A DNA stretch of 64,000 nucleotides. Source: a virus. The notes beneath the pieces are model-generated. The model ran no database searches and had not been told where the DNA came from. It was given only the letters and a program-made list of their open reading frames with translations. The stretch lies in the IMG/VR virus record IMGVR_UViG_3300050821_016647, positions 63,530 to 127,529 of that record; one strand, given 5' to 3'. How positions within the stretch are numbered: position 1 is the first letter of the stretch; each line of letters begins with the position of its first letter. Made by a program: the position numbers and the translations under genes. Below are positions 1-64,000 of the stretch, piece after piece.

Positions 1-161
1 CGGCGGGGAGCGCCATTGGTAGCAGTCGCTGCGGTGAGCGACGTCGACTTGCCATACCGGTCGCCAATGAGGTCTTCGAGCGAACACTCGCGAATGGCGA
101 GCATGACGCTCGCGGCGAACTCGGCTGAGGCTGCTGCGATCTTTTCACGAAGCTGTTCCAT
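1..161 (-). CDS. hypothetical protein, N-terminal part only (runs off window edge)
   Basis: ATG at 161 with AGGAGA RBS; MEQLREKIAAASAEFAASVMLAIRECSLEDL...; open to the edge; resembles the N-terminus of myxobacterial DNA-binding proteins (recollection only). Confidence 0.6.
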   Translation of the reverse strand, partial: MEQLREKIAAASAEFAASVMLAIRECSLEDLIGDRYGKSTSLTAATATNGAPR

Positions 162-192
162 GAGTCTTCTCCTTTTTTGTGGGTCGGCCCCC

Positions 193-221
193 GTCATAAT
201 AACGTGAACCTGGTTATGCAA
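193..221 (-). promoter_or_regulatory. sigma70-like promoter
   Basis: minus strand TTGCAT-17 nt-TATGAC in an AT-rich gap upstream of the gene starting at 161. Confidence 0.5.
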
Positions 222-233
222 GAGCTGAAGTGA

Positions 234-491
234 TTATTTCCAGATAACCGGGCGATTTGTTTCCCGATCGAACCTCCAAACCTGATTACGATCTCCGTAC
301 TTCGGAAATCCGACGAATCCAGGTTGGCCGCGCCAGACCCAGACCATGTCGCGGTGTTGCAGCTCGGCAATCACGGAGCGTCCCTGACTCTCTTCGAGAT
401 CAAAGAGCTTCGTGAGCTCATTGAGCAGATGGGCAAAGTGGATGTCCACGAGCGTGTGGTGCGGCTCTACCGGAACGTGCGGATTGATCAT
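234..491 (-). CDS. hypothetical protein
   Basis: ATGA-coupled to upstream gene; start moved to MINPHVP at 491. Confidence 0.6.
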   Translation of the reverse strand: MINPHVPVEPHHTLVDIHFAHLLNELTKLFDLEESQGRSVIAELQHRDMVWVWRGQPGFVGFPKYGDRNQVWRFDRETNRPVIWK

Positions 492-1054
492 TTCACAAAC
501 TCCGCGAGTTTCCTCTTGAGATCTTTGTGACGAAACCCGCGAGCCAATAGAAGCGCGCAGCACGTACGGTACGTCTGCTCCAATGTATGGTCGCCGAGCT
601 TGTCGAGAGCTTCAATTCCAAACTTCAACTCTCGAGCTCCTTGCAGCGGCAGCTCCCGATTCGCTTTGAACGAGTCACGCTCAAGGCAGGCTTTTGTCAG
701 GTCTGTTCTAGCCTGCTGGAGCGCGCTCCTGAGCTCATCACACTCCCGAACGAGCAACTTGATACCTTCGTCCGTCGTATCCCAGACAAAGATCCTTGCG
801 CGGTTCAGAACGTCTTCGCAGCGCCGAACCTCGCTTCTGAAGTAGTCCATCGAGTCTGCCTCGCCGGCAAGCTCACGCTTGGACCGAGGTCGATCCGGAT
901 ACTTCTTCTTCAACCGCTCAGCACATTCAGACGAACAAGCGATCCATCGCGTGTACGCTCGCCCTTCCTTCGCTTCCGGTTCTGCAATCCATCCAGCTGG
1001 CGGATTCGGAGAATTCACTCCGCGGTGACAATCGTCGCAGACCCATCCGTTCAT
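488..1054 (-). CDS. hypothetical protein with CxxC...CxxxC motif and coiled coil
   Basis: start MNGWVCDDC at 1054, ATGA overlap. Confidence 0.6.
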   Translation of the reverse strand: MNGWVCDDCHRGVNSPNPPAGWIAEPEAKEGRAYTRWIACSSECAERLKKKYPDRPRSKRELAGEADSMDYFRSEVRRCEDVLNRARIFVWDTTDEGIKLLVRECDELRSALQQARTDLTKACLERDSFKANRELPLQGARELKFGIEALDKLGDHTLEQTYRTCCALLLARGFRHKDLKRKLAEFVK

Positions 1055-1416
1055 CGCTGCCTCTTTCCAGTAACCTTTTGCAACTTCTTCTTGAAGCGAG
1101 CGGTCTCTCCCCACGCAACCTGCTGTTCTTTCTCCGCCTTGTCGGCTCGCTCGTGCAGTTGCGCCGTGATGGTCTTGTTGCGCTCGACCTCGCGGTCGTA
1201 TTCGCGCTTCAGGTAGCGAGCCTCCGACTCCGCAACCAGCGCACGGAGCTCGGCAGCGTAGCGTTTCGCCTTCTCGGTTGAGATGAACGCGCCAGGCTCC
1301 CACGGACACGGGATGTTCCAGAGGCTGTTACTGGTCCCCAAACTCGACGGCTTGTCTCCGAGCGGGCGTGCCGAAGAGATGCGCGCGTCCATGTCGTCCT
1401 GGCTCAAGATTTCCAT
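1051..1416 (-). CDS. hypothetical protein (coiled coil)
   Basis: ORF in coupled operon. Confidence 0.6.
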   Translation of the reverse strand: MEILSQDDMDARISSARPLGDKPSSLGTSNSLWNIPCPWEPGAFISTEKAKRYAAELRALVAESEARYLKREYDREVERNKTITAQLHERADKAEKEQQVAWGETARFKKKLQKVTGKRQR

Positions 1417-1422
1417 CCCTTT

Positions 1423-1947
1423 CTAGGCCCCAAGAATTTCCTTCATCTTCAGCTCGCCGACGGCCTTGCGAATCTTCGCAATGTCGCCCTCGAGCTTGCG
1501 AGTCGAAGCCCGCGACGCATCGAGGTCGGTCCTGGCGCTGTCGCGAGCACGTTGCATTCGCTCCAGCTCGTCCTTCATGATCATGTCCAACTTTTTGGCT
1601 TCCTCGAGCCCCTTCATTGCCTTGGTCATTTCGCTTACTGCGGTCACGGCCGCCTGCTTATTTGCCCGCACGTCCACGGCAGCTTTGGCAAGGGCGCTAT
1701 CCTCGTCGAGCTGCATAACGAACTTCGTCAACGTGCTCGGCTTGTAGACCGTGTACTGAATTGGACTGTATCGGTTCTGCTCGTCCGGGGGCTTCTGTTC
1801 GTTGCACGGAAGATGCATCGTCTCCTGGTAGAAAGCGACGACAGCCCACCCCTCCTGACTCAGAAGGTCGACTTGATTTTCACAGACAACTCGTGTCAGC
1901 CCGTCCAACGGCTTGTCGAACACTACGGATCCTTCGGGTGTTTTCAT
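1423..1947 (-). CDS. hypothetical protein (C-terminal coiled coil)
   Basis: GAGGA RBS, 174 aa ORF. Confidence 0.65.
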   Translation of the reverse strand: MKTPEGSVVFDKPLDGLTRVVCENQVDLLSQEGWAVVAFYQETMHLPCNEQKPPDEQNRYSPIQYTVYKPSTLTKFVMQLDEDSALAKAAVDVRANKQAAVTAVSEMTKAMKGLEEAKKLDMIMKDELERMQRARDSARTDLDASRASTRKLEGDIAKIRKAVGELKMKEILGA

Positions 1948-1985
1948 CGTTTCCTCCTTAGTCGTCTACGAAACCCTCAGGCGGC

Positions 1986-2019
1986 GGTCCCGTTCTCCGG
2001 TCGAGAGAGAAACGGGACC
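1986..2019. other. intergenic stem-loop
   Basis: GGTCCCGTTCTC ... GAGAAACGGGACC near-perfect inverted repeat; no U-tract, so not called a terminator. Confidence 0.3.
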
Positions 2020-2102
2020 GAGAGGCAGGTCACGCTCGCAGACTTGGCACGCAAGCGCCGTTCGCCTCTTACCCAGGTGTCAAAGGGTTTCCGCCGGAAT
2101 CA

Positions 2103-2501
2103 TCAGTACCGCCTGCCCCGCGTCTGCTCGCGATGAATCTCTTCGATGGCTTTGGGGACTGATTCTTTCACGGCCCGCGCGATCTCGTTTTGAACCTCGA
2201 CCAACACTTTGGCTTCGATCTCGGGCAAAACCTCCTTGACCTTAGCGACGATGCGCGCGTGCATTCCGCTCGTTTGCAGAGCCTCCACGATAGCGGGCCG
2301 CATCGCTTCAGCAATCAGGTGTGTATCCCACTGAACCGACTCGATGAGCTTGTCGGCGAGCTTCTGCCGGTACTCCGGCGAGGCGTCCGTCCACGCCTGC
2401 CGAATGAGCTGGGCGAGACCCTGCGAGCCGGCGATCTCGCGCGTGAGCTCGACGATGCGCGAGGCGGCCTGTTGCTCTTGCGTGGGGTAGTTGTTGTTCA
2501 T
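2103..2501 (-). CDS. hypothetical protein
   Basis: coupled ORF, helical composition. Confidence 0.6.
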   Translation of the reverse strand: MNNNYPTQEQQAASRIVELTREIAGSQGLAQLIRQAWTDASPEYRQKLADKLIESVQWDTHLIAEAMRPAIVEALQTSGMHARIVAKVKEVLPEIEAKVLVEVQNEIARAVKESVPKAIEEIHREQTRGRRY

Positions 2502-2701
2502 TCGGGCAGCGCCGCGCGCACGGCGGCGTCCTTTCCTTCGAGGAGCTTACGCAACGCGACCGTGCGCTCGGCGTTCCGTGGCAGCGTCTGCACGAGATGC
2601 TCAGCGAGATCTGCGAACGGCTTGGAAACCGCTCGCAGCTTATCGTCCAGGTGCGTGTACGAGAAGAACCTCATGATGGGGTCGATGTTCGGGGTGTTCA
2701 T
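2498..2701 (-). CDS. conserved small phage helical-hairpin protein (possible Acb2/Tad1-hairpin relative)
   Basis: FFSYTHL...VSKPFADLA...LPRNAERTVALRKLLEGKDAAVRA, a widespread phage motif. Confidence 0.7.
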   Translation of the reverse strand: MNTPNIDPIMRFFSYTHLDDKLRAVSKPFADLAEHLVQTLPRNAERTVALRKLLEGKDAAVRAALPE

Positions 2702-3075
2702 TTTCCCTCCAATTGCTGTTGTCGCAGCCGCGCGTTGTGAATCTGTCGCTCGAACTCGATAATCTTCTCAGCGAGCTCCTGAAGCTCTTCATGCAGGTGT
2801 TGAGGGCATCTGTTGGCTCTAAGCGCAAATGCGCCACACGTCACGTGCTCACCGTTTTCCGAATCCGATTGGAATCTCGCCGTACAGCTCGTAGTCAGTC
2901 GACCAGCGCGTTCCTCGCGCTTGTACTGCGCGCAGTCCTTAGAACACGCGACGCCATCGGGACCGTCACCGGTTTGGTCTCCAACCCAGATGAACGACCA
3001 TCCCTTTGGGGGATTCACGGACGCCGACTCGGCCTTCTTGCCACACGCGTCGCAGGTAAAGACGGCGCTCATCAT
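2698..3075 (-). CDS. Cys-rich hypothetical protein (putative Zn binding)
   Basis: CDAC, CSKDC, C...CPQH motifs. Confidence 0.6.
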   Translation of the reverse strand: MMSAVFTCDACGKKAESASVNPPKGWSFIWVGDQTGDGPDGVACSKDCAQYKREERAGRLTTSCTARFQSDSENGEHVTCGAFALRANRCPQHLHEELQELAEKIIEFERQIHNARLRQQQLEGK

Positions 3076-3314
3076 GCCTCTTCCTTCTTTTTCACGTCCG
3101 CTGGCAGGTACTTCATCGTGTGGCTCGCCGCCGCGCGCCAGTCGCCAGGGGCCACCTCGGTAAGCCGCGTGACCCAGAGCTCTTTCTCGAAGATCTCCGA
3201 GATGCGCAGTGGCACGCCGTCCCAGAACTTGGAAGTGAGAACGTCACCCTTCTTGAAGCCGAGCCGGACACAGGCTTGCACAGCGGTCTCGAGGGGGACG
3301 GAGGAGGTTTTCAT
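3072..3314 (-). CDS. hypothetical protein
   Basis: start MKTSSVP at 3314, ATGA overlap. Confidence 0.55.
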   Translation of the reverse strand: MKTSSVPLETAVQACVRLGFKKGDVLTSKFWDGVPLRISEIFEKELWVTRLTEVAPGDWRAAASHTMKYLPADVKKKEEA

Positions 3315-3493
3315 GTCTCGTCTCCGAGGTCCACCGTGTTGAGTTTGTCGCGCAACAATTCGCCAAGCCGCTCGACCGCCTCGGTGGGCGTACATTCATC
3401 CGAAACAAACATGGGCACCGAAAGCGTGTGCGGCGTTTTGTTGATCTGGTCTTCAGAGACTGAGACCGGGATGGAGACGTAGAGAAACTTCAC
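3311..3493 (-). CDS. hypothetical protein
   Basis: GTG start at 3493 overlapping the upstream stop. Confidence 0.5.
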   Translation of the reverse strand: MKFLYVSIPVSVSEDQINKTPHTLSVPMFVSDECTPTEAVERLGELLRDKLNTVDLGDET

Positions 3494-3807
3494 TTGAGCC
3501 TCTCTACAGAAACTCGATACCAACCCCATTCGCCGGGCGAACCGATCTTCGCGCTGTACTCCCAGATGTCGCCGGCTGCATCAAGCGCCCATCTCGTGCC
3601 TTCTGGGTCGATAGCGATCTGAACGAACTTCGCCACGCCCGGCGGGCCCGCGTGCTCGTATGCCGTCTTGCGCTCTGCGTGCGTCGGAACGGTTGTTTCA
3701 CGAGTGCCAGGAACCTCCTGGCGTGCGTTGCAGCACGCCCATCCTGGCGCCTGTCCGCAATAGGGACACCCAACAGAGACGTACGGAGGCACGGTTACAG
3801 TCGTCAT
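3490..3807 (-). CDS. hypothetical protein with Zn-finger (CPYC...C...H)
   Basis: GCPYCGQAPGWAC...HAER motif. Confidence 0.6.
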   Translation of the reverse strand: MTTVTVPPYVSVGCPYCGQAPGWACCNARQEVPGTRETTVPTHAERKTAYEHAGPPGVAKFVQIAIDPEGTRWALDAAGDIWEYSAKIGSPGEWGWYRVSVERLK

Positions 3808-4244
3808 GTCGGCAGCACCCAGCGTCGCTTCTCGACGCTCCAGATAGCTTCTTGTCCGAGTCGATTGAGGTCAGGTCCAGCGTCTGGATCGTTCTTGTCG
3901 CAACTCCGGTAGCCGACCTTGGCACGTTTCGAGTACCAGCCGAACTCGACGCACTCCGCGACGCCCGGCCAGATGCCAGTCCACGGCAGAGGGCCGCCGA
4001 CTTCGGCGAATGCCTCTTCGAGCTTCTTGTACATCGCTTCCGTGGGGCCGCCCTTGTAGATATCCGGGTGCTCCTGCTTGAGCCGCTCGCGCGACATCTC
4101 GTTCACTTCATACACGCACCCGCACGACATCGCCTGATGACCACAGAGCGGGCAACGCTCGACGTCGCAGTTGCCCTTATGCATCTCGCCTGGCTTCGCT
4201 TTGCAGTCATGGCAATTGCGCTTGGTGAGATAGTCGTGTTTCAC
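3804..4244 (-). CDS. conserved phage Zn-finger protein
   Basis: CHDC..KPG..H...CDVERCPLCG.Q..SCGC and WTG.WPG..EC.E.GW...PDLNRL. Confidence 0.7.
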   Translation of the reverse strand: MKHDYLTKRNCHDCKAKPGEMHKGNCDVERCPLCGHQAMSCGCVYEVNEMSRERLKQEHPDIYKGGPTEAMYKKLEEAFAEVGGPLPWTGIWPGVAECVEFGWYSKRAKVGYRSCDKNDPDAGPDLNRLGQEAIWSVEKRRWVLPT

Positions 4245-4468
4245 GATCCACCTCCAATCGCGAACCCTTCGGGCTCGGTGATGATGCGCGGTTCCTTGGC
4301 GTTCAACTCGAGCCGAAACACCTGAGCTCGAGGAGTTCCAATCGACCCGTCGTTCTCGATAATAAGCTCGATCGCCTGCCCCTTGGACTCGGCAAGCGCA
4401 AACGCTTGCCCCGGAGCAAAGTCTTCGAGCACGTCGACGTCGTCCCAGTAGAATAGCTTGAGTCTCAT
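4241..4468 (-). CDS. hypothetical protein
   Basis: start MRLKLFYW at 4468. Confidence 0.6.
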   Translation of the reverse strand: MRLKLFYWDDVDVLEDFAPGQAFALAESKGQAIELIIENDGSIGTPRAQVFRLELNAKEPRIITEPEGFAIGGGS

Positions 4469-4689
4469 TCCGGCACCTTCGTTCGGTCGGCTAGCGCATC
4501 TCTGATGGCGCCGTCCGTAATCGACAAGCACAGCAAGCAAACCGGCGGCTCAACATCCTTACCGTCGATCCCGGCTGCAACACCGTGAACAAAAGCTAGC
4601 GTTACCGCTGAGCGGGCCTTGATATCGGGAGCAAGTCCGTTGTCGAGCAACAGCTGTTCTACGATGTCACATAGAACGCAGGCGCTCAT
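4465..4689 (-). CDS. hypothetical protein
   Basis: coupled ORF. Confidence 0.5.
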   Translation of the reverse strand: MSACVLCDIVEQLLLDNGLAPDIKARSAVTLAFVHGVAAGIDGKDVEPPVCLLCLSITDGAIRDALADRTKVPE

Positions 4690-4901
4690 CGCTCGAACGG
4701 CTTTCGTCCAAGATTCGATAGCCTCTGTACGATCTCGAGCATCTCGACCGCTCGCGATAGCGAGGCCGGATCGCCGGTGACAGTCGTGGTCGTCTCGGTC
4801 GTGACCTTACCGTTCGCGTCCGTCGTCGTCACCGTCTTGACCGTTGTCGTTACGGACACGATCTGCACGCGCGGCTCTTCTTTCGGCGTTTCTTTCGACA
4901 T
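4686..4901 (-). CDS. Thr-rich hypothetical protein
   Basis: start MSKETPK at 4901 with GGAGAGG RBS. Confidence 0.55.
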   Translation of the reverse strand: MSKETPKEEPRVQIVSVTTTVKTVTTTDANGKVTTETTTTVTGDPASLSRAVEMLEIVQRLSNLGRKPFER

Positions 4902-4940
4902 GACACCCTCTCCTCGCACGCCCTCGACGGCGTTTCTGCG

Positions 4941-4980
4941 AGCGATCTATCTGTACACGCGCGTATTACGGCGGGTCAAG
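4941..4980 (-). promoter_or_regulatory. putative promoter with CGCGTATTAC operator-like core
   Basis: minus strand TTGACC then 18 nt then TACAGA; contains the core also seen at 12209 and 58469. Confidence 0.4.
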
Positions 4981-5289
4981 TTATTTTACTAGGTCCGGCT
5001 CGCTGGCTTCCATTTCCCAGGGCCTAGGCTCGAAACCGCTAATGCTTACCACGTCACCGTTCTCGTTTACCCATCTCACCGTCTTACGTACGGGCGGGTT
5101 CAGCTCGTCTCTAAGCTCTTTTTCGGCTTCGACTCTGAGCCAGACCTTTCTGAGCCGCCGCGCCGCATCTTCGAGGTCGGCCGGGATGGGGTCGGCTCCA
5201 AGGACCAGGATGAGGCCGGGAGGCCATGTCCCGAACCTGGCGTAGTATCGGGCGGCGATCTTCTTTGTGAAAGGTCCAGGCTGAGGCAT
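4981..5289 (-). CDS. hypothetical protein
   Basis: 102 aa ORF. Confidence 0.5.
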   Translation of the reverse strand: MPQPGPFTKKIAARYYARFGTWPPGLILVLGADPIPADLEDAARRLRKVWLRVEAEKELRDELNPPVRKTVRWVNENGDVVSISGFEPRPWEMEASEPDLVK

Positions 5290-5507
5290 CGAGTCACCAC
5301 CTTGTAGAGGATTCGCTGCGCCGTGCTTCGGCGGTTCCTGAAGAGCATCGTTCGTCGCAGCGTTTCAGGGTCCTCCTCGAGCAGCCGCGCCAGCTCACCG
5401 AACGTCATCCGGCCAGCTCCGTTGCAGCACGGGCATTTCTCTGGCCACTCTTTACTGCCGGGGACCCAGCCGTTGCCGTTACAGAGCTCGCAGAGGAAGA
5501 AGATCAC
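5100..5507 (-). CDS. DnaJ-type Zn-finger (CxxCxGxG x2) plus possible HTH protein; 3' end uncertain
   Basis: CELCNGNG and CPCCNGAG; GTGA-coupled to the helicase; tail overlaps the next ORF by ~190 nt. Confidence 0.5.
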   Translation of the reverse strand: MIFFLCELCNGNGWVPGSKEWPEKCPCCNGAGRMTFGELARLLEEDPETLRRTMLFRNRRSTAQRILYKVVTRCLSLDLSQRRSPPDTTPGSGHGLPASSWSLEPTPSRPTSKMRRGGSERSGSESKPKKSLETS

Positions 5508-7060
5508 GAGTTTCTCCTCGCCCAGTTCGCGAAGTCCTCGTCCGTATCGAAAGTGGTGTGCAGCTCACTCTCGACAGACTGCTTCCAACGAGCTCGGTCT
5601 GCCTCTTTGTTAGTAATGCGACGTTTCCACTGCTCATCGTTGGCGAGCGCTTCCTTGGCGGCCTGTCCCCAACTCCATGGGGGCCACTCCTCGAATTCCT
5701 CTTTGTATTTCATACTCGCGTACGTCGGCTTGAAGCCCTTCATCCGCGCTTCCTCGACCTTGCGATCGAAGAATGCCTTGCGCGGATCCGTAAACACGCG
5801 CTCCTCGAGCTGTGCGTTCTCGTCTTGTACGATCTTGCGCGGCTCCGGCACTGGCGGTGCGAATCCGCACGCCTCGCACGGGTAGTGCTTGATGTACGCT
5901 AGACACTTGATGCACTGGGTCGGCTTGCGCTCGTTCACGCGCTCGGCTCGGCCTTCCAGTGACCATCGACGGTCCTCATGCGGGAAGCCGTGGCGGTCGA
6001 GGTTCCCTCCCTGGTCGATGATGATAGGGACGACGCTCGGTCCGTCCTCCGGACGCCAGGAGCGCGTGGCCGGCGTGTTCTCGTTCCAAGGGCGCAGCCC
6101 TCGCCCGGCTTGCTGCATGAACACCACGAGCGACTTCGTCGGCCGCGCAATGATCAGGCACTTCACGCTCGGTTGGTCCCAACCCTCGGTGAAGATCTGG
6201 CAGTTGGTCACAACTTCGAGCTCACCCGAGTCGAGTCTGGCCGAGATGGCGAGCCGATCGTCTTCGGGCGTGTCCGCATCGACGTGAGCCGCCCTCACGC
6301 CGGCCGCCAGGAACTTCTCGAGCAGAGCCTTGGAGTGCGCGACGTTCACGGCGAAGACAACCGTGCGTCGGCCTTGCGCGTGCTTTTTGTACTCGGCCAC
6401 CGTATCGCCGAGCACGTCGATCTCCATCATCGCGTCCGCCAGCTCGTCGATGACGAAGTCGCCATGCTGGACCTTGATGCCGTCGAGTTTGGGTTGGACC
6501 GGGGTACCGAAGCACCGCGGCTCGACGATGAACTTGTCCTCGATGAGATCCTTGTACGTCGCGGCGACCTCAATGGCTTGGAAGACGTCGCCGAGCGCTT
6601 TACCGTCGAGGCGACACGGCGTGGCGGTGAGTCCGATGATCCTCGCGTTTGGGTAGAGCTCGAGGAGCTTGCGGTAGCTGTTAGCGACCGCCCGATGACA
6701 CTCGTCGACGAAGATGATGTCGGCCGGTGGCTTGTCTCGGCGACCCAGGCTTTGAATGGTCGCCACCTGCACGGGCATCAGGGCGTTCGTTCGTTTGTCA
6801 TCGGCCCGAATGACGCCGACCTCGGTCACGCCCCACTTCGCTAGCTGTCGCACCGCCTGATCGATGAGCTCGATTCGGTGCGCGACGAACAAAATCTTCG
6901 CATCGAAGTTCGCTCGGGCGAGCTGAATGATGTAGCTCGCCAGAACCGTCTTCCCGCCTCCGGTCGGGCAGCAGAGAATGACGCGAATGCGCTCCGCGAG
7001 AATATGCCCGCGGAGCGCGTCGACGCCTGCTGCCTGATAGAGACGGAGCTCGGGAAGCAT
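5504..7060 (-). CDS. superfamily 2 DEAD/DEAH-box helicase (phage Res/UvsW-like)
   Basis: PTGGGKT (I), DECH (II), LTATP (III), QQAGRGLR (VI), C-terminal CxxC-CxxC. Confidence 0.92.
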   Translation of the reverse strand: MLPELRLYQAAGVDALRGHILAERIRVILCCPTGGGKTVLASYIIQLARANFDAKILFVAHRIELIDQAVRQLAKWGVTEVGVIRADDKRTNALMPVQVATIQSLGRRDKPPADIIFVDECHRAVANSYRKLLELYPNARIIGLTATPCRLDGKALGDVFQAIEVAATYKDLIEDKFIVEPRCFGTPVQPKLDGIKVQHGDFVIDELADAMMEIDVLGDTVAEYKKHAQGRRTVVFAVNVAHSKALLEKFLAAGVRAAHVDADTPEDDRLAISARLDSGELEVVTNCQIFTEGWDQPSVKCLIIARPTKSLVVFMQQAGRGLRPWNENTPATRSWRPEDGPSVVPIIIDQGGNLDRHGFPHEDRRWSLEGRAERVNERKPTQCIKCLAYIKHYPCEACGFAPPVPEPRKIVQDENAQLEERVFTDPRKAFFDRKVEEARMKGFKPTYASMKYKEEFEEWPPWSWGQAAKEALANDEQWKRRITNKEADRARWKQSVESELHTTFDTDEDFANWARRNS

Positions 7061-7075
7061 GTTCGACCCGAGGGC

Positions 7076-7654
7076 CTAGAACATCGCCTTCTTGTTGGGC
7101 TCCGTCGCTGCGGTTGGCGCTGCCGGAGGCTGCGCGTTCGCGCCGAAGTCGAAGTTGTTCGCTGCCGGCTTCGAACCGTTCTCCTTCGCGGCCTTTGCGC
7201 GGGCCTCTGCGACGAGCTTGGTCTGATCGAGAATGAGTCCTCGCAACCCCGCGAACGCCTCCTGCTTCTCGGCGGGGTCCAGTGGCGTAAACGATGTTCG
7301 GCTGCGCGACGGATCGTTGACCCATCGGACCTTGGGGGTCAGGTATTTCTTCTCTGTCGGAAGACCAGGGTCTTTGATGTACTCCTCGGTCTCGATGACG
7401 ATTTGGACGATGTCCTTGCTGATCGTTTTCGGATCCGTACCGTCGTAGCCGCAGAACACGAGACTCTCCGCGGTGCGCTCGCGCGTATTTTCCCCCAACC
7501 ATCCAGTCCAATCGATAAGCGCTCCCTTGTAGGGTCCCTCATCGACAATCGAGAACGTGACCGTAACTCCCTTGTTCCCGGTGTTATCGGACTTGACTCC
7601 CTCCATGTTGATGCCTCGAGCCATATACGAACCGTCTACGATTTTCGCCGCCAT
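7076..7654 (-). CDS. putative ssDNA-binding protein (DUF669-like)
   Basis: position between Sak4-like ATPase and helicase; beta-rich N-terminal domain, flexible tail ending in F. Confidence 0.55.
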   Translation of the reverse strand: MAAKIVDGSYMARGINMEGVKSDNTGNKGVTVTFSIVDEGPYKGALIDWTGWLGENTRERTAESLVFCGYDGTDPKTISKDIVQIVIETEEYIKDPGLPTEKKYLTPKVRWVNDPSRSRTSFTPLDPAEKQEAFAGLRGLILDQTKLVAEARAKAAKENGSKPAANNFDFGANAQPPAAPTAATEPNKKAMF

Positions 7655-7665
7655 GATCGTCTCTC

Positions 7666-7953
7666 CTATTTTCCAAATTCGAACTTCGCCCAGATTTCCG
7701 CGATGGCAGTGGCCTTCGCGACCTTCTTGGCGTCAGCGTGCTCGCTGAGCCAGTTTTGCATCGCATCGGCGCATCCGCGCGCCTCCTCGATCTTCCCCGC
7801 CGTGTCCTCGCCGAGTTTGTCTCGAATGAGAGCCCAGAGCCCGACGAGGAGGTGTGCGCTCGGGTCGCGCGCCAAAAGAACGAACATCGGCTCGTCAGGG
7901 TCGGCCGCTGTGTAGCAGTCGAATTCTCCTGGCTTGTTCTTGGTTCCCATCAC
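7666..7953 (-). CDS. conserved phage protein
   Basis: MGTKNKPGEFDCY..A.PDEPMFVLLARD motif. Confidence 0.75.
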   Translation of the reverse strand: MMGTKNKPGEFDCYTAADPDEPMFVLLARDPSAHLLVGLWALIRDKLGEDTAGKIEEARGCADAMQNWLSEHADAKKVAKATAIAEIWAKFEFGK

Positions 7954-9152
7954 GCGCCCGCTTGCGCCTGCGCGCCGTTCTTGACCTCGGCGAGCTTCGC
8001 CGTGAGCGCCTCCTCGACCTGGAGAAGGAGCTTGAGGTCTTTGCCAGCGTTGGTGACATTCTCCTTGGCGCGCTCCTCGTAAGGCGTCCCTTTAGCGAGC
8101 TGGAAGATGCGGAGCTCGATCGCCTCTGGACTCTGACGAGGTGGTTCGGTCGCAGGAGGCATCTGTGCCGGAGCTGTCGCTGCTGGCGCGGTCGTGGCTG
8201 TTGGCACCGTTTCCGGATAGCCAGGAGGGAAGTTGCCGGTCTGTGTCGCCGGCACGACCTGTGGAGGTGACGGAGCGTTGATGGCCGCGGTGAGGTTGGT
8301 CTCGAGCTCCAACAGCGCGCTGAGGTCGTCTCCGGCCGCTTCGAGGTAGCCCTTCGCCTTGCTCTCGAATGACGTACCAGCAGCGAGCTTTAGGATCTTG
8401 GCCTTCACCGCATCGCTGGACTGGCGGTGCTTTGCGATACCTTCGGCGACAGCGGGCCAGGAGAGAGGAAGTTTCGGGTCGAGCGAGAAGCGGTTCTTGG
8501 CCTCGAATCCGCTACCACGAGTCGTGAACAGGAACCTGTCCCCGGTTACGATAACTCGCTGTTCGTCTTTCTTGTTGACGAGCGCGCTATCGAACGCCGC
8601 GAAGAGGACCGTATCGGCCCATCGCTGCGTGAGGGCCCAGCTCTTCTTCCCGAGCTGGGAAGTGAACTGGTCGTAGGCGCCGAGCTGCGGGTCCTGCGCC
8701 TGACGGATGATGGCGTGCCCGAGCAGGCATACGAGCATCCCGTTCTTTCGCGCTACGTCGAGCTCTGCGAGCAGAAGCTTCCATTCCTGCGCGACCGCAT
8801 TGTAGCCCGCGCCGAAATCGAAGTCGGCGAGGCTCTTCTTGCCGGTCTGGTGGAGAATGTGCTCGATCGCCTGCTCCTCGAGCGGATCGACCGTGTCCAA
8901 TACCAAGCTCTTGTAGCCCATTGGGTCAGCCGCGACCGCGCGAATGAGCGCCATCGACTCCGCCCACGTCTTGGGTCCCGGAATCCGGTCCACGTTTACG
9001 TCGTCGACACCGTGATCGTAGTCGATGAACACCGGCTTCGGAAGCTTACTCCCGAACGTGCTCTTGCCGACACCTGCACCCGCATAGACCATAACGCGCG
9101 GCTGCATGATTTTCTGTTCACCGCCTTTGACGACCTGCTGATTCCAACTCAT
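7950..9152 (-). CDS. AAA_24 / Sak4-like ssDNA-annealing ATPase
   Basis: YAGAGVGKST Walker A, LVLDTVD Walker B, AKNRF motif; duplicated C-terminal domain. Confidence 0.85.
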   Translation of the reverse strand: MSWNQQVVKGGEQKIMQPRVMVYAGAGVGKSTFGSKLPKPVFIDYDHGVDDVNVDRIPGPKTWAESMALIRAVAADPMGYKSLVLDTVDPLEEQAIEHILHQTGKKSLADFDFGAGYNAVAQEWKLLLAELDVARKNGMLVCLLGHAIIRQAQDPQLGAYDQFTSQLGKKSWALTQRWADTVLFAAFDSALVNKKDEQRVIVTGDRFLFTTRGSGFEAKNRFSLDPKLPLSWPAVAEGIAKHRQSSDAVKAKILKLAAGTSFESKAKGYLEAAGDDLSALLELETNLTAAINAPSPPQVVPATQTGNFPPGYPETVPTATTAPAATAPAQMPPATEPPRQSPEAIELRIFQLAKGTPYEERAKENVTNAGKDLKLLLQVEEALTAKLAEVKNGAQAQAGA

Positions 9153-9165
9153 GTCACTCTCCTTG

Positions 9166-10221
9166 TTAGAATGTAAATCTCGACACCGGCTTTTCCGGTT
9201 CCTGCTTCAACTCCGGCTGTTCTGCTTTGTCCCGTTGCCTCGACGACGTCTTGGGCTGATAGAAAATGTCGTCCATCACGTCGACGCCGCTCGAGCAGAC
9301 TGGGTAGAAGTCGCATGCCCGTCCATACTTGAAGCACGAATCCGTATTTCGTGGCGCGTTCTCACCCATCCCTCGAACGACCTGGAGCAAGTGTACGGTG
9401 CCCTTGACGTCCCGAATGTGAGCTTCGTGGTCAGCTTCGAGCCGGACCACGGTTCCGCGCTGGTAGTAGTGCTCCGGCCGCTTGCAGATGTCTTCAAGCA
9501 CCCGCAGCTCAAGCTCGTCGTCGGTCTCGTCGAACTCACGCTGGTTCGCGTAAAGCTTGGACGGCTCGGTTGCAGTCGGCTTCGTGTACTTTCTCTTGTT
9601 AGCCGGCGTCGCGTAAAAGCGATCCGTCTTCGGCTTCAAGAGTACGTCGTATAAGACCTCGACCTCGCCCCAGCCCATCATTCGACTCGCTAGCAAGTAG
9701 CTCGTGACCTGGCTGTCAATGAGAACTACTTTGTTCCAGTATGGACTCCCGAGCGAAATGTCTTCACTGGACGACTTGTGCTCGACAATTGTCTTCTTTC
9801 CGTTCCTGTCTTTTCGTACACCCTTCCCGTCAAATTCTCCGACAACCATAATCGTCGGATCGATCATAATAGAGAATGGTACGTCGGTCTTTTCCATCTC
9901 GACCTGTCGATCGGGGTCACCCCAGTAGGCTCGATAGCCCTTCACGAGCGCACGGTCCTGAGGAGTGAACCCCGAGAGGTCAGGCTTCTCTCCTCGGTGG
10001 TAGGCGCCAATTACCTTGTGAATCTCCGTGCCCTTTCGCAGCGCGATTGCCTTTGGCTTGCGCGGCTCGCGACGCAGAACATACCTGAATCGCCACTCCG
10101 CCGGACAGCGACGGAAACACTGAAGCTCGGAGTGGCTAACGATCTCGACGCCGGCCTTGAGCGCCATGACGATAAAACCCAGCCACCAGATAAAGACGTG
10201 AAAGTGATAGTGGACGATCAC
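9166..10221 (-). CDS. PD-(D/E)XK (Cas4/RecB-like) exonuclease; start may be 10167
   Basis: SHSELQCFRRCP, GEFDG...IVEHKS, QVTSY, C-terminal C......C.FYPVC. Confidence 0.8.
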   Translation of the reverse strand: MIVHYHFHVFIWWLGFIVMALKAGVEIVSHSELQCFRRCPAEWRFRYVLRREPRKPKAIALRKGTEIHKVIGAYHRGEKPDLSGFTPQDRALVKGYRAYWGDPDRQVEMEKTDVPFSIMIDPTIMVVGEFDGKGVRKDRNGKKTIVEHKSSSEDISLGSPYWNKVVLIDSQVTSYLLASRMMGWGEVEVLYDVLLKPKTDRFYATPANKRKYTKPTATEPSKLYANQREFDETDDELELRVLEDICKRPEHYYQRGTVVRLEADHEAHIRDVKGTVHLLQVVRGMGENAPRNTDSCFKYGRACDFYPVCSSGVDVMDDIFYQPKTSSRQRDKAEQPELKQEPEKPVSRFTF

Positions 10222-11123
10222 GGCTCACACCCGTTCTCCCACTCGTGATCCGACAAGTCGCCTTCGGCTTCGATGAGACCGACGCCTACCGGCGCTCGCG
10301 CCACCTCCCTCGCCTCAGCTGCCGTTCGGTTTGCGACGATGCGCGCCGTGTTGGCTGCCATGCGCTTCATGTCCTCGGCGCGGAGCGCGGCTGCTGCTTT
10401 GTAGCGCGCGTACCGGTCTTCGTCGTCGTATACCGCGGCGCCGCTCGCGCGAAGTTTCGCCTTCGTAGCCCACTCCGCGTCGAGCTCGCTTCCGACGCAC
10501 CTTCTGCCGAGTAGCGCGCAAGCGAGTGCGGTCGTGCCGCTCCCTAGAAGGGGGTCGCAGACCAGCTCGCCGGGGTTCGAGAAGAACTCGACGAGGTCCA
10601 AGATCTGATCGAGCGGCTTCTGTGTCTTGTGTTTGAGCTTGCCGCGCATGCAGGTGTGCGCGAGGTGCGTCAGGTTGCCTGGCCCGTTCCAGCTCTTCTT
10701 GCCGCCCTGCGCGCCCCAAGCGATGACGATCATCTCGTGTCCCTGCGGTGGCCGGTCGCCGGACAGCTGCGGCATCGACCACCGTACCCAAGGCACGGCA
10801 CGGATGTACGTTGCGCCCGAATACTCGAGCCGCTCCTTCCAGTCACCGACGCTTTCGGTGTCCGTGTAGATGACGGACCACCGCTTCGTCTTCGCGGCCA
10901 TGACGCAGACCCACTGGCTCAACTCTTCGCTGAGCGGATCGAAGCCGAGGTCGCGATGCGCGGCGCCCTTCATCGCAACCGAGGCCCGCGCGCCAGGAGT
11001 CCCGCATGACGTCGCGGCGTCGTGGACGTGAGCGCTGTATGGAGGATCTACGATCATCACGTCGGGCACGACGTCTGTGAGCACGGTGCGCGCGTCGCCT
11101 TGACGGATGTCGATCGCGCTCAT
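10218..11123 (-). CDS. N6-A/N4-C DNA methyltransferase (beta class)
   Basis: DPPY motif IV, HKTQKP, DPLLGSGTT motif I. Confidence 0.88.
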   Translation of the reverse strand: MSAIDIRQGDARTVLTDVVPDVMIVDPPYSAHVHDAATSCGTPGARASVAMKGAAHRDLGFDPLSEELSQWVCVMAAKTKRWSVIYTDTESVGDWKERLEYSGATYIRAVPWVRWSMPQLSGDRPPQGHEMIVIAWGAQGGKKSWNGPGNLTHLAHTCMRGKLKHKTQKPLDQILDLVEFFSNPGELVCDPLLGSGTTALACALLGRRCVGSELDAEWATKAKLRASGAAVYDDEDRYARYKAAAALRAEDMKRMAANTARIVANRTAAEAREVARAPVGVGLIEAEGDLSDHEWENGCEP

Positions 11124-11620
11124 GGGTGAGGCTCGCCCTGGCCGAAGTCCTTCGGAAACGCAGAAGCTGGTGGCGCCCCAGCTTCCACCATTCGACGATA
11201 AATGAGTTCTGCTTCAGGCACGTCCGTCGGTAGCTCGACGCTGAACTTCTTGTACTTGGCTGCGTCCGTCGACCCAGCGTCATAGAACCACAGCGGATGG
11301 AACTCGCTCGGGTCCTTCATGTTGTCGCCCCACGTCTTCGTGTCCTCGCACTGACATGAACCCGTGCTGCGGTTCCACTCCTTGACGAGCCGAGGCAGGC
11401 AGGTGGCCTCACATCGTGGCGGCAGGTTGAAGTCCGTCTTGTCGCACCGACAAATCCCCATGCCGATCGAGAACTCCTCGACGAGCCGCGGGGAACACAT
11501 CTTCACGCAAGCGACTCGCTTCTCGTCTTCTGTGGTCTTGTCGTGGGCCAAAAACGCGATGACCGTGATGGTCACGAACGTCACGACAAGACCAGCGATG
11601 AGCCACAGCTCTTTCCTCAC
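11120..11620 (-). CDS. membrane-anchored protein with two Cys4 repeats
   Basis: GTG start 11620; N-terminal TM; C..C.PRLV.E.....G.C.C twice. Confidence 0.6.
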   Translation of the reverse strand: MRKELWLIAGLVVTFVTITVIAFLAHDKTTEDEKRVACVKMCSPRLVEEFSIGMGICRCDKTDFNLPPRCEATCLPRLVKEWNRSTGSCQCEDTKTWGDNMKDPSEFHPLWFYDAGSTDAAKYKKFSVELPTDVPEAELIYRRMVEAGAPPASAFPKDFGQGEPHP

Positions 11621-12156
11621 CTGTCCACCTCCCATCCTGGACCGCGAATGGACGCGATGAAATCGCGCCACGGCGAGAACTTCCCTGTCACGCGATTCCA
11701 GAAACCCCACGAGCGACCGTGCTTCGGTCCGGCGATGAACAGCGACCAGCAGTCGTCCTCGATCAGGTCAACGCGGTGGAAGTCGTCACCGTCAATCTTG
11801 TTCCACGTCCACGGATGTACGACACGGCGGCGAACCTGGTCGTGCTCTTTGCGCTCCTCGATGTAGCCACCGACGAGGATGAGCGACCGGGACCACACCC
11901 ACGGGTGGTTGTGCAGGGCCAAGTCCTCATCGCTTCGGTGGAAGTGGTGCAGGTAGACGTGCACGCCGACCGGGAAGACAGCGTCGCGCCTCGGTTCTCC
12001 CGAGGCGTCCATGGGTTCGCTGCCATCAGGCATCCATGGTCGGCCCGTCACATAGTACCTCGAGAGGTACGGGGACGAGCCGGAGCGGTCGAAGATGACT
12101 CGTGGCGGCGCCATCTTGGACGCACACCACTCTACGAGAGTGCGTGTGATCGACAC
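11617..12156 (-). CDS. conserved phage cupin-like protein
   Basis: GTG start with GAGG RBS; YLSRYY, LHHFHRSDED..LHNHPW, FHRVDL, W.LF..GP...WGFW. Confidence 0.7.
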   Translation of the reverse strand: MSITRTLVEWCASKMAPPRVIFDRSGSSPYLSRYYVTGRPWMPDGSEPMDASGEPRRDAVFPVGVHVYLHHFHRSDEDLALHNHPWVWSRSLILVGGYIEERKEHDQVRRRVVHPWTWNKIDGDDFHRVDLIEDDCWSLFIAGPKHGRSWGFWNRVTGKFSPWRDFIASIRGPGWEVDR

Positions 12157-12232
12157 GTGAACCTCACTGACGGACAGACGAGACGGAACAGACGGAGGAA
12201 GACGTCTTGTAATACGCGTGTGCTCAGTGGGC

Positions 12233-12259
12233 AAGAAAATTTTCGGACGAAAATTTCTT
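12233..12259. promoter_or_regulatory. AT-rich near-perfect palindrome in the divergent control region
   Basis: AAGAAAATTTTCG-GA-CGAAAATTTCTT. Confidence 0.45.
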
Positions 12260-12538
12260 CCGAGCGATTCGCGAACGGTTCCGCCGCGGACCATGTGGCG
12301 AACAAAATCGCGGCTGCAAAAAACTTGACCAGTCCGCTTGAGTTAGGGCATCTGTCGTCGTCTTCGCCGTCCTGTTCAGATCGTGGGTGCGCTGGCCCCA
12401 CCTGCGGTCCACGGTCTGAACACGGGGGCGAAGGGAAAGCGGTGGGGCCGCCCATGCGTCTGTCTATTTCTCCGACGGGAAGCCGTCGGAAATGAACTCG
12501 TTGTCGCTTCCGATCGTCCCGTTCCAGGGACATCGTCC

Positions 12539-14803
12539 GTGACAGTCTCCAGGCAACAGCGATACACCAAAGCACGACGGTGCCCCATTTGCGGCGGCGC
12601 CGAACAAGACCCGCGAGAGCAGGGTCGGCGGTGCATTGGTTATTTGAGCGACGACGACGAGTGGGCTCGTTGTTCGCGCGAAGAGTGTGCCGGCAGTCTA
12701 GATCTCGAAGAGGGTAGCGGCTGCTACGTACACAAGCTCTACGGGCTCTGCAAGTGCGGCGAGACCCACAACGAAGCGAAGACCTCGACGCAGAACGTCA
12801 TCGAGGCGACCTACGACTACTACGACGAGGGGGGCGTACTGCTCTACCAGGTCGTCCGCAAGGCCGGAAAGAAGTTCCAGCAGCGCCGACCTGACGGAGC
12901 GGGCGGGTGGGTCTGGAAGGTCGGCAAGGAGGTCCGACGCGTCCTCTATCGGCTGCCCGAGCTGCTCGCGGCCCCCCTCGACGAAACGATCGTCATCGTA
13001 GAGGGCGAAAAAGATGTCGCGACCCTTGTTTCTAGGGGGATCGTCGCCACGACGAACGCTCAAGGCGCAGGCAAATGGAACGGTGTTGCAGACCTCGCAC
13101 GCAAGGTCTTCGCTGGGCGCAAGGTCGTCGTCATCGCCGATGCGGATGAGCCGGGACGAAAACACGCAAAAGAGATTCTTCTGAGCCTTACGGGGATCGC
13201 AGAGTCCATCGAGGCCCTCGAGCCTACCAAGGGAAAAGACGTCACCGATCACATTGCGGCCGGAGGAACGTACGACGAGCTCATTCCCCTCGATACTGGG
13301 GAGAAGAAGCCTGATCCTGAGCTCCCGCAGGGAGGTCCGGCTTCAATTCCTCCACCCGATCTGCTGACCAACGGCGCCATTCCTATGGCTCCGTACAAGT
13401 TCAAAGTCGGAGACCATGCGGAACTAGCCGATCGGCTTCTTTTACTACTTCGTAATGATAATCGAATTGCCATTACCGGTGATGAGCAATCTGTATTTGG
13501 GTATGACCCCGATAGAGGATTGTTCACAAGGATTCAGGAAGAGGAACAGTCGAGAATTATTCAGAGCATGTCCGGGTCTCCAGTGAAGGGGAAGTCTCGT
13601 CCGCTCGGCATTCGGTCGGTCGACGTCAACGGAACGCAGAAGCTGTCCTACGATAAATCCGCTGTTCCTGGCTTCTTTTCAGACGCTCCTGCTGGTCTCG
13701 CCTTCCTCAACGGGTTCGTTGGTTTCTCCGAGGCCGGAGCTGTTCTCGTTCCCCACTCTCCCGACAACAGGGCTCGATTTGGTTACTCGTTTCCGTACGC
13801 GCCGGAAGCGCCGTGCCCCATGTGGCTCAACTTCCTCAGCGAGATTTTCCGCGACGATGACGACCGGGATCAGAAAATCGCCGTGCTTCAGGAGCACATT
13901 GGAGCTTCACTTGCGGGGCTCGCGACGACGTTCCAGCGCTGCATTGTCTGCATCGGTGAGGGTGACGAGGGGAAGAGTACGTTCGCCAAGATCGTCGCGT
14001 CAGCCTTCCCGCCAGGCAGTATCGAGGCCATTCCGCCGCAAGAGTGGGGACAGGAGTACCGTCGAGCTCTCCTCGCAGGCAAGCTCCTGAACACGGTCGC
14101 CGAGCTCCCAGAGAGCGACATCATCTCGAGCGAGTCGTTCAAGGCCGTCGTCTCCGGAGACTCCATCACCGGTCGTCCAATCCGACAGGCACCGTTCACG
14201 TTCAAGCCTCGTGCTGGGCATCTCTTCCTCGCGAATCGCCTCCCGGGGACCCCTGACCAGACTCGAGGGTTCTGGCGTCGGTTCATCGTCATCCGGTTCA
14301 ACCGGTCCTTCACGGGGGACGCTGCGCGCGATCCGCTCATCGCCGAGAAGATCGTCGCCGCCGAACAGGGTAGCCTCGTGTCCTGGGCGCTCCAGGGGGC
14401 GGTACGTCTCATCGCCCAGAAGTCGCACACCCTCCCGGCGAGCCATGAGCGCGAGCTGGCCACGTGGCGCAAGAGCGCCGACCAGGTCGCGGCGTTCATC
14501 GAGGACAAGGTCACCTTCGTTCCGACCCGCGGCACCGCCGGGATGGAGGCGTACGCGGCCTACCGTGACTGGGCCGACGCGAACGGGCATCGAGCCATTT
14601 CGAGCTCGAAGTTCTCTGGACGGCTTCGTGAACTCGGAATTCAGGCAAAAAAGACAGAAATTGCCAACGTTTACCCAATTTGTGTGAGCGGTTGTGCTCG
14701 GGTTCCTTGCGACCTGGCGGTCGAGGCTCTTGGGGTCCGGCTGGAGGCAAACGGGATTCGGTTTCCAGCTGTAACGTCAACTATTTCGAGAACTTACAAC
14801 TGA
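12539..14803 (+). CDS. P4/D5-family primase-helicase (Zn finger + TOPRIM + D5_N + SF3 helicase)
   Basis: CPICGG; IVEGEKDV and IADADEPG TOPRIM motifs; GEGDEGKST Walker A; GFWRRF; start taken at GTG 12539 (AGGGA RBS), ORF open from 12383. Confidence 0.9.
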   Translation: MTVSRQQRYTKARRCPICGGAEQDPREQGRRCIGYLSDDDEWARCSREECAGSLDLEEGSGCYVHKLYGLCKCGETHNEAKTSTQNVIEATYDYYDEGGVLLYQVVRKAGKKFQQRRPDGAGGWVWKVGKEVRRVLYRLPELLAAPLDETIVIVEGEKDVATLVSRGIVATTNAQGAGKWNGVADLARKVFAGRKVVVIADADEPGRKHAKEILLSLTGIAESIEALEPTKGKDVTDHIAAGGTYDELIPLDTGEKKPDPELPQGGPASIPPPDLLTNGAIPMAPYKFKVGDHAELADRLLLLLRNDNRIAITGDEQSVFGYDPDRGLFTRIQEEEQSRIIQSMSGSPVKGKSRPLGIRSVDVNGTQKLSYDKSAVPGFFSDAPAGLAFLNGFVGFSEAGAVLVPHSPDNRARFGYSFPYAPEAPCPMWLNFLSEIFRDDDDRDQKIAVLQEHIGASLAGLATTFQRCIVCIGEGDEGKSTFAKIVASAFPPGSIEAIPPQEWGQEYRRALLAGKLLNTVAELPESDIISSESFKAVVSGDSITGRPIRQAPFTFKPRAGHLFLANRLPGTPDQTRGFWRRFIVIRFNRSFTGDAARDPLIAEKIVAAEQGSLVSWALQGAVRLIAQKSHTLPASHERELATWRKSADQVAAFIEDKVTFVPTRGTAGMEAYAAYRDWADANGHRAISSSKFSGRLRELGIQAKKTEIANVYPICVSGCARVPCDLAVEALGVRLEANGIRFPAVTSTISRTYN

Positions 14804-14980
14804 CTGGAGGCAATGGAGGCATTTCCGGCGAAACTCCTATATGCGCGTGTGCGCGCGCACGTGAAATATGGAACTCTTGTACGGATTTGCCTCCAGCGCC
14901 TCCATTTTGCCGCAACTACTCGTTAGAATTATAAGATCATCCTGGAAGCAAGATCTTCGTGGCCTCCAGCCGCCTCCAGG
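14741..14980. repeat. origin-like cluster of direct and inverted (C)TGGAGGC repeats
   Basis: CTGGAGGCAA at 14741 and 14804, ATGGAGGC 14813, TTGCCTCCAG 14887, CGCCTCCA 14897, GCCTCCAG 14962 and 14972. Confidence 0.55.
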
Positions 14981-15071
14981 AACGCACCTAGATCGTACCG
15001 CCCAGACGTAAAACGGTTGCCTTGTAGCAACATCGAAGATACAACGTAGACCTATTTTAGAGGACCACAAC

Positions 15072-15251
15072 GTGGACACATCGATCCGACTTAGGCTCAC
15101 CCAGGAAGAGAAGAATTTATTCACCGAGGCCGCAAAAAGCTCGGGACGGACCTTGAGTAACTGGATCCGTTGGGTAGCCTCCCAGGCAGCGAACAGAACA
15201 CAACCGCCCCCCGCGGCGACGCCTGGCGCTGAGCTGCGCGAGAAGTTCTGA
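15072..15251 (+). CDS. ribbon-helix-helix (CopG/DUF1778-like) regulator; below ORF-track cutoff
   Basis: GTG start with AGGA RBS; MDTSIRLRLTQEEKNLFTEAAKSSGRTLSNWIRWVA. Confidence 0.75.
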   Translation: MDTSIRLRLTQEEKNLFTEAAKSSGRTLSNWIRWVASQAANRTQPPPAATPGAELREKF

Positions 15252-15703
15252 TGGAGCGAGAGCTCGAGTGGCCCGAGGAACCGGGCGTCTATTTTGTGCA
15301 GGCGGGAGACGAGCTTCGGGTCAAGATCGGGAAGGCGAACAACGTTCGTGCTCGATTGACGCAATTGCAGGACGAGGCGAACCGTCTCGGGGTCGGTTTT
15401 AGACTCCAGCTCCTGCATGTCGTTTCAGGTGGATTACGCGAAGAAAAGTCACTTCATAAGAGGTTTGCAGCGCTTCGAGTAAATCCTCGAAACGAGTGGT
15501 TTTGGCTTCGCGATGAGCTGCTCTCGTTCTTGAATCGGATGATCATGGCGCGCGGGACTTTCGATCTGGTCGTTCACGTCGAGTCAATAAACGTTGCTCT
15601 GTCTGGTCACTACGAAGCTGCTTACATCAATATGGCTAGATTGGGTATCTGGACCAGAGCCTATGTCTGGTTCGCCGAACTAGGACACGAAAATTTCTCA
15701 TGA
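15251..15703 (+). CDS. GIY-YIG family (T5orf172/MUG113-like) nuclease
   Basis: GVYFVQ...VKIGKA....RL..LQ...EKSLHKRF..LR....EWF. Confidence 0.8.
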   Translation: MERELEWPEEPGVYFVQAGDELRVKIGKANNVRARLTQLQDEANRLGVGFRLQLLHVVSGGLREEKSLHKRFAALRVNPRNEWFWLRDELLSFLNRMIMARGTFDLVVHVESINVALSGHYEAAYINMARLGIWTRAYVWFAELGHENFS

Positions 15704-16008
15704 CCTACTCCATCATCCCCATCTTCGGCTTCGACTGGCCCCGGTTCCAGATCAGGACCGACGTCGGCCGCACATTCGGCAAGTTCCTCGACCGCGCCGA
15801 GGCCGACACCTACGTCGCCAAGCTCGAAACCCAGCCGCGCGCTGTGCCGGGGCGAGCTCCAGACCTGGAGATCCGCCTCATGGCGGATGAGGCCGCCGAG
15901 ATGTTGCGACGGAGGAGCTTCGACTGGAAGAGGAAGAAGAACCCGGCGCCAGACCCTCCTAGGCCACCGCCATCGAGCTTCAACGACAACGAGGAGATCC
16001 CCTTCTGA
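15700..16008 (+). CDS. hypothetical protein
   Basis: coupled ORF ending in EEIPF. Confidence 0.55.
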   Translation: MTYSIIPIFGFDWPRFQIRTDVGRTFGKFLDRAEADTYVAKLETQPRAVPGRAPDLEIRLMADEAAEMLRRRSFDWKRKKNPAPDPPRPPPSSFNDNEEIPF

Positions 16009-16628
16009 TGAACGCAGCGTCTGTCACAGCAAGCCTCGGTCTCGGAGTTCTCGTCTTCGGTGCCTACGCGCTCGGTTACCTCGCTCGTGCCCGTCATGTG
16101 ACGACCGCAGCCGAGGCTCGAGTGCGCCGACAGAACGCGCGCGGCGAGAAGACGTTCAAGAGGTGGTGTAAGCGTCACGCAGCGCTCGTAGACGCGCTTG
16201 TAGCGAACGAAGATGGGTGTCCGGACCTTCCGATTCTATTCGGCGGCGTTCTGCACCAAGCCACCGATCGGGAGATCCTCAAGCAGCAGTCGAAGAACGC
16301 GAAGGGTTGGCGCGAGCTCTGGGCTGACGAAGCTACGTACGCACCAAAGAAAGGTGTGACGTGCGGAGTGAGTCCGCGACACCGGATCGGAAAGTACCTT
16401 CGTCCGAACCAACCGGCGCCATACGGCTCTTCGAAGCGCGGGAAGCAGGAGCGTCCGTGGGCAAACGGATTCAACGCTTCGTTGCTCGGACTTTTTACCA
16501 GTCCACCGCGAGAGTCGGAGTTACCGAAGCTGGCTAGTCTCGAACCGGAGCCGATCGATCCGGTAGCAGCTTACACGGCACTCAAGAGTAGCGACATTGT
16601 GCCGCTAGTGCCTGAGGAGAAAAAGTGA
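16008..16628 (+). CDS. hypothetical protein with N-terminal TM
   Basis: hydrophobic residues ~8-26. Confidence 0.55.
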   Translation: MNAASVTASLGLGVLVFGAYALGYLARARHVTTAAEARVRRQNARGEKTFKRWCKRHAALVDALVANEDGCPDLPILFGGVLHQATDREILKQQSKNAKGWRELWADEATYAPKKGVTCGVSPRHRIGKYLRPNQPAPYGSSKRGKQERPWANGFNASLLGLFTSPPRESELPKLASLEPEPIDPVAAYTALKSSDIVPLVPEEKK

Positions 16629-17143
16629 CTACTGAATACGCCGCGCTCGCCCTCAAGGCCAGAGAGTTCGCCAAGAGCATGCACGCGAATCAAAAGTACG
16701 GGACCGAGCCCTACGTGGTTCATCTTGAGCTCGTTCGCACCATCTTGTTGGAGTCGCACTACGAGCGTATCTACGAGGTCGCCGCGTGGCTCCACGACAT
16801 GCTCGAAGACACGCACGTGACCGTCGAGCTCATGAATGCGCTGTTCGGAGCGCAGGTCACCACGCTCGTCTGGGCTGTGACCGGGACAGGGGGTAACCGC
16901 AAGGAGCGAAACGAGAGCATCTACGAGAAGCTCGCGATCGTGCCGGCGGCCATCCCGCTCAAGCTCGCCGACCGCATCGCGAACGTCACCTGCGCAAGAG
17001 AGGACGCGAAGACGTCCCTCTTTACGATGTACCGTGATGAGCACGCGGAGTTCGTGAAGCGCCTTGCTCCGTACTCGCTCGGTTGCACGATGTGGGAGCG
17101 GCTCCAATCGGAGATCACCGCTCACGGAAGGATTTCTCTCTGA
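16625..17143 (+). CDS. HD-domain hydrolase, RelA/SpoT (Mesh1-like) family
   Basis: H..QKY..EPYVVH, AAWLHDMLEDT, LKLADRIAN. Confidence 0.85.
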   Translation: MTTEYAALALKAREFAKSMHANQKYGTEPYVVHLELVRTILLESHYERIYEVAAWLHDMLEDTHVTVELMNALFGAQVTTLVWAVTGTGGNRKERNESIYEKLAIVPAAIPLKLADRIANVTCAREDAKTSLFTMYRDEHAEFVKRLAPYSLGCTMWERLQSEITAHGRISL

Positions 17144-17162
17144 TGCCCAGCGGACCACGACG

Positions 17163-17393
17163 ATGAAGACGGTCCATGCCGGCTCCGGCTTCTACGTTCC
17201 CGACGGGACGATGTGCCCGCTTGGGTGTGATATGCCGTTTCACATCGGGACGCGCTATTACAATCTCGAGGGCGGCGGCAAGTCGAGTATTGGGTGCACG
17301 GGGTTCGCTAAGTACCAAGCCGTGACCTACTTGCAGACGGAGCGGCTCATCGCGGCGTTGAACTCGTTCAGAAAACGTGTGGAGAGAAAATGA
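17163..17393 (+). CDS. hypothetical protein
   Basis: start MKTVHAG; coupled to the deaminase. Confidence 0.5.
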   Translation: MKTVHAGSGFYVPDGTMCPLGCDMPFHIGTRYYNLEGGGKSSIGCTGFAKYQAVTYLQTERLIAALNSFRKRVERK

Positions 17394-18064
17394 CCCGATC
17401 CTCGTGGGACACCTACTTCCTCGACATCGCCAAGACCGTCGCCACGCGAGCGACCTGCGACCGCAAGCACGTGGGCGCGGTCATCGTGCGGGATAAGATG
17501 ATTCTCGCGACCGGCTACAACGGCAGCATCCGCGGGATGCCGCACTGTGACGAGGTCGGGCACATGATGGAGGACGGCCATTGCGTTAGAACGATGCACG
17601 CCGAGGCGAACGCGATCGTGCAGGCGGCTCGAGCGGGCGTTGGAATCGCGAGCGGGTCCTCTCTCCTCTCGAACACGAAGACGACCATGTACGTCACGGC
17701 TTCGCCGTGTTGGCCGTGCTTCAAGCTCATCGCGAACGCGGGAATCACGCGCGTCGTTTTCGGCGAGTTCTACCGGGACGAGCGGATTTTCAAGGTCGCC
17801 GAGAAGCTCGGCATCGAGCTCGTCGACGCGAACGCACCGGAGACCAGCTTCTGTTTGACGTGCATGACGCCCATCCAGAAGGGGACTCGGTACTGCGAGC
17901 CACACCTGGCGCTGTCGTTTGCTCAGCATCGAGGACACGACCAGCCGACCGACGACGACCGAGCCGACGCGCACCGGATCTTCGAGAGTCAGGTGCCGTC
18001 CGGCGCCTTGAAAGTCGCAAAGGGCGACGGGACCCTCGAGTGGGTGAAGCCGGAGAAGCTGTGA
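17390..18064 (+). CDS. dCMP deaminase (ComEB-like) with C-terminal Zn-finger extension
   Basis: RATCDRKHVGAVIV, TGYNG, HAEANA, PCWPC. Confidence 0.9.
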   Translation: MTRSSWDTYFLDIAKTVATRATCDRKHVGAVIVRDKMILATGYNGSIRGMPHCDEVGHMMEDGHCVRTMHAEANAIVQAARAGVGIASGSSLLSNTKTTMYVTASPCWPCFKLIANAGITRVVFGEFYRDERIFKVAEKLGIELVDANAPETSFCLTCMTPIQKGTRYCEPHLALSFAQHRGHDQPTDDDRADAHRIFESQVPSGALKVAKGDGTLEWVKPEKL

Positions 18065-18303
18065 GATACACTTGGGACCCCGCCTGGCGCGCGAAACTTT
18101 CCGCGCACGATGTCGCAAAGGTCGCTACTAAGACGCGCGGGCACATCGAGACGGACGGGCAGATGCCGTGGGCATCGAAGCAGGAGGCCCTCCGGGACGT
18201 CGAGGCGTTCGAGCGCGGGGACCCGTGTCCGGAATTCACCGGAGGGCACGTGCACGGCAAGCCGGTACTGAGTCGCTTACACATTTACGAGGAGAAGAAA
18301 TGA
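18061..18303 (+). CDS. hypothetical protein
   Basis: GTG start at 18061 overlapping the stop. Confidence 0.5.
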   Translation: MRYTWDPAWRAKLSAHDVAKVATKTRGHIETDGQMPWASKQEALRDVEAFERGDPCPEFTGGHVHGKPVLSRLHIYEEKK

Positions 18304-18577
18304 GTTGGTTCACTAGGTTCTTCGAGAAGGCGACGCCGAAGCGTAAGTTTTCTGAGCCGAGATTCGTCACGTACCGGTGCCATCGGATTACATGCCCAGC
18401 TTGCGGAAACCGTTCGAGGACGGAGAGACATTGGTTTGCATTGAGGCCATCGGAGAAGGATGGTCTCAATTGACACACCTGCGCTGTCAACAGGCACCTG
18501 AAGGACAGAAGCCGGCTGGAGACGTCGATGCTTACGAGTTGCCGGAGTGGGCTCTCAGCAGGCTAGCAAGAAGATGA
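18300..18577 (+). pseudogene. Zn-finger protein split by an apparent 1-nt frameshift
   Basis: frame 1 reaches CPACG, the other frame continues KPFEDGE...HLRC; one missing G near 18405 joins them. Confidence 0.45.
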
Positions 18578-18795
18578 CCCCCGGCTCCGCTCAGCTCGAG
18601 AATCCGGATGAGGTCTTGCTCGACGTGGTGGGGCTCTGCGCGAAGGTCTGCAAGGACAACGAGCTGACCGGTCGCGTCTACACAAGCGACCTCACGGAGC
18701 TGCGGGACCTCATCAACGACATTCGACGGCACGTGTCGTCGGGCGGCGGGTACAAGTCACTACCGCGGCTCATCAAACCAGGAGAAGACGAATGA
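18574..18795 (+). CDS. hypothetical protein
   Basis: ATGA-coupled. Confidence 0.55.
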   Translation: MTPGSAQLENPDEVLLDVVGLCAKVCKDNELTGRVYTSDLTELRDLINDIRRHVSSGGGYKSLPRLIKPGEDE

Positions 18796-19064
18796 TCTGG
18801 CGCTACCTCAGCTACTGGCTCGCGATGGGCGCGGCGGGAATCGCGCTCAACATCATCTTTGCACTGTTCGGCATCGGAGAGTTGCATCGAGTGCTGAAGA
18901 CCGCCAGCGTGAAGGTGACCGGCGGAAGCGAGCTGACCCGGCTCTCGATCATCGTCAGCGCGATCGTTGGAGTCGTCATTGGCGCGGCGTTCTCAATGTC
19001 GCTTGGACCACTGACGCTGGTCAGGGCCTTTCTCGGGCTCCGGAAGCCGAAAGAGGGCTCGTGA
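18792..19064 (+). CDS. 2-TM membrane protein
   Basis: two hydrophobic segments. Confidence 0.65.
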   Translation: MIWRYLSYWLAMGAAGIALNIIFALFGIGELHRVLKTASVKVTGGSELTRLSIIVSAIVGVVIGAAFSMSLGPLTLVRAFLGLRKPKEGS

Positions 19065-19483
19065 AGGAGACCTGCGACTACTGCGGCAGCAAACTCGTTT
19101 ACCCGTGCGTCGGACTCGGCTGCCCGTTCATTGAAGACTCGGAGTGCAACATCTTCTGCAACGACGAATGCCGAGAGGCGTGGGTTGCTCGGGAGGCGGC
19201 GATGAATCCATACCGCGAACAGATCGAGCAGCTCGCTCGCGACGCGGCCATCGTGAAGCGGGAGTACGACGCGTCGCAGGTCGCGCACGAGGCGATGAAG
19301 AGCGCCGAGCGGAGCGTGCTCATGGCGGTATATGCTCTAGTCGGTCCTGAGTACGTACCGACGTCGATACCTCTCGGCAGCACGTTGCGAAAGGAACTAG
19401 AGGACGTGGTCGTATGTCTCCGCGCGAAAGGGATCAGTAAGCACGCAGAGATGGTCGCGGCCGTCGTGGTGCTGTTGCCATGA
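19061..19483 (+). CDS. hypothetical protein with N-terminal Cys cluster
   Basis: CDYC...C...C...C..FC..EC. Confidence 0.55.
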   Translation: MKETCDYCGSKLVYPCVGLGCPFIEDSECNIFCNDECREAWVAREAAMNPYREQIEQLARDAAIVKREYDASQVAHEAMKSAERSVLMAVYALVGPEYVPTSIPLGSTLRKELEDVVVCLRAKGISKHAEMVAAVVVLLP

Positions 19484-19815
19484 CCCCCTACCGACAGACC
19501 ATTACTCTTGATGCGATTCCTCGTCGGCCCACGCGTGAAGAGACGATGAAGAAGTTCAACCGCGGGATGATCAATGGTCCGCCGTGGCGAAGATGGGACG
19601 CGTTGGCAGCAGCCAATCAAGGGCTGCTGGTCGTGCTCCTATGTCTCATGGGGCCGCATCCATACGGTGGATGGATCGACATCCCTTGCGGTATCCTCGG
19701 TCTCGTGTTCTCGATCTTTGCTGCATTCCGATACTGGCGTGAGGCGCCATACCGGCGACTCGTAGAAGAGGCTGAGGCGGAGCTCAAGATGTTGACTGAG
19801 AACGAACATGGGTGA
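19480..19815 (+). CDS. 2-TM membrane protein
   Basis: two hydrophobic segments. Confidence 0.6.
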   Translation: MTPYRQTITLDAIPRRPTREETMKKFNRGMINGPPWRRWDALAAANQGLLVVLLCLMGPHPYGGWIDIPCGILGLVFSIFAAFRYWREAPYRRLVEEAEAELKMLTENEHG

Positions 19816-20053
19816 GGCGAAGCGGAAACGAGAGCTGGCCAAACGCGCGGAAACGGAGCGAGCTGCGGAGGAGCTACGTGTAGCCATCGAGCCTCCGGCG
19901 AAACCGCTCAACCGCAAGCGTGACCGAGAGATGGCCGCCGCCGGGGTCTTCGACAAGTACAACTGCGACCTCATGCCGAAGGGGACCGTGATGAAGTCCA
20001 ACGACATCGTGCACGTCGACGGTGGCGTGCATTTCTATACGGACAAGAAATGA
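19808..20053 (+). CDS. hypothetical protein
   Basis: common MGEAKRKR N-terminus. Confidence 0.55.
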   Translation: MGEAKRKRELAKRAETERAAEELRVAIEPPAKPLNRKRDREMAAAGVFDKYNCDLMPKGTVMKSNDIVHVDGGVHFYTDKK

Positions 20054-20232
20054 GCTGCTGCATTGCGTGCAGTGTTGCGCTCGAAAGACCGAACAACGAG
20101 ATCGCCGCCGTTGCGGTACTTGCTTATGGGTGGCGTTCCAAGAAAACCGTCGAAGAGATTTGTCGTGACCTGTGCGAGCGGCACGAGGCGATGTTCAAGC
20201 GCGGGTATGTCGCGGCGGAGAAGGTAAAATGA
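20050..20232 (+). CDS. hypothetical protein (CxxC...CxxH)
   Basis: coupled ORF. Confidence 0.55.
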   Translation: MSCCIACSVALERPNNEIAAVAVLAYGWRSKKTVEEICRDLCERHEAMFKRGYVAAEKVK

Positions 20233-20564
20233 AAACCATACACTTCATCGTCAACGGGGAGGATATCAAGGTCCGTGTCGAGGATGAGCTGCCGCTCGAG
20301 TGGGCGACGCGGCGCGCACTGCGACTCAGCTACAACACGAGTCGGCCGCCTCAGGATTGGGAGCTACGTCACGAATCCGGGCAGCTCGTCGACGACGGGA
20401 TTTGTTGCGAGCGGATACCTGAGCACGGTCATTTGTTTTTGACGCTGCGGGTCAGTGCTGGAGGTAACCGGCGATACATCTTTTCGTCACTGCGTGCAGA
20501 CTGGTCGCTAGGTAACCGGCGATACATCTTTCCGTCGCTGCGTGCAGACTGGTCGCTGCGGTGA
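20229..20564 (+). CDS. DUF2604 / type II BilA-like ubiquitin-fold protein with C-terminal extension
   Basis: IVNGE..V....LPL.....AL..S.NT.RPP.DWELR.ESGQLVD...LFLTLRVSAGG; ATGA-coupled start at 20229. Confidence 0.75.
   Translation: MKTIHFIVNGEDIKVRVEDELPLEWATRRALRLSYNTSRPPQDWELRHESGQLVDDGICCERIPEHGHLFLTLRVSAGGNRRYIFSSLRADWSLGNRRYIFPSLRADWSLR
20463..20558 (+). repeat. 2 x 48 bp tandem repeat encoding GNRRYIF(S/P)SLRADWSL
   Basis: copies 20463-20510 and 20511-20558, three mismatches. Confidence 0.95.
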
Positions 20565-20701
20565 AACGCGCCGACCCCATGCTGCTGATGTGCAAGCTCC
20601 AAGGCAACGGCGGGCGGCCCATGAAGCGCCGGACGATGAAGAAGCGTCTGAGCCGCGTCCTCGCAGAGGTGAGGCGGCGGTTCTTGCGGAGAAGGGCCTG
20701 A
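20561..20701 (+). CDS. small basic protein (46 aa)
   Basis: GTGA overlap; MKRADPMLLMCKLQGNGGRPMKRR... Confidence 0.35.
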   Translation: MKRADPMLLMCKLQGNGGRPMKRRTMKKRLSRVLAEVRRRFLRRRA

Positions 20702-20739
20702 TGTTCCCCATCGAGCCGTTTCCCTGGTAGGCTTCAAGG

Positions 20740-21180
20740 GTGGCAGACCCCACCCGTCGTGTGCAGCAGCTCCTGGCCCTTGCGACGGACCCAGCGGCGT
20801 CAGAGGAGGAAGCCCGCACCGCGGCGCTTCAAGCTGCCCGCAGCATCCGAGCGCACGGTCTCCACGTGACATCGGCCGAGGAGGAGTGGGAGGCCCAGCA
20901 GCAGGTGTCCTGCTACCCTTCCCGGGCGCCATCGCACCCCTACGGTACCGCTGTGACGCCCCAGAGCCGTCAGATGGGCGCCGGGGCGCCGCGCATGCAT
21001 CCTAGGCCCACGCCGCAGTCACGCGCCATGTCGGTGCCCAGAGACGAGACCGGCTACGGTATCGAGCCGATGCGCGGCGGTGCGCATGTGGTGGACTGGG
21101 ACTTCAAGGACGACGTGTCCGTGGAGAAGCCAGAGCAAGCGTTCTCGCCTGCGCTCCTGTCGCTCTTGAGGCGTCGATAG
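20740..21180 (+). CDS. DUF2786-like protein
   Basis: RVQQLLALATDP.ASEEEARTAAL.A...I..HGL; TAGGCT -10 box 6 nt upstream (leaderless). Confidence 0.6.
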   Translation: MADPTRRVQQLLALATDPAASEEEARTAALQAARSIRAHGLHVTSAEEEWEAQQQVSCYPSRAPSHPYGTAVTPQSRQMGAGAPRMHPRPTPQSRAMSVPRDETGYGIEPMRGGAHVVDWDFKDDVSVEKPEQAFSPALLSLLRRR

Positions 21181-21181
21181 G

Positions 21182-21373
21182 ATGCTCACGCCGAAGGCGC
21201 CGAAAACGACAGACGGTCTTCTGCGCGCGGTGAGCGCCTGGTTCTTCGAGACGGAGCTCGAGCTCAAGAAGAAGACGCTCGACTTCAAAGACCTGAGCGA
21301 AGCTGAGGTCCACCTCTATCGCGAGGCGAAGAAGTGGAGCGAGATGATGCGGGTCTGGTCGGGACGAGGCTGA
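21182..21373 (+). CDS. hypothetical protein
   Basis: 63 aa ORF, coding-like codon bias. Confidence 0.55.
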   Translation: MLTPKAPKTTDGLLRAVSAWFFETELELKKKTLDFKDLSEAEVHLYREAKKWSEMMRVWSGRG

Positions 21374-21378
21374 CGCGA

Positions 21379-21406
21379 TTGACGTACTGCGCGCGCGGCG
21401 TATCCT
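21379..21406 (+). promoter_or_regulatory. sigma70-like promoter, leaderless transcript
   Basis: TTGACG-16 nt-TATCCT-7 nt-ATG(21414). Confidence 0.7.
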
Positions 21407-21413
21407 CGCCGCC

Positions 21414-22115
21414 ATGCTCCGCCAGACACTCGCGTTCCTCGTCGTTCTGTTCCTCGTCGCCTGTCCTTCGCCAACGTGCCCTCCTGCGCCCGATGCGGCG
21501 CCAGTTCCCGCCCCAGAAGCGGCAGCCGAGGTCGCCCCCGCGGTTTCGAGCGGCACGAGCGTCATCGTCAAGAACCCGGGCCCCGACGCCGTGAGCGTCG
21601 CGGTCGCCTTCGGGAGCGACTCGCAGGTGACGGGCTTCTTCTTCTGCAACCCGACCGGAGCGCTCACGTGCTCGTTCAAGTTGGACGGTAAGGCGTCGCG
21701 CGAGCTCCCCCTCGCGGGCGGCTACCTCAACGCCACGTTCGTGTTCAACACGTCGGTCGGGTGCGGCTCGACGAAGGCCGAGATCAACGTGAACAACCCG
21801 CAGTGGTACAACACGGTCGACATCAGCCTCGTCGACGGGTTCTCCACGCCGCTGACTCTCGTCTACAAGGATCCCTCGGGCAGTCACACGTTCTCGGTGT
21901 CCGGCAAGCTCGGTAACGAGCGAGCTCCGGCGGTCTTTCCCCTCGGCTGTGACACGTGCGTCGCGAGGACCAAGTCCGCGTGCGGGATGTCGCCGGGCAA
22001 GGACGGATGCAAGGCAGGGACGCAGTTCGCGCCGGTGCCACCCTGCCAGTTCCAGGGGAGCACGATGAGTGGTCGCGCGACGACCGTCGAGATCGTCCTC
22101 GGTGCGCCGGCCTGA
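21414..22115 (+). CDS. thaumatin-like (PR-5) lipoprotein
   Basis: signal peptide with lipobox LVAC; TKAEI...YNTVDISLVDGFSTPL matches thaumatin D-I/V-S-L-V-D-G-F; Cys-rich. Confidence 0.65.
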   Translation: MLRQTLAFLVVLFLVACPSPTCPPAPDAAPVPAPEAAAEVAPAVSSGTSVIVKNPGPDAVSVAVAFGSDSQVTGFFFCNPTGALTCSFKLDGKASRELPLAGGYLNATFVFNTSVGCGSTKAEINVNNPQWYNTVDISLVDGFSTPLTLVYKDPSGSHTFSVSGKLGNERAPAVFPLGCDTCVARTKSACGMSPGKDGCKAGTQFAPVPPCQFQGSTMSGRATTVEIVLGAPA

Positions 22116-22675
22116 TACTACGCGCGAGGCGGCTTCCCAGGACCGCGTCCCTCTCCCGAGCTCTCCGCACGTGGCGTTCCATGTACGCGGGCTTTTACGC
22201 CCCACAGATTGCGTTCGTGGCCGCTCGGGTTGATCAGCTTAGCCTGGAGTCGGCGAAGCTTCCCGAGTGGAGGATCTGAGCTTACTCGCGCGGGTTGAGA
22301 CTACGACTCAGGTAGGTGGTCCGGCAAGATGAAAAACGGCGGCCCGCTCGCGAGCATCGTCTCCCGAAGCCGGTCGTTGATGCGGTTGATCATTTTCGCC
22401 GTCGTGAACCATTCGACGAGCCGACGCTTCGCGCGCCGCCCTTTGCGACCGCGGTAGAGCGCGCGGCGACGGAGAGTGGGGAGGGAGGCGGTCATCCAAT
22501 GTAGAGGTCGACACCGCCGCATGTCGGCGTGGATTTCGACCATCTCAGTTTCGCGAGCGTCTTCGAGGATGAGGCGAGCACTGGTCTTCGGGATTTGGAC
22601 CGTCGTCTCGATGGTAGGGCACCCAGGCGTAGACGGTTTTCGCCTGCCGGATGCACGACGCGAACTTCCCGATGT

Positions 22676-23209
22676 TCACGCGTCGGCCTCTTCTTCCTCC
22701 TCTTCCTCCTCCTCTTCTTCTTCTTCCTCTTCTTCCTCGTCTCCACCGCCGAGGTCGACGTCGTAGCGGTCTTCGACCGATTTCTTGTCGAGCACGAGTG
22801 GGTACTGGTCGAATTCGCCCCAGCCGTAGTTGCTGGCGTAGACCTCGTAGGCCCACGCGCGCTCCATGGGGTCGTCGCTCATGAACGCGGCCTTGACCTC
22901 GCTGGGCTTCTGGCCCGACGTCTGGGCGGCGGATTTCAAGCTCCCCCAGGTCGGGACGCCTCGGTCGAGAGGGACGCGGTAGATGGTCCAGCGTGCCTCC
23001 TTGTCGTCGAAGTCGACGTCGTCCGGTGGCACCTCGACGTACTCGAGCTCGTAACCGTCGCTGCGGCCCGTGCTGGCTTCCTGCGGTGACTTGAGCACCT
23101 GGCCGCCGTCGTACTCGGGGAAGTTGACGTCGCCGACGGTACCGATGATTTCGTCGCCGAACTTGTTCTTCTTGGGCTCGCGGGTGCGGCGGGTGTGTGC
23201 TCTGGGCAT
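22676..23209 (-). CDS. acidic protein with poly-Glu tail
   Basis: 177 aa; ends GGGD then ~20 Glu; GGAGG RBS. Confidence 0.7.
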   Translation of the reverse strand: MPRAHTRRTREPKKNKFGDEIIGTVGDVNFPEYDGGQVLKSPQEASTGRSDGYELEYVEVPPDDVDFDDKEARWTIYRVPLDRGVPTWGSLKSAAQTSGQKPSEVKAAFMSDDPMERAWAYEVYASNYGWGEFDQYPLVLDKKSVEDRYDVDLGGGDEEEEEEEEEEEEEEEEEADA

Positions 23210-23219
23210 GACGGGCAGA

Positions 23220-23495
23220 TTACCTCACCTCGTCGGGACGCACCAGGTACGCTGGGGTTCGCGGCCCGACCCACGAGCCCTCGACGTTGAACGAGAAGTA
23301 TTCCTCGGCGACCTCGCGACGACGCCAGATCGAAGGGTCGCGACGCGTCAGGATCTCGATGCACTTCTCCCGGTCGTAGACCACGATGGTGGGCTGGCCG
23401 CAGCGTGTCACCACGCCCAGGATGGCGTCGTCGAACCCGTCAGCGAAGAGGAGGTCGGGGTCCTCGGTGAGCTCGACTAGATCGGCGCGGGTCAC
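23220..23495 (-). CDS. conserved phage protein
   Basis: LLFADGFDDAILGV...VVYDREKCIEIL...EYFSFNVEGSWVG..TP. Confidence 0.75.
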   Translation of the reverse strand: MTRADLVELTEDPDLLFADGFDDAILGVVTRCGQPTIVVYDREKCIEILTRRDPSIWRRREVAEEYFSFNVEGSWVGPRTPAYLVRPDEVR

Positions 23496-23761
23496 GCGGC
23501 AACCAGCTCTTCCTCGCGCCACGTCTCGACGCGCGCCTCGGTGTCTCGTGTAGCTTCCGCCGCAATGCGCGCGCCTTCTTCGTCGCACCAGGATGATGCA
23601 TCTTCGCGTTTGGTCGTCCAAGTAACCTTCTCCGGGTTGGGTCCGCAGTACGGTCCAGACCCGATCACCGGATACTCGACGCTAACGAGATAGTCCTTGT
23701 ACGTGTGGACCTGTCCGTGACTCTGCCAGTTGAATTCACGCTTCACGTAGTGGATATTCAT
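23492..23761 (-). CDS. hypothetical protein
   Basis: start MNIHYVK at 23761. Confidence 0.55.
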   Translation of the reverse strand: MNIHYVKREFNWQSHGQVHTYKDYLVSVEYPVIGSGPYCGPNPEKVTWTTKREDASSWCDEEGARIAAEATRDTEARVETWREEELVAA

Positions 23762-24000
23762 TTCCCTTCGTAGCCTCCTGAGGCGAGCTTCCGTCGTTGC
23801 GTTGGGCTCATCTTCAGGATGAGCGGGCCGATCTCTCGACATTCGGGGTGCTGGGCGTCGCGAGTGCACGACTGGACGAACGAGTCCTCGATGTTCTTGT
23901 CGTCGAGCACGATGTGCCAGCAGCACCCGGCCAGCGAGCGAAAGTAGATGTCGATCCGGAGCTTCTCCGCGGCGCGGCATTCTTCGAGGGTGGCACTCAT
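23758..24000 (-). CDS. conserved phage protein
   Basis: G..WHIVLDDKNIED motif. Confidence 0.65.
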   Translation of the reverse strand: MSATLEECRAAEKLRIDIYFRSLAGCCWHIVLDDKNIEDSFVQSCTRDAQHPECREIGPLILKMSPTQRRKLASGGYEGK

Positions 24001-24344
24001 TTGCCCGTCTCTCTTTTCTGAATCGAATTTGATCCGCTTGATCGCATAGCAGAGCCAAGCTTTATTTTCTTCTGCGGCCACCACGGGTCCGGCGCGTACA
24101 TGCCGAGCTCGTAGAGACCCGCGTTCTTCGGAGTCTTCGGCACCTCATCCCACTTGTTGCCCTTCTCCTTATTGCATGTCGGACACGCGATTCGAAAGTT
24201 GCGTGGCTTGTTGTTACCGCCTTTGCTCTTCGGTTTTACGTGGTCGACCGTGGCTTGACTGCGCGTGAGCAGTTTGCCGCAGTAGTGACAAGGAAGTTGG
24301 TGTTTGCCTCGGAACTTTTCGGCTTTCCAGTCTCGAGGCCGCAA
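23997..24344 (-). CDS. HNH endonuclease (McrA-like)
   Basis: CHYCG...ATVDHVKPKSKGG....N..IACPTCN..KGN. Confidence 0.85.
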   Translation of the reverse strand: MRPRDWKAEKFRGKHQLPCHYCGKLLTRSQATVDHVKPKSKGGNNKPRNFRIACPTCNKEKGNKWDEVPKTPKNAGLYELGMYAPDPWWPQKKIKLGSAMRSSGSNSIQKRETGK

Positions 24345-24351
24345 GCGACAC

Positions 24352-24681
24352 CTATGTACCTCCAGAGATCGCGCCCAGAGTGAGAAGCACGATATCCGGG
24401 ATTGTGTTTGTTAGGTAAGGTCTCACATTCTTGAGTGCGTTCGCACTCTCGACGAGACGTTCAACTTTCTCAACTTCTATGTCGTACGCATGTTCTGGTG
24501 TCGGGTGTTCTTGGTCATACAAAACTTCGATCCCAACTCCAACCTTGCCGCTAGATCGAATATGGACCGGCAAGTATCGGCATGCGATAGCGTTGATTAT
24601 TTTTTCTTTACCTTCGTGTTCGATACGAACGGTGAGCATGTGCTCTGGATCGACGCGAAAGCTTCCATTCATGGCTTCCAC
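24352..24681 (-). CDS. hypothetical protein, low GC
   Basis: 109 aa ORF, visibly AT-richer than flanks. Confidence 0.5.
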   Translation of the reverse strand: MEAMNGSFRVDPEHMLTVRIEHEGKEKIINAIACRYLPVHIRSSGKVGVGIEVLYDQEHPTPEHAYDIEVEKVERLVESANALKNVRPYLTNTIPDIVLLTLGAISGGT

Positions 24682-25259
24682 CCTTGCTTTCGTAGCTCTC
24701 CGGTGATGTCTGGTGGCGTCCAGCCCACGGGCTTGAGACGCTTGCGTGCACCGCCGGGGCTCGCAGGTTCGGACCAGACCGGCTCGCCGATGAACTTGGC
24801 CATGTTCGTGCGATGGATTTCGGCGGCGATGGGTTCTCCGTCGATGCCGAATTCAAGCCTGGTACCCTCGACGACGTAGTCGAGGTCGCCCATGCCGTCG
24901 GCGAGCTCAGGCATGTCGACTTGAACCCATCCGTCTTTGATGATGCCCAGCATCTTCGAGTGAAGGTCTTCGATGTTGTTCCTCTCGGCGCGGGAGAACA
25001 TCGCCTCCATGACCTCGAAGAACTCCTCGGCGATGAGCTTCGCCCGGAGCCTGACGCGATCGTCGGACGGAATGGTCGGCGTCGCCGGATCCTTCATGTC
25101 CATCGCGGCGTGGAACTCGGCGACTTGCTCGCGGAGGGTCTGCTTCGGTGGATGGAAGTCGATCCAATCATGGGCGCCTGAAACTGTTTTGAAGCACCTA
25201 TCACCTTTGACCGCGATATCGACTTGTCCACATTCGCGACACACCAGGGATCTAATCAC
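24669..25259 (-). CDS. MazG-like / PRA-PH NTP pyrophosphohydrolase
   Basis: QVAEFH, RAKLIAEEFFE, ELADGMGDLDYV, EIHRTNMAK. Confidence 0.85.
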   Translation of the reverse strand: MIRSLVCRECGQVDIAVKGDRCFKTVSGAHDWIDFHPPKQTLREQVAEFHAAMDMKDPATPTIPSDDRVRLRAKLIAEEFFEVMEAMFSRAERNNIEDLHSKMLGIIKDGWVQVDMPELADGMGDLDYVVEGTRLEFGIDGEPIAAEIHRTNMAKFIGEPVWSEPASPGGARKRLKPVGWTPPDITGELRKQGWKP

Positions 25260-25513
25260 GTCGTCACCGCCTCGTTGAGATCCATCGGTACCTTCATCTG
25301 CTCCAGCTTCAACGCCGCGCGCCCCTTGTCCGTGAGGCGGTGCCCGTCACCGGCGATGGCGAAACCGCTCTCGAGCCAGCCCGCTTGCAGGATGGTCTCA
25401 CGCTCGGCGTCCCATTCGGCTTGGGTCGCGCGCACGCGGCCGTCTTGGTGGTAGTGACGAACGAGGTTTAGGTCGGAGAAATCTTCCAGGATGCGGCGTT
25501 GGGCGTCGTTCAT
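25256..25513 (-). CDS. hypothetical protein (possible wHTH)
   Basis: start MNDAQRRIL at 25513; RLTDKGRAAL. Confidence 0.55.
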   Translation of the reverse strand: MNDAQRRILEDFSDLNLVRHYHQDGRVRATQAEWDAERETILQAGWLESGFAIAGDGHRLTDKGRAALKLEQMKVPMDLNEAVTT

Positions 25514-25785
25514 GCGATGAGCTCCCGTAGAGAGTGACAGGCTTTGACCCGGAGGCCGCGCGAGCACTGGATAAGTAGTTGTTTCATGCCGGTGTTGTTT
25601 CGAATGTAGAGACGCCGTCCATCCCAGATCAGCATGCGACCGAAGCGAAGACATGTATGCGATTCTGGTAGACCCTTGTCGAACATCGCGTCTTCGAGGT
25701 CGCGCAGTCGAGCGTTGAGGTCTTCCGTGGCCGCGCGCAGGTCTCTGGCGACTTGTAGGAGTCGTTTGCCGGTGCCTGGGGTCAT
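25510..25785 (-). CDS. hypothetical protein
   Basis: start MTPGTGK at 25785. Confidence 0.55.
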   Translation of the reverse strand: MTPGTGKRLLQVARDLRAATEDLNARLRDLEDAMFDKGLPESHTCLRFGRMLIWDGRRLYIRNNTGMKQLLIQCSRGLRVKACHSLRELIA

Positions 25786-26126
25786 CGCGACTCGAAAGCG
25801 GAGCACGAGAAGCTGGGCAGCGTGTACAGGCTCGCTTGGTATCCCGAGCCGTCGAGTAGCAGCATCGGCTTGGCCTCCATTTCTGCTCGTGGGAGGTTTC
25901 TTCTGTTCGCATGAAGAGCGAGCAGGCACCGACGGTGCGAAGGTGGTGGCTGCCACACGTACGCGGCCACTGGGGTCTCATCCTCCCAGACAGCGAAGGC
26001 GTAGGTCGCGTTGTTCCCGACCGAACCATACCCGTGGTAGCGCTCGCAGAGGTCACGCACAACGGCCAGCTCGCAGCCGTCGAGATTGTAGGACGGGTCT
26101 CGGGAGGTCATCTTGGGCGCGCGCAT
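25782..26126 (-). pseudogene. possible truncated Mom-like (GNAT-fold) DNA modification gene
   Basis: YHGYG...AFAVWE....VAAYVWQPPP N-terminus; remainder not recognisable. Confidence 0.3.
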
Positions 26127-26138
26127 AGATGGGAGTGT

Positions 26139-26384
26139 CTACTTGTCGAGGTAAACGTCTGCGAATCGCCGGAGCGCGTCCGCCTGATCTCGACGACCGA
26201 TCCCCTCATTCGCCTTCGCAGCTTCGTGGAGCAGACGACCGATCCGCTCCTGTTCGTCGGTGCGAGTGAGCAGAAGTAGCTCGACGAGGGCCTTCTCCGC
26301 TTTCGTCCCACCACTGAGGGCGGCCTCCGTGTTTTGGAGCATCCACTCGTGAGCAGCCTTCTCGTCATTCTCTTTGTTCGTCAT
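26139..26384 (-). CDS. hypothetical protein
   Basis: GAGGA RBS. Confidence 0.6.
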   Translation of the reverse strand: MTNKENDEKAAHEWMLQNTEAALSGGTKAEKALVELLLLTRTDEQERIGRLLHEAAKANEGIGRRDQADALRRFADVYLDK

Positions 26385-26425
26385 CGAAATATCCTCGTTC
26401 GGTTACCTACGCTCCGTCGTTTTCA

Positions 26426-27049
26426 TTACGCGCGGTACCCCATCTGGGCAACGCGTCGAGGCAGGATCGGGCCAGTTGGCTTCACTCCCAACGGATTCGG
26501 CGTGTACCCCTCGAACCACGGTGAGTCGCTCGGCATCGAGAGTCGGGCGAAGCTCCGAAGCGTCTCAACTCGCATCGGGACGGACTCATGAATCGTGAAA
26601 GGGCCGCATTGGTAGACACATCCACCTTGAAGAGGCACCTCGGTTAGTCCGTTGAGCGACGCTCGGGCACCCTCACATCCCCCGTCATCGTCGAACTCGA
26701 CATCTAGCTCACCGCGCCAGGCGTGAGCGCCACGAACGCTGGCCCAAAGAAGCATTCCACTCGATGCCCACGGCGACGGACCGCCCCACCCGCCCAGACC
26801 ATCTACGTGTAGACCGGGCCTCCGATGGCACTCACCGGCCTTCACGATGGCCTCGTCGATGGTGATGTACGCGACCCCGCGGCGGACGGGCGCATGGTTC
26901 GCGAGCATCGCGAACGTGCTCCGCCAAAATCGATTGGGGAGGGAGTCTGCATCTTCGAGCAGGACCGGCATCATCATGACTCGTGTACCGCTGTACTGCG
27001 GGATGTCGTGCCAGATGCCCAGCTTCTCGACCCGGCTTCGGATTCTCAT
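26426..27049 (-). CDS. 2OG-Fe(II) dioxygenase-like phage protein
   Basis: AYITIDE..V..GECHRRPGLHVDG (HxD), TIHES (distal H), RSFARL (R). Confidence 0.6.
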   Translation of the reverse strand: MRIRSRVEKLGIWHDIPQYSGTRVMMMPVLLEDADSLPNRFWRSTFAMLANHAPVRRGVAYITIDEAIVKAGECHRRPGLHVDGLGGWGGPSPWASSGMLLWASVRGAHAWRGELDVEFDDDGGCEGARASLNGLTEVPLQGGCVYQCGPFTIHESVPMRVETLRSFARLSMPSDSPWFEGYTPNPLGVKPTGPILPRRVAQMGYRA

Positions 27050-27128
27050 CGAAATCTTCTCGCGCGCTCGGACGGGAGTCTACTTCCCGACCCTTTGTGG
27101 AGATCCTCTCTGCCGTTTCGCTTTTTCA

Positions 27129-27389
27129 TTACGGTCCGAACTTCCTAGGCCGGTAGCCATTGACGACCAGCTTCAGTGCGTACTCTTCTGAGTAGAATAC
27201 GGTCGGCTGATCGTTGACGAATTCAGGTTCCATAATCCAAACCGAATTCGTTGAAGCTTGTGCTCTGTCTGCCCTACGTGCGCGTTGTCGGCAGAAGACG
27301 TCGCAGATGGGCCCGTCGTTGAGAAGACAGTCTCGGCCGCACTCGATGCATTTGGGGTGTTTCTTAGTCGTCGTACTTTCCTGATTCAT
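27129..27389 (-). CDS. hypothetical protein (Zn-finger)
   Basis: CIECG...CDVFC. Confidence 0.5.
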   Translation of the reverse strand: MNQESTTTKKHPKCIECGRDCLLNDGPICDVFCRQRARRADRAQASTNSVWIMEPEFVNDQPTVFYSEEYALKLVVNGYRPRKFGP

Positions 27390-27610
27390 GGTCTTTCCTT
27401 GATTCGCAAATCCAGCACGGTTCGAAGGCGTATGATCTCATCCGCCAGATCGGCCGCGATGCTGCCGGCCGCGAGTGCCTCGGCTTGGACGTCCAGCACG
27501 TACCTCTTCTCGCGTAGGAGATTGCCGAGAAGCCGCACCGCTTCGCGCCGTACGAACTCCCCTTGTTCCTGGGTTTCGGTCTCGACCGCGATTAGGATTA
27601 GCGTTTTCAT
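27386..27610 (-). CDS. hypothetical protein
   Basis: start MKTLILI at 27610. Confidence 0.5.
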   Translation of the reverse strand: MKTLILIAVETETQEQGEFVRREAVRLLGNLLREKRYVLDVQAEALAAGSIAADLADEIIRLRTVLDLRIKERP

Positions 27611-27993
27611 GACCGACCCTGAATCGCCATGACAATGAGCTCCCATGCGTCGAGTAGATGCGCCTCGATCTTCGCGTCATCCCATGCCTTGGCCAGCATC
27701 GACTCGTAGATGGGAGTCGTCATGGCCTCGCGCTTCGTCGCCAGCAGTCTACGGGCAGCGAGTGCCCCGGCAGCGACGTGTATGACGTCGAGCGCTCGCA
27801 TGAGCTCGTTGTGAAGAAGCGCGTTGCGGGCGATGGACGGATACTGATCGACATCAACTGGTTTGGGCGATACGACGGCCTCGAGTGCGGAGATGCGGTC
27901 GTCCAGTCGATGAAATCGACCGTTATGTAGACGCGCGCCTTCGCTCGTCTCGCCGCAGACTTCGCAGGTTTTCAAGGCTTTGATTTCAAACAT
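27607..27993 (-). CDS. hypothetical protein
   Basis: CEVCG...H motif, coupled. Confidence 0.5.
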   Translation of the reverse strand: MFEIKALKTCEVCGETSEGARLHNGRFHRLDDRISALEAVVSPKPVDVDQYPSIARNALLHNELMRALDVIHVAAGALAARRLLATKREAMTTPIYESMLAKAWDDAKIEAHLLDAWELIVMAIQGRS

Positions 27994-29077
27994 GTTCGCC
28001 TTTCAATGCGGCACGACCCTGCTCGCGCATGTCGGAGGAGATGGTGTTGCCCGGCATCTCGACGAACACGCGCAACGCCTCACGAAGCCTAGCCTCTTCA
28101 ATGGTAGCTTCGCGCGCCGAGCTAGGGTCGGGATGTCGAGGACACGGATCGTCGCCGGGTTCGTCGCAGTAGCACGGCGGCTTCGCGGGGGTGGGCTCGG
28201 CAAGCATCGGTTCGCCTTCAGAGCTAATGCGTCTCGGAGCATGGTCCCCCGAGTGGCCTTTAGGATGTTTGCACGGCACCCAACAGCGGTAGGTCGTGTG
28301 CCAGTACACGCAATCCGATGTCTTCGGCTTCGGACGAGCAAACGCTTCGCTTATCTCGTCTGCCAGCCCGCGCCGTATCGCGTACGTGCACCAGCTGCTG
28401 GGCGGACCCTCGAGTAGGTATTGTCGAATCTCGTACTCGCGGCGGTCGGCGCCGCGCGCGTATTCCTCGCACTGATTGCACTCCGAGCGCAGACGCGCGC
28501 CGTGAACGCAGCGTCCAGGGTCACCCTCTTGCTTGGCGTCGGGCGCGTATTTGTCGACGACCGCTTGGGCTTCTATTCGTGCCCCATACGAGTTGGAGTC
28601 GAGCACGCGCCTGAGTGCTCCCAGGAGCTCGTCCCGCCCCGCTCTGAAGTAATCAGCGTTGGCGAGCTCCTGCGCCGCCGAAGCGCACCAGTTCATGGCG
28701 ACGAAGCGGAAGTCGGTTTCTTTGCCCAGCGCACCGATGATCTGTTGGGCGGCCTCCATACGGGAGGCGTCGATCTGGGATTGGGAGAGAGGCTCGGTTC
28801 GGCCTTGAGGAGCTCCGTGAAGTAGCGTTCGGAAGAACCGGTCTTCGAGATCTCGGAGAGACTTACGAAGGCGCGATGCCTCGGCCTCGGCGTTGTCGAA
28901 CCGGATCTTTTCGAGGCCGTGAGCTTCGCGTTCTTCGACCAGTTCCTTGCGTAGGTCCCTGATGCGTGCATCGCGCAGACCGTCGGCCTCGATCTTTGTC
29001 ATTAGGCCACCTTCGCGCCCGCGGTCGAGGAGGCAAGTTGAATAATCACGGCACTCGGGATGTTTGCAGGGACTCAT
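27986..29077 (-). CDS. mosaic hypothetical protein (coiled coil and several Cys/His motifs)
   Basis: 363 aa ORF. Confidence 0.55.
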   Translation of the reverse strand: MSPCKHPECRDYSTCLLDRGREGGLMTKIEADGLRDARIRDLRKELVEEREAHGLEKIRFDNAEAEASRLRKSLRDLEDRFFRTLLHGAPQGRTEPLSQSQIDASRMEAAQQIIGALGKETDFRFVAMNWCASAAQELANADYFRAGRDELLGALRRVLDSNSYGARIEAQAVVDKYAPDAKQEGDPGRCVHGARLRSECNQCEEYARGADRREYEIRQYLLEGPPSSWCTYAIRRGLADEISEAFARPKPKTSDCVYWHTTYRCWVPCKHPKGHSGDHAPRRISSEGEPMLAEPTPAKPPCYCDEPGDDPCPRHPDPSSAREATIEEARLREALRVFVEMPGNTISSDMREQGRAALKGEHV

Positions 29078-29307
29078 TTTTTCTCCAGGATGCGCTGAGC
29101 GCGCGTCGGAATCCCGAGACCTCGACGAAGGCTGAGCAGCACTTCGGGCGCCTTGGCTCCGCGACCGATGGCCTCCTCGGCTGCGTCGAGGAGCTCGGCC
29201 TGGAGCCGTCTAGTGGTTTGTTCCAATCGCCTCTTGAGGAAGAAAGCACCGACGTTGACGAAGACGGACGTTGCCGACGCGATGAGAACGGTGATTTCGG
29301 TGTTCAT
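29074..29307 (-). CDS. small protein with N-terminal TM
   Basis: start MNTEITV at 29307. Confidence 0.55.
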   Translation of the reverse strand: MNTEITVLIASATSVFVNVGAFFLKRRLEQTTRRLQAELLDAAEEAIGRGAKAPEVLLSLRRGLGIPTRAQRILEKK

Positions 29308-29540
29308 TTCTTCTCCAGGTACTTTCCGAGTCGTTCTCGTACGGCGCGCACGGCAGGGAGCTTGTTGTCGGCAGTGAGCTGGATGGGCGGCTTGAGTGTG
29401 TCGTAGACCCATTCGAGCAGATCTCTCGCAGCGGCGGATTCCTCGTCGGACGAACCGAGCGTTTGTTCTTTACCGGCGAGTTGAGCTTCGAGTTCCTCGA
29501 TACGCTTGTTCTTCTCTTCGATGAGTTCGTCCCATTTCAC
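29304..29540 (-). CDS. hypothetical protein
   Basis: GTG start, coupled. Confidence 0.6.
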   Translation of the reverse strand: MKWDELIEEKNKRIEELEAQLAGKEQTLGSSDEESAAARDLLEWVYDTLKPPIQLTADNKLPAVRAVRERLGKYLEKK

Positions 29541-29968
29541 TTCGTGTCCCCCTGCGCCCCGCGGCGAATCCTTTCGAGTGCCGCCTCTTTGCTCTCGTCG
29601 GGAACGATACCCATTTGATCAGCAAGTGTAGGGGAGATCAGGCAGTCCTTGCTCGCACCGTTGGTCAGCATGCTCACGACCTCTGCGACGGCGGCTAGGG
29701 TGACTCCCGTTGCAGCGGGTGCCGTAGGCTCGACGTGTGCCTGCCGCGTCTCGCGCGCCGGGTTCTTGTCGACGAGGACGCGACCGTCGTTCAAGTCGTA
29801 GGGTCCAAGCTCGTAGACTCCCGCCGCGATGTCTTCGACGGTAGGAGGTGTGATGAGGCGGAAAACTTCGCCGATCTCCTTGGCGAAGAGCTCGACGGCC
29901 CCCTCTCTCGTCTCTTGGTGCACGATGAATTGACGACCCTCGTGCTTCAATCCCCAGCGCTTACTCAT
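29537..29968 (-). CDS. hypothetical protein
   Basis: AAAGG RBS. Confidence 0.6.
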   Translation of the reverse strand: MSKRWGLKHEGRQFIVHQETREGAVELFAKEIGEVFRLITPPTVEDIAAGVYELGPYDLNDGRVLVDKNPARETRQAHVEPTAPAATGVTLAAVAEVVSMLTNGASKDCLISPTLADQMGIVPDESKEAALERIRRGAQGDTK

Positions 29969-29980
29969 GGTCTGCCTTTC

Positions 29981-30277
29981 TCAATGTAGGTGCTCCAACG
30001 ATCTGCCTTCTTTGAGTCGCGGCGACGGGAAGTCGATGGTCGGACAGGACTCGCGGAGACGTTCGAGCAGTGCTTCGAGGTTCGCCACGCGACACGCCGG
30101 GCAGCCATTCATGAGCGTGGTCGTGTCCGTCGTGCCTTTCTCATTGTCGAAGGCAACGACTATGAGCATCGTGGAGACTTCGCACTCGTCGGCAACCTCG
30201 GTAAGTCGAGACATAAAGCGTTTCTGATTTGCGCTCCCTCTATCTCCGGTCAGTTGCTGAATCGATCGTTTACGCAT
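29981..30277 (-). CDS. hypothetical protein
   Basis: start MRKRSIQ at 30277. Confidence 0.5.
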   Translation of the reverse strand: MRKRSIQQLTGDRGSANQKRFMSRLTEVADECEVSTMLIVVAFDNEKGTTDTTTLMNGCPACRVANLEALLERLRESCPTIDFPSPRLKEGRSLEHLH

Positions 30278-30465
30278 CACGGCCTCCGCTCGGTCGTAAT
30301 CTCGCCGTCGAGCCGTAGCGTCGCCCACGGTTGGCCGACGCGGCACGTCGGAAGGCACGGCGGCATCGGCTTGTTCTCCTTCGCCGCACCAACGCGAATC
30401 GCTTGGCAGTCGTCGTCGTGGGGCCGGGTCGTGTGCCAGAAGTTGGGACTCGGGTCGTCTTTCAT
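30277..30465 (-). CDS. hypothetical protein
   Basis: coupled ORF with H...C..C. Confidence 0.45.
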   Translation of the reverse strand: MKDDPSPNFWHTTRPHDDDCQAIRVGAAKENKPMPPCLPTCRVGQPWATLRLDGEITTERRP

Positions 30466-30797
30466 GATGCCTTTCTCGATTCGTTTATAGCTGTGAAGAA
30501 AATTGCTCCGCAGGTTGAGCAGGTTGCATGAAGGTGTGACTCCGATCGAGCCTCACATTTCTTCGGATCCGGACAAGCCTTCGGAATGTCTTTTACACCG
30601 TGAATGCGTTCCGTTTTAGGCTTTCCTACGGGATATGGAACTGTGCCGCAGAACGGACAGGCATCACCAGCAGCTGGATGCATGTACGGGAAGATTCGAA
30701 ACTTGGGAGGGGGCGGAGGATCGAGCACGCGGTCCGCGAATCCCAGCGATGCGATGATGACCGCTGCCGTAGCGATGATGGCGGTTTCGATGATCAC
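30462..30797 (-). CDS. membrane-anchored Zn-finger protein
   Basis: N-terminal TM; CPFC...C...C...HLH..C..CG. Confidence 0.6.
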   Translation of the reverse strand: MIIETAIIATAAVIIASLGFADRVLDPPPPPKFRIFPYMHPAAGDACPFCGTVPYPVGKPKTERIHGVKDIPKACPDPKKCEARSESHLHATCSTCGAIFFTAINESRKAS

Positions 30798-31282
30798 GGC
30801 TCGGTCCAGGGAGGCATCGTCTCCCAATCGACGAGCTCGCCGAGGTTCTCTAGCTCTGCGCGAGCGTCGGCAAGCCGGCGTCTATGATGTGAGATGTTGC
30901 GTTCGAGCTCTTCTCGTCTTGCCTCTGTGGGTGTCTTCGCGTGATCAGGGTAGTGCCGACGGCGCCAGCCGCGGATGGTGAAACGCTTGCCTGTCGTCTG
31001 GGACTCCAAGCCTTCGATATCACCTCTCGGTTCGGAGTAGAGCGCGACGCACGCGAGGCCCTTCATGCGTTCCGGGTCGGCGCAGTCGAACGTCGCGCAG
31101 ATTTCCGAGAGCAGCTGCTTCGCCTCGGTCTTGTTCTTCATGCAGAAGGGACCAAAGCCTTGTCCCCAGCCTGGTCCTTCGATTTGAACGTGGACCGTCT
31201 CGATGAGATGGTCTCCGTCGTAGTCCTGGCGCGCGGCCGTGATCGTCGCCGGCACTCGTAGGTCTTTCGGCTCGTACTTCAT
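30794..31282 (-). CDS. hypothetical protein
   Basis: start MKYEPKD at 31282. Confidence 0.6.
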   Translation of the reverse strand: MKYEPKDLRVPATITAARQDYDGDHLIETVHVQIEGPGWGQGFGPFCMKNKTEAKQLLSEICATFDCADPERMKGLACVALYSEPRGDIEGLESQTTGKRFTIRGWRRRHYPDHAKTPTEARREELERNISHHRRRLADARAELENLGELVDWETMPPWTEP

Positions 31283-31512
31283 TTGACCCTTCTCAGCTTT
31301 GGCGGCGACTTGGGCGTGACGATGCGGCGCCGTGGTTTCCCCTCGACCGTCCTCGCGTGAAGCATCAGGAGCTTCGCCGCCGCGTCGATGCCTTTGACGA
31401 CTTCCTCGAGCCTCGTCTGCTCGTCGACCGAGACATCGTTCCAGTAGTCTTCGTGCTGGATCGACCGGGCGATGCGGAGGAGCGCGACGGCTTTTTCGCT
31501 GAGGGAGGTCAT
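31279..31512 (-). CDS. hypothetical protein
   Basis: coupled ORF. Confidence 0.55.
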   Translation of the reverse strand: MTSLSEKAVALLRIARSIQHEDYWNDVSVDEQTRLEEVVKGIDAAAKLLMLHARTVEGKPRRRIVTPKSPPKLRRVK

Positions 31513-32033
31513 TCCGCGTCATCCGCGCGGCCCACGAGTATGTCGAATTTTTCGAGCAGGTCGGGAGCGACTTCTTCTAGGTACTTACGAACCATTTTGT
31601 CATCGAGTCCCTTCTTCAGGAGTTGAACGACGTCTTCCTGGTCTTTTCGACGCCACGCTTTCAGCTTCAAATAGACGAGGGCACCGGGATCGACGATGGG
31701 GATACCCTCGGACTCGTAAGGCTCTTCCACTTGCTCTTCGACGACCTCGTCTGCCATGACATCGACGACGACGCCGTTGACGAGGATGGGCATGCCGGGC
31801 TTGAAGGTTACAATTCCCCCACCGTGTCGTTCGAACCCCTCTTCACCAACAAGAAAGTCAGCATCCTTGGTGGCGCGGGGATAGCCGTAGGCACCGACCG
31901 CTAACGCTCCGATGAGGGCATGACGTATTCCTAACCTATCGAGCTCTTTTGATGCTCGGGCGGTCGCGTCGAGAATGCGGTCGGAGACAACGCCGTTGAG
32001 AAGTTTGAAGTCCGGCAGATGAACGCGTTTCAT
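31509..32033 (-). CDS. nucleotidyltransferase (DUF6036/AbiEii-like, Pol-beta superfamily)
   Basis: HALIGALAVGAYGYPRATKDADF; C-terminal LK..AWR.KD.ED. Confidence 0.75.
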   Translation of the reverse strand: MKRVHLPDFKLLNGVVSDRILDATARASKELDRLGIRHALIGALAVGAYGYPRATKDADFLVGEEGFERHGGGIVTFKPGMPILVNGVVVDVMADEVVEEQVEEPYESEGIPIVDPGALVYLKLKAWRRKDQEDVVQLLKKGLDDKMVRKYLEEVAPDLLEKFDILVGRADDAE

Positions 32034-32053
32034 GTTTTTCTCCCGTGAACCCG

Positions 32054-32227
32054 TCAGTAGCGACCCTCTGCCTCCTGTCGAATCCATTTGCGCAGCATTC
32101 CGCTTGCGGTCAGGCCGTTGGCCTTAGCGGCCTTGAGGAGCCATTCCTTCTCGGTCTTCGAGAGCGTGAGGTGGATGTGTTCCGGTCTGTACGTGAGGTC
32201 CACGACATCCGGGCGCTGTTTCTTCAT
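32054..32227 (-). CDS. ribbon-helix-helix regulator (57 aa; not in ORF track)
   Basis: HIHLTLSKTEKEWLLKAAKANGLTASGMLRKWI. Confidence 0.75.
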   Translation of the reverse strand: MKKQRPDVVDLTYRPEHIHLTLSKTEKEWLLKAAKANGLTASGMLRKWIRQEAEGRY

Positions 32228-32289
32228 GACCCACTTTCTGAACTAAAAATGAACATCGGTCAAGATGGATTCAACAGGCCCGTGTCGAT

Positions 32290-32319
32290 TTGCCATACAG
32301 GCCCGGACCGGTGTAGTCT
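32290..32319 (+). promoter_or_regulatory. sigma70-like promoter
   Basis: TTGCCA-18 nt-TAGTCT, 11 nt before ATG 32331. Confidence 0.5.
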
Positions 32320-32330
32320 CGTTTCTCGAG

Positions 32331-32732
32331 ATGCCGACCAAGCAAAAGTCCGTTTCCGAACGCAGTCTTACACCTCTCTGCCTCAGGTTCCGGGCTCAAG
32401 ACCTGGAAGCAGTGCGTGCCGTAGCGGCGAAAAGTGCCGAAGCGTGCACGGTGTTTTTGCGCGAAGTCATCATGACCCGCGTGGTGGCCATCGAGAGCGA
32501 GCTCGACGTGCCGAAGCTCACGTACGGCAAGAACGGCGTCGTCAGCGAATCGATCTCGATTCGGTTCCGCCCCGCCGAGTACAAGCGCGCGGCACGCGTG
32601 GCGGCCCGGGATGGCGTGCCGTTCAGCCTCTGGGGCCGCGCCGTCGTGCTCGAGTACGTGCAACGTCCGAAGGTGCCGTCGATTCGCGGAGGGAACGGAC
32701 GGCAGGAGCGGGACACGGCGGTCGGCGAGTGA
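32331..32732 (+). CDS. tandem ribbon-helix-helix protein
   Basis: two units: LCLRFRAQDLEAVRAVAAK...FLRE and ISIRFRPAEYKRAARVAARDG...WGR. Confidence 0.65.
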   Translation: MPTKQKSVSERSLTPLCLRFRAQDLEAVRAVAAKSAEACTVFLREVIMTRVVAIESELDVPKLTYGKNGVVSESISIRFRPAEYKRAARVAARDGVPFSLWGRAVVLEYVQRPKVPSIRGGNGRQERDTAVGE

Positions 32733-32974
32733 GCGGCACGCAGCCTAAAGGTCGCAAAGTAGGCAACGAAGGCAAGGCGGACGTGTCCGGGCCGTGCCCG
32801 TTCTGCCACACGCAGGGCGGCAACATCACCGTGGACTGGGGTGAGGCGGCTCAGGGGGACAAGCCCAAGCGCCCCGGCATGCTCTTTCACTCGCTACCGT
32901 ACTGTTCGACGTACGAACGCCTGTCGGGCGACGAGTTCATCCGCGCAGTCATCGCACGAAAGCACCTGTCATGA
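32729..32974 (+). CDS. hypothetical protein
   Basis: GTGA-coupled; CPFC...H..PYC. Confidence 0.55.
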   Translation: MSGTQPKGRKVGNEGKADVSGPCPFCHTQGGNITVDWGEAAQGDKPKRPGMLFHSLPYCSTYERLSGDEFIRAVIARKHLS

Positions 32975-33126
32975 GGAGCTCTCCTCCGAGCGAGCCGAAG
33001 CGGGGCCGGTGGACCCCGGTGCGTTGGTACCGCTACCTGCGTCGTGCGAACTTCACGCGCTTCGAATCGTTCTGGTACGCGCTCATCCCGCAGCTCATCT
33101 TCCGGTCGAAGGTTCCGCCCGGCTAG
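32971..33126 (+). CDS. small hypothetical protein (51 aa)
   Basis: ATGA-coupled. Confidence 0.4.
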   Translation: MRSSPPSEPKRGRWTPVRWYRYLRRANFTRFESFWYALIPQLIFRSKVPPG

Positions 33127-33163
33127 TTTCCCGGGGCGGGCATGGCTGAGCTACTATGTAGGC

Positions 33164-33454
33164 ATGGAGAGGGAAGCCCTGCGTGCGCAAGCTACGGACC
33201 TCCTGAATCGTCTGCGCGGCGATCCAGCCGTGCCACAGGCGCTCTTCGAGCTCGTCGACAACATCCTCCGGCGTCTCGACAGGTTGGAATTGGGCTCGTT
33301 CACGACCGAGGAAGAGACACCGACGCGGCCGGATCGGAAGCAGTCTTCGGGGCAGATGCTGGCGACGCACTTACCGGCGACGGGGAAAGACTCGCTTTCG
33401 GAGCGCATTGCCGAGATTTTCGAGGGCGTGAAGCCGAAGAGGGACGGGGAGTAG
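33164..33454 (+). CDS. hypothetical protein
   Basis: TACTAT -10 box 6 nt before ATG. Confidence 0.6.
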   Translation: MEREALRAQATDLLNRLRGDPAVPQALFELVDNILRRLDRLELGSFTTEEETPTRPDRKQSSGQMLATHLPATGKDSLSERIAEIFEGVKPKRDGE

Positions 33455-33455
33455 A

Positions 33456-33578
33456 CTAGTCCGTCACGATCAACCAGACCACGAAGCAGATCATCACCGC
33501 GCCAAAGACGAGCATCGCAATGGCCCAGCGGGGATTCTCGCGAGCCCACCTTTCTGTCCATTCACGCGGTGGATGCAT
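33456..33578 (-). CDS. 40 aa single-TM protein (RENP + TM); not in ORF track
   Basis: MHPPREWTERWARENPRWAIAMLVFGAVMICFVVWLIVTD. Confidence 0.5.
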   Translation of the reverse strand: MHPPREWTERWARENPRWAIAMLVFGAVMICFVVWLIVTD

Positions 33579-33792
33579 TCGGCGTGCTCTGGTAGATGAG
33601 GTAGCCGCCTAGTGCAATTGCGAGGACGCTGCCGGCGAGAAGTGGAAGATCCGAGCCGATGGGGTTCGACCTTGACCGCCCCGCTTTTCGGTACGCGATG
33701 GCCACGGCTTGGGATTGTTTGTAGCCCTCATGGCGCAGCGTGCGAATGTTCTGAGAAATTACGACATCAGAGCTACCGCGTTGGAGGGGCAT
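33562..33792 (-). CDS. NP-TM family protein fused to a known small phage domain
   Basis: MPLQRGSS...ISQNI..L..EGY.Q.QAVAIAY.KAG, then RSRSNP and TM ending GGYLIYQ. Confidence 0.75.
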   Translation of the reverse strand: MPLQRGSSDVVISQNIRTLRHEGYKQSQAVAIAYRKAGRSRSNPIGSDLPLLAGSVLAIALGGYLIYQSTPNASTA

Positions 33793-33793
33793 C

Positions 33794-33885
33794 TACTTCG
33801 ATCTCCCACTGAAATGAATCGCTGCAATGACCATGACCGCGACGACGGCCGCCAGGCCGAGTTTGATGAGTAGGTCGTTGGTCAC
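33794..33885 (-). CDS. ~30 aa single-TM peptide
   Basis: GTGA overlap; MTNDLLIKLGLAAVVAVMVIAAIHFSGRSK. Confidence 0.45.
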
Positions 33886-34169
33886 GGCTTCGGATCTCGA
33901 GGAATCGGTTCTTGCTCGCGCCTCATGCGCGATTCGTAGTTCGCGGCGTCGTATCCAGCGGCCACGTACTGCTCAAGCGTCGGAAGAAGGTAGTCCCCGT
34001 GATCGGGGTGGCACTTCTTCCCGGACTTGCCCATCTGCGGGTGCGTCCATACGCCGTTGATGAGCGCCGATCCGCAACTCGAACACCACGACGTGATCTT
34101 GGTCGTAGCACCCGTGGCTCCGTCGGTCTTTGGCGTGGCCGTCGGATGCTTGCAGCGATCGAGGCTCAC
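33882..34169 (-). CDS. hypothetical protein (Zn-finger)
   Basis: GTG start 34169; WCSSCG...WTHP...CH. Confidence 0.5.
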   Translation of the reverse strand: MSLDRCKHPTATPKTDGATGATTKITSWCSSCGSALINGVWTHPQMGKSGKKCHPDHGDYLLPTLEQYVAAGYDAANYESRMRREQEPIPRDPKP

Positions 34170-34576
34170 TGAAGCGTCGGGCTGACCTGCGGCACGGGCG
34201 TCGACGCTGCGGTCGCTTGGTAGACCGCCTGCGTCGGTGTCGAAGCGGGCTGCTGTCCCGCGGGCGTGGTTTGGTCGGGATTGACCGACATGATACCGAG
34301 CTCGGGCAGACCCGGGCCGGTGCATTGCGGACCCGTACTGAGGTTCTGGTTGACGGTCGCGGCTGCCCAGACGCCCGCGATGATGCTCGAGGCGAGCCCC
34401 GCGGCGGCCGTGATCGCGAATTCCTTGCGATACTCGTCGGATGCGACGGCGCCGATGATGCCGACGAGCATCGCGAGGCTTCCTCCTCCGGCGAGGACCA
34501 TCTGGGGCACGGTCTGCGTCTCGTCGACGTACGTGCACGTGGGCATCACTTGACCGAGACCGCGACGACGAGCCAT
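34166..34576 (-). CDS. 2-TM protein with MARRRGLGQ leader
   Basis: AGGAG RBS; two hydrophobic helices. Confidence 0.7.
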   Translation of the reverse strand: MARRRGLGQVMPTCTYVDETQTVPQMVLAGGGSLAMLVGIIGAVASDEYRKEFAITAAAGLASSIIAGVWAAATVNQNLSTGPQCTGPGLPELGIMSVNPDQTTPAGQQPASTPTQAVYQATAASTPVPQVSPTLQ

Positions 34577-34598
34577 GGTGATTTCTCCTGCGCTTAGG

Positions 34599-34826
34599 TT
34601 AGCGCCTTTTGAGTAAAAAGAGTGCTGTGAGTCCTCCCGCCAAGATTAGCGGAATTCCTGCGAGATAATTTTGCTCTTGATACAAGAGCCCCGCGCCGAG
34701 TCCCACCGCGGCGGCGCTCCCGGCCAACATGAGCTCCTCTTCCTCGCTCTGATGCTGCGAGTAACCGTACGCCGCACCAGCAGCACCGAGTGCGGCAGCA
34801 GGGATGAGCGTGGCGGGGGCCGTCAT
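34599..34826 (-). CDS. Gly/Ala-rich multi-TM protein
   Basis: three short hydrophobic GxxxG-rich segments. Confidence 0.65.
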   Translation of the reverse strand: MTAPATLIPAAALGAAGAAYGYSQHQSEEEELMLAGSAAAVGLGAGLLYQEQNYLAGIPLILAGGLTALFLLKRR

Positions 34827-34830
34827 GGGT

Positions 34831-35181
34831 TCATCCTACCGCGGAGGGCCCGAGCGGGGTAGTGCTGCCGCCAGAGCCTAGTTCGTAGGACTGATCGTTC
34901 GACGCCGTGGGTCCCGGAGGAAGCCACGGAGCGAGCGGGTTCGCCCCACTGAAAACCGAAGGATTGGGGATGGTCGTCGGCGCGTTCGGCGGAGGGGCGT
35001 AGCCCATGACCTCTTTGGTCGCGGCAGCCTGTGCGGCGGCGCTCGTGGCGGTCTGGTACTGCTGGTAGATGAGGTACGCGACCGTGCCCACCGCGACGAC
35101 GCCCAGCGTGATCAAGACCGCGTCCTCGATGGGGGCGGCCTCGGCCATCTGGAGGGCGCCGGTAGGGTTACGGCGGCGCAT
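34831..35181 (-). CDS. NP-TM family membrane protein
   Basis: MRRRNP; TM ends AYLIYQQ. Confidence 0.75.
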   Translation of the reverse strand: MRRRNPTGALQMAEAAPIEDAVLITLGVVAVGTVAYLIYQQYQTATSAAAQAAATKEVMGYAPPPNAPTTIPNPSVFSGANPLAPWLPPGPTASNDQSYELGSGGSTTPLGPSAVG

Positions 35182-35483
35182 TACGCCCCCGGATTGTAGA
35201 TCGCCGCAGGACCGAGTGCGCCCGGCGTCTGGTTTGAGAACACGCCGATGCCGCTCGGGGCAACGTACGAGTACGTAGCGTTACCGCTCGAGTCGACGCC
35301 TGTCTGGAGCTGAGAAGGCTCGGCGTTCGCTTCGGCAGCAGCGGCCTGAGACTTCGTGTAGAGCCAAATTCCAAGCCCACCTACGACTACGCCGATACCG
35401 ATGAGGATGAGACCATCGGTGTAGGTCGTGACGGGGCCGGCGACGGGATTGCGACGTGAGCGACGACGTCTCGGGTTGATCAT
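35181..35483 (-). CDS. NP-TM family membrane protein
   Basis: TAATG-coupled start MINPRRRRSRRNP; TM ends GIWLYTKSQ. Confidence 0.75.
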   Translation of the reverse strand: MINPRRRRSRRNPVAGPVTTYTDGLILIGIGVVVGGLGIWLYTKSQAAAAEANAEPSQLQTGVDSSGNATYSYVAPSGIGVFSNQTPGALGPAAIYNPGA

Positions 35484-35836
35484 TATAGCTGGTTCCACCA
35501 ATTGGCGGCCGACTGAGCTGCGGTGACCGCAGGAGATTGAGCCTGCGTTTGAACCGTCTGATTTGCGTTGTAGATCTGGTCGCTCACGTTTTGAGCTGCC
35601 TGGGACGCAGCGGCGATTTGATTCGCGACGTCGCCCGCCGAACCTGACGCACCCGAGATGACGTCGTTGGTCTCGGCAAGTGTATTTTGCGCCTGACCGA
35701 GCTGGTAAATCGCATAGACGATGGCGCCGAGCAGCGCGGTCCCCATGCCGAGCATTAGGATCGTGTTCGTATTCAATCCGGTGTCCTGCGGATTTGGACG
35801 TAGGTAGTGACGGCGACGCGAAGGATGGCGCCTCAT
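35483..35836 (-). CDS. NP-TM family membrane protein
   Basis: MRRHPSRRRHYLRPNP; TM ends VYAIYQ; Q/A-rich coiled coil. Confidence 0.75.
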   Translation of the reverse strand: MRRHPSRRRHYLRPNPQDTGLNTNTILMLGMGTALLGAIVYAIYQLGQAQNTLAETNDVISGASGSAGDVANQIAAASQAAQNVSDQIYNANQTVQTQAQSPAVTAAQSAANWWNQL

Positions 35837-36081
35837 GACCCCCACCTGTTTCCAACCCAGATGGCCGCGACGAGACCTCCAACACCAACGAGTCCTCCTG
35901 CGATCATCTCTGCATCCCCCGCGTCCGGATCGAGCGCCATGCCGAGTCCGACACCGGCCGCAGTAAGTCCGCCGATCTGGGCAATCTTGCGCGTGTCGCT
36001 CCCGGCGGAAAGGATCGCTGCCCCGATGCCGAGGACGGCACCGAGAGATCCGAGTTCGAGAGGAAAGCCAAGGTTCGCCAT
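35833..36081 (-). CDS. glycine-zipper 3-TM protein
   Basis: three GxxxG-rich helices, no NP motif. Confidence 0.65.
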   Translation of the reverse strand: MANLGFPLELGSLGAVLGIGAAILSAGSDTRKIAQIGGLTAAGVGLGMALDPDAGDAEMIAGGLVGVGGLVAAIWVGNRWGS

Positions 36082-36318
36082 TTAGGTACCTGTGGTCGCC
36101 TGTCCGAACGTACCGGCTTGGTACGCTTGCAGGTCAGCGACTTGCTGCGCGCTCTTGCCTGCGTTGTAGAGAAGGTAGCCGAAGACGCTCGCGGCGACGA
36201 CCCCTCCGACGCCGAGGTAGATCGCCTGCTCGGTCGTAAAAGTCGTGAGCGGGTTTTCGCTCGAGCAGCTGTCGCAGCAGCGCGCTCCGTTTCGTCTCAT
36301 CAAGGCTCGTCGTCGCAT
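36082..36318 (-). CDS. NP-TM family membrane protein with CCDSC motif
   Basis: MRRRALMRRNGARCCDSCSSENP; TM ends GYLLY. Confidence 0.75.
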   Translation of the reverse strand: MRRRALMRRNGARCCDSCSSENPLTTFTTEQAIYLGVGGVVAASVFGYLLYNAGKSAQQVADLQAYQAGTFGQATTGT

Positions 36319-36320
36319 GG

Positions 36321-36734
36321 TCAGCTCCCTTGGGTCCCGGACGGTTGGTTGGCAGGCAGCGGCACGTTCGAGCCACCCGGTCCGAGCTGCGTGCCTTGGT
36401 AGGTCGAGGTCATGGCTGGCGTCGTCTGCTGCGAGCGCCAGATCAGATACCCGACGAGACCGATGACCGCGGCGCCGCCGACGACGATGCAGGTGTTGCG
36501 GAGGTGCTCTTCGTCGGTGGAGGGGTTGCGTTTTCCTGCATCACCGTCTTCGCCCTCTACGTACGACTTTGCGAGTGCGAGCGTTGAGTGATAGGGCCCG
36601 ATGCGACGAAGGTGTTGACCGGTCCCGTAGAGAACGACGTAGCCTTTTGGCCATTTCAGGATCTCATACTCGCGCGAACCGCTTGTTGCGTGCCACACCG
36701 TCACACCATCTTGCTGACGAGTTGACCAGTTCAT
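36321..36734 (-). CDS. NP-TM family protein with N-terminal soluble domain
   Basis: ~65 aa domain, GKRNP, TM ends GYLIWRSQQ. Confidence 0.75.
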   Translation of the reverse strand: MNWSTRQQDGVTVWHATSGSREYEILKWPKGYVVLYGTGQHLRRIGPYHSTLALAKSYVEGEDGDAGKRNPSTDEEHLRNTCIVVGGAAVIGLVGYLIWRSQQTTPAMTSTYQGTQLGPGGSNVPLPANQPSGTQGS

Positions 36735-37006
36735 GCGACCCGCCCTTCGCTCTCGGCGGTAATTCGAATTCGATCGGAGACGCTCGCCTCTGGGTCTTCG
36801 TCGTACTGCTCGACGGCGTAGTCGCCGCCATAGTGCCGAGCTCCGGCACGGCTGTAGATGAGCACGTCGATGTAGACGGGGCTCTTGCCGGACATGCCCA
36901 TCGAGACCGCGAAGCCGGCCGCTTCGTCAGGCGTCCTAAAGATGCGCTCCTGTCCAGAGCCGTCTTCGACGGCGTACTCGACGTCTTTGTGTGCGTGCTT
37001 TGCCAC
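36731..37006 (-). CDS. soluble hypothetical protein inside the membrane-protein operon
   Basis: GTG start; no TM or NP motif. Confidence 0.65.
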   Translation of the reverse strand: MAKHAHKDVEYAVEDGSGQERIFRTPDEAAGFAVSMGMSGKSPVYIDVLIYSRAGARHYGGDYAVEQYDEDPEASVSDRIRITAESEGRVA

Positions 37007-37009
37007 GAC

Positions 37010-37270
37010 TCAGCCTCCCGCGCTGGCTTGGGCCGGTGTGACGGTGCCCGCCTGGATCTGCTGCATGACCCAGGCGTCGTACGCCTCCTGCGTGGCGTTG
37101 CTCGGCGCGGCGGGGGTGCTCGGGCTTGCTGCGGCGGAGCTCACGCTCATCTTCGAGTAGAGCCCGTAGCCGACCAAGCCGAGGACGGCGAGACCGAGGA
37201 AGGCCAAGCCGAGGTCTTCAGAGCCTGTGAGCGGGTTGGGGCGACGAAAACGCTTCAATGAACGACGCAT
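37010..37270 (-). CDS. NP-TM family membrane protein
   Basis: MRRSLKRFRRPNP; TM ends GYGLY. Confidence 0.75.
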   Translation of the reverse strand: MRRSLKRFRRPNPLTGSEDLGLAFLGLAVLGLVGYGLYSKMSVSSAAASPSTPAAPSNATQEAYDAWVMQQIQAGTVTPAQASAGG

Positions 37271-37281
37271 GAGTGGCTCCT

Positions 37282-37725
37282 CTATGTACCTGAAACAAAT
37301 GGCGGGACGGCGTCCTGCGCATCCGCTTGCTGCTGAGGCGTGAGTGAAGCGGCGTTGCCGGTGTTGGCGACGGGCCCCGAGGGCGCCAGCGGGTTCGAGC
37401 CCGTGACCGCTTTGTAGACGAGGTAGCCGGCGAGTCCGATGAAGCCGACGCCGACTGCGACGAGACCGTAGTCGAGTAAATCGGCTGGATTCTCTTTCGA
37501 GAAGTTCCCATCCGCGTCGAGGAGGTCGACGGTGCCGCGCTCGTTCATGTAGTAGACGTCGGAATAGAATCCCTCTTTCTCCATGCGCCGTCGCGCGGAG
37601 GCGAACGCGGCGTCTCGGGTTCGGTACTTGCCGAGAGACTTGTCCGAGTAGTGCCCGCTGGTGAAGAGCATGTACCCGCCGGACCGCGCGTCCGTGATGA
37701 CGTAGTCGTCTTCTTGAGGTTCCAT
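37282..37725 (-). CDS. NP-TM family protein with N-terminal soluble domain
   Basis: ~75 aa domain, SKENP, TM ends GYLVYK. Confidence 0.75.
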   Translation of the reverse strand: MEPQEDDYVITDARSGGYMLFTSGHYSDKSLGKYRTRDAAFASARRRMEKEGFYSDVYYMNERGTVDLLDADGNFSKENPADLLDYGLVAVGVGFIGLAGYLVYKAVTGSNPLAPSGPVANTGNAASLTPQQQADAQDAVPPFVSGT

Positions 37726-37728
37726 GTG

Positions 37729-38325
37729 TCAGCCGCCTGGGGTAGCGAAGTTTCCGCTCGTGTCGACGACGTATTCGAGAGGAAAGGTGAGAAGCTGAGG
37801 TGTTGGGAAGAGAGGCATGCCTGCGTAAGGGGTCACTCGCATCGTCACCGTACCGATTGCTGTAGTTGGACCAACGGTACCTAGAGATACGACGGTTCCT
37901 GTGACTGCCTGCCCATCGGGCCCAGGCATTCCGGGATGGCTCGCGCTAGTGCCGAAAGACCCGCCCTGAACTACTACGTCTACCGAGTCGCCTACGCTCG
38001 GGACTTTCGTGTTGCCTTGATTCCACCAATTGTAACCGGCTGGTAAAGCAGGAAGTGGTGGCGTTGGCATATAGCCAGCGGGTTCTGTGAGCTCGGATGA
38101 TAGCGAGATTGCGCCAGGCGGTGCTGTTCCGGGCGAATTGAAGGTATTCACAAGAGGCACGGGAGTCGCCGCCGACTGCTGCTGTGACTTCCAAATGAAG
38201 TACCCGACGATGCCGACAGCCGCCGCACCCGCGGCGACAATGCCAACGGTTTGAGCGGTCGAAAGACCGGTTGTCGATACCGCGTCTGGATTACGCGCGT
38301 ATCTGCGTGGGCGTCTCAGTTTCAT
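37729..38325 (-). CDS. NP-TM family protein with C-terminal beta-rich domain
   Basis: MKLRRPRRYARNP; TM ends GYFIWKSQQ. Confidence 0.75.
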   Translation of the reverse strand: MKLRRPRRYARNPDAVSTTGLSTAQTVGIVAAGAAAVGIVGYFIWKSQQQSAATPVPLVNTFNSPGTAPPGAISLSSELTEPAGYMPTPPLPALPAGYNWWNQGNTKVPSVGDSVDVVVQGGSFGTSASHPGMPGPDGQAVTGTVVSLGTVGPTTAIGTVTMRVTPYAGMPLFPTPQLLTFPLEYVVDTSGNFATPGG

Positions 38326-38331
38326 TCTGAC

Positions 38332-39066
38332 CTACGGAGTGGTGCCGCTGATGTTGTCGACGCCTGGTATTCCGGCTTGTGTTTGAGGTGTTGTGACTTC
38401 TCCTTGATACCCGGGTTGGAGGCCGCTACCTCCGCCGAGAGGACCACCGAGATTCGGGTCGTAGACGACTCCACCCGTTTGAACTCCGTATGACTGATCG
38501 ACTGATCCGGTCTGCGTTGTTCCCGGCATCGGCGTCTGGACGACGGGCAAGCTCGCGGCCGTCGACGCGCTCTGCTGCGACTTCCAGATGAGGTAGCCCA
38601 CGAACCCGAGCGCGGCGACGCCGGCCGCAGCGATGCCGACCTTTTCGCCGGTCGACAGGGAAGAGAGAGGATTCGATCGGGACATGTTGGTTTCCTTGGC
38701 GCTCTTGGCGCCCGGTTCGTTGAAGATGCCTGAAGACTTCTCGGGGACGTCGTGGTGGCGCTCGTACTCGAGTTGAAGAAGAGGACGAGCTCCGATTTCA
38801 GGAATTTCGTCTACGTTGAGGATGCCATCATCTTCACCGTCGATGAGAACGTCATTTGAGTGAGCTCGAAGAAAGTGCCCTTCGTTGAGAGCTTTGACCA
38901 ACGCTCTATTCGAGACGTCCCACTGACCCGATTTGTTTTGTCGGTCAGTGCGAACGCTCACGACGCCGACTTCACGTCTGTCGTTGACCGTCCATTCTTC
39001 CTCGCCACTCCAGACGTCGAGGGACCAGACCCTGTAGACGACGGTGCACTTGTTGGCGAAGCTCAC
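38332..39066 (-). CDS. NP-TM family protein with N-terminal domain and probable internal start at 38685
   Basis: YRVWSLDVW domain; internal AAGGA RBS 7 nt before MSRSNP; TM ends GYLIWKSQQ. Confidence 0.75.
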   Translation of the reverse strand: MSFANKCTVVYRVWSLDVWSGEEEWTVNDRREVGVVSVRTDRQNKSGQWDVSNRALVKALNEGHFLRAHSNDVLIDGEDDGILNVDEIPEIGARPLLQLEYERHHDVPEKSSGIFNEPGAKSAKETNMSRSNPLSSLSTGEKVGIAAAGVAALGFVGYLIWKSQQSASTAASLPVVQTPMPGTTQTGSVDQSYGVQTGGVVYDPNLGGPLGGGSGLQPGYQGEVTTPQTQAGIPGVDNISGTTP

Positions 39067-39069
39067 GAC

Positions 39070-39396
39070 TCACGCCCCGGCGGTCGGGACGAGTGGAGCT
39101 GCGGCGCCTGGACCGGCTTCGTAGGAGATGGGGAGCCCGTCTGAGGTCGTGGACGCCGCCGGCAGCGCCACGTTCGACCCGCCTGAGCCGAGGATGGTCG
39201 AGGCGTTCGCATTGCCTCCGACCGTGGACCCTCCTCCCGCGGCGGCCGTCGTCTGGGACTGCTGGTAGAGGTAATACCCGATGCCGCCGACGACGGCGAC
39301 GCCCGCTAGCGCGAGGGCGATCTTGGCGCCGTCGGACATGCTGGCTTTCGGGGAGGGACGCGGGTTGGTGTAGAAGCGGCGAGCTCGTTTGGCCAT
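39070..39396 (-). CDS. NP-TM family membrane protein (first gene of the operon)
   Basis: MAKRARRFYTNP; TM ends GYYLYQQSQ. Confidence 0.75.
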   Translation of the reverse strand: MAKRARRFYTNPRPSPKASMSDGAKIALALAGVAVVGGIGYYLYQQSQTTAAAGGGSTVGGNANASTILGSGGSNVALPAASTTSDGLPISYEAGPGAAAPLVPTAGA

Positions 39397-39397
39397 G

Positions 39398-39417
39398 GTG
39401 GGAACAGCTTATCCCAC
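39398..39417 (-). promoter_or_regulatory. -10 box (TAAGCT) inside a 6-8-6 palindrome
   Basis: GTGGGA-ACAGCTTA-TCCCAC directly upstream of ATG 39396. Confidence 0.5.
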
Positions 39418-39431
39418 ACCCCGAAAACCCG

Positions 39432-39971
39432 CTACCGCGATGCGATAGGTGCCATGTACGGGTGCTTGGACCACCAGGAAAAGGCTCGTTCCATGCGTCG
39501 GCGGGCTTGAGGTTCTCCCGGTTCACAGTGGCCTACCGTGTAGCCGGTGATGCGGTCGGCCGGCGGGCCGTACTGGCACATGCTCCACGAGTCCCGGAGC
39601 GCGCGAAGCATCCCACGGAAGCACGAGACGCGGTCGGTGAGGCCCTTGGCGTAGCTGTCATGCAGCTGTCCAAGGCACCATGCGTGTCCGCCGTCGCCAC
39701 TCGGCTTGATCTGCTGGTCCACGTCGGCGCGAAACTGCCCAGACTCGTAGCTTGCGATGGCCAGCATGACGAGCGCGGTCTGAGCTCGACCCACTTCACC
39801 TGCGAAGAGTGGGACCTCGTCGGGGTCATTCACCACGGCGGTGAGATCTACCGCGATGCTCTCGTAGCGTGCTTCTGTCTCGGCTCGAGGCGTCCGGGTG
39901 TAGTCGTGGACCGAGGGCGGCGCCCAGAACGTCATGGCGGCGAGCAGGTAAGCGGCGAGTCCGTGAAGCAT
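39432..39971 (-). CDS. lysozyme-fold / lytic transglycosylase-like secreted protein
   Basis: N-terminal hydrophobic signal; IASYESG (catalytic E-S), GDGG.AWCLGQL. Confidence 0.55.
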   Translation of the reverse strand: MLHGLAAYLLAAMTFWAPPSVHDYTRTPRAETEARYESIAVDLTAVVNDPDEVPLFAGEVGRAQTALVMLAIASYESGQFRADVDQQIKPSGDGGHAWCLGQLHDSYAKGLTDRVSCFRGMLRALRDSWSMCQYGPPADRITGYTVGHCEPGEPQARRRMERAFSWWSKHPYMAPIASR

Positions 39972-40103
39972 GCGAGACCTCCGTGGTTCTGCGTTCGAAG
40001 GAAGGCGGAGGTTCTACCGCAGACAGAGACTCAAGCGCAAATTCGAATCTAGCTCATGCGATATGCAGGTTGTGCGCCACGTCAACGACGATAAGCTAGA
40101 GGC

Positions 40104-40331
40104 ATGCAGGTGCTCATCTACTTCTTCATCCAGCTCATCGTCATGGTTTGCGTGTTCTCCATCCTGTACTGGATCGTCCAGCTGGTCGTCGGAGAAGTCC
40201 CGGTGCCGATCAAGTCGAAGGTACGAGCTGCATTGCTCATCCTGCTTTGTCTCATGGCGCTTTGCTGCCTACTCGGCAGTATCGGCTTGTGGGATGCGCC
40301 GTGGGCGTTCAGTCACCGCCCCCGTTGGTGA
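40104..40331 (+). CDS. 2-TM membrane protein (holin-like)
   Basis: two long hydrophobic helices; TAAGCT -10 box 6 nt upstream. Confidence 0.6.
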   Translation: MQVLIYFFIQLIVMVCVFSILYWIVQLVVGEVPVPIKSKVRAALLILLCLMALCCLLGSIGLWDAPWAFSHRPRW

Positions 40332-40552
40332 GTTACGCCTGCGCACCGTCTGGGCAATTGGCATGGTGCCCAAACGCTTTTGACGTCGTCTCTCGCCAAG
40401 CCGCATGTTCGGCGCACACGCGCATGCAACCGCGCTTGTCGTGCACCGTCGTCGTGGCGGGAACTTCTTTGCCGTTGCGTTGACGGCAGTAGAAGCAGAC
40501 GTTCGCGGCGTTCGCCTGGTCGATGCTGTCGCCGCCGGTGCGGGAGGCTCCA

Positions 40553-41893
40553 TCACTTAGGCCAGTGGTTCTTGAGCCCGAGTGACGCCCACTCCTGAAC
40601 CTGTTCGAGCGTCACTGGCGGAGACCAGTGATTTCGGATTCCGTCGACGGCCCATAGCTCGGCCTGTCCGAGTGAAACGGCCGGAGGAGGCGCAGGCGGA
40701 GGAGGCGCGGGCGGCGTCGGCAGGGGCGGCGGAGGAATGGGAGGAGTGGGAGCCGGGCCGGTGGTGGGAGGTGCCGGCGGTGCAACGCTGGAGATGGCGC
40801 TGATGAACGCGTCGCCGTTGGGCGAGCCAAGGCCCGTCGCCGGGTCCCATCCTGCCGCTGCGGGGTCGCCGTTCGAACCCTCGGTGATGTCATTGCAGGC
40901 CGTCGCTCGAGCGGTGTAGACGTCCGCTGTGAGGCGTCCGCTGATGGCGCCCTTTGCGACGCCTCGTGCGACCGCAACGAGCGCAGCCGTGAAGGGAGAT
41001 GACGCACTCGTACCGCCGATGACGGTCCACGAGCCGTTGGCGCTCATCTGCCAGCCCGTGTTTGGGTCGGCGTTGGCGGACGTGTCCGGGACGCCGCGGG
41101 CCGAGCCGGGCACGACACCGTTCTGAAACGAGGGCATGGGGACGGTCGGGTCGAATCCGCCGCCTCCGCCTTCGTCGCCCGCGTTTCCGTCGCCCCAGGC
41201 GGCCTCGTCGGAGCGAGCTCCGCTCGAGTCGATGGTCAGATGCGTGCCGCCGACGGCCCAGACGTTTGGATCGGAGCACGGGTAATCCGCCGAGGGAGAC
41301 GAGGTCCCGTCGTCGATGGAGTTGTCGCCCGCCGCCGCGAAGAACGTGACGCCCTTGGCGACTCCGTCGGCGAACGCCTTGGCGAGAGCCGCGCGGTCCG
41401 AAGGGAGCCACTGGTCTGCGGCTGAGCCCCAGGACCAACTGACGACCTGCGCACCGGCTGTGACGAGGTCTTCAGTCACGAGCGCCATGCCGGTGCCGAT
41501 GTTGGGACCGAACGTGATTGTGATGTCGGCTGCCTCGCCCGTAAGGAACCACCACGTGAACGCCATTGTAGGTATGATGTCCAACATGTTTTCCACGTTG
41601 GAATCTTGATCGCTCACCGGGTCGTTGACTGCTCCGTCAACCGTTCGCACTGTCAGCTTTGGCGCGACCATGCCCCACCGAGCGACCGAAGCGTCGATGT
41701 CGGCCTGTACGACGCCACCACCGAGACTGCCGACGCCGAGCTTGACGCTCGGGATGCCGGCAAACTGATTTTGCTTGAATCCATAGGCAGTTAGGATCTG
41801 CGCGGGCGAGAGTGAGCCGGCGGGGAAGCTCGGCGAAGCCGCAGCGAGATGGGTGCCTCGGAGACGGGGGTGCTGTCGGTGGTAGTGATGCAT
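40553..41893 (-). CDS. S53 (sedolisin/kumamolisin) serine peptidase without pro-domain
   Basis: ENMLD (catalytic E, D), AAAGDN, GGTSASSP (catalytic S), Ca site DITEGSNG...GWDPATGLGSP. Confidence 0.9.
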   Translation of the reverse strand: MHHYHRQHPRLRGTHLAAASPSFPAGSLSPAQILTAYGFKQNQFAGIPSVKLGVGSLGGGVVQADIDASVARWGMVAPKLTVRTVDGAVNDPVSDQDSNVENMLDIIPTMAFTWWFLTGEAADITITFGPNIGTGMALVTEDLVTAGAQVVSWSWGSAADQWLPSDRAALAKAFADGVAKGVTFFAAAGDNSIDDGTSSPSADYPCSDPNVWAVGGTHLTIDSSGARSDEAAWGDGNAGDEGGGGGFDPTVPMPSFQNGVVPGSARGVPDTSANADPNTGWQMSANGSWTVIGGTSASSPFTAALVAVARGVAKGAISGRLTADVYTARATACNDITEGSNGDPAAAGWDPATGLGSPNGDAFISAISSVAPPAPPTTGPAPTPPIPPPPLPTPPAPPPPAPPPAVSLGQAELWAVDGIRNHWSPPVTLEQVQEWASLGLKNHWPK

Positions 41894-41903
41894 GGTTCTC
41901 TCC

Positions 41904-42134
41904 TTAGGTCGGTGAAACGACTACGTAGTTGTAGGCGGCGTCTGAAGCACACCGCCACGCTTCTCGGTCATCTTCGTCAAGGTCTTCCCATGCGGAGACT
42001 TCGAGACCTTCTTTGGTTTTGAGCGAGTTCACCCATACGGTGTAGGTTGCCTTCGCACGCTCTTCGCGTGCCTCCACATCCCCGCCCGGTGGAGGGACTG
42101 ATGCCGGGCAGGGGAGTGTGTCGTCCGGGCTCAC
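41904..42134 (-). CDS. hypothetical protein
   Basis: GTGA-coupled; WEDLDEDDREAWR. Confidence 0.6.
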   Translation of the reverse strand: MSPDDTLPCPASVPPPGGDVEAREERAKATYTVWVNSLKTKEGLEVSAWEDLDEDDREAWRCASDAAYNYVVVSPT

Positions 42135-42571
42135 GGATGAGCTGCGGGCGCCGAGACGGAGGCACTCGGCGGGACGACGACGTGCTGCATCGCGAGCGCG
42201 GCAGCGTGAACCTTGTTCAGGCGGGCCTTGTTGAGCGCGACGGAGCCGCCGTCGAGCCCTGGGGCTCCAGCGAGAGCTTGCTCGATCCACGCGATGATTT
42301 GTTCAACCGTCGCTGTACCGAACTGCGAGCATGCCGAAATAATCGCACCAATCAAGCTGGCGGGGTCGGAGATGGCCTCGACGATGTCGCCAATTGCAGC
42401 TTGGACGACGCAAATTCCGAGCGGAGGAAGCGAGCTCGTGATCGGAGTCGTGGGGGGAAGGGTGCTGCACCCCTCCTCGACTGCGGCCGTGACCGCGATG
42501 CCTCCGACGGGCGCCGCAGCGGCGAGGAGGGGGAGGGTGACGGCGAGGAGGGTCTTGCGGGTGCGGGTCAT
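42131..42571 (-). CDS. secreted or membrane protein
   Basis: basic N-terminus plus hydrophobic signal-like segment. Confidence 0.6.
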   Translation of the reverse strand: MTRTRKTLLAVTLPLLAAAAPVGGIAVTAAVEEGCSTLPPTTPITSSLPPLGICVVQAAIGDIVEAISDPASLIGAIISACSQFGTATVEQIIAWIEQALAGAPGLDGGSVALNKARLNKVHAAALAMQHVVVPPSASVSAPAAHP

Positions 42572-42942
42572 GCGGCCTCTTTGGCAGGTGGCGGTGCAGG
42601 CGGCGCCGGAGGAGCCGCGGGAGCTCGCGAAGGTATCAGCTCCTTTCCACCGCGCAAGCCCTCAACCAAGGTCTCGTGCCCGAAGACGGCCAGAATGCCG
42701 GACTGGATACCGTCGATGATGGCCTGTCCAAGGGGCTTTCCTGCGGCGACTTCTGCGGCGCTCATGCCGAGCGCGCCGAGCACGACGGCGAGGTAGGGGA
42801 GCGCGGCCGGCGGGAGCTTCTTGGCAAGCCAGGTCGAAGCCCAGCCTTGTTTGAGAAGCGCGACGACGGCGCCGACGAGAATGGCGGCGACGAGAATCCA
42901 CTTTCGGGCGGCGATGTCGGTGATGAGCTGATTGAGGTTCAT
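42568..42942 (-). CDS. putative holin (3 TM)
   Basis: three hydrophobic segments; TACCCT -10 box 6 nt upstream. Confidence 0.55.
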   Translation of the reverse strand: MNLNQLITDIAARKWILVAAILVGAVVALLKQGWASTWLAKKLPPAALPYLAVVLGALGMSAAEVAAGKPLGQAIIDGIQSGILAVFGHETLVEGLRGGKELIPSRAPAAPPAPPAPPPAKEAA

Positions 42943-42979
42943 GCTGTTAGGGTAGCATTACGTCTCTCCGCATTCCCAT

Positions 42980-43189
42980 TCACTTCGCCTCGTATTTCGA
43001 GCCCGTCCACACAAGCGGGAGAGGCTTGCACGTCCAACGCAAACCGTTCCGGTTGAGTGTGTCTGCAAGCGCACGTGCGCGCTCCTTGGTCATCGGCGCA
43101 GGCCCGCCTCGGTGGTGCTCGAACCAGCGCGACGCATGCTGTTCGGTGATCTTCACGCCCCAAGGTCCCGCTTCGCCGTATGCGTCCAT
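42980..43189 (-). CDS. small hypothetical protein (array cassette)
   Basis: preceded by TGCGCGCGA-AGGAGGGCTAGACG. Confidence 0.6.
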   Translation of the reverse strand: MDAYGEAGPWGVKITEQHASRWFEHHRGGPAPMTKERARALADTLNRNGLRWTCKPLPLVWTGSKYEAK

Positions 43190-43192
43190 CGT

Positions 43193-43408
43193 CTAGCCCT
43201 CCTTCGCGCGCACGTCCGTCACCTTCGCCTTCGCGATGGCCTCAGTGAGGGTGGGCGCGTCGATGAGTCCGTGGCGCAGCGTGCGCAGTCTCCACCCGCC
43301 ACCGATACATGCGTACGCAAACATGACCTGACCTTCTCGGACCCTACCGAGCAGCCAATCTACGTCGCTCTCCCCGCGCGCATCATCTCGCACGGCCTCG
43401 ACGACCAC
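43193..43408 (-). CDS. small hypothetical protein (start uncertain)
   Basis: 3' end runs through the motif (VRAKEG). Confidence 0.45.
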   Translation of the reverse strand: MVVEAVRDDARGESDVDWLLGRVREGQVMFAYACIGGGWRLRTLRHGLIDAPTLTEAIAKAKVTDVRAKEG

Positions 43409-43595
43409 CCGAGCGGCAGACGTACTCAGGCACGCGCATCTTGGCCACGTCGTCCGACGTGAGCCGCGAGAGAGCTGCGCGCACTTCGGGCCGACACGCC
43501 CTAACGATTGCGCCGGGCGTCCTTCTCATGCTGTCGCAACCGACAAGCATGGTCAGTCGCTCCAATGCCTCCAGCGGGTCTACGTACTCAGCCAT
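43383..43595 (-). CDS. small hypothetical protein
   Basis: variant motif and GAGG RBS upstream. Confidence 0.5.
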   Translation of the reverse strand: MAEYVDPLEALERLTMLVGCDSMRRTPGAIVRACRPEVRAALSRLTSDDVAKMRVPEYVCRSGGRRGRAR

Positions 43596-43610
43596 GACCT
43601 CTCTTCTTCC

Positions 43611-43811
43611 TCAGATCGCGCGTACGGTCAGCGCTCCGACTTTCGACTTTGGCTTCAGACGTACGAGCGTCGCGTCGTGGTCTTCGGCCAGTTGAGCAGC
43701 CTCCGCTCGGGTCTCGAACCGCTTCGCCTCGCGCTGGCTGCCGACCCACTCCTCGTCGCCGAGGTAGGAGATCGACTTGGGGCAGACTTCATAGAGCTTC
43801 ACGAGCCACAT
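43611..43811 (-). CDS. small hypothetical protein
   Basis: motif upstream; A.RF.TR.EA common phage signature. Confidence 0.65.
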   Translation of the reverse strand: MWLVKLYEVCPKSISYLGDEEWVGSQREAKRFETRAEAAQLAEDHDATLVRLKPKSKVGALTVRAI

Positions 43812-43837
43812 CTAGCCATCCTTCGCGCGCACGTTCG

Positions 43838-44035
43838 TCACGGGTGCGCCTTCGCCTTCGCGAGCTGTCCGATACAGGCATCGCAGTAATAGGCCGTCCA
43901 AGGGTGTGCCGGTACTTCCACGCACACGACACGTACCCCTCGCACCGCACGCGGGCCCCGGTCGCGACCGCAGCATTGACACGGCTCGCCGATTCGGTTG
44001 ACCGGGGTGAACGTCATCGGCTTCCGCGTACTCAC
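43838..44035 (-). CDS. small Zn-finger protein
   Basis: CQCC...YYCDAC; motif and AGGAGG RBS upstream. Confidence 0.6.
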   Translation of the reverse strand: MSTRKPMTFTPVNRIGEPCQCCGRDRGPRAVRGVRVVCVEVPAHPWTAYYCDACIGQLAKAKAHP

Positions 44036-44069
44036 GTCGTCCTCCTCTGAATCGCGCGCACGTCAGCGC

Positions 44070-44249
44070 TCATGAGTCTGATGCGATTGGTGGAGGAATG
44101 TGACGCCAGTTCACCCTAGCGGGTACCGGCCAACCTCGACTCACCCATAGGCCAGCGTGCGCGTCGACCATCGCTTCCCATGCAGCGCAGTCAGTCTCGC
44201 CAACGACCTCGCGAGCGCTCCCGTCTTCGTACTCAATCCGCACTTTCAT
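44070..44249 (-). CDS. small hypothetical protein
   Basis: start MKVRIEY at 44249. Confidence 0.5.
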   Translation of the reverse strand: MKVRIEYEDGSAREVVGETDCAAWEAMVDAHAGLWVSRGWPVPARVNWRHIPPPIASDS

Positions 44250-44254
44250 TATCT

Positions 44255-44452
44255 TCACCCAGGCATCCCTCCCTTCGACTCGTCGATGAACGGAAGACCC
44301 AGCTTGGTCGCCCAACGCTTCGCACATTCGAGCGCGCCCCCGTACGTCAACCCTGTCGTGCCTCCACCAGGCCAAGACACCTGATAGGAGCCCACGAGTC
44401 CGTTGGTGTGGAGGCGGACCGCCGGCTCTCTCTCCTCGCCCTTCGTCACCAT
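44255..44452 (-). CDS. small hypothetical protein
   Basis: motif upstream. Confidence 0.55.
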   Translation of the reverse strand: MVTKGEEREPAVRLHTNGLVGSYQVSWPGGGTTGLTYGGALECAKRWATKLGLPFIDESKGGMPG

Positions 44453-44475
44453 CGCCTAGCCTTTCTTCGCGCGCA

Positions 44476-44637
44476 TCAAGGGCGCGCTCCAAGCTTCCAC
44501 GCCAGCCGCACGAGTGCGGGCCAAGATTTGTCGACGGCGCTGTCGCCACCATGAGCAAGCCACCGATTGAAGAGCGCTGAATCCAGGGCCCACAACTGTG
44601 CCTTCGTCGGGCGCTTAGGCTTATGACCGTTCTTCAT
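44476..44637 (-). CDS. small hypothetical protein
   Basis: motif and AGGAGG RBS before MKNGHK. Confidence 0.55.
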   Translation of the reverse strand: MKNGHKPKRPTKAQLWALDSALFNRWLAHGGDSAVDKSWPALVRLAWKLGARP

Positions 44638-44666
44638 GGCCGTCCTCCTCTGAATCGCGCGCACGG

Positions 44667-44879
44667 TCATGTTGACTTGAGCCTCTCTCCGACCGCCTTG
44701 AACTCAGGACTGCCCCAGTAGCCGGTCCTCGGCACACCGCGTTTTGCCATGTGCGCAAGACAGAGCTTGCAGGTGACCTTACGCGCGTCGGTGGTCGCCT
44801 CTCGCAGATCGGGTCCGTGCGGACTGCACTCGGGGAGCACGTCGTCTGATGAGGACCAATGGACCTTAGCTACTCGCAT
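44667..44879 (-). CDS. small Zn-finger protein
   Basis: VHW...C...VTCKLC. Confidence 0.6.
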   Translation of the reverse strand: MRVAKVHWSSSDDVLPECSPHGPDLREATTDARKVTCKLCLAHMAKRGVPRTGYWGSPEFKAVGERLKST

Positions 44880-44964
44880 CGCCTGCTCCTAGGTATCAAT
44901 CGCGTGCAGTCGAAGCCTCGACTTCTAGGTGCTCATGTGGAGCATGGTATCGTGTTCGATGCAC

Positions 44965-45684
44965 TCATCGCACGCCGATGCCCCACGTAGAACAAGCCGA
45001 CTTCCGACTGCTTCCGGTAACTCTCCAGATGGATCCGCTTCGGATGGCGCGGGAATCGTGGAGTACAAGCTCCCAAGATGCGGGGATGCCCCATCCGTCC
45101 CGCGATGCCCTATCTGAATCATCAAGTACAACGAGCGCTCCTGGACGTAAGAAGTCACTCCCGCAACACGCGGCAACGCATCGGCGGTAGTACAGTCCGT
45201 CTATGATCGCGACGTCGTACGGGGCGCCGCTTGCAACCGCGTGCACATAAGCCGGGATATGACCAGGACCCGTCACCGGCCTGAGATGTAATGTGCAGTT
45301 TGGGATCCCCCATGCGCTCACCGTTCGGTGCCATCCAGGGTCGTGCTCGACCGCCGTTACGTGCTTCACGCGCCTCGCGTACCAGCGAGTAGATCTCCCA
45401 CTGCTCCACTCCACGAGTGCGTGCGTTCGACTAAGATGCGCATCGAGAAAGTCGACAACGCGTCGAGTGAGCCATGGTCGCTCTCGCTGCGAGAAGTCGA
45501 CCCACTCCTTTATGCGCTCCAGGCGCTCCAACCAAGCGGCCAATCCTGATGCTCCGACGCTGTCGTCGAGACAAGTCCGCGCATCGTCCACAAGGATCGA
45601 TTCCTCTCGCGCCCGTACAAGCGCCTCATCGTCGCCGATCACCTTGGCGACCTGTATACGGTCAATAAGCGGATTGAGGTTCAT
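44965..45684 (-). CDS. class I SAM-dependent methyltransferase (small-molecule/glycan type)
   Basis: LVEWSSGRST..Y.....V.AVEHDPGW; YDVAIIDG; LRPGALVVLDD. Confidence 0.75.
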   Translation of the reverse strand: MNLNPLIDRIQVAKVIGDDEALVRAREESILVDDARTCLDDSVGASGLAAWLERLERIKEWVDFSQRERPWLTRRVVDFLDAHLSRTHALVEWSSGRSTRWYARRVKHVTAVEHDPGWHRTVSAWGIPNCTLHLRPVTGPGHIPAYVHAVASGAPYDVAIIDGLYYRRCVAACCGSDFLRPGALVVLDDSDRASRDGWGIPASWELVLHDSRAIRSGSIWRVTGSSRKSACSTWGIGVR

Positions 45685-45757
45685 GGCATCTCAGCTCCGT
45701 TTGATAGGTCGCTATCCCCTTCTGGGTGTGGGTGTCCGCACTTTCCGCATGCAGTTC

Positions 45758-45943
45758 TCATCCGACTTTGCCTTCATCAACGAAGTGCTCGCTGCATCGG
45801 ATATGTCCGGTCGCGTCCTTTACTCCCGGTCGCCCGCACTTCCACGACGCTCTCGGGTTGAGACAGACACAGACTTTGTCACACGAGCCGAACAACTCGG
45901 TGCCCCATCTCTTAGACTTCATCACCTTTCGCTTCTTCACCAT
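45758..45943 (-). CDS. small Cys-rich protein
   Basis: motif upstream, 26 nt identical to the 43204 junction. Confidence 0.5.
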   Translation of the reverse strand: MVKKRKVMKSKRWGTELFGSCDKVCVCLNPRASWKCGRPGVKDATGHIRCSEHFVDEGKVG

Positions 45944-45971
45944 CGTCTAGCCCTCCTTCGCGCGCACTCTT

Positions 45972-46286
45972 CTAACCCGATTTTCGAGCCTGCACCGACG
46001 TTGGCGCCGATGGGCACACGTTCTCGTGCTCGGGCGTGGAGCCAGCCTCCCCGCAGTAACGACATGCATTCTCTTTGATTGACGCCTGAAGGATGACATC
46101 CCCGACACCTCGTGCCGCCAGCACGTTCAGCGCCCGGTGAGCGATGTCGCGTACCTTGTCGAGAGGCGTATCCAGCGAGGCGACGAGTCGGAGTGCGTTC
46201 ATCAAATCGTTGACGTCCTCGGCCAACACCTTCGCCTGTGCGACCAGCTCATCAAACTGCTCAGGTGACACTTCATTTCGGTTCAT
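45972..46286 (-). CDS. hypothetical protein
   Basis: start MNRNEVS at 46286; CRYCG...H...CP. Confidence 0.55.
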   Translation of the reverse strand: MNRNEVSPEQFDELVAQAKVLAEDVNDLMNALRLVASLDTPLDKVRDIAHRALNVLAARGVGDVILQASIKENACRYCGEAGSTPEHENVCPSAPTSVQARKSG

Positions 46287-46327
46287 CGTCGTTCCCTTCC
46301 CTCGTGTTGGCTTCAATCGCGCGCATT

Positions 46328-46504
46328 CTACTCACCACTTTTCGACTCCGGCCCTTCACCAACAGACAGTAGCCGACAGGCTACGTCTGCCGCCTCGCGC
46401 GTGGGGCACACGGCGTAGATGCGCCGATAATGGTTAGTCCACTCCAGGTCTCCCCAGACGGCCCACGCATCGCCCACGTCGCGATGAACGTCGAAGTACC
46501 TCAC
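46328..46504 (-). CDS. small hypothetical protein
   Basis: GTGA-coupled to the recombinase. Confidence 0.5.
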   Translation of the reverse strand: MRYFDVHRDVGDAWAVWGDLEWTNHYRRIYAVCPTREAADVACRLLSVGEGPESKSGE

Positions 46505-47538
46505 TTCTTCTCCTCCTCGGCCTCGATTCCGTCCGCTGCGTTGTCTTTGAACAGCGTGCCATGCCGGATGTACGTCATGGCGACCCGCTGATCCTTGTGC
46601 CGCGTCTGCCGCATGATGTTGTGGAGCGTCTTGCCCGCCGCCGCCGCGCTCGTGGCGAAGCCGGCCCGGAGCGAGTGCCCGGAGAACTTCTCGGGGTCGA
46701 GCCCGGTCTGCTCGGCCACGCGCTTGACGAGGTCGGCCACGACGTCGGACCACATGTGCTTCTCGCCGATCGCGTCGCTCCGAGGGTCGATGCGGCGGTA
46801 GAGAGGGCCGTCCTTCAGCTCGGCGCGCTTGATCCACTCCTTCGTCAACAGGACCGCGCACACCTTGGGGTCCTTCGCGTAGGGGATCGCCACGTCTTCG
46901 CCGGCCGCGACCTGGTCCCCCTTCGACCGGCGCACGTGGACCAGCATGCCGCGCTCGACGAACTCCAGATCCTCGACACGGAGCTGCACGATCTCCGACC
47001 GCCGGAACGCCCCCCAGAAACCCAGCGCGAGAATGCTCCGGTCACGGCACGTCACGAGGTCGTCGAAGCGCCGGTCCCGCATCGAGGCGAGCGCCTTCGT
47101 CAGGTCGCCGATCTCCAGGGGCGCAGCTCTGCGTTTCTTCGTCCCGAGCTTCACCCGGATGCCCTTCATCACCTTGGCGATGCCGGGGTGTGCCTGAGGC
47201 CAGTCTTGGCCACGAGCCCGGAGCGCCTGCACGAGCCTGACGTAGGCACCCTCGATCGTGCCGACCTTGAGGGGGCGCTGCCTCACCACCTTCTCTCCGC
47301 CTCGCGTGACCCACTCGACCCGCACGTTCCCGTCCGCGAGCGCGGCGAGGTACAGCATGACCGTCTCGGGCGTCGTCGGGCACGAGGCGAGGCTGTACTC
47401 GGCGCACCACCGGGCGAATTTGGCGAACTCCCGCTCGTGCTGGCGCCGCGTCTCGTCCGTGATGGTGCTCTTGCCGTAGCTCGCGGCTGAGGCGACGAGC
47501 CCGGCGAGGGTGGGGCGGGTGGCGAGGTCGGCGCTCAT
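46501..47538 (-). CDS. tyrosine recombinase (Cre/Xer-like, with N-terminal SAM-like domain)
   Basis: RDRSIL...GAFRRSEI (R), RRSKGDQ (K), HSLRAG (H-x-x-R), TRH, YIR (catalytic Y). Confidence 0.92.
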   Translation of the reverse strand: MSADLATRPTLAGLVASAASYGKSTITDETRRQHEREFAKFARWCAEYSLASCPTTPETVMLYLAALADGNVRVEWVTRGGEKVVRQRPLKVGTIEGAYVRLVQALRARGQDWPQAHPGIAKVMKGIRVKLGTKKRRAAPLEIGDLTKALASMRDRRFDDLVTCRDRSILALGFWGAFRRSEIVQLRVEDLEFVERGMLVHVRRSKGDQVAAGEDVAIPYAKDPKVCAVLLTKEWIKRAELKDGPLYRRIDPRSDAIGEKHMWSDVVADLVKRVAEQTGLDPEKFSGHSLRAGFATSAAAAGKTLHNIMRQTRHKDQRVAMTYIRHGTLFKDNAADGIEAEEEKK

Positions 47539-47876
47539 GTGAACTCTGGCTCGAAGCAGATGCACTTACACTCGTCGCAAGCGCCCGTCCGACTGTTCCC
47601 GTGCCCCTCAATCGAATGCCCGCACACCTCGCACGCCGGGATCTTGTCAGCCGGATCGCTATTGCGACAATCCTTGCAGCCTGGGTGCGCCATTACCTCG
47701 GCAAGAATCTGAACGTAGAGAGGGCGCTCCCATCGACCGCGGCGCTGATGGGCGACGGTGTGCCGGACGGACCCGCAGCACGAGCACCGTTCGACCACGG
47801 TGGCTTGGTGCGCGACTTTCGACACGCACGTCTTTGGGTGCCTACACGTGAGCAACTTCTGGACGGACGCCTTCAC
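47535..47876 (-). CDS. Cys-rich hypothetical protein
   Basis: GTG start 47876; several CxxC pairs. Confidence 0.5.
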   Translation of the reverse strand: MKASVQKLLTCRHPKTCVSKVAHQATVVERCSCCGSVRHTVAHQRRGRWERPLYVQILAEVMAHPGCKDCRNSDPADKIPACEVCGHSIEGHGNSRTGACDECKCICFEPEFT

Positions 47877-48073
47877 GGCTTGACCTCGTTCAAGACGCAC
47901 ATGAACGCAATCGCGTCGGCCTTGTCCGTGAAGAGGGCCACGATTTCGTCGTCGGCGACGCGGTGGATGCTGCCGAGGTTGGTGCACCAATCGACGTAGA
48001 ACGGTCCGAGCTTGGCGACCCGCTTGCGCTGCTTCTTCGTGCTCGGCCCCGTCGAGTCCCAGCGGTCGCTCAC
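47873..48073 (-). CDS. hypothetical protein
   Basis: GTGA-coupled. Confidence 0.5.
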   Translation of the reverse strand: MSDRWDSTGPSTKKQRKRVAKLGPFYVDWCTNLGSIHRVADDEIVALFTDKADAIAFMCVLNEVKP

Positions 48074-48288
48074 GACGCCAGCGCAGCGCGAACGAGCTGC
48101 TCTCCGTACCGGCGCGCCGTCTTTGGTCGAACGCACTCACGGCTCTGTCCGAGGCGCTCGGGCTGACCGTCCTTCAACCGGAGGAGCGTGACGTAGTAGC
48201 CGCGCTCCGTCTCCGACGCGACCGTGAAGATGCCGCGTCGCCGCGCGAGCCTGACTTCCGATGCCGTGAGCCTGCTATCGTTCTTCAT
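48070..48288 (-). CDS. hypothetical protein
   Basis: GAGG RBS before MKNDSR. Confidence 0.5.
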   Translation of the reverse strand: MKNDSRLTASEVRLARRRGIFTVASETERGYYVTLLRLKDGQPERLGQSRECVRPKTARRYGEQLVRAALAS

Positions 48289-48442
48289 GTGCCTGGGGCC
48301 CTCCTCGGCCCGGCGCCACGAGGCGGGCCGTTGGTAGCGGCGCCGCCTCACTTCTCTCTCTGTAGCGCCGAGATGGGCGGTTGTCTATGACCGGGAGTCA
48401 CTTTCTCGAAATAATCGATAGAAACCGCAGGCGCGCGCATTT

Positions 48443-49021
48443 TCAGGTATTTGCCTCTCGTTGAATCTGACCCTTTGGCGCTTCGTCCTTTTCGAGCGTC
48501 ACCTTGAAGAGTGTACGTGCGGCGGTGTGGTAGATGACCACCCCCTCGGGCTTCATGAACCCCGGCGACGCTTGCGAGCCCGCCGTGCGGAGTAGGCGCA
48601 GGGCGTCCCCCACGACCGCCCCCTCAGTGTTCCCGAGTCCGATGCCTGCACCGAGGACGGGCACCACGTGGCAGCACTTCGGCCGCACGGCATCGTCCGC
48701 CCAGCGAGCGACGTTGAACAGGGACCATCGCTTCTCGTTGAGTCCGTAACGCCGCTGGATCCCGGAGCCCCACCACTCCCCGTAGTGGTATCCGGGCCCG
48801 AGCTTGCGAAGCTCCTCGGCGTTCTCTGCGACCCACCGCGCGAAGCCGAAGTTGTCCGCCTCGGGGGTGATCCATCGGGAACGCGAACCGGCCCGCACGA
48901 CCGTCGAGTCCTCGCTGACCCAGACGAGCCCGTTGGTCCCGTCGATCTTCTCGGTGACGACGACCTCCCGGTTGAGGCGGGAGATTTTCTCGAACTCCTT
49001 GAACTCGATCTCTTCACTCAT
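48443..49021 (-). CDS. RNA ligase (Rnl2-like adenylation domain)
   Basis: TEKIDGTN (motif I), YGEWWGSGIQRRYGL, PEGVV, FK. Confidence 0.85.
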   Translation of the reverse strand: MSEEIEFKEFEKISRLNREVVVTEKIDGTNGLVWVSEDSTVVRAGSRSRWITPEADNFGFARWVAENAEELRKLGPGYHYGEWWGSGIQRRYGLNEKRWSLFNVARWADDAVRPKCCHVVPVLGAGIGLGNTEGAVVGDALRLLRTAGSQASPGFMKPEGVVIYHTAARTLFKVTLEKDEAPKGQIQREANT

Positions 49022-49040
49022 TTTGCCCTCGCGCGCATTT

Positions 49041-49229
49041 CTAGGTTTCTACGAGCACGGCTTTTTGCACTCGCCAGCCAGGCGCTCCACCGCGGCCAAC
49101 GTCGTCTCGGTTCATGGAGCGCGCCGTGAGAGCAGCGTCCTTGCGTCTCATTTCCCACTCACCACCGTAGGCGAAACCGTCCGTCGTGCTCACCAGCAAC
49201 CACACCACCTTGGGCTTCCGTTTCTTCAT
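49041..49229 (-). CDS. small hypothetical protein
   Basis: motif upstream. Confidence 0.55.
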   Translation of the reverse strand: MKKRKPKVVWLLVSTTDGFAYGGEWEMRRKDAALTARSMNRDDVGRGGAPGWRVQKAVLVET

Positions 49230-49431
49230 TGGCTACCTCGCGCGCATTTTCAGGTTCGTCGCTCCCGCTCGGACTCGGTCTTGCAGACATACCCGCCACA
49301 CAGCTGACCGTTGATAGGGAGCCCAGTTCTGAGTGACTCGGCCAGCGTGCGAGCACCTTTGAACTTCCTCTTGCACCTGCGGCAGACGAGCAACCACTTC
49401 CCTTTCCATTTCGGCATTCAGGGACCTCGCG

Positions 49432-49602
49432 CTACTTGATGAGCTTATCGTACTTCAGCTTCTTCAGCGCGGCACGTAGACGCGTTTTCGAGTGGGCGCT
49501 CTGAAGCGAATCTATCCCTCGTTCGATAGCGCGCTTCACGGTGCGCGGATCGATCTGAGCTTCCAGTGCGATCCGCGCAATCGTAGTTCGGTCGATTTCC
49601 AT
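49432..49602 (-). CDS. small HTH-like protein (56 aa; not in ORF track)
   Basis: AGGAGG RBS; MEIDRTTIARIALEAQIDPRTVKRAIERG. Confidence 0.65.
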   Translation of the reverse strand: MEIDRTTIARIALEAQIDPRTVKRAIERGIDSLQSAHSKTRLRAALKKLKYDKLIK

Positions 49603-51203
49603 CGGTTCCACCTCCTAGACCGGGCGCGACTACTCGTCGAGCGCCTTGATGCGCCGTTGTTGACCACGACCCGATACGCGCCATCCGGAGGCTTCATCGT
49701 CCAGACCACGTTCTCGACCGCCTCGCGCGTGCGTCCGCTGCCAGCGTTCATGTCCACGTCTAGGGTCCCGCCCGTCCATCCTCGCCTGGCACCGAAGAAG
49801 ATTTTGCCGTAGACGCCTCGCGCTCCTCCGCCGTTGGGTTCGATGATGTGCAAGTCGAGGTCGTCGTAGTTGAACCACGACAGCGACACGCGCAGCACCG
49901 CGCCCTCGACCTTGCCTCCCGCCTTCTTCACACGCTCCCGGATGGAGTCGGCGACGTTGCCGCCGTAGGACCACGCGAAGTCGTTACCCCATCGAAAGAG
50001 CTGCTTCGGTTCCGGATGGCACGGCGCCGTGAGCGACATCAGGTTTCCGACGTGCTCGTTCTTGAACAGCAGCTCCAGGCTCGTCGTCTCGGGCAGGATC
50101 TTCGCCACAAAGTCGTCGAGGCCGATTTCCTCGGCGCGCTGCTCGTCGGTGCTCCGGCCTGCCGACGTGGCGGACGCGTGCTGCATGAGCACGTTTCCGA
50201 TGCCACTCTTCATCAGTGGCTTGACGGTTCCGTCGACCCACTTCACGTCGTTTACGGAGATGTCGCCGATGACGGCGAATCGGCGTTCGAGTGCCGGCTC
50301 CAGACCGAGCGCTTCGATCGTCTCCATGGCCTTCTTGACCATGCCAGGTGTGATGAGGGTGGTCGTGCGCTTGTAGTTCTGCGGCGCGACCTTGGTCTCG
50401 AAGCTCTTGACGGCGTGCTCGAGATCCTGACCCTCGGAGAGATCCTGGACGAGGGTGCCGATGACGGTGTTGCGGAATCGTGCCGCGGGGCTGCCTGCGT
50501 TCGCCCACACGAAGATTTTTCGTGCGAGGCCGTATCCCTCCAGAGCAAGAAACGCGCGATGCATCTGCATGAAGTTGAGCACCGCGGCCTTGTGCTCTTC
50601 GCCACGGTAGAGCGCGTTCGACTCGATGAGCGACAAGACGGTGTCGACCGCACTCGGGGAGAGCTCGACGAGCCCACGCTCGAAGACCTGTGCCGTCGTC
50701 CGGTAGTCGCCGCGGACCTGATCGGGTGACGGCACGCGAATGTTCTTCGGGATCTCCCCGGTGTGGAAGTGTTGCCACGTGCGGGCCTGCTGCGTTTCCT
50801 TGTCGAGGGAGCGTGACTGGACCGCGCCGAAGCTCGTCTCTTTTTCGTTCACGCGGTACAAGTCGCAGACGTTCGCGGCGCGCACGACATCGCGCAGACG
50901 AGACGCCACGATGCGGTAAGGCCACGGAGCTATGGCGGCAGCTTCATCCCAAATGGAATGGAGCGTACCGTCATCGCAGACGATGACGACGTTGCCCGCC
51001 CGGCGGATGAACTGCCGGCAGCAGCGGCAGTCGTGCTCCGTGGTCGTCTTGAAGCGTGGATTGGAGCCCTCCGGAAACGAAGCGAGATACGCGTCCCACA
51101 GTGTGTCGCGGTCCAACTCGACGACGAAGACGTCTGACGTCTTGGTCAAGCTCTGGAACGACGCCGCAACCATCTTGGTGAACGCCGGAAATTCGTTCGA
51201 CAT
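49536..51203 (-). pseudogene. conserved large-phage protein with YfaP/DUF2135-like domain, apparently 3'-truncated
   Basis: LWDAYLASFP...EHDCRCCRQFI; RVSLSW...DLDLHIIEP...LDVDMNAG; sequence turns junk-like after YRVVVNN and reads through the next gene's start. Confidence 0.6.
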
Positions 51204-51261
51204 GTCGACCTCCGCGCCTCTCGACAGGCGCTCTGTGAGCTACGTGACACGACTGCGTTTA

Positions 51262-51336
51262 GGACCCACCGGACCGATTCGAACGGCCGACCTCCGGCTC
51301 CGCATGCCGACGCTCTACCACTGAGCTACGAGGGTC
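51262..51336 (-). tRNA. trnR: tRNA-Arg-like, anticodon GCG, imperfect acceptor stem, no encoded CCA
   Basis: D arm GCTC-AGTGGTA-GAGC, anticodon arm TCGGC-ATGCGGA-GCCGG, T arm GGCCG-TTCGAAT-CGGTC. Confidence 0.7.
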
Positions 51337-51356
51337 AAAATGAAAAGCAAGATGTC

Positions 51357-51431
51357 GGACCCACCGGACCGATTCGAACGGCCGACCTCCGGCTCCGTAT
51401 GCCGACGCTCTACCGCTGAGCTACGAGGGTC
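51357..51431 (-). tRNA. trnR: tRNA-Arg-like, anticodon ACG, imperfect acceptor stem, no encoded CCA
   Basis: 73 of 75 nt identical to the copy at 51262; anticodon loop ATACGGA. Confidence 0.7.
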
Positions 51432-51444
51432 GAAAGGAGATCTA

Positions 51445-51481
51445 CAACTTGCTGCAACTTGCGTCAAGTTGTTTCAACTTG
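51445..51481. promoter_or_regulatory. four CAA(C/G)TTG palindromes at 10 bp spacing upstream of the tRNAs
   Basis: starts at 51445, 51455, 51465, 51475; overlaps a minus-strand TTGACG. Confidence 0.7.
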
Positions 51482-51508
51482 CTCAAGTCGATTTTCTCGA
51501 CTCCCCCT

Positions 51509-51841
51509 TCATGAGGTAGACGATGACGGGTCGAGCGGCATGAGTCTTCGGCAATTTGCACACGTCGGCATGACGGTCGTGATGAACGCCACGTGGTGCA
51601 TTTCGCCCTTCAGGATCTGGACGTGCCTGTTCCGGTAGATGGCCCACTCGGGGATGGTGCAGTTGCATAGCGTCTTCTTCGCTCCAACGTGAAACGCATG
51701 TTCGAGTCGTTCGCCTGGGATCATATAGCGACCCTCGCGAGAGATGACGACGAGCTGGTCGGCGAGCGCGGGGGGCAGAGGAGGAATCCAGGCGCTGGGC
51801 TTCAACTTGCCCCGGGGCCCCTTCAGGATTCCCCTAGGCAC
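51509..51841 (-). CDS. hypothetical protein
   Basis: H....KTLC...TC.NC motif. Confidence 0.5.
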   Translation of the reverse strand: MPRGILKGPRGKLKPSAWIPPLPPALADQLVVISREGRYMIPGERLEHAFHVGAKKTLCNCTIPEWAIYRNRHVQILKGEMHHVAFITTVMPTCANCRRLMPLDPSSSTS

Positions 51842-52127
51842 TCTTGTCCTCGACCTCTTCTTCCCCAGCCTTCTCCCGCGCTCGTCGACAGAACGGGCAC
51901 GAGTTTTCGTTGCAGACGCCGAACGAGTGCTCGCGTTCGATCGTGAACGCCTTCGAGACCTTGTAGTAGGCGATGGCGGCCTCGTCGAGCTCCCGCAGGG
52001 TCTCTGGGCTTCGGACGCGTCCGCGAGCGATGGCGGCTTCGATCATCAGGTCGAGCTTGGCGGTGACGTCCGAGCTGACGGCGCGGGCCTGGCCGTTGGC
52101 GCGGGGGAGGTTGTGGTCTCTAGGCAT
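51834..52127 (-). CDS. hypothetical protein
   Basis: start MPRDHN at 52127. Confidence 0.55.
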   Translation of the reverse strand: MPRDHNLPRANGQARAVSSDVTAKLDLMIEAAIARGRVRSPETLRELDEAAIAYYKVSKAFTIEREHSFGVCNENSCPFCRRAREKAGEEEVEDKSA

Positions 52128-52690
52128 TAGAGTCTCCCCCGCGACACCTTCCAACGTACCTCGTCGACGAGTCGATCAAATTCATCCGCGGCGTACAGAC
52201 CGAGATACTTGGCGATGATCTTTCGCGTTTTTCTTTCGTTGATCTTCTTGTTGGCGATGAGCCACTGCAAGTCCAAGTCGTCTTTGCCGCGCCAAGCCGC
52301 CATTTTCATGGCGGCGATGTACTCGGCACGAGCTACCGGCATTGCCGCGAGGCGGGTCCTGATAGCTTTTGAAATCACTTCTTCGTAAAGCGGTGCGTAT
52401 TCGTCATCCCGAATGACGATGTCGACGGGGGCGCCGTTTGGGGCCTTGGTCTGAAATCCGCCGAACGATAGCGACTTGCCAACAGGCAATTCCTCGATGG
52501 GTTCGTAGGCCGCTACATCTACGTCGCCGGTCAAACGGTCCGATCCGTAGAGTTGCATAGCGTAACCACCGATGAGGGCGACCTGGACGCGCTCGTCCTT
52601 GGCGAGAATGGCAATCTCGGTCGTCGCCTCCGCGAGTACCGCCGGAGCAAGAAACTTGTGTCTGGTTCGGCCGGTCATCAGGGACCTCAT
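52127..52690 (-). CDS. nucleotidyltransferase (DUF6036/AbiEii-like), second paralog
   Basis: VALIGGYAMQLYGSDRLTGDVDV; MKMAAWRGKDDLD. Confidence 0.75.
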   Translation of the reverse strand: MRSLMTGRTRHKFLAPAVLAEATTEIAILAKDERVQVALIGGYAMQLYGSDRLTGDVDVAAYEPIEELPVGKSLSFGGFQTKAPNGAPVDIVIRDDEYAPLYEEVISKAIRTRLAAMPVARAEYIAAMKMAAWRGKDDLDLQWLIANKKINERKTRKIIAKYLGLYAADEFDRLVDEVRWKVSRGRL

Positions 52691-52852
52691 TCTTTACGAC
52701 GGCGCTCACCCGTCGGGTGGTATTTGTCCAGCTCGTCTCTGCCAGCGGGTGTGAGTGCGTATTCGTTTTCTTGAATTTGGACGTACCCTTTACGCTTCAA
52801 TCGACCGATAGCACCGCTCACCGTGCGCGAACCGACGTGGCCTCCCTTGCCG
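52687..52852 (-). CDS. wHTH-like fragment, start uncertain (possible frameshift upstream)
   Basis: GAIGRLKRKGYV....YALTPAGR. Confidence 0.35.
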
Positions 52853-52912
52853 GCCCACGGGTCGGTCATCATTCGGATATGCGCCACGCTACGATGGCTT
52901 CGAGCTCCGTCA

Positions 52913-53653
52913 TCATGTCGAGGGCGGCCGGTCGGTGGAAGCGACGGGTGAGACAGCGTCCATTCCACGTAGTTCTTGCATCGTTGCGTCGTCAGGGATG
53001 ACGTCGAGATCAACGTTCGTGAGGATGCCCGAAATGATGCTCGCCTGCGACCATTGCCAGACCTGCCACGACGTGAACGGGTCCCAGAGTGCCGGCTTGT
53101 TGCCGTCGAGAGGACGAACGCCGGTTGGACGCGCCGGCCAGAATGGACGCGCAGCGAAGTCCATCAGTCCAGCTCCGCCAATCATCGACCAGAAATATTG
53201 GTCCGAGTAGAGACCTACTTTTCGTCCGCTGAGAGACTCGAGCTTGTTTGCGTATCGGCTGAACCAGTCGGCGATTTGAGCTTTGCTGCACTTCCACATG
53301 GCCCACTGTGACGGATCCGGCCACTCGGCGTCGATCATCGTAGTGAGGTCGCCTTCATTCGAGCCGAGACCGGCGGAGGCAGTGAAGTGGAGCTGGGCTT
53401 GTTCCTCTGGTGCACGACCGGCGGGAAGACCAGGACCGCTCGGGAGCGGGTAGCAGAAGTGATAGCAGCCAATAATGAGTCCCTGAGCCCGAGCTCCAGC
53501 CACGTTCTTGGTGAACATCGGGTCGGCGTCGAGACCGTCCACCTCGGTGTTGCCGTTGCCGCACTTCGCGTAAACGAACGATACGCCGGACTGCGCGACT
53601 TTGAGCCAGTCAATGGAGCCTTGCTCTTCTGAGACGTCGAGTCCGTAGATCAT
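52913..53653 (-). CDS. GH25 lysozyme (endolysin)
   Basis: start MIYGLDVSEEQGSIDW at 53653; GCYHF, IDAE (DxE), WQW. Confidence 0.88.
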   Translation of the reverse strand: MIYGLDVSEEQGSIDWLKVAQSGVSFVYAKCGNGNTEVDGLDADPMFTKNVAGARAQGLIIGCYHFCYPLPSGPGLPAGRAPEEQAQLHFTASAGLGSNEGDLTTMIDAEWPDPSQWAMWKCSKAQIADWFSRYANKLESLSGRKVGLYSDQYFWSMIGGAGLMDFAARPFWPARPTGVRPLDGNKPALWDPFTSWQVWQWSQASIISGILTNVDLDVIPDDATMQELRGMDAVSPVASTDRPPST

Positions 53654-54027
53654 TTGTCTTTTCCGTATCGGTTCGGCGGAGCGCCGAGACTTTCGGCCGC
53701 TTCGTTGAGGTTCTTGATCGTCATCGGAACAGATCGGAACGCGTAGTGCTCGTCCAGCATGGCGAGCGCCTTTCGAAGCACCACTCGGAGGTCTTGCTTC
53801 CCCCAAAACGTCACCGCGGCGGAGTCATCATCGCCGGGCCGATGCATGAACGGGCCTTGAAGCTGTCGCGGCTCAGTCGCTGGCAGACCGCGCCCTCTGT
53901 CGGCGGCCGGAATGGTCACCGGAAGTTCCAAGTAGAACCGGAGCCCGGTGAAGGTTTGCCCGTCGATTTCCTTGCCGATGATCTCGACTCGGTCCGTCAT
54001 CTCTTCCGCGTACACATTGACTCTCAT
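53650..54027 (-). CDS. conserved phage protein
   Basis: MRVNVYAEE.TDRVE...GLRFYLE...DDDSAAVTFW. Confidence 0.7.
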   Translation of the reverse strand: MRVNVYAEEMTDRVEIIGKEIDGQTFTGLRFYLELPVTIPAADRGRGLPATEPRQLQGPFMHRPGDDDSAAVTFWGKQDLRVVLRKALAMLDEHYAFRSVPMTIKNLNEAAESLGAPPNRYGKDK

Positions 54028-54476
54028 GTTTTCTCCTTCTCCAGCTCGGCGAGTTTTGCTTTGAGCGCCCGTGCTTCGATGAGCAGCTCCGTGCATCGGG
54101 CTTGCGTGACGGTCAGCTGCTGGAACATCGCTCCATACTGCCGCTGGAGACTCACGATGTCGTGAACGAGGGGAGCGCCGACCGGGACCACTTCGAACGA
54201 ATGGGTCGGATAGTTCTTGCGGAGATACTCGGCTTCGGACAGGGCGTCGGCGAAGGGCAGCTCGTCCGGCTTCCATTCCTGTTCGGCTTTTTCGTCGTCG
54301 TAGCGTATCGTCCACCGTGTCTGGCGGATGCGATAGAGCTTGACCGGTTCGGTCGGTCGAGGCGTGCCGCAGAATCTACAGACCTTGTGGTCTTCCTTCG
54401 CGGTGCCCGTCCAGCCCTTGCACTCGGGGTTCAAGCAGTCGAAGCCAGGGAGGAGGATGCCGTCGGAGGAGGTCAT
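54024..54476 (-). CDS. hypothetical protein (Zn ribbon + coiled coil)
   Basis: C..PEC.GWTG...CRFCG. Confidence 0.6.
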   Translation of the reverse strand: MTSSDGILLPGFDCLNPECKGWTGTAKEDHKVCRFCGTPRPTEPVKLYRIRQTRWTIRYDDEKAEQEWKPDELPFADALSEAEYLRKNYPTHSFEVVPVGAPLVHDIVSLQRQYGAMFQQLTVTQARCTELLIEARALKAKLAELEKEKT

Positions 54477-54559
54477 GTGCTAGACTCCTCGGCGAAATTG
54501 GAAATACCCCGCAGCGCGCGAACGCCCGGGGCACGGCGGGTCTTAGGAGGACCCACGCG

Positions 54560-54988
54560 ATGGAGATTACACTCGAACTCGCAGAGTCGCTCATAGAAAA
54601 GTTCCTGCCGTACATCGACATCAACGGGCCCTTGATGCCAGGAATGTCGACGAATTGTCACACGTGGACAGGAGGCAGCGGAGGAAGATCGGATAGGTAC
54701 GGGCGCATTCCTGTTGGTCACGTGGACGAGGTGCTCGTTCATAGATTGTCCTGGGTTTTGAACCGCGGACTGATCCAGGATGGGTTGTTCGTGTTGCACA
54801 GGTGCGACAATCCACCGTGTGTCAGGAAGGAGCATTTTGACTGTCGCAGCGAGATGGTCCGACATCAGAGAATTGGCGAGGGACGTCGAGTCCAAGATGA
54901 CGAACTCAGAAGTGGGACCTCCAACGCTTCCAGGCAAAAAATCCTAGAAAGCCTCCAACCAATCCGCCCCAGACCATCGAAGTCGTAG
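54560..54988 (+). pseudogene. truncated HNH homing endonuclease (HNH_3 type), opposite strand
   Basis: CHTWTG...YG...VHRLSW...VLHRCDNPPCV; canonical C-terminal part lost. Confidence 0.6.
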
Positions 54989-55664
54989 ACGGAAAGATGC
55001 CACCGGCCAGATCGATTTGCGTTTGGATGTAATTCCACAAGTCTGGGTGGTTGTTCTGAGCGTTAGTGATTGCGGTTTGTAGGTCGCCCAGCGTAATCGA
55101 GCCTTTTCCGTCAGGATCAAGACTCGTATTGCTCGAATACCAAGGGTCGCCAGACTGGGAGATGACGAATGAACTCGACTCACCGGGTTGGAACGTAGCC
55201 GGGAGGAAGTTCAATTGGTAAAGTTCGGCACCACTGATAGAGCCGAGTCCGTACTTGGTGAGCCAATTTTGGAAGTATGCGAACACGTATGGAAGCTGTG
55301 CGCTTACCGTAAGCTGAGTGTATTCGTCGACCGTCATGTCTCCGAGGAAGTTCTGACTTCCAGGGCATTGCTGGTTCAAACCTACGCAGCCGATAGAATT
55401 TTGAGCCGATGGGTTGAACCCACTCTCACTGATGAGCAGGCCGGCGACGTCTCCTGGGTCCGCTCCTATTGCTTGACACCCAGCTACGAAGACGCTCGCC
55501 CAGCCGGTGTCGAAGTAGTCCGGTGGCGAGTAGCTCTGCCCGAGGCCCCGTAGGCGACGCCGCGTGGGCCGGTTGAGAATCGAGACCGGCTGTCGCGTCT
55601 TGGCCGGAGACCAGATGCGGCCGGCGGGCGAGGGGTGCGGGGCGTGGAAGTCGTAGAAGTGCAT
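54906..55664 (-). CDS. lytic transglycosylase with C-terminal TM anchor
   Basis: ISESGFNPSAQN..GCVGLNQ; QLPYV..YF; Y..N..LD.DG...IT; TM WGGLVGGFLGFFAW then KRWR. Confidence 0.8.
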   Translation of the reverse strand: MHFYDFHAPHPSPAGRIWSPAKTRQPVSILNRPTRRRLRGLGQSYSPPDYFDTGWASVFVAGCQAIGADPGDVAGLLISESGFNPSAQNSIGCVGLNQQCPGSQNFLGDMTVDEYTQLTVSAQLPYVFAYFQNWLTKYGLGSISGAELYQLNFLPATFQPGESSSFVISQSGDPWYSSNTSLDPDGKGSITLGDLQTAITNAQNNHPDLWNYIQTQIDLAGGIFPSTTSMVWGGLVGGFLGFFAWKRWRSHF

Positions 55665-55680
55665 AGCTCGAAGTCTACCG

Positions 55681-56151
55681 CTACTTGCGGCGCGCGGCGT
55701 GGCTTTCCATGACGCGTCTGATGCCGCCCATTCGCCGTCGCTCGGCCTTGTCTTCTTTCTCGCCTTTTTGAGTCGGCTCGTTCAGCGCGAGCTGTATTTC
55801 CACGATAGCCCGAGCGTCGTTGACGTAGTTCTCGGCGCAGCGTGCCTCCTCCGGCGTCCGGAGCCCGAGCTGGTCGAGTGGGACGGGTGGGTCTTGTCGT
55901 ACGAAGAGCGGAGCTTCGGCGGTGCCGAGGCCCATCACAGCGTCAACAAGACGGTCACCGGCCGGCGGTTCGAGGGAGCCTGGTGGGTCCCATCGAGCTT
56001 CTTTTCCAGCTTCAAGTCTGTCGGCGAGTGCTTCAGCGCGGGAGATGACGCTGTCGTGATAAGCGTCCGTCTCTCCCTCTTCAGCTTCAAAGTAGGCTTT
56101 GTTGTTGTAGATGACGAGGACCGCTCGTTGGATAAATTCGGCGCGTGTCAT
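55681..56151 (-). CDS. hypothetical protein
   Basis: coupled ORF. Confidence 0.55.
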   Translation of the reverse strand: MTRAEFIQRAVLVIYNNKAYFEAEEGETDAYHDSVISRAEALADRLEAGKEARWDPPGSLEPPAGDRLVDAVMGLGTAEAPLFVRQDPPVPLDQLGLRTPEEARCAENYVNDARAIVEIQLALNEPTQKGEKEDKAERRRMGGIRRVMESHAARRK

Positions 56152-56510
56152 GCAACCCCCTGAGCAATCTTCCGGAGAGTGTCTCGGTGTTGGCCGTCGT
56201 TATTGTCGAGACTCTTCTCGGCTAGCTCACGCACCCTCTTCAGCTCGGCACGGAGCGACGCTTCGGTGTTGTCCACTACCGCGGGAGCTACTCGCAGGTC
56301 CGCCGCGAGCTTGACCTCGACGATTTGCCGCGCGCACGGTCCGCAAACGCTGTAGTTGATAGAGAAGACCGACTTTTTGCTGGTGTCCCAGATGAGACCT
56401 TTGGTGCACGAGATGTGAATCTCGTGTGTGGCCTGCTCCTTCGCGCATGTCATGCAGAGCGAGACGTTATCGTCGAAGGGACCATTGGCGGTTTCACTGG
56501 GCTTCTTCAT
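56148..56510 (-). CDS. Zn-finger plus coiled-coil protein
   Basis: CMTC...VCGPC. Confidence 0.55.
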   Translation of the reverse strand: MKKPSETANGPFDDNVSLCMTCAKEQATHEIHISCTKGLIWDTSKKSVFSINYSVCGPCARQIVEVKLAADLRVAPAVVDNTEASLRAELKRVRELAEKSLDNNDGQHRDTLRKIAQGVA

Positions 56511-56629
56511 GGCTTCCTCTCGAACACCTTCGCCAGCGCCGCGCTCTTGCGCTTCTCCTGCTCGACCTCGGCCTTGTGACCGAGCCAGCCGATGAGAGCC
56601 CCGAGGGCGAAGCAGAGGGCGAGGGTCAC
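56507..56629 (-). CDS. small single-TM protein
   Basis: GTGA-coupled; LALCFALGALIGWLG. Confidence 0.5.
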   Translation of the reverse strand: MTLALCFALGALIGWLGHKAEVEQEKRKSAALAKVFERKP

Positions 56630-56781
56630 GGTCCACCTACGATGTCGTGCGGACGGTATTGTGGCGTGTTGAAGTACGCCCAAGCGTGTCGGATGGGAGT
56701 TTGCAACATCTTGATTGCCGTAGACCACCATCGACGGTTCCTACGACGCAGTTTTTGAAGTCTACGGCGGGCTTTGTTCAT
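56626..56781 (-). CDS. small basic protein
   Basis: start MNKARRR at 56781. Confidence 0.4.
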   Translation of the reverse strand: MNKARRRLQKLRRRNRRWWSTAIKMLQTPIRHAWAYFNTPQYRPHDIVGGP

Positions 56782-57068
56782 CTCGTGCTCACCCTCACGC
56801 CTGTCCGCGTCGCTGCGTAGAGTGTCCGGTGCTCGTTCGGCTGGCGGGACCTCTCGACGAATCCGAGCTTCACGAGCCCTTTGACGACTTTGCCCGCTGG
56901 GCGCGCGAAGGGGCACGAGCAGTTGCTACTTCTCTTGTTACTGTTGATACCCCAGAGCGAGTCGCCGAGGTTCGCGCACGAGATTGGCCCGTGCGCAACG
57001 ATGAGCTTGAGGGCGGCGAGTTGGGTGGCCGTCATGCGACGCCTCGTTGCAGACCGGTGCTCACTCAC
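56778..57068 (-). CDS. winged-HTH-like protein
   Basis: MTATQLAALKLI...LVKLGFVER...Y..TRTG. Confidence 0.55.
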   Translation of the reverse strand: MSEHRSATRRRMTATQLAALKLIVAHGPISCANLGDSLWGINSNKRSSNCSCPFARPAGKVVKGLVKLGFVERSRQPNEHRTLYAATRTGVRVSTR

Positions 57069-57325
57069 ACCCTCCCCTCGCGCTTCGCCTGCTCGTTCGC
57101 GTCGTACTCAGCTTTGAGCCGTACGCGCCTCAGGACCGTGTACTCCTTCATCCACCGATAGACGCTCGCGCGGATGACGTTGAGCTCCTCGGCGGCTTCA
57201 GTGACGCTGCCGTTGTTGTTGCGAAGTGCTGCGGCGACGATGCTGATGGCCTCGTCCTTGGCGTCGTCGTCGCCCGACTTCGCCAAGGCGAACAGCGCGG
57301 AGAGGCGCGGGTTGCCGGACGGCAC
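57065..57325 (-). CDS. Fis-type HTH (HTH_8) DNA-binding protein
   Basis: AALRNNNGSVTEAAEELNVIRASVYRWMKEY. Confidence 0.8.
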   Translation of the reverse strand: MPSGNPRLSALFALAKSGDDDAKDEAISIVAAALRNNNGSVTEAAEELNVIRASVYRWMKEYTVLRRVRLKAEYDANEQAKREGRV

Positions 57326-57326
57326 G

Positions 57327-58457
57327 TCACTTCTCCCCTGTGAGTCGTGCGAGAGGTACCGTAACGGGCAGCGGACGATCTCGAGCGTCGAGCTTCGCGC
57401 GCATCTTGCTTAGTTCGATACGGGCAGCTTCGGCGTGGAGACTGTCGGAGACCTTCGAGAGGTACTGTCGAAACTCAGCACTGTAGAGGGGCTCTTTCGA
57501 CAGGCCGTACAACTTCACGCCCATCTCGTTGAGCGCGGCGCTCGGGACGTGACCGGAGACCTTCACTGGTGGGGGAAGGTCACTTGGTACGAGTGAGTCG
57601 AGAAACGGTGCAGGCACGGTCGGTACCGCCGCCGGCACGGGCGGCATAGGCTCCGCGTGGAAATCGTTGATGTTCGTTCCGTTTTGCTTGCGCAGACCCA
57701 GACCCTCGGGAGCCGGCTGCACATCAGGAAACGCGGGTCGAGTCGGCGCATTTTTGCCGAGCCAGATGGCCGCGATGCCACCGCTCGGATGCATCTCGAT
57801 GACGGCATCGTTACCGGTGCCGTAGCGTCGACGCATGGCGACGTGATCGGTCACATGGATCGAGGAGTACGCCCACGCATTCTGACCGGACTTGCTAGAA
57901 GTCTCGTAAGCCGCATCGGATTGCGCACGCTTGTAGGCGGCGTTGCGCGCTGCCGACTCGCCTTCGAGCAAGAGTCGCTCTTTGCTGTCTTCGGCAGCCA
58001 ACGGAGACAGAGCCAAAGCAACCGCTCCTTCCTTCACAGGCTCACCAGGCTCCTGCGCTTTGACGAACTCGGCCGCCTTCTGCTCGATGCCCAGTCGAGC
58101 CTGTAGACCCTTCAGGAACTCGCTCCCAGGCCCTTCGTCGACTGGCGCGTACTCAGGAAACGCCTCGGTCGTCGGCTCACCCTCGCCGGACCAGACCGCC
58201 CAGACGCCGTCCTTGTGCGTGACAGCGGCCGTCTCAGGTAGCTTGTAGAAGCTCCTGATGTAGGAGACCTCACCGCCAACCTCTGTGACCTTCTTGGTCG
58301 TTTCGGCGTCCGCGGAGTCGATCTGGAGAAACTGCCACTTGCGCTTTTTGGCGATGACGCGAACGTGGGCCATCACGCCGAGCGTCTGTTCAACATGAAA
58401 TTCTTTGCCGGTAACGGTCGGGTCGGTCTTGTCTTCGGGGAAGATTTCGGTGGTCAT
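57327..58457 (-). CDS. hypothetical protein
   Basis: 376 aa ORF, first gene after a promoter. Confidence 0.6.
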   Translation of the reverse strand: MTTEIFPEDKTDPTVTGKEFHVEQTLGVMAHVRVIAKKRKWQFLQIDSADAETTKKVTEVGGEVSYIRSFYKLPETAAVTHKDGVWAVWSGEGEPTTEAFPEYAPVDEGPGSEFLKGLQARLGIEQKAAEFVKAQEPGEPVKEGAVALALSPLAAEDSKERLLLEGESAARNAAYKRAQSDAAYETSSKSGQNAWAYSSIHVTDHVAMRRRYGTGNDAVIEMHPSGGIAAIWLGKNAPTRPAFPDVQPAPEGLGLRKQNGTNINDFHAEPMPPVPAAVPTVPAPFLDSLVPSDLPPPVKVSGHVPSAALNEMGVKLYGLSKEPLYSAEFRQYLSKVSDSLHAEAARIELSKMRAKLDARDRPLPVTVPLARLTGEK

Positions 58458-58468
58458 GGTCGTCTTTC

Positions 58469-58497
58469 GTAATACGCGTGTGTGCAGTCACACTCAA
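58469..58497 (-). promoter_or_regulatory. sigma70-like promoter
   Basis: TTGAGT-17 nt-TATTAC; GTAATACGCGTGTG identical to 12209-12222. Confidence 0.5.
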
Positions 58498-58500
58498 GGG

Positions 58501-58872
58501 CTATTTCTTGCGTGCCGGTGCCTTGGCGGGCACGGCGGCGAGCTGTGCACCGCCGCTGCGAGCGGTCTGCCGTTTGACCATCTCGGCTCGAATTTCCTTC
58601 AGCGTGTCGATGGCCTCGTCGACGTCCTCGATAGAGAGCGCGATGGCGACGTCCTTCGGATCGCCTTTGGGGTCATCGTTTTCTTCGATGACGAGAACCT
58701 CGTCGTGTGCCGGACTCTCGGCGTCCGCTTCGACCGGGTGGATCTCGAAGACGAGACCGTTCTCGGTCTCCCAGGACTCGATGCCGTCGTCCTCTTCGTC
58801 GTCGAGGCCCTCTTCCTCTTCCTCATCCTCATCGTCTTCAGGCTCATTGGGATCATCCAGCACGTCACTCAT
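58501..58872 (-). CDS. highly acidic protein
   Basis: AAGGAG RBS; EDDEDEEEEEGLDDEEDDG; basic C-terminal tip. Confidence 0.7.
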   Translation of the reverse strand: MSDVLDDPNEPEDDEDEEEEEGLDDEEDDGIESWETENGLVFEIHPVEADAESPAHDEVLVIEENDDPKGDPKDVAIALSIEDVDEAIDTLKEIRAEMVKRQTARSGGAQLAAVPAKAPARKK

Positions 58873-58955
58873 GGCGTTCTCCTTCGGTCGGACCCAGCGG
58901 TAAAGCCGGGCGGTAGTGTACGGCAAATGAACATCAGCGCGGCGTCGCAGGTGCG

Positions 58956-59285
58956 TCATGCTCTCTTCCGTGTTCGTGTTCCTGGCATCTGCGGTACGCG
59001 CGGAGGGACACGTAGCTCCCAGCGGAGGTTCTTGACGTTCGCGTTGTGCTTGTCGCCGTCGAGGAACGTGCAGCGATAACGCAGCGACGGACGCGGGCTA
59101 ACGAATGCTTCGAGTACGACGACGCCGACTCTCCGGTCGTGCGCCTTGCCGTCGCGAATGAGACGTACGCGTTGGAAGCCGTAGTTGGCGACGGCAGCGA
59201 TGCGCAGGCCCGTGAGCTTGCTTCGTACGAGGCCCTCGTTGGAGACCTCGTAGGCGGGGAAGTCGAGGATGGTGCGCCAGATCAT
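58956..59285 (-). CDS. NUMOD4 plus degenerate HNH protein
   Basis: WRTI..FPAYEVSNEGLVRS; VVLEAFV...DGDKHN....NLRW, with the expected His residues absent. Confidence 0.75.
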   Translation of the reverse strand: MIWRTILDFPAYEVSNEGLVRSKLTGLRIAAVANYGFQRVRLIRDGKAHDRRVGVVVLEAFVSPRPSLRYRCTFLDGDKHNANVKNLRWELRVPPRVPQMPGTRTRKRA

Positions 59286-59313
59286 CTGGCCTTCCTCCAC
59301 ACGTATGAGTGTG

Positions 59314-59538
59314 TCATCGCCCGTCGACCGCTTTCCGCCACCGCCGGTCGAGGTCCGCGGCGATCCAGTTGAGGTGGGTGTAGTCGTCGATGGTTTTGGC
59401 GCGAGTGCTTTCTCTACGGCAAAGCGCCGCGAGGTCACCGAGCAAGCGGGGACTCAGCTCGGGTGCTGGTTTCACTGGCGCTGGTTTCACTGGCGCCGCT
59501 TTGGTGACGGGCAGCTGCGGGAAGGCGTAGTCTTTCAC
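59314..59538 (-). CDS. hypothetical protein with APVKP repeat
   Basis: GTGA-coupled; 2 x 15 bp repeat near 59466-59495. Confidence 0.5.
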   Translation of the reverse strand: MKDYAFPQLPVTKAAPVKPAPVKPAPELSPRLLGDLAALCRRESTRAKTIDDYTHLNWIAADLDRRWRKAVDGR

Positions 59539-60143
59539 GGGTCCTCACACGTCACGAGCGGCGCGCCGCCGACCATACTGCACCCGGCATAGACTTGGGT
59601 CGATTTGCAGAGCTGAGCGGGGATCGCTACGGATGCCTCGATGCAGGCGCAGGCATACGTGCCTTTGCACTGACACTCGGCCGGGGTCGCGGCGAGCGAG
59701 CTGACGCCGGACGTGCTGTCGTAGACGCAGTAGTTGGTCGGGGTCGTGGAGATTGCGGTCGTGTCCGGACACAGAACCGTCGCGGTTCCAAACGGTGTGC
59801 ATCCGGTATCCGGGGGCGAGGCCACGTCCTTGAGGGAGGAGTCGTGGCCGGCGTCTACGAGAGCGGCGTCGACGGGAGCGGCGTCGACGGGCGGCGCGAC
59901 GTCGCGGTCCGCATCGTGCCCTCCCTCGGAAATGAAGCAAGTACAACAGGAAGCCTCCGGATGAAGCAGGACGTCACAGCGGCAGCAAGGCGCGTCTTGC
60001 GCAGCTTCGTTTCCGCGAACGTCTTTGCCGGCCTCAGGCGAGGATCCGCCTTCGGCGCTGGAGTAGTGAGATGTCTCGAAGGGAGCACCGCATGCGGCGA
60101 TGGTGCTCAGAGAAACGAGACAGAGAAGAAACGTGTACCTCAT
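59535..60143 (-). CDS. Cys-rich lipoprotein
   Basis: MRYTFLLCLVSLSTIAAC lipobox; DAA/DAG low-complexity linker; 8-Cys C-terminal domain. Confidence 0.7.
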   Translation of the reverse strand: MRYTFLLCLVSLSTIAACGAPFETSHYSSAEGGSSPEAGKDVRGNEAAQDAPCCRCDVLLHPEASCCTCFISEGGHDADRDVAPPVDAAPVDAALVDAGHDSSLKDVASPPDTGCTPFGTATVLCPDTTAISTTPTNYCVYDSTSGVSSLAATPAECQCKGTYACACIEASVAIPAQLCKSTQVYAGCSMVGGAPLVTCEDP

Positions 60144-60634
60144 CGTTTTACCTTTCGCATTTCGGCCCAGTTGCCGACCAGCTCGCCGAACGTCGTGCGC
60201 AGCGTCGGCTTGCCGGCGGCGCGGTCCTGCTCGTCTCGCTTGCGCTTGTCCATGAGCGCCTGGTGGGCTGCGCGCTCGTCGACTTCTGTGCGGTGCTTCG
60301 CGCCGTCGATGATGGCCTGTTGGAGAATCGCGTCTTCCTCGGGTTGGGAGAGCTTGGCTCCGTAGCCGAGCTTCGCGAGTCGCGCCTCGCGCAAGGTACC
60401 CAAGCGATTGGCCATCCACACGATGTCGTCGGGAGTGGGGTCGAAGCTCATGACTGCCTCGCGGCTTTTTTCGATTGCGTCGGCTAGTGCCCGTAGACGT
60501 ACGACTGCGTCTTGTGCCGACATCCAGTGGCCGGTGAAGACCGGGCCGAAAGTTTCCGGCCCTTCCGCGTGACCGTCGAATAGAGCGACCACGTCGTCCT
60601 GAGCCAAGATGGTTACTGTCCCTTTGAGTCTCAT
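60140..60634 (-). CDS. hypothetical protein
   Basis: coupled ORF. Confidence 0.6.
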   Translation of the reverse strand: MRLKGTVTILAQDDVVALFDGHAEGPETFGPVFTGHWMSAQDAVVRLRALADAIEKSREAVMSFDPTPDDIVWMANRLGTLREARLAKLGYGAKLSQPEEDAILQQAIIDGAKHRTEVDERAAHQALMDKRKRDEQDRAAGKPTLRTTFGELVGNWAEMRKVKR

Positions 60635-60921
60635 GTTCCCGTCTCCGGTTTTATTTCGACGACTATTATGCGGTAGCCTGCATCGATCTTGGTCGTGGAG
60701 TCTCCAGGCTTCAAACCGAGTCCGGTAAAGTATTCATCGAATGCCGCGTCGTCGGCGAAATCGAAGTACCGGTCGAATACCCAGTATCGGGCACACTCAA
60801 AACACCAGTGCAGCGTGTTCACCTTCTTGAGGTGGTCATGTGCGCCGTTGCACTCCCAGCACGAGCGCATAGCAGGTTCCCCCTCTTCTGGCAGGAGGAC
60901 TCCGTTGCCTTGAAAAATCAC
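60631..60921 (-). CDS. Zn-finger hypothetical protein
   Basis: RSCWECNGAHDHLK...CFEC. Confidence 0.65.
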   Translation of the reverse strand: MIFQGNGVLLPEEGEPAMRSCWECNGAHDHLKKVNTLHWCFECARYWVFDRYFDFADDAAFDEYFTGLGLKPGDSTTKIDAGYRIIVVEIKPETGT

Positions 60922-61370
60922 GTTCCCATCCCCAGCATCGGCGGCATCTTGCCGGTCCGGTAGGTTTCTTCGATGGCCGGGTGAATGATCTCTCCTACCG
61001 TCCGGCCGTCCGGCATGATGGTGTACGCGACAAACTCATCTTCGAAGAGCGAGACACCGCTTTGGACGGCCTCGAGTTTGGCTTTGATGATGAGTGCGAG
61101 CGCTCGCCATTTGGCGCGGCAGCCTTGTTCCCAGGCGGGCTGGACCAGCTCGACCCGGCGAGCGCGTCCCTCGGGTGTCTTCGTGTAGTCGGAGACGGGA
61201 GGAATCGGGATGACGAACTTGATGCGCCGTTTTCGACATTCGAATTGGATGACGGCGCGCTCGGCGTCCCACCCGGAAGCGAAGCTCGTCGCGCCGTAAC
61301 GCATCAGCAAGCGCTCGATTTCCATTTTGGACTTCTCGACCGGGACTGATGTATTTTCGGCGTACTTCAC
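60918..61370 (-). CDS. conserved phage protein
   Basis: YA..TSVPVEKS..EIE..L.RYGA...WRAL.LIIKAKLEAV.SG...FEDEF. Confidence 0.75.
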   Translation of the reverse strand: MKYAENTSVPVEKSKMEIERLLMRYGATSFASGWDAERAVIQFECRKRRIKFVIPIPPVSDYTKTPEGRARRVELVQPAWEQGCRAKWRALALIIKAKLEAVQSGVSLFEDEFVAYTIMPDGRTVGEIIHPAIEETYRTGKMPPMLGMGT

Positions 61371-61732
61371 TTGGCCCTCTTCTTTTCGGCGTCGGTGAGA
61401 CCTCGCAGCGTGTCCAGAACGAGACAGGCGAACTTCGCTTCGCGCTCGGTCAGGCCGACCTCGACGCCGCCCGGCGTCACCTTGGAGGCGACGATGTTGC
61501 CGACGATGAAGCTGTCGATTCCGTTCGGCAGGTTCGGCTTCAGACCGAGTCGGGGGTTGGCGCCGTTCTCGTTGATGTAGAAATGAATCCCCTCCGATTG
61601 CATGGCGGGATGACGATAGAGCTCCAAGTCGCCAGCGACCTCGCCTTGGAGCGCTTTCAAGGTGTCCGGAATCATCTTGACGACGGCGTGCGTGCTCGGC
61701 GCGGCGACTACGATGCGAATCTGAGATTTCAT
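61367..61732 (-). CDS. DUF3846-like protein
   Basis: LKALQ..V.G.LE...INENG...L.PN...IVG. Confidence 0.65.
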   Translation of the reverse strand: MKSQIRIVVAAPSTHAVVKMIPDTLKALQGEVAGDLELYRHPAMQSEGIHFYINENGANPRLGLKPNLPNGIDSFIVGNIVASKVTPGGVEVGLTEREAKFACLVLDTLRGLTDAEKKRAK

Positions 61733-62028
61733 TTCGACCTTTCTTTGCGCAGCTCGGCGCGAGCGACCTTTCCGTCTTCGGTGAGCGCGTTCCAGCCCTC
61801 TTGGAGCAGTCGGAACGCATGGGCGATGTCCGGATCGTGAATCGTGCGACAGTGAGGACACGATGCCGACAGGATGAGCCTGTCGATAGCCTCGCGACCC
61901 AGGGAGATGCGGCACGCGCGGACCTCGGCGTCGGTCGGCGTGTCGATCTTCGCGAGCGCAGCGTGGACGACGCGGCGTGCGCGAATGCGGCTGAGGAGGA
62001 AGGGTCCTAGAAGACGGCCGGCGCTCAT
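61729..62028 (-). CDS. hypothetical protein
   Basis: CPHC...H motif. Confidence 0.5.
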   Translation of the reverse strand: MSAGRLLGPFLLSRIRARRVVHAALAKIDTPTDAEVRACRISLGREAIDRLILSASCPHCRTIHDPDIAHAFRLLQEGWNALTEDGKVARAELRKERSK

Positions 62029-62273
62029 AGTCCCGTCTTCCTGAGCGCCGCCGAGGCGAGCCCGTTGATTTGCCGGAGGGTAAATTGCGCGCCGGCTTTA
62101 CTGAGCTTGCTTGTTGGCGGCCTTGTAGCCGTTACGATGGTCCGCAGCACTTTGACGCACTCGGCGAGCTGAGCTTTCTCGTCGGCGTTCACCCCTTGAA
62201 CCGACGACAAGATTTCGACGATGCCCTTCGCGTGGAGGAGCGCCGTGTTGATTCGCTGGTGAACCAGTCGCAT
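62025..62273 (-). CDS. hypothetical protein
   Basis: start MRLVHQR at 62273. Confidence 0.5.
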   Translation of the reverse strand: MRLVHQRINTALLHAKGIVEILSSVQGVNADEKAQLAECVKVLRTIVTATRPPTSKLSKAGAQFTLRQINGLASAALRKTGL

Positions 62274-62533
62274 CAGACCGCCTTGCCCATCTTGGAGATG
62301 ATTTCTCGGGTTTTCTTGCAAGGTCCCAAATTGCCAAGTCGAGCTTCGAGAGCGCTGATCTCCCGAATGGTCTCGGCATTCTCCTCATCATCGGAGCCGG
62401 GGTCCATGACGTAGCCGCTATTTCGGTACTGTTCGTCCGAAAGTTGCCAGTACCGGTGCGAGTCGAGTGCTTCGAGTACTAAATGCAGCTCGGCGGCGGT
62501 CAGGGAGATTTGGTGCTTTTTGGGTGTTTTCAC
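62273..62533 (-). CDS. hypothetical protein
   Basis: GTG start; LEALDSHRYWQLSDEQYRNSGYV. Confidence 0.6.
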   Translation of the reverse strand: MKTPKKHQISLTAAELHLVLEALDSHRYWQLSDEQYRNSGYVMDPGSDDEENAETIREISALEARLGNLGPCKKTREIISKMGKAV

Positions 62534-63501
62534 GCTTTCCCTCCTCGAATCGCCACAAGTTGTGGCTTGGAACCTGATACGACCGCACTTGCGGTGTCTT
62601 TGAGCCACATGCGGGCAGCGTCCGCCCATTCGCCGTGGGGCGACAGGTCGATATAGCTCTGCCAGTGACCGCGCGCGGCGCTTACGTTGCCTGTTTCGTC
62701 CAGCGCGACGGCGAGATTGTAGTGAATGTCCGCTAAGAGCTGTTTATCCAGCGTTGCGCCGGACTGCGTAAGCCCGAAAATGTACAGCGCTTGCTCGTAA
62801 TGCCGTACGGCCTTCGTCGGAGTGCCGTTTTCGGCGTAGACGCAGGCGATATTGTAGTAAGGCTCCACCTGTTTGCCGTCGATCCGGAGCGCGGTCTGGT
62901 AGCATTCGATGGCCTCGAACGAGTCGCGACGACGGTGCCGGAGGTTTCCGAGGTTGATCCACGCTTCGGAAAAGCGCGGGTCCAGGCGGAGAGCCTTGCG
63001 ATAGAGCTTTTCGGCGTCCGCATACGTCTTCGGGTCTACGTCCAGCTCTGACGCGCGGTTGAATGCTTCGGTCGCGCCCACGTGATCGAATTGCCCGTGG
63101 ACGACGTTACCGTCCGGTGGTGGTAGCTTTGCTTGTCTCGCGACGTGCTGACAGTTACCGCAGTCGGCCGTCGTGCCCGCGGGTTGCTGACAGAACTTGC
63201 AAAGAGGATGACCGGGTGACGGGCGTGGTTGGTCTATCTCGGCGTCGATGTAGACCGGGATGGATAGGTGACATTCGTTGCAGAGGACCGGTCCGGTCCA
63301 GCCGTGCGAGCCCTCTTCCCAGACGTCGACCTCATCGGCGCTGATGTCGGTGTCGAGCGGCATGCAATCGGAGCAGAGAAAGCCAGCGGTACCAGCACGA
63401 CGTGAGCCGTCCGGTAGTGCGATGAAGATGCCCTTGAACCGCGCGCGACGCTGGCGGTCCGTGAGCGGTTTGGTCTCGCCGGGGAAGAGACGCTTTTTCA
63501 T
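62530..63501 (-). CDS. TPR-repeat protein with N-terminal Cys motifs
   Basis: AEKLYRKALRLDP...AWINLGNL; YYNIAC; HYNLAVAL...ARGHWQSYIDLSP. Confidence 0.8.
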   Translation of the reverse strand: MKKRLFPGETKPLTDRQRRARFKGIFIALPDGSRRAGTAGFLCSDCMPLDTDISADEVDVWEEGSHGWTGPVLCNECHLSIPVYIDAEIDQPRPSPGHPLCKFCQQPAGTTADCGNCQHVARQAKLPPPDGNVVHGQFDHVGATEAFNRASELDVDPKTYADAEKLYRKALRLDPRFSEAWINLGNLRHRRRDSFEAIECYQTALRIDGKQVEPYYNIACVYAENGTPTKAVRHYEQALYIFGLTQSGATLDKQLLADIHYNLAVALDETGNVSAARGHWQSYIDLSPHGEWADAARMWLKDTASAVVSGSKPQLVAIRGGKA

Positions 63502-63782
63502 GACCGTACGGCAGACGCCGCCTCCACCACGAACACGTGCCAGACGAAGGGACCCATTTGCACCGTACCGACGAAGCGCACACCGTCCGCGGCGACGTGC
63601 TCAGCCGGATTGCCTGTGCCGACGACGTAGAACTTGACCGGTACCTTTCTTTCGGTTTCGTCGACGCCAGCCCAGACGAACAATTGACCGTTCTGCGCGC
63701 CGACCGAAAGTGCGTGATGGTTGCTCGGCATGAGCACGTCTTGTTCGTCCGTGATGTCGAGCGGGTACTTGTAGATTTTCAC
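63498..63782 (-). CDS. conserved phage protein (DUF7352-like)
   Basis: IYKYPL...LSVG.Q....VWA.VD...VVGTG.P...FVGTVQ...FVWHVF. Confidence 0.75.
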   Translation of the reverse strand: MKIYKYPLDITDEQDVLMPSNHHALSVGAQNGQLFVWAGVDETERKVPVKFYVVGTGNPAEHVAADGVRFVGTVQMGPFVWHVFVVEAASAVRS

Positions 63783-64000
63783 AGCGCACCGGCCTTTCTC
63801 GGTGTTCGTCTGTTACCGTCCCCTTCGAATTGGGCCAAGTTTTGGAGGAACCGGAAGTCCGTGATGGGGCGGTGGTCGTCATCCACGATCTGAATCGGCT
63901 TCGAACGTCCTTGCCCCGCGTCTCGGCCGATGTCGGGGATTGGCGACTTTCCGATGATCTCGCGGATCGTGTTCAACAGGTGAGCGTCGCCGCGGGTCAT
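63779..64000 (-). CDS. hypothetical protein (start may lie outside the window)
   Basis: GTGA-coupled to the next gene. Confidence 0.45.
   Translation of the reverse strand: MTRGDAHLLNTIREIIGKSPIPDIGRDAGQGRSKPIQIVDDDHRPITDFRFLQNLAQFEGDGNRRTPRKAGAL

Follow-up and report, generated by a model that had tools for sequence, protein, structure and literature searches.

A solitary BilA-type ubiquitin-like protein in a large soil virus, a candidate decoy against bacterial Bil defence

A virus with a genome of 127,529 bp (IMG/VR record IMGVR_UViG_3300050821_016647) encodes a ubiquitin-like protein (Ubl) that is a member of the Type II BilA family, with a beta-grasp fold and an intact C-terminal GG. 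The gene lies in the second half of that record (positions 63,530-127,529), a stretch of 64,000 nucleotides hereafter called the window. The Ubl is encoded alone. Since the virus has no E1, E2 or Ubl-type peptidase, the protein could act only through host enzymes, and as its activation tail is kept with no viral enzyme to use it, the simplest reading is that it engages a host Type II Bil system. Most likely the Ubl feeds into or blocks this machinery; that it does so as an anti-Bil decoy or competitor is proposed tentatively, at somewhat under an even chance. The Ubl is a new member of a known protein family; what the literature searched does not describe is its solitary viral setting and its implied role.

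Family membership and fold

Pfam family DUF2604 (PF10790) matches residues 3-57 of the Ubl with 37.9 bits (E 2.4e-9) against a cut-off of 25. A six-frame search of the genome gave 38.4 bits for the Ubl, which is the sole DUF2604 match in it. PADLOC, PHROGs and NCBIfam returned no match for the protein. When compared with all PDB sequences by phmmer, only bacterial Ubls were returned: the top matches were Ensifer aridi BilA (8TYX and 8TYZ, E about 5e-6), next Methylobacterium BilA (8U38) and then a multi-ubiquitin protein (9D5B).

The AF2 model, based on 50 homologues, is a beta-grasp with pLDDT >95 over residues 1-75, comprising strands at residues 2-8, 11-17, 44-47 and 68-73 and a helix at 23-33. 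In Foldseek searches of the PDB 8tyx_A and 8tyz_B took ranks 1 and 2 (E 1.5e-7, TM 0.85, rmsd about 2 A), and the BilA chains were followed by ubiquitin and NEDD8. The residues beyond the GG, which form a C-terminal cap (80-111), have a pLDDT of 52-62 and are predicted to be disordered. The original prediction had called the product DUF2604/BilA-like on the strength of a residue pattern in an open reading frame. Both the frame and the pattern are present exactly, Pfam, PDB and fold comparisons show that the match is not due to chance, and the beta-grasp fold on which the idea depended was found with confidence.

G78 and G79 are invariant across the 50 homologues, and L69, L71, L73, V75 and A77 are common to operon-encoded BilAs. 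Every family-invariant residue is kept, including the motif L-x-L-[RK]-V-x-A-G-G. With Type II BilA of Ensifer aridi (8TYX/8TYZ) the viral protein shares DUF2604, the beta-grasp fold and the conserved C-terminal glycine; the L-x-L-[RK]-V-G-A-G that precedes this glycine in Type II BilA and the presence of residues past the reactive Gly are shared as well. The differences are several. The viral gene comes without bilB, bilC or bilD, and its cap is 32 aa long (0-62 aa in viral relatives), whereas operon BilAs have nine residues or fewer. Viral copies are bare domains with 1-12 residues ahead of the first strand, whereas many operon BilAs have N-terminal extensions or extra domains. The viral clade also differs by the substitutions W25, R28 and T72 and by a shorter loop before the last strand.

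Gene structure and neighbourhood

The features of the Ubl gene and of the co-directional block around it are collected in Table 1. The gene is probably translationally coupled to an upstream 60-aa ORF within this plus strand block, because its ATG overlaps the TGA stop of that ORF (20230-20232), with GGAGAAGG ahead. A promoter and terminator scan around the gene found nothing that exceeds the shuffled background. The 48-bp unit whose duplication created the cap has no other occurrence in the genome, as judged by a whole-genome mismatch search.

Table 1. Features of the Ubl gene and its block (window positions)
Feature	Position	Strand	Details or basis
Co-directional block with Ubl	12383-22115	+	ORF list, Pfam/NCBIfam scans, synteny with contigs L003 and L030
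D5-type primase-helicase	12383-14803	+	Ubl block
GIY-YIG/T5orf172	15251-15703	+	Ubl block
SpoT-type HD hydrolase domain	16625-17143	+	Pfam HD_4; NCBIfam spoT_relA N-terminal region
dCMP deaminase	17390-18064	+	Ubl block
Small ORFs without assigned function	between dCMP deaminase and Ubl	+	Ubl block
Shine-Dalgarno-like GGAGAAGG	20217-20224	+	4 nt ahead of Ubl ATG; read from sequence
Ubl ORF	20229-20564	+	111 aa + stop codon; BilA-like Ubl precursor (P0001); translation
Beta-grasp Ubl domain, residues 1-79	20229-20465	+	ends in invariant G78-G79 after L-x-L-R-V-S-A
48-bp tandem duplication creating cap	20462-20557		2.0 copies, 95% matches (Tandem Repeats Finder)
C-terminal cap, residues 80-111	20466-20561	+	two 16-aa units NRRYIF[SP]SLRADWSL[GR]; unconserved in relatives
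DUF2786 protein	20740-21180	+	3' of Ubl, same block
Conserved 233-aa protein	21414-22115	+	3' of Ubl, same block

The gene content of the block fits an early or middle operon. The original prediction had placed the Ubl in an early/middle accessory operon; the replication and nucleotide genes around it agree with this, and the timing itself is inferred. Many ORFs of the virus have no family match.

Three other features of the window were recorded. The stand-alone SpoT/RelA-type HD domain just 5' of the dCMP deaminase could be a virus-encoded enzyme that hydrolyses (p)ppGpp or an alarmone. A 177-aa protein (22676-23209, minus strand) ends in about 17 glutamates, for which a CCT/TCT repeat at 22687-22742 codes, and is conserved in L030. 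Two adjoining tRNA-Arg genes with the anticodons GCG and ACG lie at 51262-51430 (minus strand).

Absence of partner genes from the complete genome

CheckV rates the virus genome as 100% complete, in the class of direct terminal repeats. An exact 90-bp direct terminal repeat (G000:C1:1-90 and 127440-127529) fits either a complete terminally redundant genome or the overlap of a circular assembly. Six-frame profile searches of the whole genome detected no ThiF E1, no Metal_CEHH, none of Prok-E2_A, Prok-E2_B, Prok-E2_D and UQ_con, and no OTU or C48 peptidase. HMMs of BilB, BilD and JAB built from bacterial operons, together with tblastn, likewise gave no match in the genome. Prok-JAB produced only a 12-bit echo below threshold, located inside a RadC-type protein.

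This RadC-type protein (357 aa; L001:1363-2436, minus strand, equal to G000:C1:58182-59255) is the only JAB-fold gene product of the genome. Its C-terminal domain matches PF04002 with 102 bits and has an intact JAMM-type motif (HNHPS...SDSD); the N-terminal part of about 225 aa has no family match. The gene belongs to a different module, 25 kb away from the Ubl and outside the window, whose first position it precedes by 4.3 kb. JABs of the RadC clade have been argued to be without the groove for the ubiquitin tail and to act probably on nucleic acids (Iyer et al. 2017, PMC5512222). For this reason, and also because RadC is absent in a second Ubl-bearing virus, the protein was set aside as a candidate Ubl peptidase.

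An operon with a CEHH E2, a JAB DUB and a multidomain E1, which defines a Type II BilABCD system, was accordingly not found in the virus. The original prediction had described a stand-alone Ubl with no E1, E2 or JAB, and no peptidase partner, in the window. The solitary status and the absence of E1 and E2 hold for the window and for the complete genome, so that no conjugating enzymes were detected elsewhere on the virus. The JAB part holds for the window and, genome-wide, for Prok-JAB; as to peptidases in general the claim stands for Prok-JAB, OTU and C48 and fails insofar as the genome contains the RadC-type JAB just outside the window.

As a separate observation, the first half of the genome has a 355-aa ORF with a transglutaminase-core (papain-like) domain (L040, equal to G000:C1:47604-50909; match at C1:49104-49409, minus strand).

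Bacterial loci with the same domain

A pattern scan of species genomes with a 16-sequence alignment yielded 16 bacterial loci from Acidobacteriota, Gallionella, Sulfuricaulis, Burkholderiales, Gemmatimonadaceae and others. According to operon profiles a CEHH E2 lies directly 3' of the Ubl in 16/16 loci, yet one of them (L021) is listed without CEHH. An E1 was detected in 14 of the 16, fragments included, and a JAB in 12. Of the two loci without a detected E1, one lies at the end of its contig, which stops right behind the E2; for the other, the following frame was left unscored. In Granulicella paludicola, for example, a Metal_CEHH protein comes immediately after the DUF2604 gene, a ThiF-containing E1 of 487 aa is next, and a Prok-JAB is nearby. 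The Ubl frame stops within a few residues of the GG in the 15 loci with an intact Ubl and next gene. Because the bacterial loci pair the Ubl with a CEHH E2, which matches the published Type II operon, DUF2604 is identified as the Ubl of Type II BilABCD (CEHH/6C) operons (Chambers et al., bioRxiv 10.1101/2023.09.26.559546). Systems of this kind are rare in the sample examined: a match was found in 8/301 Terriglobia genomes, at 35-43% identity.

Two deviating arrangements were seen among the bacterial loci. In L021 (7803-8553) a BilA-like frame runs about 70 aa beyond the GG and only a JAB lies nearby, with no CEHH or E1; this is probably a degraded Bil operon. In L014-L029 (e.g. L026:7773-13179) the order is Ubl, CEHH E2, E1, and after the E1 come a 295-aa protein, an AAA_15 (OLD/AbiEii-like) ATPase and a JAB, convergent on the opposite strand. 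This differs from the strict bilA-bilB-bilC-bilD order of Type II Bil and may represent a variant architecture.

The biochemistry of these systems bears directly on the viral protein. BilC cuts BilA at a universally conserved glycine, past which operon BilAs have up to nine residues, and it strips C-terminal extensions off BilA, a GFP fusion included; BilA with even one extra residue occupies the adenylation site of the E1, blocks ATP and cannot be adenylated (Chambers et al., bioRxiv 10.1101/2023.09.26.559546).

Viral relatives, recurrence and selection

An exhaustive HMMER search found 193 cluster representatives at E <=0.001, most of which end in ...LFL[TS]L[RK]VGAGG followed by nothing or a few residues. 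The nearest relatives (P0002-P0008) are 52-85% identical to the Ubl and have 36 invariant positions in common, including G78-G79; past the GG they have nothing or unrelated tails, 14-59 aa long. In all of the closest relatives with fetched DNA context (L003, L005-L008, L030-L032) the Ubl is solitary, among small ORFs, on virus-like contigs; around the Ubl in L003, L005 and L006 the check for E1 and E2 covered 8-10 kb per side. The contigs of L005, L006 and L007 are 13-123 kb long. L003 (57 kb) and L030 are syntenic with this virus and have the dCMP deaminase, the DUF2786 gene and the 233-aa protein in common with it. Outside this virus group the Ubl is the only gene shared by the window and its relatives (within 6 kb per side), and no small partner gene conserved beside the Ubl was found among the compared contigs. 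Because it is the sole gene common to otherwise different viral contigs, the Ubl appears to behave as a mobile accessory gene, solitary in at least four viral lineages or contig types.

Some of these relatives have candidate counter-defence genes near the Ubl. A Pfam match to Tad5 lies a few genes 5' of it in both L003 (5304-5714) and L030 (625-1041), while no Tad5 match was found among the window ORFs scanned. In L031 and L032 genes for NADAR and dCTP deaminase are close by, and in L008 there is a weak AcrVA2-like Pfam match. In L003 the gene next to the Ubl is a MarR regulator.

Another, unrelated virus in IMG/VR, 202.5 kb long and rated 94% complete, encodes a Ubl copy that is 41% identical and ends exactly at the GG. 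No ThiF, CEHH or RadC was found in it. With P0025 this copy shares 98.8% identity; its place in the tree is outside the clade that holds the window's Ubl. In the maximum-likelihood tree of 167 domains, 8 viral-context and 18 operon-context rows are split with one change (SH-aLRT 88), a separation that is suggestive only, the alignment being just 91 columns long. A tblastn search of 50,697 GenBank phage records detected no homologue of the Ubl, and an IMG/VR scan with the alignment of close relatives gave no confirmed relative beyond the window's own record. The sequencing runs with this DNA are soil metagenomes, with no RNA run listed among them.

Over codons 1-79 the closest pairs have a dN/dS of 0.14-0.18 (dS 0.7-1.1), and all other pairs have values <=0.39. 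The Ubl domain is under purifying selection, and the gene appears to be functional rather than decaying. The sequence past the GG is a different matter: L030 has a TAG stop directly after it, while in L003 a TTG occupies that codon and the frame reads on. In nine viral copies the tails past the GG measure 0, 0, 0, 14, 20, 20, 32, 40 and 59 aa. The cap thus looks accidental, and loss of the stop codon after the GG is evidently tolerated. Two situations would fit such tolerance: a host peptidase that reliably trims at the GG, or a function that depends on binding only.

Possible function and its alternatives

The proposed course of events is as follows. In a host with a Type II BilABCD (CEHH/6C) system the Ubl would be made from the block of replication and nucleotide-metabolism genes, probably early or in the middle of infection. 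It would compete with host BilA for the BilC peptidase, the adenylation site of the E1 (BilD) and the E2 (BilB). While capped it could occupy BilD unreactively, a step suggested by the published finding that uncleaved BilA binds the E1 and blocks ATP; after trimming by BilC it could take BilA's place in loading, as a bare "blank" tag. Either way less host Ubl would be conjugated to virion proteins. The tail fibre is, to our knowledge, the only known Bil target. Both the binding to host enzymes and the anti-defence effect are inferred here.

Several observations are consistent with an anti-Bil decoy. The GG and the E1-recognition tail are conserved, the domain is under purifying selection, it recurs alone in several lineages, and the Tad5, NADAR and weak AcrVA2-like matches lie near the Ubl of relatives. 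The gene has the properties of the anti-defence class, being virus-encoded, solitary, mobile between viral backgrounds and located in an accessory, putatively early region. A co-fold of Ubl residues 1-79 with a Terriglobia BilD as a stand-in gave a weak score of 0.39 (runs 0.39, 0.47 and 0.00; best control 0.01), to be read against a calibration in which 58 of 80 solved complexes passed the mark, as did 2 of 110 mismatches, and in which scores <=0.60 were seen in only 7 of those 80 solved complexes but in both passing mismatches. In this co-fold the runs agree in at least 0% of contacts and the partner has a pLDDT >=70; the pass may reflect a solved complex of the same kind (8TYZ).

Other points count against a decoy. 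A viral Ubl conjugated in place of BilA would not obviously be harmless. Among close relatives, copies with a free GG coexist with others whose caps measure 12-62 aa, and neither a pure blocker nor a pure substrate would fit all of them without host BilC. The low frequency of matches among the Terriglobia genomes, the identity of these matches and the weak co-fold score also weigh against it.

The main rival explanation is pro-viral hijacking, in which host E1 and E2 enzymes (Bil-type or other) would attach the viral Ubl to proteins of the host or of the virus, perhaps re-targeting or inactivating host factors, with an aim other than blunting Bil. The ubiquitin genes found in some eukaryotic viruses would be comparable. 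The intact tail, the purifying selection and the lack of a viral E1 or E2 speak for it too, as do the three viral copies that end at a ready-to-use GG. It is nevertheless unlikely: host enzymes that accept the Ubl would be needed, and all such enzymes known so far are part of a rare defence system; a benefit that hinges on a host defence operon is less parsimonious than counter-defence; and no conserved viral partner or target gene accompanies the Ubl. A non-covalent role unrelated to Bil is less probable again. Here the beta-grasp would be a module for binding or a small regulator, with its C-terminal motif kept for fold or binding, so that the long unrelated caps tolerated in 6 of the 9 viral copies would do no harm if a free C-terminus is not needed; the MarR regulator adjoining the Ubl in L003 could also be taken this way. 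However, no copy departs from the GG and the entire activation tail agrees with that of operon BilAs, conservation of a kind that typically marks recognition by an E1 or peptidase, and all homologues whose biology is known serve as tags that are conjugated.

There is a slim chance that the virus has its own unrecognised partners, such as a RadC-type JAB that trims the cap or strips conjugates, plus some ligase. This would draw on the intact JAMM-type motif and PF04002 score of that protein and on the many viral ORFs without a family match, but it runs against the argued lack of a ubiquitin-tail groove in the clade (PMC5512222), the distant location of the gene in another module, the second Ubl-bearing virus without RadC and the absence from the genome of any adenylating enzyme among the families searched. 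That the gene is a remnant in decay or a neutral passenger, taken up from a host or from a Bil operon borne by a virus, is disfavoured because dN/dS is 0.14-0.18 over a dS of about 0.7-1.1; all invariant residues are kept, and the gene is solitary in at least four viral backgrounds. The stop after the GG was lost in several copies, giving read-through tails, and L021 shows that a bacterial operon can be found degraded, but even so a remnant is highly improbable. Superinfection exclusion, with the viral Ubl working together with host Bil enzymes against competing viruses, is no more probable. Mobile elements often carry defence parts and the Ubl sequence is compatible with BilD and BilC recognition, but a Bil-positive host has its own BilA, and the viral copies are bare, with no specificity domain added.

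The anti-Bil decoy thus remains the preferred, tentative reading for this virus. Its extension to the family, namely that orphan BilA-type Ubls are the first viral anti-Bil counter-defence family, that they are uncapped by BilC and then occupy BilD/BilB or act as harmless blank tags, and that several large soil-virus lineages acquired them independently, is offered slightly more guardedly.

Comparison with known systems and significance

Some eukaryotic viruses carry ubiquitin genes, for example baculovirus v-ubi, and rely on host E1 and E2. The virus described here is similar in bearing the tag of the host system and not its enzymes. It differs in the domain of life and in the Ubl family, and in that the bacterial conjugation system is a dedicated antiviral defence. 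Phages are also known to counter defence by mimicry or competition, by means of nucleotide sponges (Tad, Acb) and DNA mimics. With these the Ubl shares the small, solitary, mobile gene in a putatively early region and the proposed competition for a defence component, but it would mimic a protein tag instead of binding a signal or imitating DNA. Another phage-encoded beta-grasp protein is the lambda-type tail assembly Ubl (protein I), which Iyer, Burroughs and Aravind reportedly described in 2006 as adjoining a JAB-NlpC protein. Protein I is part of a tail module, has its own JAB adjacent and is not DUF2604, whereas the viral Ubl lies among replication genes with no adjacent peptidase.

The literature search found no paper naming DUF2604, and the Bil literature searched makes no mention of phage-encoded Ubls. 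In anti-defence surveys from 2025-2026, Bil and ubiquitin do not come up and no anti-Bil protein is listed. The original statement that no anti-Bil Ubl mimic has been described therefore agrees with the literature searched.

Bil systems are the bacterial counterpart of antiviral tagging by ISG15 and ubiquitin. The solitary, conserved viral copy of a tag provides a concrete hypothesis that can be tested cheaply. The viral Ubl would also be a ready probe for Type II Bil, since nature supplies it as a competitor in capped and uncapped forms. If the proposed role is true, it would be a prokaryotic parallel to the subversion of ubiquitin and ISG15 tagging by eukaryotic viruses, and its confirmation would extend viral tag mimicry from eukaryotes to bacteria.

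Follow-up and report, generated by a model that had tools for sequence, protein, structure and literature searches.

An array of small membrane protein genes

The window, meaning the whole stretch of 64,000 nucleotides that was analyzed (positions 63,530 to 127,529 of IMG/VR virus record IMGVR_UViG_3300050821_016647, an uncultivated and large virus of bacteria), contains eleven genes of one family, tightly packed on the minus strand between positions 33562 and 39396 with intergenic gaps of -13 to +22 nt. The eleven proteins for which the first-pass annotation had listed an Asn-Pro motif are all encoded by these open reading frames (ORFs), which score 49-70 bits against a hidden Markov model (profile A1) made from an alignment of the 22 copies found genome-wide; of the genuine non-member ORFs in the genome, the top one reaches about 20 bits, and it belongs to a mirror-image relative described below. 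Since the genes are closely packed and a search for internal terminators within the array found none that was convincing, co-transcription is plausible.

Directly upstream of the array is the gene of a conserved 179-aa protein (39432..39971, minus strand), whose L026 homolog is 64% identical and adjoins the L026 array; its 30 homologs are restricted to the clade, and none of the 30 has a Pfam domain. The family genes, all on the minus strand, begin with member a (39070..39396; 108 aa; 55.8 bits; 45% identity to its L026 ortholog), which starts with an Arg arm, has Asn-Pro at residues 11-12 and continues with a membrane helix and an uncharged tail that includes L-G-S-G-G-S. Member b (38332..39066; 244 aa; 69.9 bits), 49% identical to its L026 ortholog over 245 aa, has a soluble N-domain of about 125 residues ahead of Asn-Pro (residues 132-133), the membrane helix and a tail. 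These are followed by member c, with an N-terminal module and a long tail (37729..38325; 198 aa; 59.4 bits), member d, in which the module comes after an N-domain of about 75 residues (37282..37725; 147 aa; 49.3 bits), and member e (37010..37270; 86 aa; 57.9 bits), which has an ortholog in L026. Beyond a soluble 91-aa non-member that has neither a membrane helix nor a match to A1 (36731..37006, minus strand) are member g, with an N-domain of about 65 residues before the module (36321..36734; 137 aa; 60.9 bits), and member h (36082..36318; 78 aa; 56.3 bits).

A Gly-rich 82-aa protein with two membrane helices and no match to A1 (35833..36081, minus strand) separates these from member j (35483..35845; up to 120 aa; 57.7 bits; 53% identity to its L026 ortholog), for which the longer start, including the Arg arm and Asn-Pro, is judged the true one because the ortholog starts with an arm and Asn-Pro. 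Members k (35181..35483; 100 aa; 53.5 bits) and l (34831..35181; 116 aa; 54.0 bits) have 51% and 44% identity, respectively, to their L026 orthologs. Two minus-strand non-members come next, a 75-aa Gly/Ala-rich membrane protein (34599..34826) and a 136-aa protein with a basic N-terminus and two membrane helices but no Asn-Pro (34166..34576), which is a conserved neighbor of the array (57% identity to its L026 homolog). A further non-member ORF (33793-33885) precedes member o (33562..33792; 76 aa; 52.2 bits; 56% identity to its L026 ortholog), of which residues 1-44 match phrog_2423, a family of small soluble phage proteins (E 1.2e-15), and the module follows. A weaker twelfth member had been proposed in the 40-aa minus-strand ORF at 33456..33578, where Asn-Pro stands three residues ahead of a helix; its membership is unsupported, with a score of 11.3 bits (E 0.04) and the Gly pattern missing.

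Architecture and conservation of the module

The family is predicted to consist of single-pass membrane proteins that have in common a module about 50 residues long. It starts with an Arg-rich arm, whose net charge averages +3.2 over the 15 residues preceding an invariant Asn-Pro; a linker of 6-11 residues, rich in Ser/Thr/Gly and ending in Asp or Glu, then leads to a Gly/Ala-rich helix. Three Gly in the helix are nearly invariant, Tyr and an aromatic residue come after them (G-Y-x-x-[YW]-x3-Q), and the exit is Gln-rich. Only the motif had been thought to be conserved, the rest of each protein being described as not alignable, but the whole module can be aligned. The uncharged tails beyond it (68% A/T/P/G/S/Q, 5% charged residues) are not entirely unrelated as had been stated, since a subset has the motif L-G-(P/S)-G-G-S in common.

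The frequency of Asn-Pro ahead of hydrophobic segments bears on a refuting condition named in the first-pass annotation. Within 28 residues upstream of the strongly hydrophobic segments of the genome, Asn-Pro is present in 22 of 54 cases, compared to an expectation from composition of 5.6% (binomial p about 4e-14), whereas upstream of segments outside the family it is present in three of 34, which is the level of chance. The enrichment is therefore genuine, and its source is the common descent of one family rather than independent recurrence of a dipeptide. The module is also joined to unrelated soluble domains: many members have a domain of 60-130 residues ahead of it, and the N-domains of two members, and no others, match PHROGs 2423 and 3034/8253, which are stand-alone families in other phages. 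The earlier suggestion of a dedicated tag is supported in that the module is a dedicated portable anchor and not a chance resemblance.

Of the aligned sequences, 164 extend over the motif; in these, conservation of Asn (100%) and Pro (97%) exceeds that of every other position; the three Gly are conserved in 81-89%, Tyr in 90% and [YW] in 98%. This degree of conservation favors an alternative in which Asn-Pro is a maturation site, cut either by attack of the Asn side chain (self-cleavage) or by a protease, so that the Arg arm or N-domain is released from the anchor, for example for DNA condensation or for activation of a membrane-active fragment. Consistent with cleavage, acidic residues are found six to eight positions beyond Asn-Pro, and Asn-Pro marks the boundary of the arm in both chain orientations, such that a cut would free the arm either way: in two mirror-image proteins the order is helix, linker, Asn-Pro and a poly-Arg C-terminal end, and one of them has orthologs in L005, L006 and L027, all with Asn-Pro and poly-Arg. 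Moreover, Asn-Pro is a proven self-cleavage site in the single-pass anti-sigma factor RsgI (PMC10328401) and in reovirus mu1 and aquareovirus VP5 (PMC9148132). The known sites are inside folded domains, however, and here the motif is in a juxtamembrane segment that is short, probably flexible and variable in length, 18-36 residues from the helix; the module resembles neither the RsgI domain nor any chain of solved structure, and the autoproteolytic folds of the RsgI periplasmic domain and mu1/VP5 were rejected as models for it.

Nor does any protease co-vary with the family. A kumamolisin-like S53 serine-carboxyl peptidase is encoded in the window (40553..41893, minus strand; E 5e-45 to kumamolisin 1t1e); it has no pro-domain and carries a Pro-rich C-terminal extension. 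Its link to the family, which had been put forward for a co-occurrence check, is rejected because arrays are found without the protease and the protease without a nearby array: an S53 homolog is absent from G001 (11 family genes) and G002 (8 family genes), the gene is missing from the syntenic slot in L026, and the sole IMG/VR relative of the protease is in L065, a remote member of the clade, where no array is close to it. The S53 peptidase is an accessory gene that is not tied to the family. No polytopic candidate for a processing enzyme was found among the predicted membrane proteins of the genome. With distant orthologs of the capsid-adjacent core protein (below) lacking Asn-Pro as well, maturation by cleavage is judged unlikely.

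Comparison with named families and export signals

In agreement with the earlier statement that no named family was known, none of the families in Pfam-A, PHROGs v4 and NCBIfam 20 matches the module core in any of the 22 members. The best common matches, all sub-significant, are Chordopox_A13L (three members, E 0.022) and LPXTG_anchor (two members, E 0.015), and a profile search of all PDB sequences returned only weak matches to PsbJ/PsbW-type helices (E >= 0.25). The basic n-region, the Gly/Ala-rich h-region and the Ala-rich stretches past the helix resemble a Tat or Sec signal peptide or a prepilin-like leader that exports the low-complexity tails, and the Atlas model of one member resembles prepilin N-terminal helices, a likeness that consists of one long helix only. 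Among 167 family sequences, however, none has a lipobox or, behind a short basic leader and Gly, the F/M-T-L-x-E of a prepilin cleavage motif, and none matches the Tat consensus (S/T-R-R-x-F-L-K) strictly (four do so loosely); a Tat signal was rejected, as Arg-Arg leads into Asn-Pro and a polar/acidic linker. Acidic residues between arm and helix, the 60-130-residue domain that many members have before the module, and a helix that is the most conserved part, contrary to what is expected of a signal peptide destined for removal, also argue against export, as do the unmatched NCBIfam sorting-signal models. An export signal is thus already disfavored and very improbable. A C-terminal tripartite sorting signal was likewise rejected: the order of motifs and the side of the membrane differ, and the NCBIfam models are below cut-off (best E 0.015).

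Distribution and the possibility of a non-structural role

The complete virus genome of 127.5 kb has 22 family members, half of them in the block in the window; related viruses have 8-14 (11 in G001, 8 in G002), with copy numbers among related viruses from 0-2 up to 22. Profile A1 matches at least 365 unnamed metagenomic clusters (at 50% identity) with E<=1e-3. Most copies are in two arrays amid small genes that appear non-structural, and 20 of the 22 are outside the morphogenesis block; two family genes are within the G000 morphogenesis block, and four in G002 are 6-8 kb from the capsid gene. A C-terminally anchored LysM protein and other proteins of the structural block have similar Gly...G-Y helices.

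These locations, the wide range of copy number and the fast evolution of the tails would fit a family that enters the cytoplasmic membrane of the infected host and acts there, for envelope remodeling, timing of lysis or exclusion of competitors, for example, the array being the product of an arms race. Gly-rich helices are typical of small proteins that oligomerize and form channels, which also favors such a role. On the other hand, the paralogs are old and not the result of recent bursts, with one-to-one orthologs in L026 in syntenic positions and conserved order; holins have charged C-termini, unlike the uncharged tails of the family; and no endolysin was recognized adjoining the array, where the 179-aa protein and the S53 peptidase, judged by sequence alone, are not recognizable lysins. 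The same junction also occurs in a clade-wide protamine-like protein beside the capsid gene, and a non-structural role for the family is considered doubtful.

The capsid neighborhood and a proposed role

The gene of that protein is immediately upstream of the gene of the capsid candidate and is syntenic throughout the clade; the protein has an arm of about 350 residues (30-46% Arg+Lys in all orthologs) with an Asn-Pro junction to its first helix. Its distant orthologs have a Gly-Gly-Met-Gly-type stretch in place of Asn-Pro, which shows that the architecture functions without Asn-Pro and leaves the strict conservation in the family unexplained. The capsid candidate has a predicted beta-rich fold (pLDDT 84), and the PDB structures most like it are jelly-roll capsid proteins from viruses that contain a membrane; PRD1 P3 gives a colinear alignment with the model over its full length. 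No terminase was found in eight clade genomes, and the complete genome has no match to PF04665 or PF01580, profiles for Varidnaviria-type packaging ATPases (FtsK/HerA or A32), which divergent forms could escape; its P-loop proteins are ComM-like, AAA+, Sak4-like, helicase and primase only.

The reading that we prefer, with a probability of roughly 0.5, is that DNA or capsid is held at a virus-made membrane by the module, in which Asn-Pro acts as a fixed hinge. The module would anchor proteins in the virus-modified membrane with the polycationic arm exposed, predicted by the positive-inside rule to be on the cytoplasmic face, and with the tail across the membrane. The arm may bind a polyanion, most plausibly viral DNA, or else acidic lipid or the capsid; Asn-Pro would set a fixed turn where the arm meets the linker next to the membrane; the Gly-rich helix may pack paralogs side by side; and the anchor would bring the variable N-domains and tails to this membrane as cargo. 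The membrane would probably become the lipid layer of a tailless virion with a jelly-roll capsid. The earlier proposal of a DNA-binding anchor at a viral membrane thus gains indirect support from the junction in the protamine-like protein. PM2 provides a precedent for a phage-specific membrane patch in contact with DNA during assembly; in assembly of the PRD1 type, the membrane turns its cytoplasmic face to the capsid, not the DNA (PMC6356626), so that DNA binding by the arms requires a PM2-like or open-sheet route. Against the tether, a plain hinge would not require 100% Asn, and most copies are in arrays outside the morphogenesis block.

A more elaborate proposal, which we regard as quite improbable, is that the junction of Arg arm and Asn-Pro functions as a new viral signal for maturation or sorting: its carriers would gather at a virus-specific membrane patch, Asn-Pro would be cut by the protein itself or by an unrecognized enzyme, and the protamine-like peptides thus freed would condense a 55-127-kb genome in a tailless, membrane-containing capsid with no recognizable packaging motor.

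The family is large and wholly unannotated, and it is a marker for an undescribed and widespread clade of viruses from the environment whose complete genomes are of 55-127 kb. If the arms bind the genome, they would be a route by which DNA condensation is coupled to a lipid membrane, with a bearing on the way in which DNA is enclosed by large viruses that have no tail; cleavage at Asn-Pro, if it occurs, would add a viral juxtamembrane case to the few known systems of Asn-Pro self-cleavage. On either reading, profile A1 is a compact signature with which metagenomes can be searched for these viruses and their membrane proteomes.

Comparison with known systems

The membrane proteins of PRD1 and P3 and P6 of PM2 are likewise small, single-pass and several per genome, and are proposed to organize a phage-specific membrane patch that touches the capsid and, in PM2, also the DNA (PMC6356626). 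Their genomes, however, are of 10-15 kb with a few unrelated membrane proteins, compared to a family of 22 copies in a genome of 127 kb; the invariant Asn-Pro and Arg arms are features of this family and not of the PRD1/PM2 proteins, to which no sequence relation was found. The Arg-rich N-terminal arms of viral capsid proteins and the protamine-like core proteins of viruses, such as those of adenovirus, are similar in that structural-module proteins carry poly-Arg segments. Such segments range from short to very long and are most simply interpreted as nucleic acid binders. Here, in contrast, a fixed Asn-Pro links the arm covalently to a membrane helix, an arrangement found in more than 20 paralogs and in either chain orientation.

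RsgI and mu1/VP5 also have a conserved Asn-Pro near a membrane helix or membrane-active segment, and its cleavage is functionally essential (PMC10328401; PMC9148132), but their motifs are in folded domains (in a beta1-beta2 turn or at the end of a helix), on the periplasmic side in RsgI, with no relation to the family in sequence or fold. LPXTG and PEP-CTERM signals have a like grammar, in which a signature motif, a membrane helix and a basic cluster are found on many unrelated proteins per genome; there, however, the signal is located at the C-terminus, its signature faces outward, and a sortase or exosortase is dedicated to it. The module described here is mostly N-terminal or internal, has its signature on the basic (cytoplasmic) side and has no co-occurring enzyme candidate.

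Organization and common descent of the Asn-Pro module

The virus record is complete (127,529 bp, with direct terminal repeats; CheckV 100%), and the window is its second half. An independent gene call places 17 tightly packed ORFs on the - strand at window 39396-33456. In the products of 11 of them, Asn-Pro follows a basic stretch and leads, through a short polar linker, into a single hydrophobic Gly/Ala-rich helix that terminates in G-Y-x-x-[YW]; after this come a Gln-rich exit and a tail of low complexity. All the motifs that the first-pass annotation listed for these proteins were found in the block. A promoter and terminator scan of the array gave no informative signal. A genome-wide screen added 11 family genes beyond the window, nine at genome 14.4-22.4 kb and two at 47.9-48.7 kb, the latter pair being ~2.6 kb away from the best capsid candidate.

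In an alignment of 22 cores, Asn and Pro are invariant and one Gly is almost invariant. The HMM built from this alignment was applied to every ORF in the six reading frames of the genome; it scored 21 genes at 42-70 bits and one divergent + strand copy at 28 bits, with no other ORF exceeding ~20 bits; a 40-aa ORF proposed earlier as a weaker twelfth member of the array scored 11 bits and is not retained. Asn-Pro occurs at most 28 residues upstream in 22/54 strong hydrophobic segments of the genome, compared to 5.6% expected from composition (p ~4e-14), whereas only 3/34 non-family segments have it, which is the chance level. Chance or composition as the source of the pairing of Asn-Pro with a helix is ruled out by the HMM scores together with the segment counts. 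Because the enrichment exceeds composition and is confined to family segments, Asn-Pro before transmembrane helices is commoner in this family than elsewhere in the genome, as the first-pass annotation had supposed; its view that the motif alone is selected, the remainder being unalignable, gives way to common descent of a module of ~50 residues, which is the source of the enrichment, rather than repeated invention of a dipeptide.

Conservation and breadth of the module

In a search of 1.84 billion representative proteins, the core profile matched 365 clusters with E<=1e-3, almost all of them 50-260 aa long; four of the top 150 matches were false positives, being long proteins with multiple stretches. 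Members were looked up for ten clusters, and all ten are metagenomic, with no NCBI or UniRef record and no informative name ("hypothetical protein" or unnamed), and the sole label among them is one generic JGI DUF533/YebE. When 146 cluster representatives and 21 copies from the present genome were aligned to the profile, Asn was conserved in 100%, Pro in 97% (with rare Gln, Ala or Thr instead), the three Gly in 89%, 81% and 88%, Tyr in 90%, [YW] in 98% and Gln in 65%. Arg makes up 30-58% at the six positions preceding Asn-Pro, and the mean net charge over the 15 residues upstream is +3.2. In 84% of sequences, 20-25 residues separate Asn-Pro and G-Y (range 18-36). The module lies at the extreme N-terminus in ~40% of sequences and is preceded by more than 40 residues in another ~40%. 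The tails, previously described as unrelated and of low complexity, are indeed of low complexity (68% Ala/Thr/Pro/Gly/Ser/Gln and only 5% charged), but an L-G-(P/S)-G-G-S motif is common to a subset of them.

Pfam, PHROGs and NCBIfam contain no model for the module core, and the profile, when compared with every sequence in PDB, found only weak matches to helices of photosystem small subunits, in line with the first-pass annotation, which knew of no named family for it. Comparison with NCBIfam models ruled out an LPXTG/PEP-CTERM sorting signal, and the Tat, prepilin and lipobox patterns occur in 0/167 sequences, so that reading the module as an export signal is very improbable. With blastn, the region matched none of 50,697 phage records, and literature searches yielded nothing on the clade or the motif.

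Distribution among related viruses

In three relatives with a homologue at least 65% identical to the capsid candidate, family genes number 11 (G001), 8 (G002) and 14 (G003), and a 91-kb contig found via one family match (L026) has at least 12; in more distant clade members, whose capsid homologues are 43-52% identical, weak matches number 0-2. Synteny links the L026 array to the window block and extends to the 124-aa, 179-aa and 136-aa neighbours; the array contains 1:1 orthologues (37-56% identity, order largely kept) of seven - strand window genes (39070-39396, 38332-39066, 37010-37270, 35483-35845, 35181-35483, 34831-35181 and 33562-33792). Because of this synteny and these orthologues, the paralogues are old rather than the product of a recent burst. 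The variable copy number, as well as the place where most copies lie, would fit a predicted non-structural role in the host membrane, which is nevertheless considered unlikely.

The 179-aa neighbour (window 39432-39971, - strand) has a hydrophobic N-terminus and always adjoins the array; its L026 copy is 64% identical and on the opposite strand, and its 30 homologues are clade-restricted. Pfam, PHROGs, PDB and homologue annotation reveal no recognizable domain in it and give no support to the by-eye idea of a lytic transglycosylase.

Asn-Pro as a possible cleavage site and the S53 peptidase

Asn-Pro is a site of self-cleavage in RsgI and reovirus mu1/VP5 (PMC10328401), and the strict invariance of Asn exceeds what a hinge alone would explain; for this reason cleavage at Asn-Pro is kept as a predicted alternative, although it is improbable and the RsgI and mu1/VP5 sites lie within folded domains. 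The first-pass annotation considered a co-occurrence of the motif with S53 proteases. A gene upstream of the array (window 40553-41893, - strand) does encode an S53 peptidase of the kumamolisin type (E 5e-45); the protein lacks a pro-domain and has a long Pro-rich linker and a C-terminal domain of ~45 residues. No such gene is present in G001, in G002 or in the syntenic slot of L026, and the only IMG/VR relative (76% identity) comes from a distant clade member in which any family gene lies more than 8 kb away. Such a co-occurrence is thus contradicted, and a role as cognate maturation enzyme is rejected on these phyletic grounds; the peptidase is best regarded as an accessory gene. The capsid protein of the virus that carries its relative is just 44% identical, compared to 76% for the peptidase, which suggests that the gene has been exchanged between clade members.

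Portability of the anchor, mirror forms and a protamine-like protein

The first 44 residues of the 76-aa gene product (window 33562-33792) match phrog_2423, a family of 52 positions (E 1e-15), and the N-domain of a 173-aa protein (genome 18918-19439) matches phrog_3034/8253, so that soluble phage domains have been given this anchor in the present virus. Mirror forms also exist: in the protein at genome 50224-50757 (- strand), an N-part rich in Pro and Thr precedes a comparable Gly-rich helix, which a linker of ~15 residues joins to Asn-Pro and a poly-Arg C-terminus, and that at 22431-23213 (- strand) has the same C-terminal ending. Orthologues of the former in three relatives' loci (L005, L006, L027) keep Asn-Pro with poly-Arg directly after it. 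Read outward from the membrane, both chain orientations place the linker first, then Asn-Pro and last the Arg arm.

The immediate upstream neighbour of the capsid candidate is an ORF of 801 open codons (genome 45445-47847, - strand). Read from the earliest plausible start, its product consists of ~350 residues in Ala-Pro/hexa-Arg repeats (32% Arg), followed by Asn-Pro, a Gly-Gly-Glu linker, a helix ending in G-Y and further hydrophobic segments. Synteny of this gene extends to essentially all loci of the clade, with orthologues at ~8-9.9 kb in loci L005-L060. In every orthologue a stretch of 180-420 residues with 30-46% Arg+Lys lies ahead of the first helix; the junction is Asn-Pro in the nearer half and a Gly-Gly-Met-Gly-type stretch in the more distant ones. 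The product is predicted to be a clade-wide, membrane-anchored protamine-like protein. The synteny across the clade and the Gly-Gly-Met-Gly-type junctions show that the architecture of arm, hinge and helix is ancestral, that it is linked with the morphogenesis module, and that it can function without Asn-Pro. Any matches to the small family are confined to genomes with Asn-Pro in the protamine-like protein, which, with as few as eight genomes, is suggestive only.

CGT and CGC account for 70% of the 113 Arg codons of the protamine-like arm (CGT 43%, versus 15% genome-wide), and because of this bias two virus-encoded tRNA-Arg genes with anticodons GCG and ACG (window 51262-51335 and 51357-51430, - strand) may serve translation of the poly-Arg proteins. 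Adjoining this pair is a gene for a 555-aa protein (window 49536-51203, - strand) that matches phrog_1735 (E 7e-164) with 42-47% identity across 553 records of very different phages, including Vi1-like phages, roseophage DSS3, Pseudomonas Zuri and a Microcoleus phage.

Many proteins of the structural block end in a Gly...G-Y helix resembling that of the family. Two LysM-type proteins (genome 38116-39771 and 40253-40972, - strand) each end in a single C-terminal membrane helix, and several others in the block are tail-anchored likewise with Gly...G-Y helices.

Capsid candidate and kind of virus

The capsid candidate, a 413-aa protein (genome 44087-45328), has the top codon score of the genome, over 400 homologues in metagenomes, where the contigs reach 200 kb, and 36 IMG/VR relatives, but no tblastn match in 50,697 phage records. 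A model from a 67-row alignment is beta-rich (pLDDT 84, pTM 0.82), whereas the single-sequence AlphaFold model is unusable (pLDDT 30). Foldseek searches of PDB and BFVD gave no usable match: the rows returned were limited to papillomavirus L1 and CRESS capsids, and their TM-scores are meaningless. A hint of an HK97 capsid from ESM Atlas features (0.93, few shared) was discarded since fold searches returned no HK97 protein. PHROG and Pfam models were run on ~40 of the larger proteins, a set that covers every predicted protein of 400 aa or more. They identified genes for replication and recombination, methylases, LysM proteins, an integrase and an AAA+ ATPase, but no terminase, portal or HK97 capsid; a phrog_2 search of eight clade genomes, several of them complete, found no terminase, and FtsK- and A32-type ATPase models had no match. 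Because of these terminase and ATPase negatives and the beta-rich capsid model, a tailless, lipid-containing jelly-roll virus is plausible but unproven. This genome and seven relatives (G001-G007), which are complete genomes of 55-127 kb with terminal repeats and a beta-rich, jelly-roll-like capsid candidate, possibly represent an undescribed lineage of large tailless viruses. Since the genome, which has terminal repeats, also encodes a tyrosine integrase (genome 13202-14164, - strand; phrog_1, E 7e-21), the virus may be temperate. Fragments of the capsid gene in binned genomes are on short contigs only, with Acidimicrobiales (two), Binatia and Polyangiaceae, and are too weak to use for host assignment.

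Predicted function of the family

The preferred reading, to which a probability of roughly one half is assigned, is that the module is a membrane anchor that presents a polycationic arm on the cytoplasmic face; this arm would link a virus-specific membrane to DNA or, alternatively, to capsid or acidic lipid. Asn-Pro would act as a fixed turn separating the arm from the linker, and the paralogues would pack together through their Gly-rich helices. In phage PM2, a patch of membrane interacts with DNA during assembly (PMC6356626). PM2 is thus a precedent for a DNA-contacting membrane patch; the topology of PRD1 would instead set the arms against the capsid (PMC6356626).
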